From a virus (taxonomy: Duplodnaviria; Caudoviricetes): 28,563 bases of DNA. Of the stretch, positions 1-28,563 are shown piece after piece. A program made the position numbers and the translations under genes. Where the stretch lies: positions 1 to 28,563 of IMG/VR virus record IMGVR_UViG_3300032226_000477. The stretch is one strand, 5' to 3'. Positions within the stretch are counted from its first letter, which is position 1; the number at the start of each line of letters is the position of its first letter. The notes beneath the pieces are model-generated. The model was not told where the DNA came from and made no database searches. It saw nothing but the letters and a program-made list of their open reading frames with translations.

Positions 1-88
1 GATTGATTCTATCCGCACACACTGTCTACTTAGCCGCAATGCAGCCTTGCTATTTTGTAAATGCGATTCCTGAGACATAAATAACAAT

Positions 89-242
89 TTTGCAACCTCA
101 CGCAAATTTCACTCCAAATCAGTGAGTCTCATAAGATTGAAAAAACGATTAAAACGCTAGATTTTTGCTTAATTTCCCAGACTGCGCTCCACCACTGCCC
201 CAAGTCGCCTTAAATGATAAATTTGCAACCTTTTTGCAACCT
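89..242 (+). repeat. Three copies of TTTGCAACCT (89-98, 222-231, 233-242) in the AT-rich region upstream of terS; candidate cos/terminase-binding or operator sites
   Basis: Exact 10-mers read from the sequence; the last two are 11 bp apart. The function is inferred from lambda cosB lying just upstream of nu1. Confidence 0.5.
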
Positions 243-251
243 ACCTATAAT
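223..251 (+). promoter_or_regulatory. Sigma70-type promoter for the packaging genes
   Basis: TTGCAA (223-228), 17-nt spacer, TATAAT (246-251), 23 nt upstream of the terS GTG. Confidence 0.7.
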
Positions 252-274
252 CGCCCTAATGCGCCCCTTTAAGT

Positions 275-865
275 GTGGCTTTAATCTCCAAGGGTGAGGC
301 CGCCAAGCGCCTTGGCCGCGATCCAGCCAAAATCACCAAACTGATCAAAGATGGAAAATTGCGCACGTATAAGCCCATAGGCCAGCGCGAGCAAGTTGAC
401 GAAGACGACATTGAGGCAATACGAATTGACCTAAAACTTGGCGAAAAATTTACGCCAAACACAATGCGCCCAATTGAACCAGATAATCCAGGCGCGGAGC
501 GCGATGCGCGATCTACTGTGCCAGCAAATAAAAAAAGGATTGCCGATCTAACCGAAGAAGACTTAAATCTATTTGATAGCAAAGGAAAGCTAGACGCAGT
601 AGCCTGCCGCGCATGGGGCGAGTTTGAGAAATCACGCAAACTTCAGGTCGAACGCCTAGCCCTGGAGGGCGAGTACGTGCTTGCCGCCGAAGTCGGGCCA
701 CGATTTGAACGCGCGATGCTCACGATTCAAAAAGGCGTGCTTGCAACGCCAAGTAGACTAAAAGCGCTACAACCCGATCTGTCACAAGCGGTTCTTGGCT
801 CCCTTGACACGCTGCTACGCGAGGCGCTAGAAAGAGCTGTGGATGATTCAATCAATGCCAATTAG
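275..865 (+). CDS. terS: Terminase small subunit (N-terminal HTH, Nu1-like helical C-terminus)
   Basis: N-terminal HTH LISKGEAAKRLGRDPAKITKLIKDGKL; helical C-terminus ending LLREALE; overlaps the start of terL. Confidence 0.8.
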   Translation: MALISKGEAAKRLGRDPAKITKLIKDGKLRTYKPIGQREQVDEDDIEAIRIDLKLGEKFTPNTMRPIEPDNPGAERDARSTVPANKKRIADLTEEDLNLFDSKGKLDAVACRAWGEFEKSRKLQVERLALEGEYVLAAEVGPRFERAMLTIQKGVLATPSRLKALQPDLSQAVLGSLDTLLREALERAVDDSINAN

Positions 866-2792
866 AAGCGTTGACGATTTATTGCGGCAATCAATTCAGC
901 CGCTAAAACCAAAAGAAAAGCTATCGCGCAGCGACTGGGCCGAACGTCATTTTCAGGTAACTAAAGGTAGCAGCACTGGCAAATGGAAAACAAGGCCATA
1001 CCAAAGGGAAATTCTTGACGCATGGGACGACCCAAGGATATGGCGCACCTCGGTAATGAAATCATCGCGGGTTGGTGCCACCACCTTGCTAAACATTGAC
1101 GAGTGCTATTCAATTCACTGGGAGCCATGCGATACATGCACCGTGCAGCCGACTACTGGCGATGCCGAAAAATACAGCAGAGACACATTTGACTCCTTAA
1201 TTGAAAACGTAGACGCACTAACAGAGCTATTTTCAAAATGCAAGCACCGCGACGGCACAAACTCAATCCTCGAAAAATACATCAACGGCGCATCGCTAAA
1301 GTTTATTGGCGCCAATAGTCCTAACGGTTTTCGTCGTGTCACCTATCGCATTGTCCGAGCCGATGAAACCAGCGCTTACAAAGCTGGCGGCGCAGGCAAG
1401 GAAGGCGATCAAATCGAGCTACTACTAAACAGAACGATTGACTACCACGATCGACTATTTATTGATTGCAGCACGCCAACGATTGAAGGATTTGATCGCA
1501 TTGAAGATGCGTTCAAATTAGGAGATCAGCGTCATCGCTACCTTCCGTGTCCGCATTGCGGTTGGTACCAAACGCTTTCCGCTGCAGCATTCACCCCAGG
1601 CGCGGACAAAAGCAAGCCGGGTGGTTTTTGGTGGGAACCCGGTAAACCAACAAGCGTAGTTTACATTTGCGAGAGTTGCGATAACCCAATTCAGCATAGC
1701 CAAAAATTTGAAATGGATCTACACGGCGAATGGCGCCCAAGCGCACCGCCGAACATTGACCCAAACGGCAGGGAACACCGCAGCTATCACATCTGGGCGG
1801 GCATATCTTATCAAGCTAACGCAAGCTGGGCTAACATTGTTGCCGAACACGAAAAAAATCAAAACCAACCCGAGAAGGTCCAAGTGTTTATTAACACTTG
1901 GCTTGGTTTGCCCTACCGCGAAGATGCGTCAACACGCTTAGCCGCCGAAGGTTTAATGTCAAGGCGGGATAGCTACGCGAGCGGAGAAGTACCCGATGGT
2001 GTGCTAATGATCTGTATTGGCGTTGATATGCAAGACGATCGTGCGGAAGTTTTTGTTTGGGGATTTGGCCCAGGCAGCTCACCAGACCAAGCGACCGCCG
2101 AGCCGGAAAGGTGGTTAATCAAGCATGACGTAATTAGCTGCAGATACGACACCGCGGAAGTCTACAAACAACTTGACACCTATCTTTTTGATAGCTACTC
2201 CTTAAGTAATGGCTATGGGCTTAAGCCCGCTGTCATGGCAGTTGACTCCGGCGACGGCGAGCACTCTTCGTATGTCTACGAATACGCAAACAACCGCGCC
2301 AATCAAGGCGTCATCGCGACAAAGGGTATGGATCAAATAGGTAAACCGGCAATTAACAACGGAAAGCGCACTCAGTATGATTACAAGGGGCGCCCAAGCA
2401 AAACAAGCGCCCTAGTGTTCCAGGTTGGCACTGACCTTGTTAAAACAATCCTGATGGCACAGCTCAAGCATGGCCTGACATCTGGCGCTGGTGCAATTCA
2501 TTTTCCAAGAGACACAAGTAAAGAGTTTTTTGAGCAACTTGTTTCCGAGCGCCGTCATCACAAAATTGAAAACGGCCAACCCAAAGCGACATGGGTGCGG
2601 AAGCCGGGCATCAAGGCCGAAGCCCTTGACGGAACTGTTTACGCTTATGCAGCATTTCATCACGCAAAGAAAAAATACAATCCCAAAACAATGTGGGCGC
2701 AGCTTGCCGAAGACGCCGCCAGCGGCGGTAAACCTAGGCCAGAAGCATCCCCAGTGGCTTTCAACCTGCTGGAAGGGCAGCAGGTTTATTAG
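843..2792 (+). CDS. terL: Terminase large subunit, lambda gpA family (alternative start ATG 855)
   Basis: Walker A-like VMKSSRVGAT, Walker B IVRADE, STPT motif, CPHCG...CESC, nuclease motifs IGVDMQ and EALDGTVYAYAA. Confidence 0.95.
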   Translation: MIQSMPIRSVDDLLRQSIQPLKPKEKLSRSDWAERHFQVTKGSSTGKWKTRPYQREILDAWDDPRIWRTSVMKSSRVGATTLLNIDECYSIHWEPCDTCTVQPTTGDAEKYSRDTFDSLIENVDALTELFSKCKHRDGTNSILEKYINGASLKFIGANSPNGFRRVTYRIVRADETSAYKAGGAGKEGDQIELLLNRTIDYHDRLFIDCSTPTIEGFDRIEDAFKLGDQRHRYLPCPHCGWYQTLSAAAFTPGADKSKPGGFWWEPGKPTSVVYICESCDNPIQHSQKFEMDLHGEWRPSAPPNIDPNGREHRSYHIWAGISYQANASWANIVAEHEKNQNQPEKVQVFINTWLGLPYREDASTRLAAEGLMSRRDSYASGEVPDGVLMICIGVDMQDDRAEVFVWGFGPGSSPDQATAEPERWLIKHDVISCRYDTAEVYKQLDTYLFDSYSLSNGYGLKPAVMAVDSGDGEHSSYVYEYANNRANQGVIATKGMDQIGKPAINNGKRTQYDYKGRPSKTSALVFQVGTDLVKTILMAQLKHGLTSGAGAIHFPRDTSKEFFEQLVSERRHHKIENGQPKATWVRKPGIKAEALDGTVYAYAAFHHAKKKYNPKTMWAQLAEDAASGGKPRPEASPVAFNLLEGQQVY

Positions 2793-2796
2793 GGGG

Positions 2797-2825
2797 TTGC
2801 GTTCGGGCGGACAGGGGTGTAGGAT
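2797..2825 (+). promoter_or_regulatory. Sigma70-type promoter for the intergenic non-coding RNA
   Basis: TTGCGT (2797-2802), 17-nt spacer, TAGGAT (2820-2825), right after the terL stop; predicted TSS near 2832. Confidence 0.6.
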
Positions 2826-2831
2826 GGGCGC

Positions 2832-3100
2832 AATCCAACGTCGAGCAAAGTAGCGGAACACCGCCAAACGCCGTCTAGGATTTTCGGGAAAGGGAGTTTC
2901 GGCTTCCGAGTACCCTTGAAAGCGCGTGGGCTCCCCGGATACCTTGACATTGGGAGCATCTAGCCCCTCACAACACGCCTGACGACGGCGTAAGCCAGAA
3001 ACCGCTTTTAAGCGGTCGCGTGGAGCTTCCCAAGAGGGGGAATAACTGGAAGCCTAGGGGTATCACACAAAGCCTCCGATTCATCGGGGGCTTTGTGCTA
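2832..3100 (+). ncRNA. Putative ~270-nt structured non-coding RNA containing a hammerhead ribozyme
   Basis: No ATG on + between predicted TSS and terminator. Helices: GCGG/CCGC 2853-2864; GGGAGU-UUCG-GCUUCC 2892-2907 with GAA/AGUA E-loop; GCUCCC/GGGAGC 2930-2957; hammerhead; GCUUCC/GGAAGC 3025-3053. Confidence 0.7.
2967..3025 (+). ncRNA. Type I hammerhead ribozyme, predicted cleavage 3' of C3017 (GUC)
   Basis: Stem I CACGC 2974-2978/GCGUG 3018-3022 (extended by CUC/GAG after an ACAA bulge); core CUGACGA 2979-2985; stem II GGC-GUAA-GCC 2987-2996; GAAA 2998-3001; stem III ACCGCU-UUUA-AGCGGU 3001-3016; C3017. Confidence 0.85.
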
Positions 3101-3102
3101 TT
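3066..3102 (+). terminator. Intrinsic terminator-like hairpin closing the ncRNA unit
   Basis: CACAAAGCCTCCGAT (3066-3080) is complementary to ATCGGGGGCTTTGTG (3083-3097) with one G-U; the U-rich tail is imperfect. Confidence 0.7.
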
Positions 3103-3138
3103 CACCTAGACTAGAATCACCCCACAAGCACGGCACCA

Positions 3139-3702
3139 GTGAGCACGATCCCGTCCCAATTTAGAGCGGGGGATTTTGTTTCCTGGGTTGAAGATGAAGC
3201 CCCGGCGGGGACAACGGCTATCCGCGCCTACCTGCGGACCAATGCGGCCTCAGGGGCGGTCCTAGACGCGACGGCAAACGGCAACGACTGGGCCTTCAGG
3301 GTTTCCGCTGCCACCTCAGCCACCTTGACCGCCGGGACCTACCTGGCGCAGTTTGTGGCGATCGTGGCGACCAACCCGGTCAGCTACCGCGAGGCACGGT
3401 TCACAGTGCTGCCAAGCCTAGCCTTCACTGGCAGTCCAACTGCGATTGAGACAAGAAGTAAGCTAAAGATTCGATACGATGAAATACAGGAAGCAATTCG
3501 GATAGTAACGACCAGCGCTCAAGAATATCAAATTGGCGTTGGTGGTGGTGGTCGCAAAGTTCGCCGCGCTGATTTGCCAGAGCTAAGAAAAGAACGCGAT
3601 GAAATACGCGCTCAATTAACAGCAGAAGAACGCGCCTCGGACCTCGCTAATGGCAGAGGCGATCCCGACGCTCTCTACACTAGGTTCACACCAAGTTATT
3701 GA
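3139..3702 (+). CDS. Head completion / head-tail joining protein, gpW-like C-terminus with extra N-terminal domain
   Basis: Between terL and portal; C-terminal EYQIGVGGGGRKVRRADLPELRKERDEIRAQL resembles gpW. Confidence 0.7.
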   Translation: MSTIPSQFRAGDFVSWVEDEAPAGTTAIRAYLRTNAASGAVLDATANGNDWAFRVSAATSATLTAGTYLAQFVAIVATNPVSYREARFTVLPSLAFTGSPTAIETRSKLKIRYDEIQEAIRIVTTSAQEYQIGVGGGGRKVRRADLPELRKERDEIRAQLTAEERASDLANGRGDPDALYTRFTPSY

Positions 3703-3703
3703 T

Positions 3704-5206
3704 ATGGGACTCCGCATCTGGGTACAGGGTCAGATCAAGCAGATGCTTGGCATTCCCCAAGCAAAGTTTGAAGCAGCTAGATCCGGTAGGCTTAGCGAAG
3801 ACTTTTTTCGCCCGCACACTAGCGCCAATGCTGAGATTCGGTTTGACCTGCAAACGCTACGAAACTCGGCGCGAGCCCTGTCGCGTGACAATCCGCTGGT
3901 ACGCGGGATTAAGCGCACGTTTCGCGTTAACGTAATTGGTTCGCGCGGTATTCAGTACAGGCCGCAAGTCAAGTTGCTGTCTGGCGAGGGCTTGGATGAG
4001 CGCCGCAATGCAATCTTGACCGAGGAATACAAGAAATGGTGCCGTCAAGATTGCTGTGACGTAACCGGAAGAAATAGCATGTTGGATTTTCAGCTGCACA
4101 TTCCCTCCGCGTTAATTGATTCAGGCGAACTGTTTTTTAGGATTCATCGCGGAACCAAGTTTGGACGTAGTACAGTGCCGTTGGCGCTGGAAATGATTGA
4201 AGCGGATCAAGTTGACGTTGAATATAATTTTCTTTCTGATCGCCCAGGTCATAGGTGGATCATGGGAATTGAAGTAAACGAATGGAATCGTCCAACTCGT
4301 TACGCGATCCTAACCCAGCACCCCGGCGACCGCGAATTACGCAATCCAAACGTAAGCGTAAAACACGTTCTTGTTTCCGCCGCTGACATTATTCACGTTT
4401 ACGGCATTGAGGAGCGTGTTAATCAAATGCGTTGCGAGCCATTGTTGACGCCAGTTGTAATTACAGCTCACAACTTACGCGAATACCAAAAGTCTCACCT
4501 TGTCAAAAAACGGGCACAGTCCAATCAATTGGGATGGATTCAAAGTCCCGAAGGATTTCAAGGAGACAAGATAGTTGACGACAAACGCACTGTAGCTTCA
4601 GAAGCTGGCCAATGGCGCCGTTTAAACCCCGGCGAAATTCCGGTCCCGCCTGATTACGGCCCCGAGGATACGGTCTATCCCGATGTTGTAAAAGATTCAC
4701 TCCGCACAATGGCGGTAGGAACGGGCAGTAATTACAGCACCGTATCTGGCGATTTTTCTGAAGGCAGTTACGCTTCCTTGCGGATTTCAGTGTTCGAAAA
4801 CCGTGACTACTGGAAAATGCTGCACACCGCTGTTGAGGAACAATTTTGTCAGCGCATTAACGAGGAATGGCTATATGCTGCCGTAATGTCTGGCACTTTA
4901 CCATCGCCTACGTTTGACGATTATTGGTTTAGACCCGATCGCTACACTAATCCCAAGTGGCAACCGCGCTCCTGGGGGCTGCTTGACACTTCAAAAGACA
5001 TTCAAGCATACAAACATGCCCGCGAGTTGCAGCTTGAAACGCACAGCGAGCAAATTAGCAACTACAGCGGCGGAGATTTTACCCGCACTATTGACGAGAT
5101 TGAGTTTGAAAACAAATACAAAGATAACAAAAGCCTTCTTAGCGCAATTGACGATCCAGCGAAAGCGCTAGAAGCCAGGCGACCCGTGCCATCAAAACCT
5201 GCTTAG
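3704..5206 (+). CDS. Portal protein, lambda family (start reassigned from 3650 to ATG 3704)
   Basis: FEAA...LRNSARALSRDNP, LEMIEADQ, GIEVNEWNRPTRY, DIIHVY, GDFSEGSYASLR. ATG 3704 lies 1 nt after the upstream stop. Confidence 0.93.
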   Translation: MGLRIWVQGQIKQMLGIPQAKFEAARSGRLSEDFFRPHTSANAEIRFDLQTLRNSARALSRDNPLVRGIKRTFRVNVIGSRGIQYRPQVKLLSGEGLDERRNAILTEEYKKWCRQDCCDVTGRNSMLDFQLHIPSALIDSGELFFRIHRGTKFGRSTVPLALEMIEADQVDVEYNFLSDRPGHRWIMGIEVNEWNRPTRYAILTQHPGDRELRNPNVSVKHVLVSAADIIHVYGIEERVNQMRCEPLLTPVVITAHNLREYQKSHLVKKRAQSNQLGWIQSPEGFQGDKIVDDKRTVASEAGQWRRLNPGEIPVPPDYGPEDTVYPDVVKDSLRTMAVGTGSNYSTVSGDFSEGSYASLRISVFENRDYWKMLHTAVEEQFCQRINEEWLYAAVMSGTLPSPTFDDYWFRPDRYTNPKWQPRSWGLLDTSKDIQAYKHARELQLETHSEQISNYSGGDFTRTIDEIEFENKYKDNKSLLSAIDDPAKALEARRPVPSKPA

Positions 5207-5236
5207 CCTTTGCGCTGAGTATGAGTATTCCTAGAG

Positions 5237-7378
5237 ATGCCCTCGCGCACCGTGCCCCAAGCTGGCGTCCAACTTGAGCCAATGAATGACGGTGATGCCA
5301 GCGCATCTATCGGCATTTTTGGTGACATCGGTTGGGATGTGACCGCCGAAGATGTAGCCGCCGCTGTTGCGCAGGCAAAGGGTAAACCATTAAATGTTGA
5401 CATCTTTAGCTACGGCGGAGATGCCCTACAGGCTCTTGCAATTTATCAAATTCTTTCGGCGCATGATGCCGAAGTAACGACCAACGTGCTTGGCGTAGCC
5501 GCATCCGGTGGCAGCGTCATTGCAATGGCTGGTAAATATCGCAAGGTTGCCGTCAACGCTGCTTTGATGATTCATAATCCCTGGACAATGACAATTGGCG
5601 ATGCAACTGAGCATCGCAAACAAGCCAATATGCTTGACGGCCTTCAATCCGCGTATCTATACACATACTCCAGCGCAACAGGCATTCCAACCGCCGCCAT
5701 TCAACCCTACCTAACGGAAGAACGTTGGATGTTCGGCGAAGAAGCAATGGCCCTTGGCTTTGCAACCGAAGCCCCCGAGCCCATCAAAGCCTTTGCCAGC
5801 ATTGCACCCCCGCCCGCCGATCGTTTCCACCAAATTCCCGCCGACCTAAAAGCCATGGCGGGCATCAGCGCGGAAGTCTCGGTTGAAATCACCGATCCAA
5901 CCGATCCAACCGATTCCCCCGAAGACCCTGAACCTGAGGTTAGCGGGCCACCCAATGCCGTGCTTGAGCCTATGGCGAAAACGGCAGATCCCACCCCATC
6001 GACTATGACTAGCCTTAGCAGTGAACAGCCTACCCCACAAGCCGCCACTCTCCCGATGACCGTTGAAACCACCCAAGCGGATGCGGCGCTCGCGGAGCGC
6101 GAGCGCATCCAGTCCATTCAAGGAATGGTCGCCACAAAGGGCCTTCCCGACGAGTTTGCCCTTGAATTAGTCAACAGCGGAAAGTCCGTAGCTGAAGCCC
6201 GTCATGCCGTTCTTGATCGACTGCCTGGCGTAACCCGCCACTCCACTGAACGCGGAGCCGTAGCCAGTCTCACCGCAAGCGGTATTGATCTTTCCGAAAA
6301 AGATTGCAAGGCTTACAGTCTTCAAAACGTTTTCCGGCATCTAGCCGAGCCCACTAATGCAGCCTATCGCGACGCGATCGGCTTTGAGATGGAGCTGCAT
6401 CAAGAGCTTCAAAAACGTCACGCCCGGTCCGCTGCTGGCGTCCTTGTCCCCCACAACATTTTTGCCGTCAACGCTCGTCCGCCTGGTTTCCGCCCGCAAG
6501 CCGTTCAGCGCACGGACAATTTTAGCGCTGGTGGGGCTCTTGTGTCAACCGATCGCCTTGATGGTCAATTCGTAGACCTTCTGCGCAATATGTCGGCCTT
6601 TATGAGGACTGGAATTACCGTCCTTAATGGCCTTTCTGGAAACGTTGAGATTTCCAAGCAGACTGGCCCTAGTACCACTTTCTGGGTAGGCGAAGGCGGC
6701 GATGTCACCGAAAGCGACCTCTCTTATGGCCTGGTGAATATGTCGCCCAAAACCTTGGGCGCTCGGGTTGCCATTTCGCGTCGAGCCTTGATTCAAACAA
6801 GTCCCGACATCGAAAACCTCAACCGCAATGACCTGCTCAAGCAAATTGGCTTGGGCATTGACAAGGCGATTGGCTACGGCACCGGATCTTCGTCTCAACC
6901 GCTAGGTCTTAAGAATATGACCGCACTTGGCGGTGTCACGTTCTCTGGCGGCAAAACTGCAACATTCAACACTCTGCAGGGCGGCGGAACCGGAAATTGC
7001 GGCACTTGGGAGCAGTGGGTGCTACTTGAAACCGAGTTGTCCAGCGCCAACGTCGATGCCAGCACAATGGCTTACATCTTCAACGGAGCAATGCGCGGCG
7101 GGCTTAAGACCACGCTTCGTGATTCCGTAGCTGGCGCTGAATACATCTTTACCGACGACAAAACCGTAAACGGTTATGGCACTATCGTCAGTAACCAGAT
7201 TCAGTCAAATGACGCCTTCTTTGGGGATTGGCCCGAGGCCCTTCTTGGCTTCTGGTCTGGCGTTGATCTCGTCGTAGACCCCTACACTCGCTCCAGTCGC
7301 GGAGAAGTTGTCTATACCGCATTCCAGGACACCGACTTTGGTGTTCGGCGTCCCGAAGCGTTCGTGATTGGTAGCTGA
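5237..7378 (+). CDS. ClpP-type (S14) prohead protease fused to major capsid protein (HK97 fold)
   Basis: N-terminal GVAASGGSVIAMAG...LMIHNPW; acidic Pro-rich linker; scaffold-like AERERIQSI; capsid motifs WVGEG, PKTLGARVAISRR, FGDW, VDPYT, DFGVRRPEAF. Confidence 0.92.
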   Translation: MPSRTVPQAGVQLEPMNDGDASASIGIFGDIGWDVTAEDVAAAVAQAKGKPLNVDIFSYGGDALQALAIYQILSAHDAEVTTNVLGVAASGGSVIAMAGKYRKVAVNAALMIHNPWTMTIGDATEHRKQANMLDGLQSAYLYTYSSATGIPTAAIQPYLTEERWMFGEEAMALGFATEAPEPIKAFASIAPPPADRFHQIPADLKAMAGISAEVSVEITDPTDPTDSPEDPEPEVSGPPNAVLEPMAKTADPTPSTMTSLSSEQPTPQAATLPMTVETTQADAALAERERIQSIQGMVATKGLPDEFALELVNSGKSVAEARHAVLDRLPGVTRHSTERGAVASLTASGIDLSEKDCKAYSLQNVFRHLAEPTNAAYRDAIGFEMELHQELQKRHARSAAGVLVPHNIFAVNARPPGFRPQAVQRTDNFSAGGALVSTDRLDGQFVDLLRNMSAFMRTGITVLNGLSGNVEISKQTGPSTTFWVGEGGDVTESDLSYGLVNMSPKTLGARVAISRRALIQTSPDIENLNRNDLLKQIGLGIDKAIGYGTGSSSQPLGLKNMTALGGVTFSGGKTATFNTLQGGGTGNCGTWEQWVLLETELSSANVDASTMAYIFNGAMRGGLKTTLRDSVAGAEYIFTDDKTVNGYGTIVSNQIQSNDAFFGDWPEALLGFWSGVDLVVDPYTRSSRGEVVYTAFQDTDFGVRRPEAFVIGS

Positions 7379-7380
7379 TC

Positions 7381-7614
7381 ATGCAAGAAGTAAAAATCAC
7401 TAACCCGACATGGGTTGGTGGCGAAATGAAACAGGCTGGCGACATTTTGCTTGTGTCAGACAACGACGCAAAAGAGTTGTTCCGCATTGGCCGTGCTCAG
7501 CCATCACCACTGCCACAGGAGGAGGCGCAGCCCATTGCGCCCCCACCCGCAACCGAGCCACCTGTTCACCCACCCGGCCATAGCGCCAAACGCCCCCCCG
7601 CCCCCCCCAAGTAA
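7381..7614 (+). CDS. Small capsid-associated protein with Pro-rich tail
   Basis: Directly after the capsid gene; AGDILLVSDNDAKELFRIGRA pattern typical of small post-capsid genes. Confidence 0.7.
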   Translation: MQEVKITNPTWVGGEMKQAGDILLVSDNDAKELFRIGRAQPSPLPQEEAQPIAPPPATEPPVHPPGHSAKRPPAPPK

Positions 7615-8004
7615 ATGGCCATCCAACCCCGCAACCTTGAAGTTCTCCAGCATTTTCCACTGGCCCCCACTGAAGTCAGGAGCACTACGTTTACCGGCGC
7701 AACGGCCAATGTCGCTAACCTTCGGGCTCTTGACGGTGACATTCAAATCATGCTGGACTCCAGTATCGTAACCGGCGCTGGCAGCATTACTTGCGCAATT
7801 CAGCACTCCGCTGACGGCACCACTAGCTTTGAAGCCGTAACCGGCGGCGCGTTTACTGCTGTTACTTCGGCAGCCGCTTCTAAGCAAATCCTTACGCTTA
7901 GCAAAGACGACATCAGGCAATACATTCGCGTTGTCGGTACTGTTTCTGGCACTGCCTCCGCCGCTTACAGCGTCAACGGCTACGGTGTTGCTAAGTATCA
8001 GTGA
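7615..8004 (+). CDS. Putative capsid decoration/cement protein (beta-sandwich)
   Basis: Tightly coupled ORF; IQHSADG...F...YIRV pattern; function inferred from position. Confidence 0.6.
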   Translation: MAIQPRNLEVLQHFPLAPTEVRSTTFTGATANVANLRALDGDIQIMLDSSIVTGAGSITCAIQHSADGTTSFEAVTGGAFTAVTSAAASKQILTLSKDDIRQYIRVVGTVSGTASAAYSVNGYGVAKYQ

Positions 8005-8321
8005 TCACCGAAGACCTGGATCTGTTCTTTGCCGATTTTGGCGTCAGCTTTACCGCTGGCGCCATTTCCGGTATGTGCATCAAAGATATGTCAGGTTTTG
8101 GCATTCTTGACGATCGCATCGTAGATCCAGGTCACGTAGTTTTAGTTAAAACATCTGCGTTCAATAATCTTTTTTCAGGCATTAGTGCAACTGTTGCTGG
8201 TCAGCCTTTTTTAATAAAAGATGCCATGCCTGTTGAGGATGGCGCATTTTCACTTGTTACGCTAAAAGGAATTGATCTACCAAGCGCTCCGGTATCAATC
8301 TTGAATGGCGATTTTCTATGA
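8001..8321 (+). CDS. Head-tail connector, gpFII-like, with C-terminal extension ending ILNGDFL
   Basis: EDLDLFFADFGV start and DGAFSLVTL near the end match FII-like head-closure proteins; GTGA/ATGA overlaps with neighbours. Confidence 0.7.
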   Translation: MITEDLDLFFADFGVSFTAGAISGMCIKDMSGFGILDDRIVDPGHVVLVKTSAFNNLFSGISATVAGQPFLIKDAMPVEDGAFSLVTLKGIDLPSAPVSILNGDFL

Positions 8322-11300
8322 CTACCTATCAAACGCAAACTTATAGATTTCGGCAGCTATTTAGCACTTTAGCAGCAATCACAGCCAGTAACCCAGTATT
8401 ACTGGAAGGAGAAAAATGGCAAGAAAAAGATGCAGTTACTGGTTTATTTACTGGTCGCACTAAAACGGGTAAAGATGGCGTAGTCACAGGCACCGCACCC
8501 AATCAGACGATCACCGGCACGGCGTTCAACGATCTGCCGTTTGATCCCGCCGCCGGCGGCGGCGCCACAGACGCGCAGCTTAGGGACCGGGCCACACACA
8601 CCGGCACCCAGCCAGCGAGCACGATCACCGGCCTATCCCCTGCGGCCACCATTGGCAATACTCTAAATTCTATTATTGGCCTGCAGTCAGCCCCTCAAAC
8701 AGGCGCGTTTCTTGTCAAGCAATACTATGTCAATCACAATGAAGCAGCCATAGCGCTGCCATCGCCGCTCGAAGCCGGACCCGGCGGCGGCCCGTTCCAA
8801 TGGGAGCCTGATCTCCCCAGGTCGTTACACGATGGCGGCCTGTTCATCTCGCCGACCGTCCCCTATGACGGAACTAGGGCCAGCCTGGTGAACTTTCTCG
8901 GCAAGGTCGGAGAAACGGCCCCCAACGCTAACGGCGTGTGGCGGCGGGTCTTCTCTGGCAATGTCATGGCGGATTGGTTTGGTTGCGTCAGCAACAGAAT
9001 TGCTGACGACTACCCGTCAATCCAAAAAGCCCTAGACGTTGTGTTCGAGATGAACAGCGTAGAGAGGGTGGGCAAGTGGTTCGTAGCGAAAACAAACGTT
9101 GTGCAAATTGCCGGCAACTGCCGCATCAAAAGATACCTTGAAGTTGGAGCAAGAATGATGCTCCAAGGGAGTGAAAATACTTTGGTCTACCCTGTCCAGG
9201 ATTCTAGTTTTGCCGGGGACTACAACGTAGCCGTCCCCCCCGTTATCTACGTGGATCCAAATTGCGTTTTATATCGACCAAACGACTACAACTGCGCCGT
9301 CGTGCTGAAAGGCGACGCCTCTAAGTTGGATGGAATTGTGGTCGATGGGTATGAGATGACCTTCGGGTCATGGTATCCAATCATCAGGATTGCAACATCC
9401 CCCCTAGGGGTTGGAGGGTCTTACGCATTTAACGGGGAGCTGTATGTCATCGACCCCAACGATCCCAAGCAAAACAAGCCCCTAGAGCTGGAAACGCTTG
9501 TCATACCATCGCACCAATACGGTGATGCCTGGTATGCAGGCTTTCAGTTAAAGGCAATGGGCGGCAATGTTACCGGCATTGGCTCAGGAACTTCCACTTA
9601 TGCGCAAATCACACCCGCCAACCCCTACCAGTGGGATGTTGTAAGCGGCACCATCCCTACCGGGTTTGCCGTATCAAAGTCTGGATGGGTTACCTGTAAC
9701 GCAGCAACAGCTGTGATTGGCAAGCAATTTGTAACGATTCGCGTAGCTGATGCTAGCGGTAGCACAGCGCAGCGAGACCTCGTTCTGGAGGTTACCGGGA
9801 AATACATAGAATTGCCCTTAGTTGGCATTCCTCCCGCTACCATAAATCAAGCCTATAAATATACCTTCAATGTCCTCAACAACGATGGCGTTGCCCATTA
9901 TTGGTGGATAGTTAATGGCCCCGAGGGCCTGGTGATGAACCGTACTACCGGAGAGGTCACCGGCACGCCCGCCGCCGACTCGTTCGGACAGTACACGCTA
10001 AAAGTGGCAATAACAAGCGCCACCAGTACAGCCAACTTTGAGGCCAATACTCTCATTGATGAAATCTTTATAGACTTCACGGTTGAAAATACCGCATACC
10101 CATCATTATATGGCAGCCTTTCAGATGCGGCCGTAGGGGTGGCTTACCAGGGGATCATTTACCCTGTCGGCGGAGTTGGTCCGTTTACCTGGCAGATTGA
10201 CCCTGCTCGTTCCACCGGGAACAACCAGGCCGGGTATCCAACCACAACGTCGCCTGCTCCGGGATTAACCCTTTCGACTGATGGCATCAGAGCGCTCATA
10301 ACAGGAACGCCTACAACGTCTGGGAACTTCTCGCTTTTCCTTATTGGCACTGATTCAACTGGGAAATCGGTAAGTGGGCTTATCAGCTTTTTAGGGAACA
10401 CATGGGCAGTGAGACCACAGCTGAAGACATCCTTGATCTGGAATCTTCCTGTCGCCGTCAAGGGCCAGCCATATTCTTATCAAGTTGAGGCTACTGTACC
10501 AGGCTGCACCTTTAGCGCAAAGGCATTGCCTTCCGGCCTGGCGATCTCCGCCGAAGGCCTCATTTCAGGCACTCCTCTTGGCGGCAGATATGCCAATGGG
10601 GTTGCGTGTGAATGGAGCGTCAAGATGAGCAATTTCACAGTAAGAAATTTTAGGGGCGCAGCAGGCGTCAAAATTGACGGATCAAGCAATGTCCACATTT
10701 TTGAAAACTTCTTTATCAATGCGTGTGATGTAGGAATTTCTTCTGACAATATGTTCGACTCACGGTTACAGAGTTTCTATATCTACAACACAAGAATTGG
10801 CCTGCAAATGAAGGGCGGAACTGCCGCTAATACCTACACTAACGGAAGAATTGAATACATTCACGAGCATGGTGTTACCGCCTTGTTTTCTCCAGACAAT
10901 GTATGGAGCACTGTCTACTGGGATACCTGCGGGTACGCTGCAATAAGCGCTGATCGCTCCGATTACTGGACAATGAGCGGCTGCTTCTTTTTTCGAGGTG
11001 GGCGGCGCGTCCCGCCAAGGGGCAAATACTATATGCCCGATAGTCCCGTGGACATTTCTACTCACATTAAAGCTATTAACTGCAAAGATTGGGTTATCGG
11101 CGCAAATAACATGGTGCGAGGATGCGACAACGGGGGGACAAGTTCAACTTTCTTTAGGAAGTACGAATCAAACGGCAGAAGGCTTTACATCCGGCCTTAT
11201 GCTTCCATTGTCATGGAGTTCTGCAAGGGGTTCAAGGTAACCGGCAATGGGCTAGACGGCTGCACAAGAAAGTCTATCGTCTCAGTAGAAAGCGAATATG

Positions 11301-12796
11301 AATTTGACTACAACGATGCCCTTTTGGGCGGGAACACGGTCCATCGAACGAACCAATTTGAAACCTTCTCGCAGAATGATCAACCCGTCATAAATTTACT
11401 GAAGAACCCTGCCAAGGGTGATTTCACGCCCGAAGGCACCGAGGACAATATAGACACTTATTTTCCTAACAATGTGCTTTTGCTTCAAGGAAACGAGTTT
11501 GCCGATAGAAGCGCAAGGGGCTTAACCGTAAACAATACAAACGTCACAATCAACACATCTGTTTACAAGTTTGGTACGGGCAGCTTCTTTTTTAATGGAA
11601 CAAACGCATTGCTGACTGTGGGTGTAGCTGACAACAACAACGTCGCTGCTCCGTTTTATTTTGGCACAGATGATCTGACTTTAGAGTTTTTGGTTCATCC
11701 GCTTAGGAACAATGTAAGTCAAACCCTGATTGACTTTGGGGCTACGTCTGAATCTGCCCCATTCGCGCTCATTCTTGACGCAAATGGAAGGCTAGCGCTA
11801 GCCAGGAATCGCAGCACAGGCGGACAAGCCATAGATGCCACCAGTACGCGCGTCATCCCGATAAATGCCTTCACTGAAATCCGTATGACTATAACCAGAG
11901 GTGTGGCTAGAGTCTATATTGATACTACCCTGGAGCTGACCATTTCGTTTGCCGGAAGGTTCATCATATCCGGGTTTAATAGACCAATCATGGGTCGCGG
12001 TGGGTTTACGGGGGCAACCGACTTTTTTCAGGGATACATGCAGCAGATTAGGATAACTAAACCTGCTTCCAGGTATGGGCAGCTATCAGCGCTGAGGCCG
12101 CAAACTCGCGCATTCAGCATTGTAAATCTTGGTTCCCTGCCGCCGGAAACCCTTGTGTATTCCCCTGCTGCTGCGGAAACGGAATTTTTCTTTGCCGACC
12201 GATCTAATTCTATTAAGCTGGGCCCCAGCTCCTCCATTCAGAAGCCAATCTATGTAACCAGAAGATCAAAGAACGACATCGTTACCGATCGAAGGGCGGG
12301 CCTGGGCTCCTACAGTGCGGGCCAGGTGAACCCGTCCTACTATATTTATCGATTTCAAAAGGCAGCTGAGACGGGGGTTACGGCCTACACATTCCAGACC
12401 TGTGAGTTCAGGGCATGGGCCGCACGGCCGGGCTACCCAGAGGAGCTGGATAGGATCCGAGGGAAAAAACTGCTCTTATGTCTTTGGGCAAGGTCTGCCA
12501 AGAAGAACTCAGTATCTTTGTTTACGCAGTTCTACGCCGGAACGAGCGGCAACAATTACAGGGTTGACGGGGGCTTTCACACTAAGTTCAACGTGCCTCC
12601 ATTCTGGAGAAAATATACATTCACCATTGAAGCCCCAGACCTGGATCTAACCCTCGTTGATCCATACACTTCCAATGCCTTATTAAAGTTCTACCTCGAC
12701 GACAAGTCGCAGACCTATGACGTGGAATTTGGGGCGATGTTTTTGTACGAAGATGATGGGAAGTTTGGGTTTACCCCAATTTATGACCAACCATGA
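8318..12796 (+). CDS. Large multidomain fibre/spike: Mtd_N-like N-terminus, pectate-lyase-like beta-helix, putative Ig repeats, LamG domain, CBM-like C-terminus
   Basis: NPVLLEGE...KTGKDG...AFNDLPF (Mtd_N-like); LRDRATHTGTQPASTITGL fibre repeat; WFGC...DDYPSIQKALD; about four Ig-like repeats (e.g. LPSGLAISAEGLISGTP); KFGTGSFFFNG...DLTLEFLV...GYMQQIRIT (LamG). Confidence 0.8.
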   Translation: MTTYQTQTYRFRQLFSTLAAITASNPVLLEGEKWQEKDAVTGLFTGRTKTGKDGVVTGTAPNQTITGTAFNDLPFDPAAGGGATDAQLRDRATHTGTQPASTITGLSPAATIGNTLNSIIGLQSAPQTGAFLVKQYYVNHNEAAIALPSPLEAGPGGGPFQWEPDLPRSLHDGGLFISPTVPYDGTRASLVNFLGKVGETAPNANGVWRRVFSGNVMADWFGCVSNRIADDYPSIQKALDVVFEMNSVERVGKWFVAKTNVVQIAGNCRIKRYLEVGARMMLQGSENTLVYPVQDSSFAGDYNVAVPPVIYVDPNCVLYRPNDYNCAVVLKGDASKLDGIVVDGYEMTFGSWYPIIRIATSPLGVGGSYAFNGELYVIDPNDPKQNKPLELETLVIPSHQYGDAWYAGFQLKAMGGNVTGIGSGTSTYAQITPANPYQWDVVSGTIPTGFAVSKSGWVTCNAATAVIGKQFVTIRVADASGSTAQRDLVLEVTGKYIELPLVGIPPATINQAYKYTFNVLNNDGVAHYWWIVNGPEGLVMNRTTGEVTGTPAADSFGQYTLKVAITSATSTANFEANTLIDEIFIDFTVENTAYPSLYGSLSDAAVGVAYQGIIYPVGGVGPFTWQIDPARSTGNNQAGYPTTTSPAPGLTLSTDGIRALITGTPTTSGNFSLFLIGTDSTGKSVSGLISFLGNTWAVRPQLKTSLIWNLPVAVKGQPYSYQVEATVPGCTFSAKALPSGLAISAEGLISGTPLGGRYANGVACEWSVKMSNFTVRNFRGAAGVKIDGSSNVHIFENFFINACDVGISSDNMFDSRLQSFYIYNTRIGLQMKGGTAANTYTNGRIEYIHEHGVTALFSPDNVWSTVYWDTCGYAAISADRSDYWTMSGCFFFRGGRRVPPRGKYYMPDSPVDISTHIKAINCKDWVIGANNMVRGCDNGGTSSTFFRKYESNGRRLYIRPYASIVMEFCKGFKVTGNGLDGCTRKSIVSVESEYEFDYNDALLGGNTVHRTNQFETFSQNDQPVINLLKNPAKGDFTPEGTEDNIDTYFPNNVLLLQGNEFADRSARGLTVNNTNVTINTSVYKFGTGSFFFNGTNALLTVGVADNNNVAAPFYFGTDDLTLEFLVHPLRNNVSQTLIDFGATSESAPFALILDANGRLALARNRSTGGQAIDATSTRVIPINAFTEIRMTITRGVARVYIDTTLELTISFAGRFIISGFNRPIMGRGGFTGATDFFQGYMQQIRITKPASRYGQLSALRPQTRAFSIVNLGSLPPETLVYSPAAAETEFFFADRSNSIKLGPSSSIQKPIYVTRRSKNDIVTDRRAGLGSYSAGQVNPSYYIYRFQKAAETGVTAYTFQTCEFRAWAARPGYPEELDRIRGKKLLLCLWARSAKKNSVSLFTQFYAGTSGNNYRVDGGFHTKFNVPPFWRKYTFTIEAPDLDLTLVDPYTSNALLKFYLDDKSQTYDVEFGAMFLYEDDGKFGFTPIYDQP

Positions 12797-12944
12797 CCCG
12801 CCTCGCCAATCAGGGGCAACCAGCTCGACCCGGCGGGGACTGAGCCAGGCGCCGATAAACAAGCTGGGATTACTTGACGCGCTCGCTGGGGGTGCCGGAT
12901 CAGCCTGCCTAGCCCACTAACCCCACCCTGCCTAGACTTACCCC

Positions 12945-13124
12945 ATGAACGACCAATCCCGAGGCGGAATCTACATCGTCAATCCCGAAACGGGCGAGGC
13001 GGAAGCGATCACGTCTGAACAATTGGCAGCCAGCCAGACCCCGGCCTCCGAGCCTGCGCCAGCACCAGTCAAGGCTGCCACCCGCAAACTCCAAGAGGAA
13101 GTGACCAGTGCCACTCAGAAGTAA
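12945..13124 (+). CDS. 59-aa small protein upstream of the tail tube gene (absent from the ORF track)
   Basis: Hand translation MNDQSRGGIYIVNPETGEAEAITSEQLAASQTPASEPAPAPVKAATRKLQEEVTSATQK; preceded by TAGACT-N6-ATG; overlaps the tail tube start. Confidence 0.7.
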   Translation: MNDQSRGGIYIVNPETGEAEAITSEQLAASQTPASEPAPAPVKAATRKLQEEVTSATQK

Positions 13125-14295
13125 GCAACGGGTTTTGCTTTGCAAAACCGAAGGCGCAAACTACGGCGTTGATTCGTCTCCGACTGGCGCGAATGCGCTG
13201 ATGATCAACGACGATCTTCAGCTTTCCCCCTTGTCTGGAGCTACCGTCCAGCGCCGCATTCTTCGCCCTCATCGCGGAGCGTATGAATCAGCAATCGTAA
13301 ATACTCAAGTTGGCATCACTTTCTCGGTAGAATTAGCTGGCAGCGGCGCCGCTGGCACCGCACCGGGGCTTGCTGACGCGCTTCGCGCTTGCGCAACCGC
13401 TCAGACTGTTACGTCAACACCAGTGACCGGCACTGCAACCGCAGGCGCTGCCAACAGTATTACTCTTGCCTCAGGCACTAGCGCGGTAAATGATTTCTAC
13501 TGCGGGCAAGTCATTTCAATTTCCAGTGGAACAGGTAGCGGTAGCTCCGGGCTGATCATTGCCTATAACGGCACCAGCAAAGTCGCCACTATTGCGCCTA
13601 TCTCGGCAACGTTTGTTCCCGGCGCGTCCAGTACATACACCATTGCCGCAAATGTTTCATATCGACCAATTTCCGTTACGGATGGCGTTGCGGACACATC
13701 TGCAACATTTACCTACAACATTGACGGGGTTCAGCATAAACTGTTGGGGTGTCGCGGCACGGCAACCGTGAACATGGCTCTTGGTGAGTTTGGCACAATC
13801 AGTTTCACGATGACGGGCCTTTACACCACGCCAACCGATACTGCGCAGTCCAGCTATACAATTGCCTACGCCAACCAAGCGGCGCCGCTTGTTTACCGAG
13901 CCGACAATGTTCGCGCTACTCGATTCTTCGGTCACGCCGGTTGCTTTCAAAGTATCAGTCTTGATTTTGGTAACAACGTAAACTACCGCGAGTTAATTGG
14001 CTGCACAAAACAAGTTATGATTCCAGACGGGCAATCCGGTGGAACCGTGGTGATGGAGGCAACTTCCATCGCCACCTTTGACCCGTTCACCGCTGCACTA
14101 ACCGAGGGCACGTATGGCCCATTGAGCAGCTTGATCTACGGCCCCGCCGGCAACCGCGTTTCGCTGGTAGTCCCTCGCTGCGACCTTGGCCAGCCCAGTT
14201 ACACCACCGTAGACGGCTACGAAATGCTCAATGGACCCTACACCGCGATCCCAAGTCTTGCTGGTAACGACGACTTTTACTTAGTCTACAGCTAA
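13108..14295 (+). CDS. Major tail tube protein with an inserted accessory domain
   Basis: KTEGANYGVDSSPTG, ITFSVELAGSG, HKLLGCRG, FTMTGLY, GPAGNRV motifs; lies upstream of chaperones and tape measure. Confidence 0.8.
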   Translation: MPLRSKQRVLLCKTEGANYGVDSSPTGANALMINDDLQLSPLSGATVQRRILRPHRGAYESAIVNTQVGITFSVELAGSGAAGTAPGLADALRACATAQTVTSTPVTGTATAGAANSITLASGTSAVNDFYCGQVISISSGTGSGSSGLIIAYNGTSKVATIAPISATFVPGASSTYTIAANVSYRPISVTDGVADTSATFTYNIDGVQHKLLGCRGTATVNMALGEFGTISFTMTGLYTTPTDTAQSSYTIAYANQAAPLVYRADNVRATRFFGHAGCFQSISLDFGNNVNYRELIGCTKQVMIPDGQSGGTVVMEATSIATFDPFTAALTEGTYGPLSSLIYGPAGNRVSLVVPRCDLGQPSYTTVDGYEMLNGPYTAIPSLAGNDDFYLVYS

Positions 14296-14299
14296 TGCA

Positions 14300-14743
14300 A
14301 TGGCTGATTCAATCCGCGAAAAAGCTGTAAAAGAGTTTTGCTCGCGGGTTGCAACGGCTGTTGGAATTTTGGGAGCACACCGCAGCCGCACCGAAATGCT
14401 GCAACAAGGCGAATTGCCTGCGGCTATCATTCAACAGCTAGTCGAAACACCTACGCAAAATACATCATCCTGCAAGGTTGACAAAAGGCTGCTTATTTCC
14501 GTGCTAGTTTGCGTTCACAACGAAATATCAGATCAAGCGGCTGATCCAATTGTCACCGAAATACACAAGCGGCTAATGCCGACCGTTGGCGGGTTTGTTG
14601 ATACGACCCTTGGCGATCTGCCCGGTGTTCAAGATGTCAGGGAGGCAGGCATCAATTTTAAGCCGGATGCCGCGGACGGCATTGTTGCACTGACTTACGA
14701 GCTGACGTACCGCCACTCCGTAGGCGACCCAACTGTGCTATAA
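14300..14743 (+). CDS. Tail terminator, gpU-like
   Basis: SIREKAV...HRSR...ELPAAII...ADPIVTEIHKRLM...TLG...YELTYRH pattern of gpU-like proteins. Confidence 0.65.
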   Translation: MADSIREKAVKEFCSRVATAVGILGAHRSRTEMLQQGELPAAIIQQLVETPTQNTSSCKVDKRLLISVLVCVHNEISDQAADPIVTEIHKRLMPTVGGFVDTTLGDLPGVQDVREAGINFKPDAADGIVALTYELTYRHSVGDPTVL

Positions 14744-14744
14744 T
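14736..14744 (+). promoter_or_regulatory. Extended -10 element upstream of the tail chaperone
   Basis: TGcTATAAT, 31 nt upstream of ATG 14776. Confidence 0.45.
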
Positions 14745-14775
14745 TGGCGGGCAACGCTCACCCTGCTCTCGGTCG

Positions 14776-15081
14776 ATGTTCAAAAAGCAAACTGGCGGCT
14801 CCTACTGGTGGCCTGGTGTAATCAGAACCCCCAGTGAAGCCACTGAAGGCGAATTTGACGAAGCGCAGGTCAGGCTGAAAATTAAGCGCATTGGCTTCAA
14901 GCAAAGCCAAGCGTATTCCGATGACAAAGAACTTCTCAGGAATGTCATCGTCGGCTGGTCCGAGATTGAAGAAGAGTTTAGCCCTGAAAAACTGGAAGAG
15001 TACCTTGACGATCAGTTTATTGGGGCCTCGTTTGGCCGCATCTATTTTGATGCGCTGCAAAAAGCCAGAACGGGAAACTAA
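14776..15081 (+). CDS. Tail assembly chaperone (gpG-like)
   Basis: Between tail tube and tape measure; ends in slippery G GGA AAC TAA. Confidence 0.8.
   Translation: MFKKQTGGSYWWPGVIRTPSEATEGEFDEAQVRLKIKRIGFKQSQAYSDDKELLRNVIVGWSEIEEEFSPEKLEEYLDDQFIGASFGRIYFDALQKARTGN
15072..15078 (+). other. Programmed -1 ribosomal frameshift site GGGAAAC
   Basis: X XXY YYZ in the gpG frame; the -1 frame is open from 15072 into ORF 15141..15422. Confidence 0.85.
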
Positions 15082-15422
15082 CGGACTTCGTTGAGCTTTG
15101 CCTTTCCGGCGGCGGCAAGGACGACGGGCTCAGCGAAGACATGAAGGTGCTGGGTATAAGCAAGATTGTTTTACCTAGATCCGCTGATGCCGAGCCCCAG
15201 GGGCCGCTAGAGGTATGGGATGATTGCTGGGAATCAGCAATGATGTTCCTGCGCCTCGGTCCTGCCGACTGGGTTTACGCAGGCATGGGATCTTGCGTTG
15301 GCATTAACAAGCAAACCCTCGAATGGTACATGAACGTGTACGCATCCGAAAACAAGCGCGAAATGCTTGACGATCTTCAGATTATGGAACGCCACGCCGT
15401 AAAGCTGATGAATAAGTCTTGA
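15078..15422 (+). CDS. gpT-like frameshift extension of the tail chaperone (DUF1799-like)
   Basis: EVWDDCWESAMMFLRL...W...G...GI...DDLQIMERHAV; -1 frame is stop-free from the slippery site. Confidence 0.75.
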   Translation, partial: LTDFVELCLSGGGKDDGLSEDMKVLGISKIVLPRSADAEPQGPLEVWDDCWESAMMFLRLGPADWVYAGMGSCVGINKQTLEWYMNVYASENKREMLDDLQIMERHAVKLMNKS

Positions 15423-15435
15423 TTAGACTAGGGCT

Positions 15436-18400
15436 ATGACCTCTAATCGCACGGTCAAGTTTGAGTTCCTTGTCGATGCCGATGCACGGCAGATCGATAG
15501 GTTTCACGATGCGCTCAGGCGCATGGGTGATGGCTCTGCGACTAGCGAGAAAACACTGACCTCGCTACGCGAGGAGCTGCAGCGGTTTGCAAGCATAAGT
15601 GATAAGACTGAAAATAATCTGCAAGCTCAGATTTCAGCGCTGAGAGGGGCGGCAGCTAATGCGGATTTAACGCGAGGCGAATATGTGCAATTGCGGCGCG
15701 AAGCCCATGCACTGCAGGAAGAATACAAACTTTTAACAACCAACATTGTTGGCCTTGATAGGACTTACAAGGTTGCAACGCAGAGTGCTAGGCAGTTCTC
15801 CCAAGAACAGATAGCCGCCGCCCAACGCACAAACAATCTCTATCTCAACAATTCCGGTCAGCGTTCCGCCGATGCGACTAATCGTGCTCAATTCTTAGCT
15901 GGAACCTCCGGCGCTGCAAGCGTATTCCCAGTTGACCCAACAAGTCAATTAGGCTTCCAGCAACGCATTGCAAACCTAAGACAGGAAGCAACTCTTGTTG
16001 GCATGGGAACAGATGCCTACAAAGAGCGTGCGCTTGCAATTAACAAACTTGAACAAGAATACCAACAACTTTCGCGGGTCGAAGATCAGTCAACTATTGA
16101 TAACCGAAGCCGCGCTGGCCGCAGGCAGCGGATCCGTGAAATAGGCAACGTCGCCAGCAACGTCGCCATCGGCGGCTTCTTTGGTGGCCCCGAGGGCTTG
16201 GCTGGATCGGCCGCAGGCGCCTTCGCTGGTTCTTTCTTCGGCCCTGGAGGCATGGTCGCAGGCGCCCAGCTAGGTGCCTCCGTGGGCCTTGCCGCTCAGC
16301 AGGCACGCATACAGGCAACCGCCGTAGCCGACATGGTTGCGCAGTTAAACCTTGCAAAAACAGCTCTTGCTCAGGTTTCGGCCAATCAAACGGACTACAA
16401 CCAAAAACTACAGTTTGCTCGTCAGGTTTCAACTGACTACAGCGTTGGACTGCAAGCAACAATTGAGGGATATTCCAAGGTAACAGCCGCTGCTGCTGCT
16501 AATGGTTTAACGCTGAAAGAAACTGAAACTATTTACAGGGGCTTGCTTGCTTCCGGTGTTGCATTTGGTGCATCGCAAGACGATTTGCAGTCAATTATTA
16601 CAGCAACTACGCAGATTTTATCGAAAGGCAAAATTTCCGCTGAAGAGCTTTCGAGCCAGCTCGGAGAGCGAATCCCAGGCGCAGTTGCCAAGTTTGCGCA
16701 AGCAACGGGCCGCCCGCTGGCGCAACTTGCCAAAGATTTGCAAGACGGCAAGGTAAACATTGCTGATTTCGTCAAGTTTGCAAGAGGGCAGCTTGATGAC
16801 TACGATAAAGCCGCCAAGTTAATTGGTTCTTCGCCGGAAAAAGCTGGTGAAAGATTAAATCTTGCGTTGACGCGATCAGGGGAACTTTATGGTACTTTTT
16901 TCCAAAAAGTTGGCGCTGGGTTCCAAGACGTTGGAACGGCTATTGTGCAGTGGGCAAACAATAACGTGGGCGCCTTGGCCCGGATCGCATCCGCTAGTGC
17001 ATTATTTATTAACGACTTAAAATATCAATTCAATCAATTCAAGGATTTTACCCATGAAGGAGTAACAAAACTTATTCCTGGTATTGCGCCGAGTAAGACA
17101 ACGGCGCAGCCGGGGCAGTACACGATCTCTCCTGAGATGGTAACTCAGACAAGGGAGCAAACCGCTCGAGAAGCGTGGAGAATTAAATTTGAAACGGAAA
17201 ATTTCTACAGTGGTTTCAATCCCACTCTATTCAACCAAAGCAAAACCAACCCTGCCCTTGGCGATCAAACCGCTGCCGACGACGAAAAAGCCAAAAAAGC
17301 CGCCGACACGGAAACCAAGCTACGCGAACAACTTGCTTCCGAGGAGCGCCGCCGCGCCGAACTGCTTGCTAACAATGCAATTCGCCTTGCGGATCGCGTA
17401 TTTGAGCATCAGCAAAACCTGATTCGCAGGCGTTATGAGCTAGAAAACTCCCTAATTGAAGCAACGCGCCGCGCACAGGAATCGGCGCTTATTGGCCCCG
17501 CACGCGAAGCCTTGGCTTTCGCTAACCGGCTCAAGGCTGTTCGTGAAGACGAGATTAGACAGATTCGCGATGCCAGCGAAAATACCGCGCTAATGCGGCA
17601 GGGTCTCAGGTCGTCGGTTGCTCAAGCGGCTAACACTGCTCGATACGCGGAGGTTCCGCAGTCGGCCGCAGGCGGCAGTCGTTCCGGTTTTCCTGAGTTT
17701 ATTAGTGCAAGCCAGATGCGTGCTTGGCTCAAGAGCCAAGGGTACGAACGCACAAGCGGGGACTTTACTAACAAGGGGCACCGCACCCCTAATCACATGC
17801 TTAACGCTATTGATACGGGCGAAATGGACGGCTCATATTCAAATGCCGTACAAAGAGCTAAAGACCTAGAGGCCCGTCTCCGCCGCACAGGTGCTTTTGA
17901 TGATCAACTGTTTGGCCCCACCCGTGACCCAAAAGGCCACAAGGATCACGTACATATTCCCACCCCCGGCGGACGCATCAGGGTTACTCCAGGCTTGGCG
18001 GAGGTGATGCAACTTGGCACCACCCTGTCCCGCACCCAACCCGGCGTAGCCAGCGGACTGGGGCGCCTTGCTGCTGACATGGGCGACGTAAGGATGTCGG
18101 AAGCCAACCTGCGTGGTGCTCGGGAACAGCAAGAATTAACCGAAGCCAAGATAGGCCCAATTTCCCAGCAAAGAGCAATTGCCGAAACCAATACTTTCAC
18201 CGAATCTTATCGCGCACAAACCAAGGTACTGCAAGATCAACAGCGGGAACTCACCCTGCGAAACGAGCTGGTACTTAAAGGCGTTCGCCCCGAAGTGATT
18301 GATCAGCAAGCAAGCCTGAACCAGCTCATACGTGATTACACGGAAACACTAACCACGCTTCAGGGTGAACTTGGAAAAATTGATTCAAAGAAAGAACCCC

Positions 18401-19479
18401 AAAAATACAAAGACTTAGCCGATTCGATAAAATTAGTCACCGATGCCACCGACAGACGAATTGCTGCACAAATTGCTCTTGACACCGTAAGCAATGTAAA
18501 CACATACAAAACACAAACAAAATCTATTCAAGATCAACTCAGTGAGTTCAAGTTGAGAAATCGGCTGCAAATGGAAGGCGTTCGCCCCGAAATAGTCGAC
18601 CAACAGGTTGAGCTTGATCGCGTAACTAGAGCCTACACTGCAACGCTAAATTCCCTGCAGGTTCAGCTTGCGAGCATAAACGAGCGACAAAAGCCCGAAC
18701 AGTACGCAGCTAAACTCAATCAAATCAACCAAGAAACCGCTGCCTACAAAGAGCAAATTGCAGCCCAGGAAGCCCTAAACAAAGCCCAAAACGACGAACG
18801 CAACATTTTCAGCTTTGACAAAAGCGCCAAGGCCGGAATCGACGGTTACATCGAATCCATCGGCACTTTAAACAACGCTACGTCAAACTTGGTGCAAAGC
18901 GGTTTTAATGGAATTAGTACGGCCCTCAGAGAACTTCAGTCAACCGGATCAACCGATTTCAGGAAATTTGCGCTTGGCCTTATTTCGGACATGCAAGATA
19001 TTATCACTAAACAATTAATCGTCGCCACTGCCGCCAAACTGCTTCGCGGCCTCTTTGGCGGCTTTGGCGGCGGCGGCCCTGTTGGGCTTTTCGGCGGCGG
19101 CGGTGTTGACTTTGCCGGGGCCATGAACATGCCCAAGTTGTTCGCCAACGGCGGCGTAATGACCTCCAGTGGCCCCCTGAAGCTCCAGACCTATGCCCGT
19201 GGCGGGATCGCCGACCGGCCCCAACTGGCCCTGTTTGGCGAGGGCTCAAGGCCCGAGGCATACGTTCCCCTCCCTGACGGCAGGCGCATCCCAGTGGCGA
19301 TGCAGGGCGGCGCAGGCGCAGCCGGCGGCGACACCAATATCACCATCAACGTGGACGCCACCGGCACGCGGGCGGCGGGCGACCAAGGCAGGAGTAAAGC
19401 GCTGGCCGATGACCTAGCCCAAATAATCGACGCCCGCCTGATTTATCACCGCCGACCTAACGGCATTCTGGCTAGCTAA
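15436..19479 (+). CDS. Tape measure protein with embedded Zn-peptidase-like domain and 99-aa tandem duplication
   Basis: TQILSKGKISAEELSSQLGERIPGA tape-measure domain; long coiled coils; C-terminal FANGG...YARGG...GEGSRPEAYVPL. Confidence 0.93.
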   Translation: MTSNRTVKFEFLVDADARQIDRFHDALRRMGDGSATSEKTLTSLREELQRFASISDKTENNLQAQISALRGAAANADLTRGEYVQLRREAHALQEEYKLLTTNIVGLDRTYKVATQSARQFSQEQIAAAQRTNNLYLNNSGQRSADATNRAQFLAGTSGAASVFPVDPTSQLGFQQRIANLRQEATLVGMGTDAYKERALAINKLEQEYQQLSRVEDQSTIDNRSRAGRRQRIREIGNVASNVAIGGFFGGPEGLAGSAAGAFAGSFFGPGGMVAGAQLGASVGLAAQQARIQATAVADMVAQLNLAKTALAQVSANQTDYNQKLQFARQVSTDYSVGLQATIEGYSKVTAAAAANGLTLKETETIYRGLLASGVAFGASQDDLQSIITATTQILSKGKISAEELSSQLGERIPGAVAKFAQATGRPLAQLAKDLQDGKVNIADFVKFARGQLDDYDKAAKLIGSSPEKAGERLNLALTRSGELYGTFFQKVGAGFQDVGTAIVQWANNNVGALARIASASALFINDLKYQFNQFKDFTHEGVTKLIPGIAPSKTTAQPGQYTISPEMVTQTREQTAREAWRIKFETENFYSGFNPTLFNQSKTNPALGDQTAADDEKAKKAADTETKLREQLASEERRRAELLANNAIRLADRVFEHQQNLIRRRYELENSLIEATRRAQESALIGPAREALAFANRLKAVREDEIRQIRDASENTALMRQGLRSSVAQAANTARYAEVPQSAAGGSRSGFPEFISASQMRAWLKSQGYERTSGDFTNKGHRTPNHMLNAIDTGEMDGSYSNAVQRAKDLEARLRRTGAFDDQLFGPTRDPKGHKDHVHIPTPGGRIRVTPGLAEVMQLGTTLSRTQPGVASGLGRLAADMGDVRMSEANLRGAREQQELTEAKIGPISQQRAIAETNTFTESYRAQTKVLQDQQRELTLRNELVLKGVRPEVIDQQASLNQLIRDYTETLTTLQGELGKIDSKKEPQKYKDLADSIKLVTDATDRRIAAQIALDTVSNVNTYKTQTKSIQDQLSEFKLRNRLQMEGVRPEIVDQQVELDRVTRAYTATLNSLQVQLASINERQKPEQYAAKLNQINQETAAYKEQIAAQEALNKAQNDERNIFSFDKSAKAGIDGYIESIGTLNNATSNLVQSGFNGISTALRELQSTGSTDFRKFALGLISDMQDIITKQLIVATAAKLLRGLFGGFGGGGPVGLFGGGGVDFAGAMNMPKLFANGGVMTSSGPLKLQTYARGGIADRPQLALFGEGSRPEAYVPLPDGRRIPVAMQGGAGAAGGDTNITINVDATGTRAAGDQGRSKALADDLAQIIDARLIYHRRPNGILAS
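18208..18801 (+). repeat. Two diverged 297-bp (99-aa) tandem units in the tape measure gene
   Basis: GGCGTTCGCCCCGAA at 18280 and 18577; YRAQTK...LRN...GVRPEVIDQQ...IAAQ versus YKTQTK...LRN...GVRPEIVDQQ...IAAQ. Confidence 0.85.
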
Positions 19480-19482
19480 TTC

Positions 19483-19869
19483 ATGGCAACCTTTACTTGG
19501 ACGCCATCGTTCAACTCCACAGAGTCAAGCCAGCCAAAAGTGCTAGAGACCGAGTTCGGGGACGGTTACAGCCAAAGAGTCAGAATGGGCTTGAACTCAG
19601 ACCCGAAAACATGGGACTTACAGTTTGAAAACCGCACCGATACCGAGCGCAACGAGATTCGGGCTTTCCTCGAAGCCCGTGGGGGCGCGGAGTCGTTTGA
19701 CTGGACTACACCGTATGGGCAAACCGGAAGGAAGTGGACTTGCAAAGAGTGGAGCATCATCCCTACTCACTGCAACAACAACCAGATTCGCGCCAAGTTT
19801 GAGCAGGTATTTGATGCCGGCAGTCTGGACGAGGCGCCAATACTGATCCTAAACGGTGACTTCCTATGA
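19483..19869 (+). CDS. Minor (distal) tail protein, lambda gpM-like, with C-terminal extension ending ILNGDFL
   Basis: TFTWTP, FGDGYSQR, FLEARGGAESFDWTTP, AKFEQVF. Confidence 0.9.
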   Translation: MATFTWTPSFNSTESSQPKVLETEFGDGYSQRVRMGLNSDPKTWDLQFENRTDTERNEIRAFLEARGGAESFDWTTPYGQTGRKWTCKEWSIIPTHCNNNQIRAKFEQVFDAGSLDEAPILILNGDFL

Positions 19870-19901
19870 CCACCTACCAAACGCAATGGCAGCATTGCTA
19901 A
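19866..19901 (+). pseudogene. 11-codon remnant MTTYQTQWQHC of a fibre gene start
   Basis: First 7 residues are identical to the N-terminus of the 8318..12796 fibre, with the same ATGA overlap on an upstream ILNGDFL-stop. Confidence 0.7.
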
Positions 19902-19924
19902 CCACGACGGAGATCTAGCCAGTC

Positions 19925-20611
19925 ATGCCCATCCCATTCGCCGAAGCCCAACTGCCCGCCCCCACGGCGCTAATCGAGCTGTTTGAGCTAGAGCTGATTC
20001 CTGCTATCCATGACGTGGGCACGGTCTATCGCTTCTATGCCGGCTTGAATGCCAAGGGCGACGGAAGCGAGCTGGTGTGGGCTGGAAATAACTACATGGA
20101 CTTGCCCATTAAGGCCGATGGATTCAGCTACAGCGGCAGCGGCCCACTGCCCAGACCCACGCTTCGGGTCTCAAACGTTCTGGGCACCATCACCGCCCTG
20201 CTGTTGACCCTGCCTGCGGGTCTGGAAGGGGCCAGGGTAACGCGCCGCCGCACCCATGCTTGCTACTTGGATGCCGTTAACTTCCCAGGCAATGTCAACC
20301 CCTTGGGAACACCGGATCCTACGGCTGAGTACCCAATCGAGCAATACTTTATCGATCGCAAGAATGGTGAGAGCCGCGTCGAGGTTGAGTTTGAATTGTG
20401 CTCCGCATTCGACCTTGCCGGTGTGCGGGCGCCAAAGCGGCAGGTGACCCGCTACTGCCCGTGGGTCTACCCACCAACAGCGGCCAACCCAGAATGCGGC
20501 TACAGCGGCCCCCTGCTAAGCTGTGCCAAGACGCTGGCCGCCTGTCGTGAGCATTTCGGCGGCGGCGCACAGTTGCCGTTTGGCGGCTTTCCTGGCGCTG
20601 GAGCTTACTAA
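19925..20611 (+). CDS. Minor tail protein, lambda gpL-like
   Basis: LIELFEL, LPRPTLRVSN, YLDAVNF, four C-terminal Cys (CPWVY..ECGY..SCAK..AC), LPFGGFPG. Confidence 0.92.
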   Translation: MPIPFAEAQLPAPTALIELFELELIPAIHDVGTVYRFYAGLNAKGDGSELVWAGNNYMDLPIKADGFSYSGSGPLPRPTLRVSNVLGTITALLLTLPAGLEGARVTRRRTHACYLDAVNFPGNVNPLGTPDPTAEYPIEQYFIDRKNGESRVEVEFELCSAFDLAGVRAPKRQVTRYCPWVYPPTAANPECGYSGPLLSCAKTLAACREHFGGGAQLPFGGFPGAGAY

Positions 20612-20612
20612 C

Positions 20613-21326
20613 ATGATCGACCTCGACGACAGCATCAAGGCCGAGGCCCTGGCCCATGCCCGGCAGGACGGCCCACGCGAGGCCTGCGGTCTGGTATTGG
20701 TGATCAAGGGAAAGCAGGTCTACCGGGCTTGCCGCAACGTCTCAGACGAGCCAGGCGAGATGTTTACGATCGATCCCGATGACTACCGCCGGGCGGAAGA
20801 CGACGGCGAAGTGCTGGCCGTGTTCCACTCGCACCCAATCACCCCTCCAGGTCCGCACCCCGATGACAAGGCCGCGTGCGAAGCCTCGGGCCTGCCCTGG
20901 TTCATCGTGAACCCCAAGACCCAGGCATGGGCCGAGATTGAGCCCTGCGGCTACAAGGCCCCGCTGATTGGCCGTGGGTGGGTGTGGGGTGCTCAGGACT
21001 GCTGGACGTTGGTGCGCGACTGGTACGCGGAGCAGGGCACTGTTCTGCCGGATTGGCCTCGGCCGGCTCGGGTTTCCGAGTTCGAGGAAGAGCCGATGTT
21101 TGAGGGGCTTCGGGAGGAGGCGGGATTTGAGCAGATCGACCCGGCCGATATAAGGGAAGGCGATGCCGTGTTGATGGCGATCTCAAACGCCAGGCTTAAC
21201 CACGTCGGCGTCTACTTGGATGATCAGCAGCTGCTGCATCACCTCAGGGGCAGGTTGTCGAGTCGGGATCTTTATGGCGGCTGGTTGCAGAACTGCACCG
21301 GCTGGGTGGGCAGACTGAAGGCATGA
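20613..21326 (+). CDS. Tail tip assembly protein, gpK-like (JAB/MPN + NlpC/P60); start reassigned to ATG 20613
   Basis: PREACG, FHSHP...D; DCWTLVRDWY; NHVGVY; LLHH. Confidence 0.92.
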   Translation: MIDLDDSIKAEALAHARQDGPREACGLVLVIKGKQVYRACRNVSDEPGEMFTIDPDDYRRAEDDGEVLAVFHSHPITPPGPHPDDKAACEASGLPWFIVNPKTQAWAEIEPCGYKAPLIGRGWVWGAQDCWTLVRDWYAEQGTVLPDWPRPARVSEFEEEPMFEGLREEAGFEQIDPADIREGDAVLMAISNARLNHVGVYLDDQQLLHHLRGRLSSRDLYGGWLQNCTGWVGRLKA

Positions 21327-21937
21327 AAACGATCCGCGTCTACGGCCAGCTGGCTCGCTTCCTGAGGCGCCGCACCTTCCGCGCTGAGGTGGCCAGCGCG
21401 GCCGAGGCCGTGCGATTCCTGCTGGCCAACTTCCCCCAGGTGGAGAAGCACATGGCGGATCAGCACTATCGCGTGAGTATCGGGGCTCGGGCTCTTGAGC
21501 CCGAGGATCTCCACGAACCGGCCGGGCGGGCAGAGATTACGATCGTGCCCGTGATCGGCGGCGCTGGCGCCGTGGGGCGAGTCATCGGCGGAGTGGCCCT
21601 GGTCGCGGCTGCAATTGTCATAGGTCAACCGTGGCTAGGCCCCTTGGCGTTCTCGATGATCACCGGCGTAGGCGCCAGCTTGGCCCTGGGCGGCGTTGCG
21701 CAACTGCTTACCCCAGTGCCGCGCATTGCCGGGCCGGGCGCGACCAGTGCCGTAGGTGCCATGGCCAGCGCAAACAGCGCCAAGCCTGACAGCAGCGACC
21801 CACGGCGTAATTCATTGTTCAGTTCCATTCAAAACACGACTAAACAAGGCGTGCCGTTGCCGATAATTTTTGGCGAGGTAATCGTCGGTTCGGTAGTGGT
21901 TTCGGCCGCGATCGACGTTGATCAGGTGTGGGCATGA
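21323..21937 (+). CDS. Tail assembly protein, gpI-like
   Basis: IRVYGQL, IVPVIGGAG, LALGGVAQLLTP, QGVPLPIIFGEVIVGSVVVSA. Confidence 0.92.
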   Translation: MKTIRVYGQLARFLRRRTFRAEVASAAEAVRFLLANFPQVEKHMADQHYRVSIGARALEPEDLHEPAGRAEITIVPVIGGAGAVGRVIGGVALVAAAIVIGQPWLGPLAFSMITGVGASLALGGVAQLLTPVPRIAGPGATSAVGAMASANSAKPDSSDPRRNSLFSSIQNTTKQGVPLPIIFGEVIVGSVVVSAAIDVDQVWA

Positions 21938-24900
21938 GTAGCGGCGGGCGCACATCTGACAGGCCGCTGATCGGCGGCTCCGGCGGCCAGAGGAGTCGGC
22001 GCCAGCAAAGCCAACCAGTCCAGCAGCAATATGTCGTCGCGGCGCAGCCGGAGCAGTACGTTCCAACCGAAGCAACTAACAGCCTTTTCTCGTCTAGCTA
22101 CATTAAGATTCTCGATGCGATCGGCGAAGGGGAAATCCAAGGCCTAGTAAATGGCTTGCGGTCGATCTACCTAGACGGCACACCAATTCAGAACCCTGAT
22201 GGCAGCCTGAACTTTCGGGGCGTCAGCGTAGAAATACGCAATGGCACTCAGTTTCAGGACTATATCCCTGGACACGACGAAACAGCCAGCGAGACCGGCG
22301 TCGGCGTAGTGGTTACGGATTTAGAGCCGATCACTCGCACGATCACCGAGCCGGTCGATGCCGCTCGGGTGATCGTGACCCTGCCGACATTGCAAGAATT
22401 TACCGATAAAGGCGACGTACTGGGCTCCAGTGTTTACCTGCAAATTTATGTTCAGTACAACGGCGGCGGCTACCACCTCGCGCTCGAAGACACTATCACG
22501 GGCCGAACCTCGCAGCAATACCAGCGGCAATATCTGATCAACTTGTCAGGCCCGTTCCCGGTTGATATTCAGGTGAATCGGGTTACCCCTGACAGCACAA
22601 GCTCAAAAGTAAGCAATGCGTTTAGCTGGAGCAGTTTTTCGGCGATCACTTACGCCAAGCTGGCTTACCCTAATACTGCATTGATAGGATACAGAATCGA
22701 AGCCGACCAGTTTAACGGGGCGATCCCTTCCCGGAGCTGCCGGGTGCGGGGGCTGAAAGTGCAGATCCCCAGCAATGCCACGGTTGACTACGCCACCGGG
22801 CGATTGATCTATTCCGGCATTTGGAATGGAACATTCGGCGCCGCGCAGTGGACGAGCGACCCCGCCTGGTGCTTGTGGGCATTGCTCACCTCCCGCCGGT
22901 TCGGCTTTGGCGATCACCTCGACGCCAGTAAGCTCGATCGGTGGGCGTTTTTTTCCGCCAGCCAGTACGCCTCGGCGCTGGTGCCTGATGGATTTGGCGG
23001 CTGGGAGCCGAGGTTTAGTTGCAATGCCAACATTCAAACCGCTGATGATGCCTATCGGTTGATCGGCGATCTGTGTTCCGTGATGCGTTGCATGCCCTAT
23101 TGGGCCGCTGGTGCGCTCACGATCTCCCAGGACCGCCCGGCCGATCCGTCGTTTTCGTTCACCCTGGCCAATGTCGGCCCCGATGGATTCAGCTACAGCG
23201 GCAGCAGCCTGAAGACCCGACCAACCGTGGCCGTGGTCAGGTATCAGGATCTGGACCTCCGAAGCGAAAATTTCGAGGTAGTCGAGGATGCCGCCGGCAT
23301 CGCCCGTTATGGGGTGATAAAGGTCGAGATCGAGGCAATTTTTTGCACCAGCCAAGGCCAAGCCCGGCGCCTCGGGAAGTGGCTGCTTTACAGCGAGGTC
23401 AACGAAGGCGAGGTGGTCGCGTTCACCTCGGGCCTTGCAGCCGGAGCCGTCGTGCGGCCTGGGCAGATCGTCCAGGTCGCCGACCCCCTCCGGGCGGGAT
23501 CTCGCCGTGGCGGCGCCATTGCAGCAGCCACCACCACCGCAATCGCCCTGGACGACGCCACGGGCCTCACCGTGGCCAACAGCCCCACGCTCAGCGTGAT
23601 CTTGACCAATGCCACGGTGGAGACCCGACCAGTTACGTCAATCACGGGCAACGTGGTGGCGGTGTCGCCCGCGTTCAGCTCGGCACCGCAGGCCAACTCG
23701 ATTTGGATCTGGGAAACCTCCGACATTTTGGCCGCGCTTTGGCGCGTGCTGAGCGTCGGAGAGTCTGACGGGGTGCGATACCCAGTCACGGCCCTGGCTC
23801 ACAACCCCAGTAAGTACGGCTTCGTCGAGCGGGGCTTGGCGCTGACCAAGCGCGACATCACCGACCTCGATATTGTCCCGAACCCGCCGCAGAACCTCAC
23901 CGGCGCAGAGGTGCTTTACGAAGCCGGCGGCCGGGTCGCGGCCAAGCTGCAGCTCAGCTGGAGCTTGGTGCCAGGGGTCAGCACCTACCGGGTCAGCCAT
24001 CGCCGGATCCCAGGGAACTGGGAGCAGCGCAATGTCGGCGCGCCATCCATTGAGATCCTCGACACCCAGGCGGGAACCTACGAAATCCTGGTGGCCTCGG
24101 TAAAGACGGGGATTATCTTCAGCCGGCCAGCGCAGCTGCGATTCGTGGCCTTTGGGAAAACGGCGCCGCCCGTAAACGTGACTGGCGCTTCGCTGCTGCC
24201 GATCAACGAGGCCAGTGGAATCCTAAGCTGGGATCGCGCCAGCGACCTGGACGTGCGGGTGGGCGGGCGCGTGCTGATCCGGCACAGCCCACGCCTCGAC
24301 ACCCCGGAGTGGGGGGAGGCGACGAGCGTTGCGCATGCCGCCGCCGGCAACGAGGTGCAAAAACAGGTGCCGTTGTTGGAGGGCAGCTACTTGCTGAGGT
24401 TCGAGGATGATGGTGGGCGCCAGTCCCCCGAGGTGACCTATGTGGTCACCGACCTACCGCAGCCGCAGCCGCGCCTCTTGGTTAAGACTTACGCGGAAGA
24501 TGCGGAGAGCCCGCCATTCAATGGCAACGGGTTGAATATGCTTTATAGCGAATACTTTGGCGCGCTAATCATAGGTAGTGTGTCCCTGTGGGACTCAGCC
24601 GAAGGCTTGGTTGACTCTAGGGCGGGAATGATTGATGATCCTAGCGCCGCGCTGACGGAGCCCGTCGCGGCGCAGGGCGAATATGAGTTCGGCTCTACAT
24701 ACTCAATGAATGGCGTATATGATGTAAACATACGGCGCCGGTTGCAGACGCGAGCAACAAGCCAGCTTGACCTGTTTGATAGTCGCACTGGGCTATTTGA
24801 CGATGCGGCGGATGATTTTGACGGCGATTTCACAAGCGCCGTGGATGCTGCGCTGCTGGTACGGTCTACGCAAGACAATCCATCTGGATCCCCACAGTGG

Positions 24901-25281
24901 TCCGAATGGCGCGAGGTGGCGAATGGGATCGCGCGGGGGCGGGGTTTTCAGTTCAAGCTGGTAGCCACCAGCGGCGACAGTTCACAGAACATCCTGGTCG
25001 AAGAGCTTGGTGCCGAGATGGAACTGCAGCAACGCATCGAGCAGTCCGGCACCCTGTCAGCCCCGGCGAGCACTTATGCGGTGACCTTTGCCGAGCGATT
25101 TTACGAGGCGCCGAACATTGGTGTCACGGGTTACAACATGGCGGCGGGCGAATACTGGGTCATCAATCCTACATCAATCACGCGATCGGGCTTTAGTCTC
25201 ACCTTCAGGAACAGTGCCGGAGCGGCTGTGGCTAGACAGTTTAACTATACTGCTATTGGATTTGGTCGGGAGGTCACCTAA
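21934..25281 (+). CDS. Central tail fibre / host specificity protein, gpJ-like (ATG 21934 preferred)
   Basis: DAIGEGEIQGL, YPNTAL, WTSDPAWC, EPRFSCN, CTSQGQARRLGKW, FN3-like segments; ATGA overlap with gpI. Confidence 0.93.
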   Translation: MSSGGRTSDRPLIGGSGGQRSRRQQSQPVQQQYVVAAQPEQYVPTEATNSLFSSSYIKILDAIGEGEIQGLVNGLRSIYLDGTPIQNPDGSLNFRGVSVEIRNGTQFQDYIPGHDETASETGVGVVVTDLEPITRTITEPVDAARVIVTLPTLQEFTDKGDVLGSSVYLQIYVQYNGGGYHLALEDTITGRTSQQYQRQYLINLSGPFPVDIQVNRVTPDSTSSKVSNAFSWSSFSAITYAKLAYPNTALIGYRIEADQFNGAIPSRSCRVRGLKVQIPSNATVDYATGRLIYSGIWNGTFGAAQWTSDPAWCLWALLTSRRFGFGDHLDASKLDRWAFFSASQYASALVPDGFGGWEPRFSCNANIQTADDAYRLIGDLCSVMRCMPYWAAGALTISQDRPADPSFSFTLANVGPDGFSYSGSSLKTRPTVAVVRYQDLDLRSENFEVVEDAAGIARYGVIKVEIEAIFCTSQGQARRLGKWLLYSEVNEGEVVAFTSGLAAGAVVRPGQIVQVADPLRAGSRRGGAIAAATTTAIALDDATGLTVANSPTLSVILTNATVETRPVTSITGNVVAVSPAFSSAPQANSIWIWETSDILAALWRVLSVGESDGVRYPVTALAHNPSKYGFVERGLALTKRDITDLDIVPNPPQNLTGAEVLYEAGGRVAAKLQLSWSLVPGVSTYRVSHRRIPGNWEQRNVGAPSIEILDTQAGTYEILVASVKTGIIFSRPAQLRFVAFGKTAPPVNVTGASLLPINEASGILSWDRASDLDVRVGGRVLIRHSPRLDTPEWGEATSVAHAAAGNEVQKQVPLLEGSYLLRFEDDGGRQSPEVTYVVTDLPQPQPRLLVKTYAEDAESPPFNGNGLNMLYSEYFGALIIGSVSLWDSAEGLVDSRAGMIDDPSAALTEPVAAQGEYEFGSTYSMNGVYDVNIRRRLQTRATSQLDLFDSRTGLFDDAADDFDGDFTSAVDAALLVRSTQDNPSGSPQWSEWREVANGIARGRGFQFKLVATSGDSSQNILVEELGAEMELQQRIEQSGTLSAPASTYAVTFAERFYEAPNIGVTGYNMAAGEYWVINPTSITRSGFSLTFRNSAGAAVARQFNYTAIGFGREVT

Positions 25282-26123
25282 TGCCCCAGCACGATTACAA
25301 CATCAGCAATCAGTCGTTTTCAGCATTTCGTGCCGACGTAAACAGCGCTTTTGCAGCGGTTGTGACCAGCAACAGCGGAGCGCTTGAGCCCTCGCCGACT
25401 TACGCCTTCATGCGTTGGCCCGACCAAGCGACGGGGCTCTGGAAGGTCCGCAACTCTTCCAATACTGCGTGGGTCACTATCGGCCCCATCGATCAAGCGG
25501 CTTACGGGCTGGCGCCGTTGGCGTCTCCCCAGTTCACCGGCGCACCAACCGCCCCGACCGCAGCCGCGGGCACCAGCACAGTCCAGCTGGCAAACACGCA
25601 GTTTGTAGCTACAGCCGTAGCTACAGCCGTAGCGACTGCTGCGCCCGTGCTGGGCACAGTGCAGAGCAGCACCAGCGGGACCGCGATCAACTTTACTGGC
25701 ATCCCGAGCTATGCAAAAAGAGTTACCCTACTGTTCAACGGGGTCAGTCAAAGTAGCAGTAATGATATACTTGTGCAGCTTGGGGTAGGTACAACCCCGA
25801 CAACAAGCGGGTACACCCAGGGTCAGTCTGCCCTTGTCTTTACATCGGGAGGTACAACTGTCACGACTTCAGCGACTGGCATTCCAATCCTTAACTTTTT
25901 GCCTGCATACATCATTAGCGGTCGCCTTGTAATCGAAAGGTTTGACCCCTCGGGTAACACTTGGCTCGCCACCGGGCATTTCACAACTACAGCCGGCGCG
26001 ATTGGGGCAATTACTTCAACTGGCGTAGTTTCCCTCTCCGGTGCACTTGGGATGGTCCGCGTTACCACGGCGGCGGGCACGACCGCCTTCGATCTGGGCT
26101 CAATGAACATTATCGTCGAGTGA
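25281..26123 (+). CDS. Short tail fibre protein
   Basis: MPQHDYNISNQ...FRADVN N-terminus; GLAPLASPQFTGAPTAPT...QLANTQFV fibre motif; beta-rich C-terminal domain; follows gpJ. Confidence 0.8.
   Translation: MPQHDYNISNQSFSAFRADVNSAFAAVVTSNSGALEPSPTYAFMRWPDQATGLWKVRNSSNTAWVTIGPIDQAAYGLAPLASPQFTGAPTAPTAAAGTSTVQLANTQFVATAVATAVATAAPVLGTVQSSTSGTAINFTGIPSYAKRVTLLFNGVSQSSSNDILVQLGVGTTPTTSGYTQGQSALVFTSGGTTVTTSATGIPILNFLPAYIISGRLVIERFDPSGNTWLATGHFTTTAGAIGAITSTGVVSLSGALGMVRVTTAAGTTAFDLGSMNIIVE
25605..25633 (+). repeat. In-frame 12-bp tandem repeat GTAGCTACAGCC x2.4 (VATA)
   Basis: Read directly from the sequence. Confidence 0.8.
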
Positions 26124-26168
26124 TCGGGCTCCCATATTGCAACCGCTGGGCTAGACGGGGTGTTTGAT

Positions 26169-26204
26169 CTGTAGCCTGCCGCACTCCGCTGTAGCCTGTC
26201 GCAC
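26169..26204 (+). repeat. 16-bp direct repeat CTGTAGCCTGYCGCAC with 20-bp period, upstream of the lysis module
   Basis: 26169-26184 and 26189-26204, one mismatch. Confidence 0.75.
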
Positions 26205-26250
26205 CCGAGGAGCATGGACCTAGAATTGGGATACCAGAGCTAGGTTTGCC

Positions 26251-26628
26251 GTGGGTGCTTTAGAGCCAGTAGCGCTCCTCGTTGCGGGCGCAATCGTAAA
26301 GTGGATATTTGATTTAGCGGCTGAGCGCACAAAAAAGGCAGACGAAATTGACAAAAATCTTGCATTAGAAGACAACAGGTTGCGTGACAAAGTTGCGGAA
26401 ATTGACAAAGTAAACTCAACTGCCATTGCCACGCTTAACTCTGGAATTAACCACGTAGCCGGAGAACTTTCTGGTATTCGTAGTGACATGAGAGATCATC
26501 GCGCTATTGTCTTTGAACGCCTAGAGCGCAACGAGCGAGAGATTGGGGATGTAAAAACGCTTGTGCAAAAAACCAACGTTTACGTTGAAGCCATTCAATG
26601 CAAGCTGAACGAAAAGCCGACGTTATGA
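26251..26628 (+). CDS. Membrane-anchored coiled-coil protein of the lysis module
   Basis: One N-terminal hydrophobic segment followed by coiled coil; first gene before the lysin. Confidence 0.6.
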   Translation: MGALEPVALLVAGAIVKWIFDLAAERTKKADEIDKNLALEDNRLRDKVAEIDKVNSTAIATLNSGINHVAGELSGIRSDMRDHRAIVFERLERNEREIGDVKTLVQKTNVYVEAIQCKLNEKPTL

Positions 26629-26855
26629 ATAAAATAAAATTTGTTATTGGTTCCACATCTCTTTTGGCAGCCGTTATGGGCGGAATCTATATTATTGACT
26701 GCCGAAGTTTTGCTAAAACTAACGACGAAGCCAGCGCTTGCTACCTAACTGGCTTGCCAATTATGGGAATTGCCACTGCTGGCTACGGTGGTTTTAAGGC
26801 TGGCTATAATACATACAATCCAGCTTTGCGTAAACCGGAGGATGAGCAGCAATGA
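26625..26855 (+). CDS. Small two-TM protein, holin candidate (start reassigned to ATG 26625)
   Basis: Two hydrophobic segments and a charged tail; ATGA overlaps on both sides; immediately precedes the lysin. Confidence 0.6.
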   Translation: MNKIKFVIGSTSLLAAVMGGIYIIDCRSFAKTNDEASACYLTGLPIMGIATAGYGGFKAGYNTYNPALRKPEDEQQ

Positions 26856-27520
26856 TCTCTGATTACGTCACTTACTTTGATTCTAGCAAGCCTCATCACC
26901 GTGCATGGTTGCAGGCGGTGCTGGATCGGTTGACCGCTTTGGACCCGAAAGCGTTAGATGTAAATGGAGAGCTAAGAAAGCTATGGGTAAGCGCCTCTAG
27001 TGTAAACTTAAAAGTTCCATATTTCAGCCAAAATGATAACGTAAGCGGCACGGGTTACAGGGAGTGCTTTAGCTCAAGCTGTGCGATGCTTGCTTCTTAT
27101 TGGGGCAAGGTGTCAGGGGACGATGCCTACAACCAGATTCGATCAAAATTTGGGGATTCGACCGATGCCCAAGCGCAACTATTGGCGCTGCGTTCGCTTG
27201 GACTGGCGGCTGATTTTCGCACCGATGGCACACCTGAGCTGCTAAAGCAGGAACTGAACGCGGGTCGCCCAGTCGCGGTCGGCTGGCTGCACCAGGGACC
27301 GGCCAAGGCGCCCACCGGCTTTGGTCACTGGACAGTAGCCATCGGGCACCGCCCAGGTTTTTGGCAAATAAATGATCCAAACGGTGAAGCTGATCTAGTC
27401 AATGGTGGCTACACACGCAATCGCAATGGTGCCAACCTGGGCTACAGCACCGCCAACTGGAATCTTCGCTGGATGGTGCGCGGAACCGGGGGATGGATGC
27501 TAACCTGTAAACGACAGTGA
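26852..27520 (+). CDS. C39-like cysteine peptidase, putative endolysin
   Basis: LKVPYFSQ...RECFSSSCAM (Q, C), GHWTVAIG (H), INDPNG (D). Confidence 0.85.
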   Translation: MISDYVTYFDSSKPHHRAWLQAVLDRLTALDPKALDVNGELRKLWVSASSVNLKVPYFSQNDNVSGTGYRECFSSSCAMLASYWGKVSGDDAYNQIRSKFGDSTDAQAQLLALRSLGLAADFRTDGTPELLKQELNAGRPVAVGWLHQGPAKAPTGFGHWTVAIGHRPGFWQINDPNGEADLVNGGYTRNRNGANLGYSTANWNLRWMVRGTGGWMLTCKRQ

Positions 27521-27532
27521 GCGCAGGACACG

Positions 27533-27925
27533 TTGCACACCATCGAAGGGTCCGAGCTTGTGTCAAAACGTGTTACTAAGCATCGGTTCCGGCGAGCAAT
27601 TATCAACGCTTGGGACAAGTGCTGCGCCTACTGTGGATACAAGCCAAGCAGCATAACACTAGATCACGTAACTCCCAAGGCAAAGGGTGGAACTACTCAA
27701 TGGTCTAATTTGGTCCCAGCTTGCACTTCATGCAATGGATCTAAAGGGCATTCTGATGTATGGGACTGGTATCAGTTGCAGTTATTTTACTGTGCAGCTA
27801 GGGAGCAAAAGATCAGGGATTGGCTGACTAACGAAAAACCCCCGCTGGTTGGCGAGGGTTGCAAGGTTGACGGAGGGGTTGATCAGGCGGCAGCTGTTTC
27901 AGTCTCGGCAGCGTCGTCTTCGTAG
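27533..27925 (+). CDS. HNH endonuclease
   Basis: CAYCG...TLDHVTPKAKGG...NLVPACTSCNGSKG; TTG start is uncertain. Confidence 0.88.
   Translation: MHTIEGSELVSKRVTKHRFRRAIINAWDKCCAYCGYKPSSITLDHVTPKAKGGTTQWSNLVPACTSCNGSKGHSDVWDWYQLQLFYCAAREQKIRDWLTNEKPPLVGEGCKVDGGVDQAAAVSVSAASSS
27834..27860 (-). terminator. Probable intrinsic terminator for the AbrB-like gene
   Basis: AACCC-C-CGC...GCG-A-GGGTT imperfect hairpin with an A5 run on + (U-tract on -), about 22 nt past the AbrB stop. Confidence 0.5.
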
Positions 27926-28272
27926 ATCGGAGTCAGTGTAATGCGGCCATTCTCCAGAAGTTCAATGGTAAACTCATGGCCAGCTTCAACCCCCTGGAGG
28001 GCGGTATAACCCTTGCTGACAATCAGGTTGCCATTGGCCTGCACCGTGGCCTTGTAGCTGAGCTGGCGGCCGGGGCGGAGCGTTGCGACGGGGGCAAAAA
28101 CCAAGCCTTTGGCTTCAAGCAGCGCATCATGGAAAGCGCTATACAGAATGCGCTCGGTGCCGTCTTTTTTGGTCACAGAGTAGCCGGTTTCGCGGGCTAC
28201 TTGATCCTTGGCAACAGTATCGCCAAGTTCCTTGACTTTGGCGAGCAGTTCTTTGCCGGTGAGTTGGGCCAT
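27883..28272 (-). CDS. Cyanobacterial AbrB-like (cyAbrB) transcriptional regulator; start reassigned to ATG 28272
   Basis: LTGKELLAKVKEL...ARETGY...FHDALLEAKG...GRQLSYKATVQANGNLIVSKGYT...EFTIEL matches the cyAbrB family pattern. Confidence 0.9.
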   Translation of the reverse strand: MAQLTGKELLAKVKELGDTVAKDQVARETGYSVTKKDGTERILYSAFHDALLEAKGLVFAPVATLRPGRQLSYKATVQANGNLIVSKGYTALQGVEAGHEFTIELLENGRITLTPIYEDDAAETETAAA

Positions 28273-28315
28273 AGTAGGGGCGGAGCTGGAGGTGGATCGT
28301 TTGTTGGACCCCCGA

Positions 28316-28324
28316 ATCATACCA
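28316..28324 (-). promoter_or_regulatory. Extended -10 element for the AbrB-like gene
   Basis: TGgTATGAT on the - strand, 43 nt upstream of ATG 28272. Confidence 0.5.
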
Positions 28325-28562
28325 TATCAAACAGCGATACCTGCTTTCCGCCTTGCCCATTTTGCGCGGTTATCGGCGCTGCGGTTGCCGCGACAGGAAG
28401 ACCGGCCATGAGGCGGCGCAGGCGGTTGCGAGCACGAAGCTCAACGCCTTGCAGGGTGGCGCGACTGAGGCCGGTGCGCTTCTCGATCTCGGACCACGGC
28501 TGACCCGCATCCCCATGACGGCTCAGCAACACCTCTCGGGCTTGCGGGTCAACCTGTTCGGC
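28317..28562 (-). CDS. Sigma-70 family factor, region 4 (5' part outside the window)
   Basis: Frame is open to the window edge: AEQVDPQAREVLLSRHG...WSEIEKRTGLSRATLQGVELRARNRLRRL resembles the sigma region 4 HTH. Confidence 0.7.
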   Translation of the reverse strand, partial: AEQVDPQAREVLLSRHGDAGQPWSEIEKRTGLSRATLQGVELRARNRLRRLMAGLPVAATAAPITAQNGQGGKQVSLFDMV

Positions 28563-28563
28563 C

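Follow-up and report, generated by a model that had tools for sequence, protein, structure and literature searches.

The DNA analysed here (the window) is a viral record of 28,563 nt that carries a lambda-type head and tail operon. Between its terminase gene, terL, and the gene of a head-tail joining protein lies a structured RNA element, whose parts and neighbours are listed in Table 1. The terminase relatives of the phage share merely 30–37% identity, and no related loci were found when they were sought through the head-tail joining protein. A structured leader (2832–2935) precedes the element and contains a 44-nt hairpin able to mask the start of its first half (half A). The promoter-like site was recognized by eye and lies below the threshold of the promoter scan, and the hairpin 3′ of the element (3066–3097), which the terminator scan did not call, is possibly a weak terminator or a 3′-end protector. 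No tRNA was found in the window. Elsewhere in the window, a 1492-aa tail-fibre-like ORF (8318–12796) sits between the head and tail-tube genes, separate from a J-like gene (21928–25281), a fused protease-major capsid gene occupies 5237–7378, and an HNH endonuclease (27533–27925) follows the endolysin.

Table 1. Features of the element and its surroundings in the window
Feature	Coordinates	Strand	Evidence or remark
terL, lambda-type terminase large subunit	843-2792	+	phrog_15, E 7.5e-179; upstream neighbour
Weak promoter-like site, TTGCGT-17-TAGGAT	2797-2825	+	7/12 to consensus
Long upstream hairpin; would mask half A start and P2 5′ strand	2892-2935	+	alternative fold in the window copy
Whole element: two-halved, doubly pseudoknotted RNA with inserted hammerhead	2924-3064	+	141 nt; parse, covariation, model match
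Half A start GCGUGG (N0 = G2924); G2928 pairs with C3046	2924-2929	+	N0 = N1.1 in 238/245
Hairpin P2, 2930-2935/2952-2957; loop with pseudoknot strand 2938-2945	2930-2957	+	100% paired, 4 columns tested; MI 1.0-1.8 bits
Conserved AUCU-AG linker and S1 5′ strand CCCCUC (2964-2969)	2958-2969	+	covariation
ACAA spacer, S1 to stem I; no stem I bulge	2970-2973	+	1-30 nt in relatives
Type I hammerhead; stem I 2974-2978/3018-3022	2974-3022	+	putative cut C3017^G3018
Half B start GCGUGGA (N1.1 = G3018), also stem I 3′ strand	3018-3024	+	conserved in hammerhead-less copies too
Hairpin S2, 3025-3030/3048-3053	3025-3053	+	98% of cells paired
CUA linker and pseudoknot strand GGGGUAUC (3057-3064), pairing with 2938-2945	3054-3064	+	covariation
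14-bp hairpin 3′ of the element	3066-3097	+	-24.3 kcal/mol
Head-tail joining protein	3139-3702	+	phrog_5774, E 1.9e-23; downstream neighbour

The hammerhead is, on sequence comparison, a real one, and the outer RNA carries it as an optional module. From its 5′ end it consists of CACGC (2974–2978), CUGACGA (2979–2985, with G5 at G2981), C2986, GGC-GUAA-GCC (2987–2996), A2997, GAAA (2998–3001), stem III (3001–3006/3011–3016), the GUC triplet (3015–3017) and GCGUG (3018–3022). The core C3-U4-G5-A6-N7-G8-A9 and G12-A13-A14 is satisfied at 2979–2985 and 2998–3000, A3001–U3016 forms the A15.1–U16.1 pair, and GUC serves as the NUH triplet. All hammerhead elements named in the initial annotation were located in the window at the positions it gave, in the right order and in type I topology, between terL and the head-tail joining gene, and the predicted cut after C3017 agrees with a GUC that stands directly before G3018. 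Searching with a type I descriptor that combines the core, the three stems and an NUH triplet gave a single site in the window, and 1 of 500 dinucleotide-shuffled sequences contained such a site; by itself the bare core pattern carries no significance, being present in 71 of 100 shuffles. When conservation of CUGANGA/GAAA and stem covariation were looked for in homologues, both were found, with three helices and an open stem I. The 2.1–1.1 pair covaries (C-G 22, G-C 22 and A-U 6 of 50 aligned homologues), and 4–5 of the first 5 pairs of stem III are formed in 102 of 109 family hammerheads.

Other details of that first description did not hold. The Rfam hammerhead models gave no report at E≤1 on the window nor at E≤10 on 2780–3160. 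The supposed stem I extension CUC/GAG past an ACAA bulge is paired in 43% of cells, lacks its middle pair in 47 of 50 homologues and contributes 0 kcal/mol; its bases instead form S1 (2964–2969/3034–3039) and S2 (3025–3030/3048–3053). The mismatch C2986·A2997 at 10.1/11.1 is present as reported, where the consensus, although not absolute, is a pair closing stem II, but it can hardly be called unusual, as 56 of 109 family hammerheads are mismatched there (G-C 49, A·A 30, U·U 17, C·A 8, G-U 3, A-U 1, A·C 1); outside the family, 4 of 38 complete hammerheads have C·A as well. Loop II is a GNRA tetraloop in 33 of the 109, the window copy included, and the stem I bulge proposed as its partner is not conserved; loop II might dock on S1.

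The initial annotation had also confined the feature to 2967–3025 and missed an enclosing RNA that reaches far beyond it, from 2924 to 3064. Each half of this outer RNA is built alike, with an NCG start, a 6-bp hairpin, a short linker and a tail that pairs into the loop of the other half; of the 245 copies among the matches listed, 176 have C-A at the end of one tail and 160 at the end of the other. The S2 loop holds CAA, the 3′ strand of S1 (GAGGGG, 3034–3039) and GAAUAACU (3040–3047). In an alignment of 50 copies, 96% of the main structure is paired and 252 two-sided changes occur in it, against a pairing of 35–45% when the strands are slid. S1 (CCCCUC 2964–2969/GAGGGG 3034–3039) is 97% paired with two-sided changes in 6 of 6 pairs, the pseudoknot 2938–2945/3057–3064 shows such changes in 8 of 8 pairs and has 6–10 bp in 138 of 140 copies, and S2 is formed in 119 of 119 matches listed for a pattern that does not require it. 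Single pairs covary as well, 2928–3046 being G-C in 37 and U-A in 13 of the 50 copies and G2963–C3031 being G-C in 47 and U-A in 2. A model made from 17 hammerhead-less copies alone matches the window at 2979–3069 with E 6.8e-8, under a rough calibration.

The family came to light in a scan for similar cores, which first exposed flanks common to several hammerheads and the window copy, and the later scans were built on those flanks. These yielded 85, at least 119 and 41 viral stretches, 12 genome stretches with diverse bacterial labels and at least 120 metagenome stretches. Left out were 28 of the 86 matches of one scan (chance hits, one re-added), 2 of 52 for the 50-copy alignment, 13 loci of the covariation set (permuted, truncated or with a long loop) and 5 of 120 metagenome loci; many letters that look invariant were fixed by the search patterns or the parser. 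At least 245 distinct nested copies were parsed, 115 with and 130 without a hammerhead, a ratio that reflects copy sets selected for or against the hammerhead and not a natural frequency, together with 17 permuted copies. With a pattern that does not require the hammerhead, 82 of 119 matches listed have a hammerhead core within 75 nt upstream. Since 130 of 245 nested copies among the matches listed lack the hammerhead, many with a linker of 1–5 nt between the halves, the outer RNA must be regarded as the unit. Where a family hammerhead is present, its NUH triplet directly precedes N1.1 in 109 of 109 cases, and a hammerhead cutting before N0 was found in 0 of 140 copies.

In the permuted order the hammerhead is followed by half B, a hairpin and half A. 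Among 41 stretches, 17 distinct permuted copies were parsed, several of them near-identical E. coli-type variants, and 17 of 17 start half B at the hammerhead cut. An unannotated permuted copy is present in 15 of 5426 E. coli genomes, lying between Q and holin in the one examined; a 95.7% identical copy follows the capsid gene of an unrelated T7-like Enterobacter phage, and another precedes tRNA-Met in Pectobacterium phage Pappous. From these occurrences we conclude that the cassette is mobile among unrelated phages. When the window element was compared by BLAST with cultured phages, it gave just weak partial matches to permuted copies, and one hammerhead-less copy gave none.

The strictest rule of the family concerns the first bases of the two halves, which are identical (N0 = N1.1) in 238 of 245 copies among the matches listed, as C/C in 99, G/G in 89, U/U in 45 and A/A in 5. 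A stands first in 6 of the 7 exceptions, and locus L404, counted as a mismatch, is a probable misparse. The rule holds in 162 of 169 copies after dereplication, in all 17 permuted copies and in 86 of 88 hammerhead-less copies (shuffle mean 27, maximum 43). Nearest-neighbour comparisons show that 51 of 54 changes alter both bases, and the mutual information between N0 and N1.1 is 1.63 bits, with the next-highest column at 0.32. The identity of N does not track GC content. No complementary third base was found in the flanks or loops, and there is no third covarying column. Strand exchange with stem I is ruled out as the cause, because the identity persists without the hammerhead, which leaves either a symmetric pair formed directly between the two N or an external partner common to both.

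No shared partner protein was found in 55 loci with long flanks, where the largest neighbour cluster is HNH (6 of 55), followed by terminases; one neighbour survey scanned 86 of 110 flanking ORFs, taken from a crude ORF caller. The element adjoins terL in 9 of these 55 loci, and its other neighbours are holin, lysis, NinG, HNH and integrase genes and tRNAs. Among the listed copies with full flanks, 48 of 95 without a hammerhead and 19 of 90 with one have a same-strand tRNA within 250 nt. For the 108 short-linker copies listed, 62 have same-strand tRNAs beside them and none has one on the opposite strand. An upstream T-arm lies within 60 nt in 60 of the listed copies, and in 25 of these N0 is tRNA position 75 (23 after C74; 20 of 51 after dereplication), with 3 copies at position 74, 1 at 76, 3 at 77 and 28 further from the tRNA. 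Judging from these positions, a cut just before N0 would yield CCA-ready tRNA ends in nearly all copies that start at positions 74–77.

Our preferred reading is that the hammerhead probably acts as the maturation module of a stand-alone phage RNA, its cut giving a two-piece RNA. It lies in the linker between the halves, with its cut register, on sequence comparison, exactly 5′ of the half B NCG. Cleavage between C3017 and G3018 would leave a 5′-OH on this NCG, the short stem I would release, and the freed end would dock in the conserved core, giving an RNA of two pieces that stay joined through S1 and the 8-bp pseudoknot. We hold these steps, from self-cleavage to the two-piece product taken together, to be very likely. 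In favour of maturation are the covariation of all helices, the cut register, its recurrence in every permuted copy parsed, the N0 = N1.1 rule, the position-75 register and the lack of a recurring partner protein in the 55 loci. Against it, hammerhead-less copies show that the N1.1 cut is dispensable or made otherwise.

The function that we prefer for the outer domain is that of a nucleolytic ribozyme cutting 5′ of the half A NCG, between C2923 and G2924, a proposal that we put forward tentatively. Together with the hammerhead cut at half B, this proposed cut at half A would give a two-piece RNA with the same kind of end on both halves, in which N0 and N1.1 would meet as symmetry mates. In tRNA arrays it would free a tRNA ending at C74, and the splitting of the late mRNA between terL and head genes would be a side effect. 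The evidence for a cut before N0 is positional, and host tRNA-processing nucleases or tight packing could explain it. Conceivably, and with similar reserve, the outer domain is a new self-cleaving class with a pseudo-two-fold, mutually embracing fold; with the hammerhead, there would then be two unrelated ribozymes making identical ends that possibly swap or assemble. This and the readings considered below, namely a binding RNA, end exchange, a dead insert and mRNA processing, are not all mutually exclusive.

In the closest competitor, which we regard as possible but less likely than not, the outer domain is a binding RNA (an aptamer, decoy or sponge) and no catalyst. Here N0 and N1.1 would recognize one and the same base in a partner that is symmetric or bound twice, such as a small nucleotide ligand, an RNA or a protein, and the hammerhead and host nucleases would merely trim the RNA. 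The rule of identity rather than complementarity, lacking a third covarying column, speaks for such a partner, as do the two-fold layout and the accessory, mobile, late-operon placement seen in the E. coli genomes and the T7-like phage. However, the identity would follow without any partner if the two N paired directly with each other on the symmetry axis. The standard of comparison for the base mix is the set of common mixed cyclic dinucleotide signals, and a mix of C/C, G/G, U/U and A/A without C/U or U/C misfits these.

A further reading, which we consider improbable, is end exchange, in which the identical ends left by cuts before N0 and N1.1 swap and religate into a circle (2924–3017, 94 nt) or a spliced product. 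Such an exchange would draw on the complementarity of N0 to hammerhead position 2.1 wherever N0 = N1.1 (47 of 50), on the ability of the half A start to replace the stem I 3′ strand, and on the existence of both nested and permuted forms. However, exchange with stem I is not the cause of the identity, as noted above, and an upstream tRNA would end up fused to half B. Sequencing runs also speak against it: part of the permuted E. coli-type copy is present in 20 of 24 runs listed, of which 4 were compared, all as contigs, and neither a skip nor a back joint occurs on the permuted homologue in 3 of 3 isolate RNA runs, whose coverage does not in itself prove transcription of that copy. The one back joint seen, in run X1 (probably DNA), includes 12 additional letters and is consistent with a nested copy that lacks the hammerhead.

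Whether the window copy cuts bears on the maturation reading, and we expect with high confidence that its hammerhead self-cleaves between C3017 and G3018. The C·A at 10.1/11.1 should slow cleavage; a natural U·U has been reported there, and other core-adjacent mismatches were rejected in the screen as described in the accessible text of that study (Perreault et al., 2011; PMC3088659). It is accordingly conceivable, though improbable, that this hammerhead is slow or dead, with its C·A, 3-bp stem II and competing hairpin, and that the RNA works uncut like the hammerhead-less copies. Pseudoknot-free folding favours the hairpin 2975–2979/2987–2991 (its pairs have a probability of about 0.9, those of stem I 0.04), the fold of 2960–3030 has a z-score of -0.79 and a minimum-energy fold other than the hammerhead, and decayed inserts are known in the family (L196, L200, L231). 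Yet no core letter is changed in the window copy and its stems I and III are whole, a mismatch of some kind at 10.1/11.1 is found in about half of the family hammerheads as counted above, and the hammerhead with S1 lies 2.7 kcal/mol lower than the competing hairpin with S1. Isolate RNA contigs cross the hammerhead site of the permuted homologue unbroken, but contigs cannot show ends.

Least likely, and doubtful on several grounds, is a free-standing type I hammerhead that splits the late mRNA between terL and head genes, which would suit the loci where terL is adjacent and the proposal, in the consulted part of PMC3088659, that prophage hammerheads process long transcripts, but the position of the cut follows the outer RNA and not the genes, the neighbours vary as set out above and are often same-strand tRNAs, and the products would stay paired through two pseudoknots. 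The initial annotation had offered processing of either an ncRNA or this mRNA; the former guess agrees with our reading, and the latter is unsupported as a purpose, since copies also stand in tRNA arrays and before terminator-like hairpins and occur without a hammerhead.

Taken by itself the hammerhead is ordinary, having the core type I features and departing from the class only in the 10.1–11.1 consensus and the Rfam score. Relative to the type I hammerheads of Perreault et al. (2011; PMC3088659), as far as the accessible text describes them, it shares the CUGANGA/GAAA/NUH core, type I stems I–III, a short stem II, a natural 10.1/11.1 mismatch and a phage intergenic site. In contrast, the family has a stem I of 3–5 bp, held by a foreign pseudoknotted domain and without a stem I bulge, and the window copy has C·A rather than U·U and falls below all Rfam hammerhead models. 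The four family motifs gave 0 matches in 11 supplementary files of that paper. Hammerhead cluster 1,533,398 is likewise a three-stem candidate missed by all six Rfam models; the comparison is by text only, as the accessible part of its preprint gives no sequence, flank or pseudoknot (bioRxiv 10.64898/2026.10.21.760802). In the permuted hammerheads and HRIMA motifs of Eckert et al. (2023; PMC10085705), so far as its available sections go, a hammerhead core also sits in a multi-pseudoknot architecture with natural permutation; there, however, the hammerhead itself is permuted, mostly in metatranscriptomes, and here a plain type I hammerhead lies in a permuted host RNA of DNA phages.

The outer RNA is uncatalogued and belongs neither to the HDV-like ribozymes or the introns nor to any of the Rfam 15 families tested. 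No Rfam 15 family matches the element in the window, in 8 hammerhead-bearing loci or in 20 hammerhead-less loci, and a RAGATH-5 match (E 7.2, 14.6 bits against 50) is at chance level. Group I, group II and permuted introns were rejected, with no Rfam intron match and no joint in the 3 isolate RNA runs (contigs), and, set against their general descriptions, twister, pistol, hatchet, glmS, T-box and anticodon-mimic RNAs do not fit. HDV-like ribozymes have a nested double pseudoknot of layout P1-P2-P3-P1.1-P4 with a catalytic C in J4/2. The covarying helices of the outer RNA come in another order, and the 20 hammerhead-less loci have no Rfam HDV match, so membership was rejected; as to a 5′ boundary at a tRNA 3′ end, 32 of the 60 T-arm-adjacent copies listed start at tRNA positions 74–77, and the window copy has no tRNA. 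The CCA-ready tRNA ends that a cut before N0 would give make for a likeness to theta (minimal HDV-like) ribozymes, which have been proposed to give such ends and which, in the sections at hand of Kienbeck et al. (2024; PMC10879173), are also compact, doubly pseudoknotted phage RNAs that start right at the tRNA 3′ end with free upstream sequence and a late-gene link. In contrast to these (same sections), the outer RNA has another helix order, no HDV core, a two-halved symmetry and an optional hammerhead; only a minority of its copies abut tRNAs, and its cleavage is putative.

GOLLD and ROOL are several hundred nt in size, against about 95–140 nt for the outer RNA, which has no Rfam match. They resemble it, in what the accessible text reports, as structured prophage RNAs without known function, often beside tRNAs (PMC5737381; PMC12286853). 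No description of the outer RNA was found in the literature searched, and a word search in the supplementary files of Fremin 2023 other than files 1–2 gave 0 matches.

The novelty lies in this host RNA. Its fold is compact, widespread and two-fold pseudo-symmetric, occurs in naturally circularly permuted forms, can do without its ribozyme and obeys a strict rule of base identity for which no internal pair accounts. For most ribozymes of bacteria and phages the role is described as open in the part of the source consulted (PMC6765202); here the hammerhead appears to have an identifiable substrate and purpose. Copies in E. coli lambdoid prophages and cultured phages make the proposals directly testable, and should the outer domain prove to cleave or to bind a ligand, it would found a new class of ribozyme or aptamer, whose size of ~95 nt lends itself to structure determination.

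Several variants surround the family. A sister RNA (L084 = L371 and L049 = L369, near positions 300 and 1500 of the matched strand), with 2 distinct sequences among 5 matches, has the same two-pseudoknot layout and a nested hammerhead with other conserved letters and halves starting UCWUA; neither L084 nor L049 matches model R1. In hammerhead-less L217, L292, L315, L250, L398, L413, L427, L474 and L483 a linker hairpin masks the half B start, resembling the role of stem I in hammerhead copies. Permuted copies (L283:339–545, L324:3011–3220, L326:2502–2707) lie within a clamp helix, AAGAGCA.../...UGCUCUU, which encloses other fillers in other phages, lambda-like ones included. L222, L177, L341/L342 and L259 have two copies per contig or a partial half A duplicate, and the permuted form could arise simply by tandem duplication. 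The hammerhead inserts of L237 and L321 have a U3-A8 covariant core, a variant reported in the accessible text of Perreault et al. (2011; PMC3088659). A·A or C·A at 10.1/11.1 also recurs in many unrelated type I hammerheads whose stem I is GGUUAA/UUAACC (for example L015, L025, L028, L041, L076 and L098, the last with two hammerheads).

Follow-up and report, generated by a model that had tools for sequence, protein, structure and literature searches.

A conserved two-halved phage RNA with two predicted pseudoknots and a nested candidate hammerhead ribozyme

Positions 2924-3064 of the DNA analysed here (the window, 28 563 nt, a 28.6-kb virus-record fragment carrying a lambdoid head-tail operon) hold what is, judged by conservation and covariation, a conserved two-halved, doubly pseudoknotted phage RNA, at whose joint a predicted hammerhead ribozyme is nested. 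We refer to the RNA that encloses the ribozyme as the host RNA. Its family offers a handle on two questions, namely the purpose of phage hammerheads and the role of the non-tRNA RNAs in phage tRNA arrays.

A type I hammerhead is predicted at 2974-3022 from sequence and family conservation (this and all other features given below lie on the + strand). Here we found the core CUGAnGA and GAAA (2979-2985 and 2998-3001), an NUH triplet, an open stem I of 5 bp (2974-2978/3018-3022), stem II (2987-2989/2994-2996) and stem III (3001-3006/3011-3016), with the predicted cut between 3017 and 3018, after the GUC triplet at 3015-3017. The prediction lies below Rfam thresholds, the hammerhead of the window giving no match at the gathering score nor at E ≤ 10, and searches for near-identical hammerheads returned none in viral contigs and none in metagenome contigs. 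The usual 10.1-11.1 pair (mostly G-C) is missing in the window, where stem II has a C10.1-A11.1 mismatch; mismatches at this place occur elsewhere in the family (U-U in 15 and A-A in 13 of 79 linear members), and active hammerheads with weak or mismatched 10.1-11.1 pairs are reported in the available text of PMC3088659. The core is standard in 146 of 150 members, a count obtained with a search expression that itself required a near-standard core, and the triplet is GUC or GUA in 133 of 150. Pair 1.1-2.1 covaries (n = 218: G-C 144, C-G 58, U-A 7, A-U 1, G-U 6, unpaired 2), and together with the standard core this indicates that the predicted hammerhead is under selection. Loop II is very variable across members, and no contact between stem I and stem II was identified.

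By core and stems, the predicted hammerhead belongs with the phage type I hammerheads. It resembles the phage and prophage examples in the available text of Perreault et al. (2011; PMC3088659; Rfam clan CL00010) in its core, three stems, GUC triplet, open stem I and short stem II, but differs from those described there in that its stem I has only 5 bp, the 3' strand of which is a motif of a larger RNA, in that no stem I-loop II pseudoknot is evident in the window, and in its C10.1-A11.1 mismatch and sub-threshold Rfam score. In other phage contigs (L012, L042, L084/L085, L088 and L109), three to five ordinary type I hammerheads stand in a row, ∼200-400 nt apart and each preceding a short gene; they are unrelated to the host RNA. 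A subfamily (L147, L150, L163, L168, L200, L217, L224, L240, L263 and L271) has an extended stem III of 40-60 nt, with recurring internal motifs.

At five loci from a hammerhead pattern scan, the common sequence extended far beyond the ribozyme. Each half of this larger RNA begins with an N-C-G-Y-G-G motif, followed by a 6-bp hairpin (PA or PC) with a pseudoknot strand in its loop, then a brief conserved junction and finally a tail; the tails are swapped, each pairing into the loop of the other half (PB and PD). In the window, the half-1 motif N-C-G-U-G-G (2924-2929) leads into helix PA (2930-2957, pairing 2930-2935 with 2952-2957), supported by covariation, whose loop holds the PD 5' strand (2938-2944); the conserved AUCURG junction and the PB 5' strand (2964-2969) then occupy 2958-2969, as read from conservation and covariation. 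The half-2 motif N-C-G-Y-G-G-A (3018-3024), which would begin with a 5'-OH end after the predicted cut and whose bases 3018-3022 are borrowed by the hammerhead as the 3' strand of stem I, leads into helix PC (3025-3053, pairing 3025-3030 with 3048-3053), with the PB 3' strand (3034-3039) and the conserved GAAUAACU (3040-3047) in its loop. The CUAG junction and the PD 3' strand (3058-3064), which pairs into the PA loop, complete the RNA at 3054-3064. In linear and circularly permuted forms alike, the predicted cut adjoins the second motif on its 5' side.

Members without a hammerhead provide evidence for this architecture. In 14 such members, picked by hand, 96.2 % of cells were paired and 18 of 26 pairs changed on both sides, a level reached by none of 500 shuffles, and a model from hammerhead-less members matched window positions 2924-3067 at E = 7 × 10−11. 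The top mutual-information pairs over 205 members were those of PA, PB and PC; the parser demanded that PB and PC be at least 5/6 paired, which inflates the counts for these two, whereas PD was not required and formed 6/6 pairs in 89 of 92 members compared with 11 % of cross pairs. A tertiary pair across the halves, G2928-C3046, is G-C in 249, U-A in 35 and A-C in 1 of 285 members; for the mirror pair, involving G5 of the second motif, the lone real variant found was uncompensated. The domain between the upstream segment discussed below and the ribozyme had previously been cast as a sensor, a role at odds with its being half of a conserved RNA that also occurs where there is no hammerhead.

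The host RNA matched no family in Rfam 15, the only matches being to tRNA, weak ones to hammerheads and sub-threshold ones overlapping tRNA. The theta/HDV-like topology is a nested P1-P2-P3-P1.1-P4 with a catalytic C in J4/2; the helix order PA-PD-PB-PC with swapped tails is not of this kind, and eight host-RNA loci gave no Rfam match to theta/HDV-like ribozymes at E ≤ 1. Pistol, hatchet, glmS and group I cores were likewise set aside, having no Rfam match and a different helix order, as was a tRNA-like CCA 3' end, since the tails are variable and in many cases form part of a closing stem.

We identified at least 302 non-redundant members, of which 272 are linear (192 with and 80 without a hammerhead) and 30 circularly permuted; a hammerhead stands at the 5' end in 26 of the permuted members, so that 218 of the 302 parsed carry one. 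As the hammerhead is absent or decayed in 80 of the 272 linear members, the nick would not always be needed. Among the matches listed for a 3'-half pattern, 112 of 120 viral, 28 of 30 genome and 113 of 119 metagenome sequences parsed as host RNA, and a variant viral pattern, in which the second motif does not start with G, likewise gave 112 of 120 among those listed; one further pattern scan, whose five matches (5/5) were due to chance, was dropped. The host RNA is widespread, occurring in phages and prophages of many bacterial groups: named genomes that contain it include Proteobacteria, Firmicutes, Actinobacteria, Chloroflexi, Bacteroidota and Patescibacteria bins. Unannotated copies are present in phages Constance, Gaia, Mwe-JY26 and SDFMU_EhYP, and the RNA is thus available from culturable phages and small enough to assay and solve. 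In phage Constance, annotated gene 68 overlaps the host RNA and may be spurious. Two further observations concern copy number and source: in L153/L192 the RNA lies at both contig ends and a further copy starts directly after the first, reflecting either a tandem copy or an assembly overlap, and a second record from sequencing run X2, aligning to window positions 3015-3055, is a permuted member from another phage in the same sample.

The two motifs are near copies of each other. As the earlier note had pointed out, GCGUG at 2924-2928 equals 3018-3022, the 3' strand of stem I, and this duplication is far beyond chance. The first base of the half-1 motif is tied by identity to position 3018: the two are the same letter in 288 of 302 members, or 276 of 285 after 17 parse failures were dropped. 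In members whose second motif starts with a base other than G, parsed without scoring that base (the non-G set), the first bases are identical in 90 of 96 (C/C 74, U/U 14, A/A 2). The rule holds in every subtype, including all 46 members that lack a hammerhead and have linkers of ≤ 5 nt; given that these have no stem I, the duplicate appears to be selected, and not for the sake of the hammerhead. On a tree made without the two columns, which rests on about 95 columns and is noisy, joint change is seen in 13.5 of 14 independent pairs and the opposite in none (p about 1 × 10−4), and for short-linker members alone five of five agree (p = 0.06). Position 4 of the motifs is U/U in 174, U/C in 96, C/U in 15 and C/C in none of 285 members (Fisher p = 0.003 for the absence of C/C, ignoring kinship).

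None of the columns among the 285 members is complementary to the first base, and a guide in cis was thus not found. The simplest reading of the identity would be that the two strands touch directly, in parallel, on a two-fold axis; equal recognition of both motifs by a symmetric partner fits too. In 114 of 260 members the first motif lies beside or within a closing stem, which accords less well with a free strand. Covariation towards the same base, not the complementary one, is rare in RNA and makes a sharp structural prediction.

It had also been suggested that the GCGUG copy competes for the stem I 5' strand, CACGC. The potential for this is conserved, as, of the 68 hammerhead members of the non-G set, 54 allow the 5' strand at least four pairs with the first motif and 55 with the second, leaving either copy pairable in most members; in the computed folds, however, the swapped helix has a probability of ≤ 0.006 at all lengths folded and lies 2.8-8.4 kcal/mol above the hammerhead fold. 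An allosteric ribozyme could be built on such pairing, with the host RNA sensing a ligand or protein and toggling stem I between the motif copies, the first copy giving the off state. The weak 10.1-11.1 pairs of many of the hammerheads would suit such a device, as would possible regulation of the slow hammerheads of phages, suggested in the available text of Perreault et al. (PMC3088659). We nevertheless regard it as decidedly unlikely, in view of the unfavourable swapped helix, the identity in all 46 short-linker members without stem I and the finding of no regulated downstream gene family among 89 loci.

Upstream of the host RNA, 2868-2875 is the exact reverse complement of 2984-2991, which takes in G8, A9, position 10.1, the 5' strand of stem II and two loop bases, and 2877-2879 can pair with 2978-2980 across a 1 × 3 loop; on recomputation, all coordinates in the earlier note proved correct. 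The complement had been taken for an evolved switch that masks the ribozyme core. From shuffles, homologues and related contigs we conclude that it is very probably incidental, a chance pairing within a replaceable leader. Within 2826-3110, only one Watson-Crick helix is longer than the 8-bp match. In 5000 dinucleotide shuffles of 2832-2923, a match of at least 8 bp arose with P = 0.094 against the whole hammerhead and P = 0.021 against core plus stem II, a target picked after the fact, and 8 bp was also reached by 17 of 305 other 92-nt tiles of the window. Of the 133 other linear members with a hammerhead, 129 had 92 nt of upstream DNA, and in these the longest upstream complement to their own core averaged 4.98 bp compared with 4.96 bp in cross pairs, with matches of at least 8 bp in 3 of 129 compared with 1.6 % of 3198 cross pairs. 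Complementarity at the cross-pair level speaks against an evolved switch, and an upstream duplex at least as stable as that of the window occurred in 22 % of the 129.

Close relatives of the window sequence were obtained as single contigs (depth 2.8-5.5) from four runs, including X2 and X3 (both of the same study as the possible source run of the window), X4 and X6, and aligned to 2700-3200. Positions 2974-3001 are unchanged in all four. The X2 contig has the same terminase flank, matching 2700-2795, and is near-identical over 2875-3054, whilst 83 other letters, known only as unlike, replace 2796-2874; this observation comes from a single contig of depth 5.5. The X4 contig is unlike the window upstream of 2920, where its match begins, and ceases to match at the same insertion flank. 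A long leader such as that of the window is optional. At 2890-2935 a long leader hairpin is predicted that would invade helix PA; X2 retains it with three changes, and X4 lacks it.

The earlier note had further proposed two mutually exclusive folds. This stood in part, since in ViennaRNA folds the leader helix is populated in nascent prefixes, with probabilities of 0.74, 0.20, 0.20, 0.78 and 0.73 in those ending at 2992, 3000, 3017, 3023 and 3040, but falls to 0.07 at 3066 and at 3100, the full length. It is the minimum free energy structure of prefixes 2832-3023 and 2832-3040, at 2.6 and 1.8 kcal/mol below the hammerhead fold. In the full-length RNA the top predicted competitor is a local hairpin at 2975-2991 (0.79), in which the 5' strand of stem I pairs with stem II/loop II. 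These folds are pseudoknot-free, and those starting at 2920 were compared by constrained energies only; as pseudoknots are omitted and the covarying helix PA is missed (∼0.01), the folding models describe this RNA poorly. Given the nascent population of 0.2-0.8, the leader helix may incidentally slow the folding of this variant. That 2868-2875 is a functional, lineage-specific off-switch or timer of this hammerhead, as the exact 8-bp match across G8/A9, the predicted 0.74-0.78 at some nascent lengths and the p of 0.02 on the narrowest target might suggest, is highly improbable: the leader is replaced in X2 and X4 above an unchanged core, the 129 homologues show no enrichment and in 22 % an equally or more stable duplex, the complete RNA is dominated by the hairpin at 2975-2991, and the proposal depends on a transcription start known only as predicted.

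Within the operon, the RNA lies between the terminase large subunit gene gpA (843-2792; PHROG 15; PF05876, PF20454) and the head-tail joining protein gene (3139-3702; PHROG 5774, PHROG 118). From the terminase stop to the flank, the window has a gap of 312 nt (2793-3104) compared with 1-3 nt in four relatives with 84-86 % identical TerL (L002-L005), and a fifth (L006, TerL 72 %) carries a C5 DNA methylase gene (PF00145, 3283-4041) at the same terminase/head-tail site; from the gap and this gene we take the stretch to be an inserted cassette at a passenger-taking site. The methylase gene has its own promoter-like sequence, and the site appears to be an insertion hot spot. A search with the model built from hammerhead-less members (R1) found zero copies of the host RNA in L002-L008. 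A weak, sigma70-like promoter candidate at 2797-2825 (read by eye; predicted start ∼2832) was not called by the promoter scan and falls within the stretch replaced in X2. At the other end, a strong predicted hairpin at 3066-3097 may be a terminator or give 3' protection; it has no U-tail, the terminator scan made no call, and two of its stem bases are changed in X4 and X6. The leader segment 2874-2879 is a 6-nt complement of the insertion-site flank 3105-3110. The window contains no tRNA, its insert had no blastn match in phage records, a plasmid search had no match, and a search with the head-tail protein gave no loci.

A selfish mobile RNA unit, spreading via an RNA or tandem-repeat intermediate without benefit to the phage, might show what is seen here: clean insertion where a methylase gene can also settle, circularly permuted forms and a patchy distribution. 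We consider such a unit very unlikely, as each unit has a single hammerhead or, in many cases, none, the 89 loci offer no reverse transcriptase or integrase as partner, plasmids gave no match, and the placement in tRNA arrays is tight.

A same-strand tRNA lies within 300 nt of 58 of 206 members and an opposite-strand tRNA near none, in flanks often only 300-400 nt long. Of 27 linear members lying ≤ 30 nt behind a tRNA, 16 start 0-1 nt past its called end, and in 14 of 15 re-measured abutting cases, covering nine isotypes, exactly one base separates the discriminator from the start; between neighbouring tRNAs, 3 of 166 gaps are of 1 nt. Abutting members mostly lack the hammerhead (12 of 15, compared with 41 of 172 others; p = 2 × 10−5). 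In phage Constance, the RNA is directly preceded by an unannotated tRNA-like sequence that ends one base past its discriminator (L292, 1440-1500). Selection for C74 after the discriminator was considered and dropped, the frequency (64 of 75) being at baseline (p = 0.37). In 19 of 256 linear members (12 with at least 5/6 matches), the first motif is preceded at 6 nt by a −10-like box; a spacing of 4 nt forms a second peak (14), all other offsets give 0-10, and some members are kin. Transcription from the box at 6 nt would leave no leader. The 5' end thus tends to fall at a motif, via promoter, tRNA processing or hammerhead. Small stable non-tRNA RNAs processed from phage tRNA arrays are exemplified by rnaC and rnaD of T4; no T4 record appeared when three members were compared by blastn with 50 697 phage records.

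These starts raise the possibility that the host domain is a ribozyme in its own right and acts on the bond preceding the first motif, either trimming tRNA 3' trailers, as has been proposed for theta ribozymes, or transferring strands between identical junctions (for background on RNase Z, see the available part of PMC7479834). The one-base spacing and the shortage of hammerheads in abutting members would agree with this, as would the many invariant unpaired bases and the two pseudoknots, and identity at the two junction bases could reflect one pocket used twice. We judge it unlikely all the same: the C after the discriminator is at baseline, transcription predicted to start on the first motif would leave nothing to cut, a tRNA within 300 nt is missing from 148 of 206 members (in flanks that are often short), none of the columns shows the covariation with the first base expected of a pocket, and a hammerhead at the twin site would be redundant.

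We lean towards a stand-alone small RNA, constitutively nicked by its own hammerhead, that acts in trans as a symmetric binder or decoy. Such an RNA would be made like a tRNA gene product and would fold with its halves clamped, and its short stem I kept in place, by PB and PD; the hammerhead would then cut and the 4-5-bp stem I open, freeing a 5'-OH N-C-G strand to dock on its twin across the two-fold axis, most simply through parallel like-with-like pairs. Once nicked, the compact, symmetric RNA would bind a host protein or small ligand in trans or serve as a decoy for it. A constitutive maturation nick between 3017 and 3018 is reasonably probable, and the trans-acting binder role, the weakest step, is tentative. 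The neighbouring genes, among which no partner protein emerged (the largest common neighbour family reaches 6 of 89 loci, with no consistent regulated downstream gene), and the same-strand tRNA neighbours were counted in favour of the trans-acting role. A more novel reading, which we hold to be somewhat unlikely, is a new class of natural RNA, activated by its nested hammerhead, with parallel like-with-like pairs joining its halves on a two-fold axis, that serves as a tRNA-3'-end ribozyme or as a decoy for a symmetric host defence protein or signal.

Like-with-like pairing has a precedent in parallel homo-paired DNA duplexes with CGA/CGGA motifs (available text of PMC4330391), where C-C+, G-G, A-A and U-U pairs of this type would explain the N-C-G identity; that precedent, unlike the contact we infer within the host RNA, consists only of DNA crystals of separate strands. 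Amongst phage RNAs, the theta (HDV-like) ribozymes in the available text of Kienbeck et al. (2024; PMC10879173) share occurrence in phages, a double pseudoknot and, in a subset, a start at a tRNA 3' end. The likeness is one of placement, the host RNA having a different helix order, two-fold symmetry and a nested hammerhead, and abutting tRNA in 16 of 206 members compared with 58 % of theta ribozymes reported there as tRNA-associated. GOLLD and ROOL, as covered in the available part of 10.1101/2024.12.08.627333, are likewise pseudoknotted phage or prophage RNAs of function not known, often near tRNA islands, and for ROOL no protein partner is known according to that text; in contrast to their several hundred nucleotides, the host RNA has a core of about 95 nt, no Rfam match and a hammerhead. 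Within the available parts of the open-licence literature (PMC10085705 among the sources) we found no description of the host RNA, and a motif search of the Fremin supplements returned nothing in six of nine files of 2023 (PMC10690425) and eight of ten of 2021 (PMC8040213). It may stand as an unnamed candidate in the large supplementary files of Fremin 2023/2021 or Eckert 2023. As far as sequence comparison can tell, the host RNA is uncatalogued, no catalogue searched listing it, whilst the hammerhead itself is of a known kind.

Three further features of the window were observed outside the cassette. A 1492-aa ORF with short tail-fibre-like matches (8318-12796) occupies an unusual place between the head genes and the tail tube region, and an HNH endonuclease ORF (27533-27925) follows the endolysin. 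At 15072-15083, a slippery-looking GGGAAAC closely precedes the stop codon of the first ORF for a tail assembly chaperone and is followed by a second ORF at 15141-15422, an arrangement reminiscent of the lambda G/GT frameshift.
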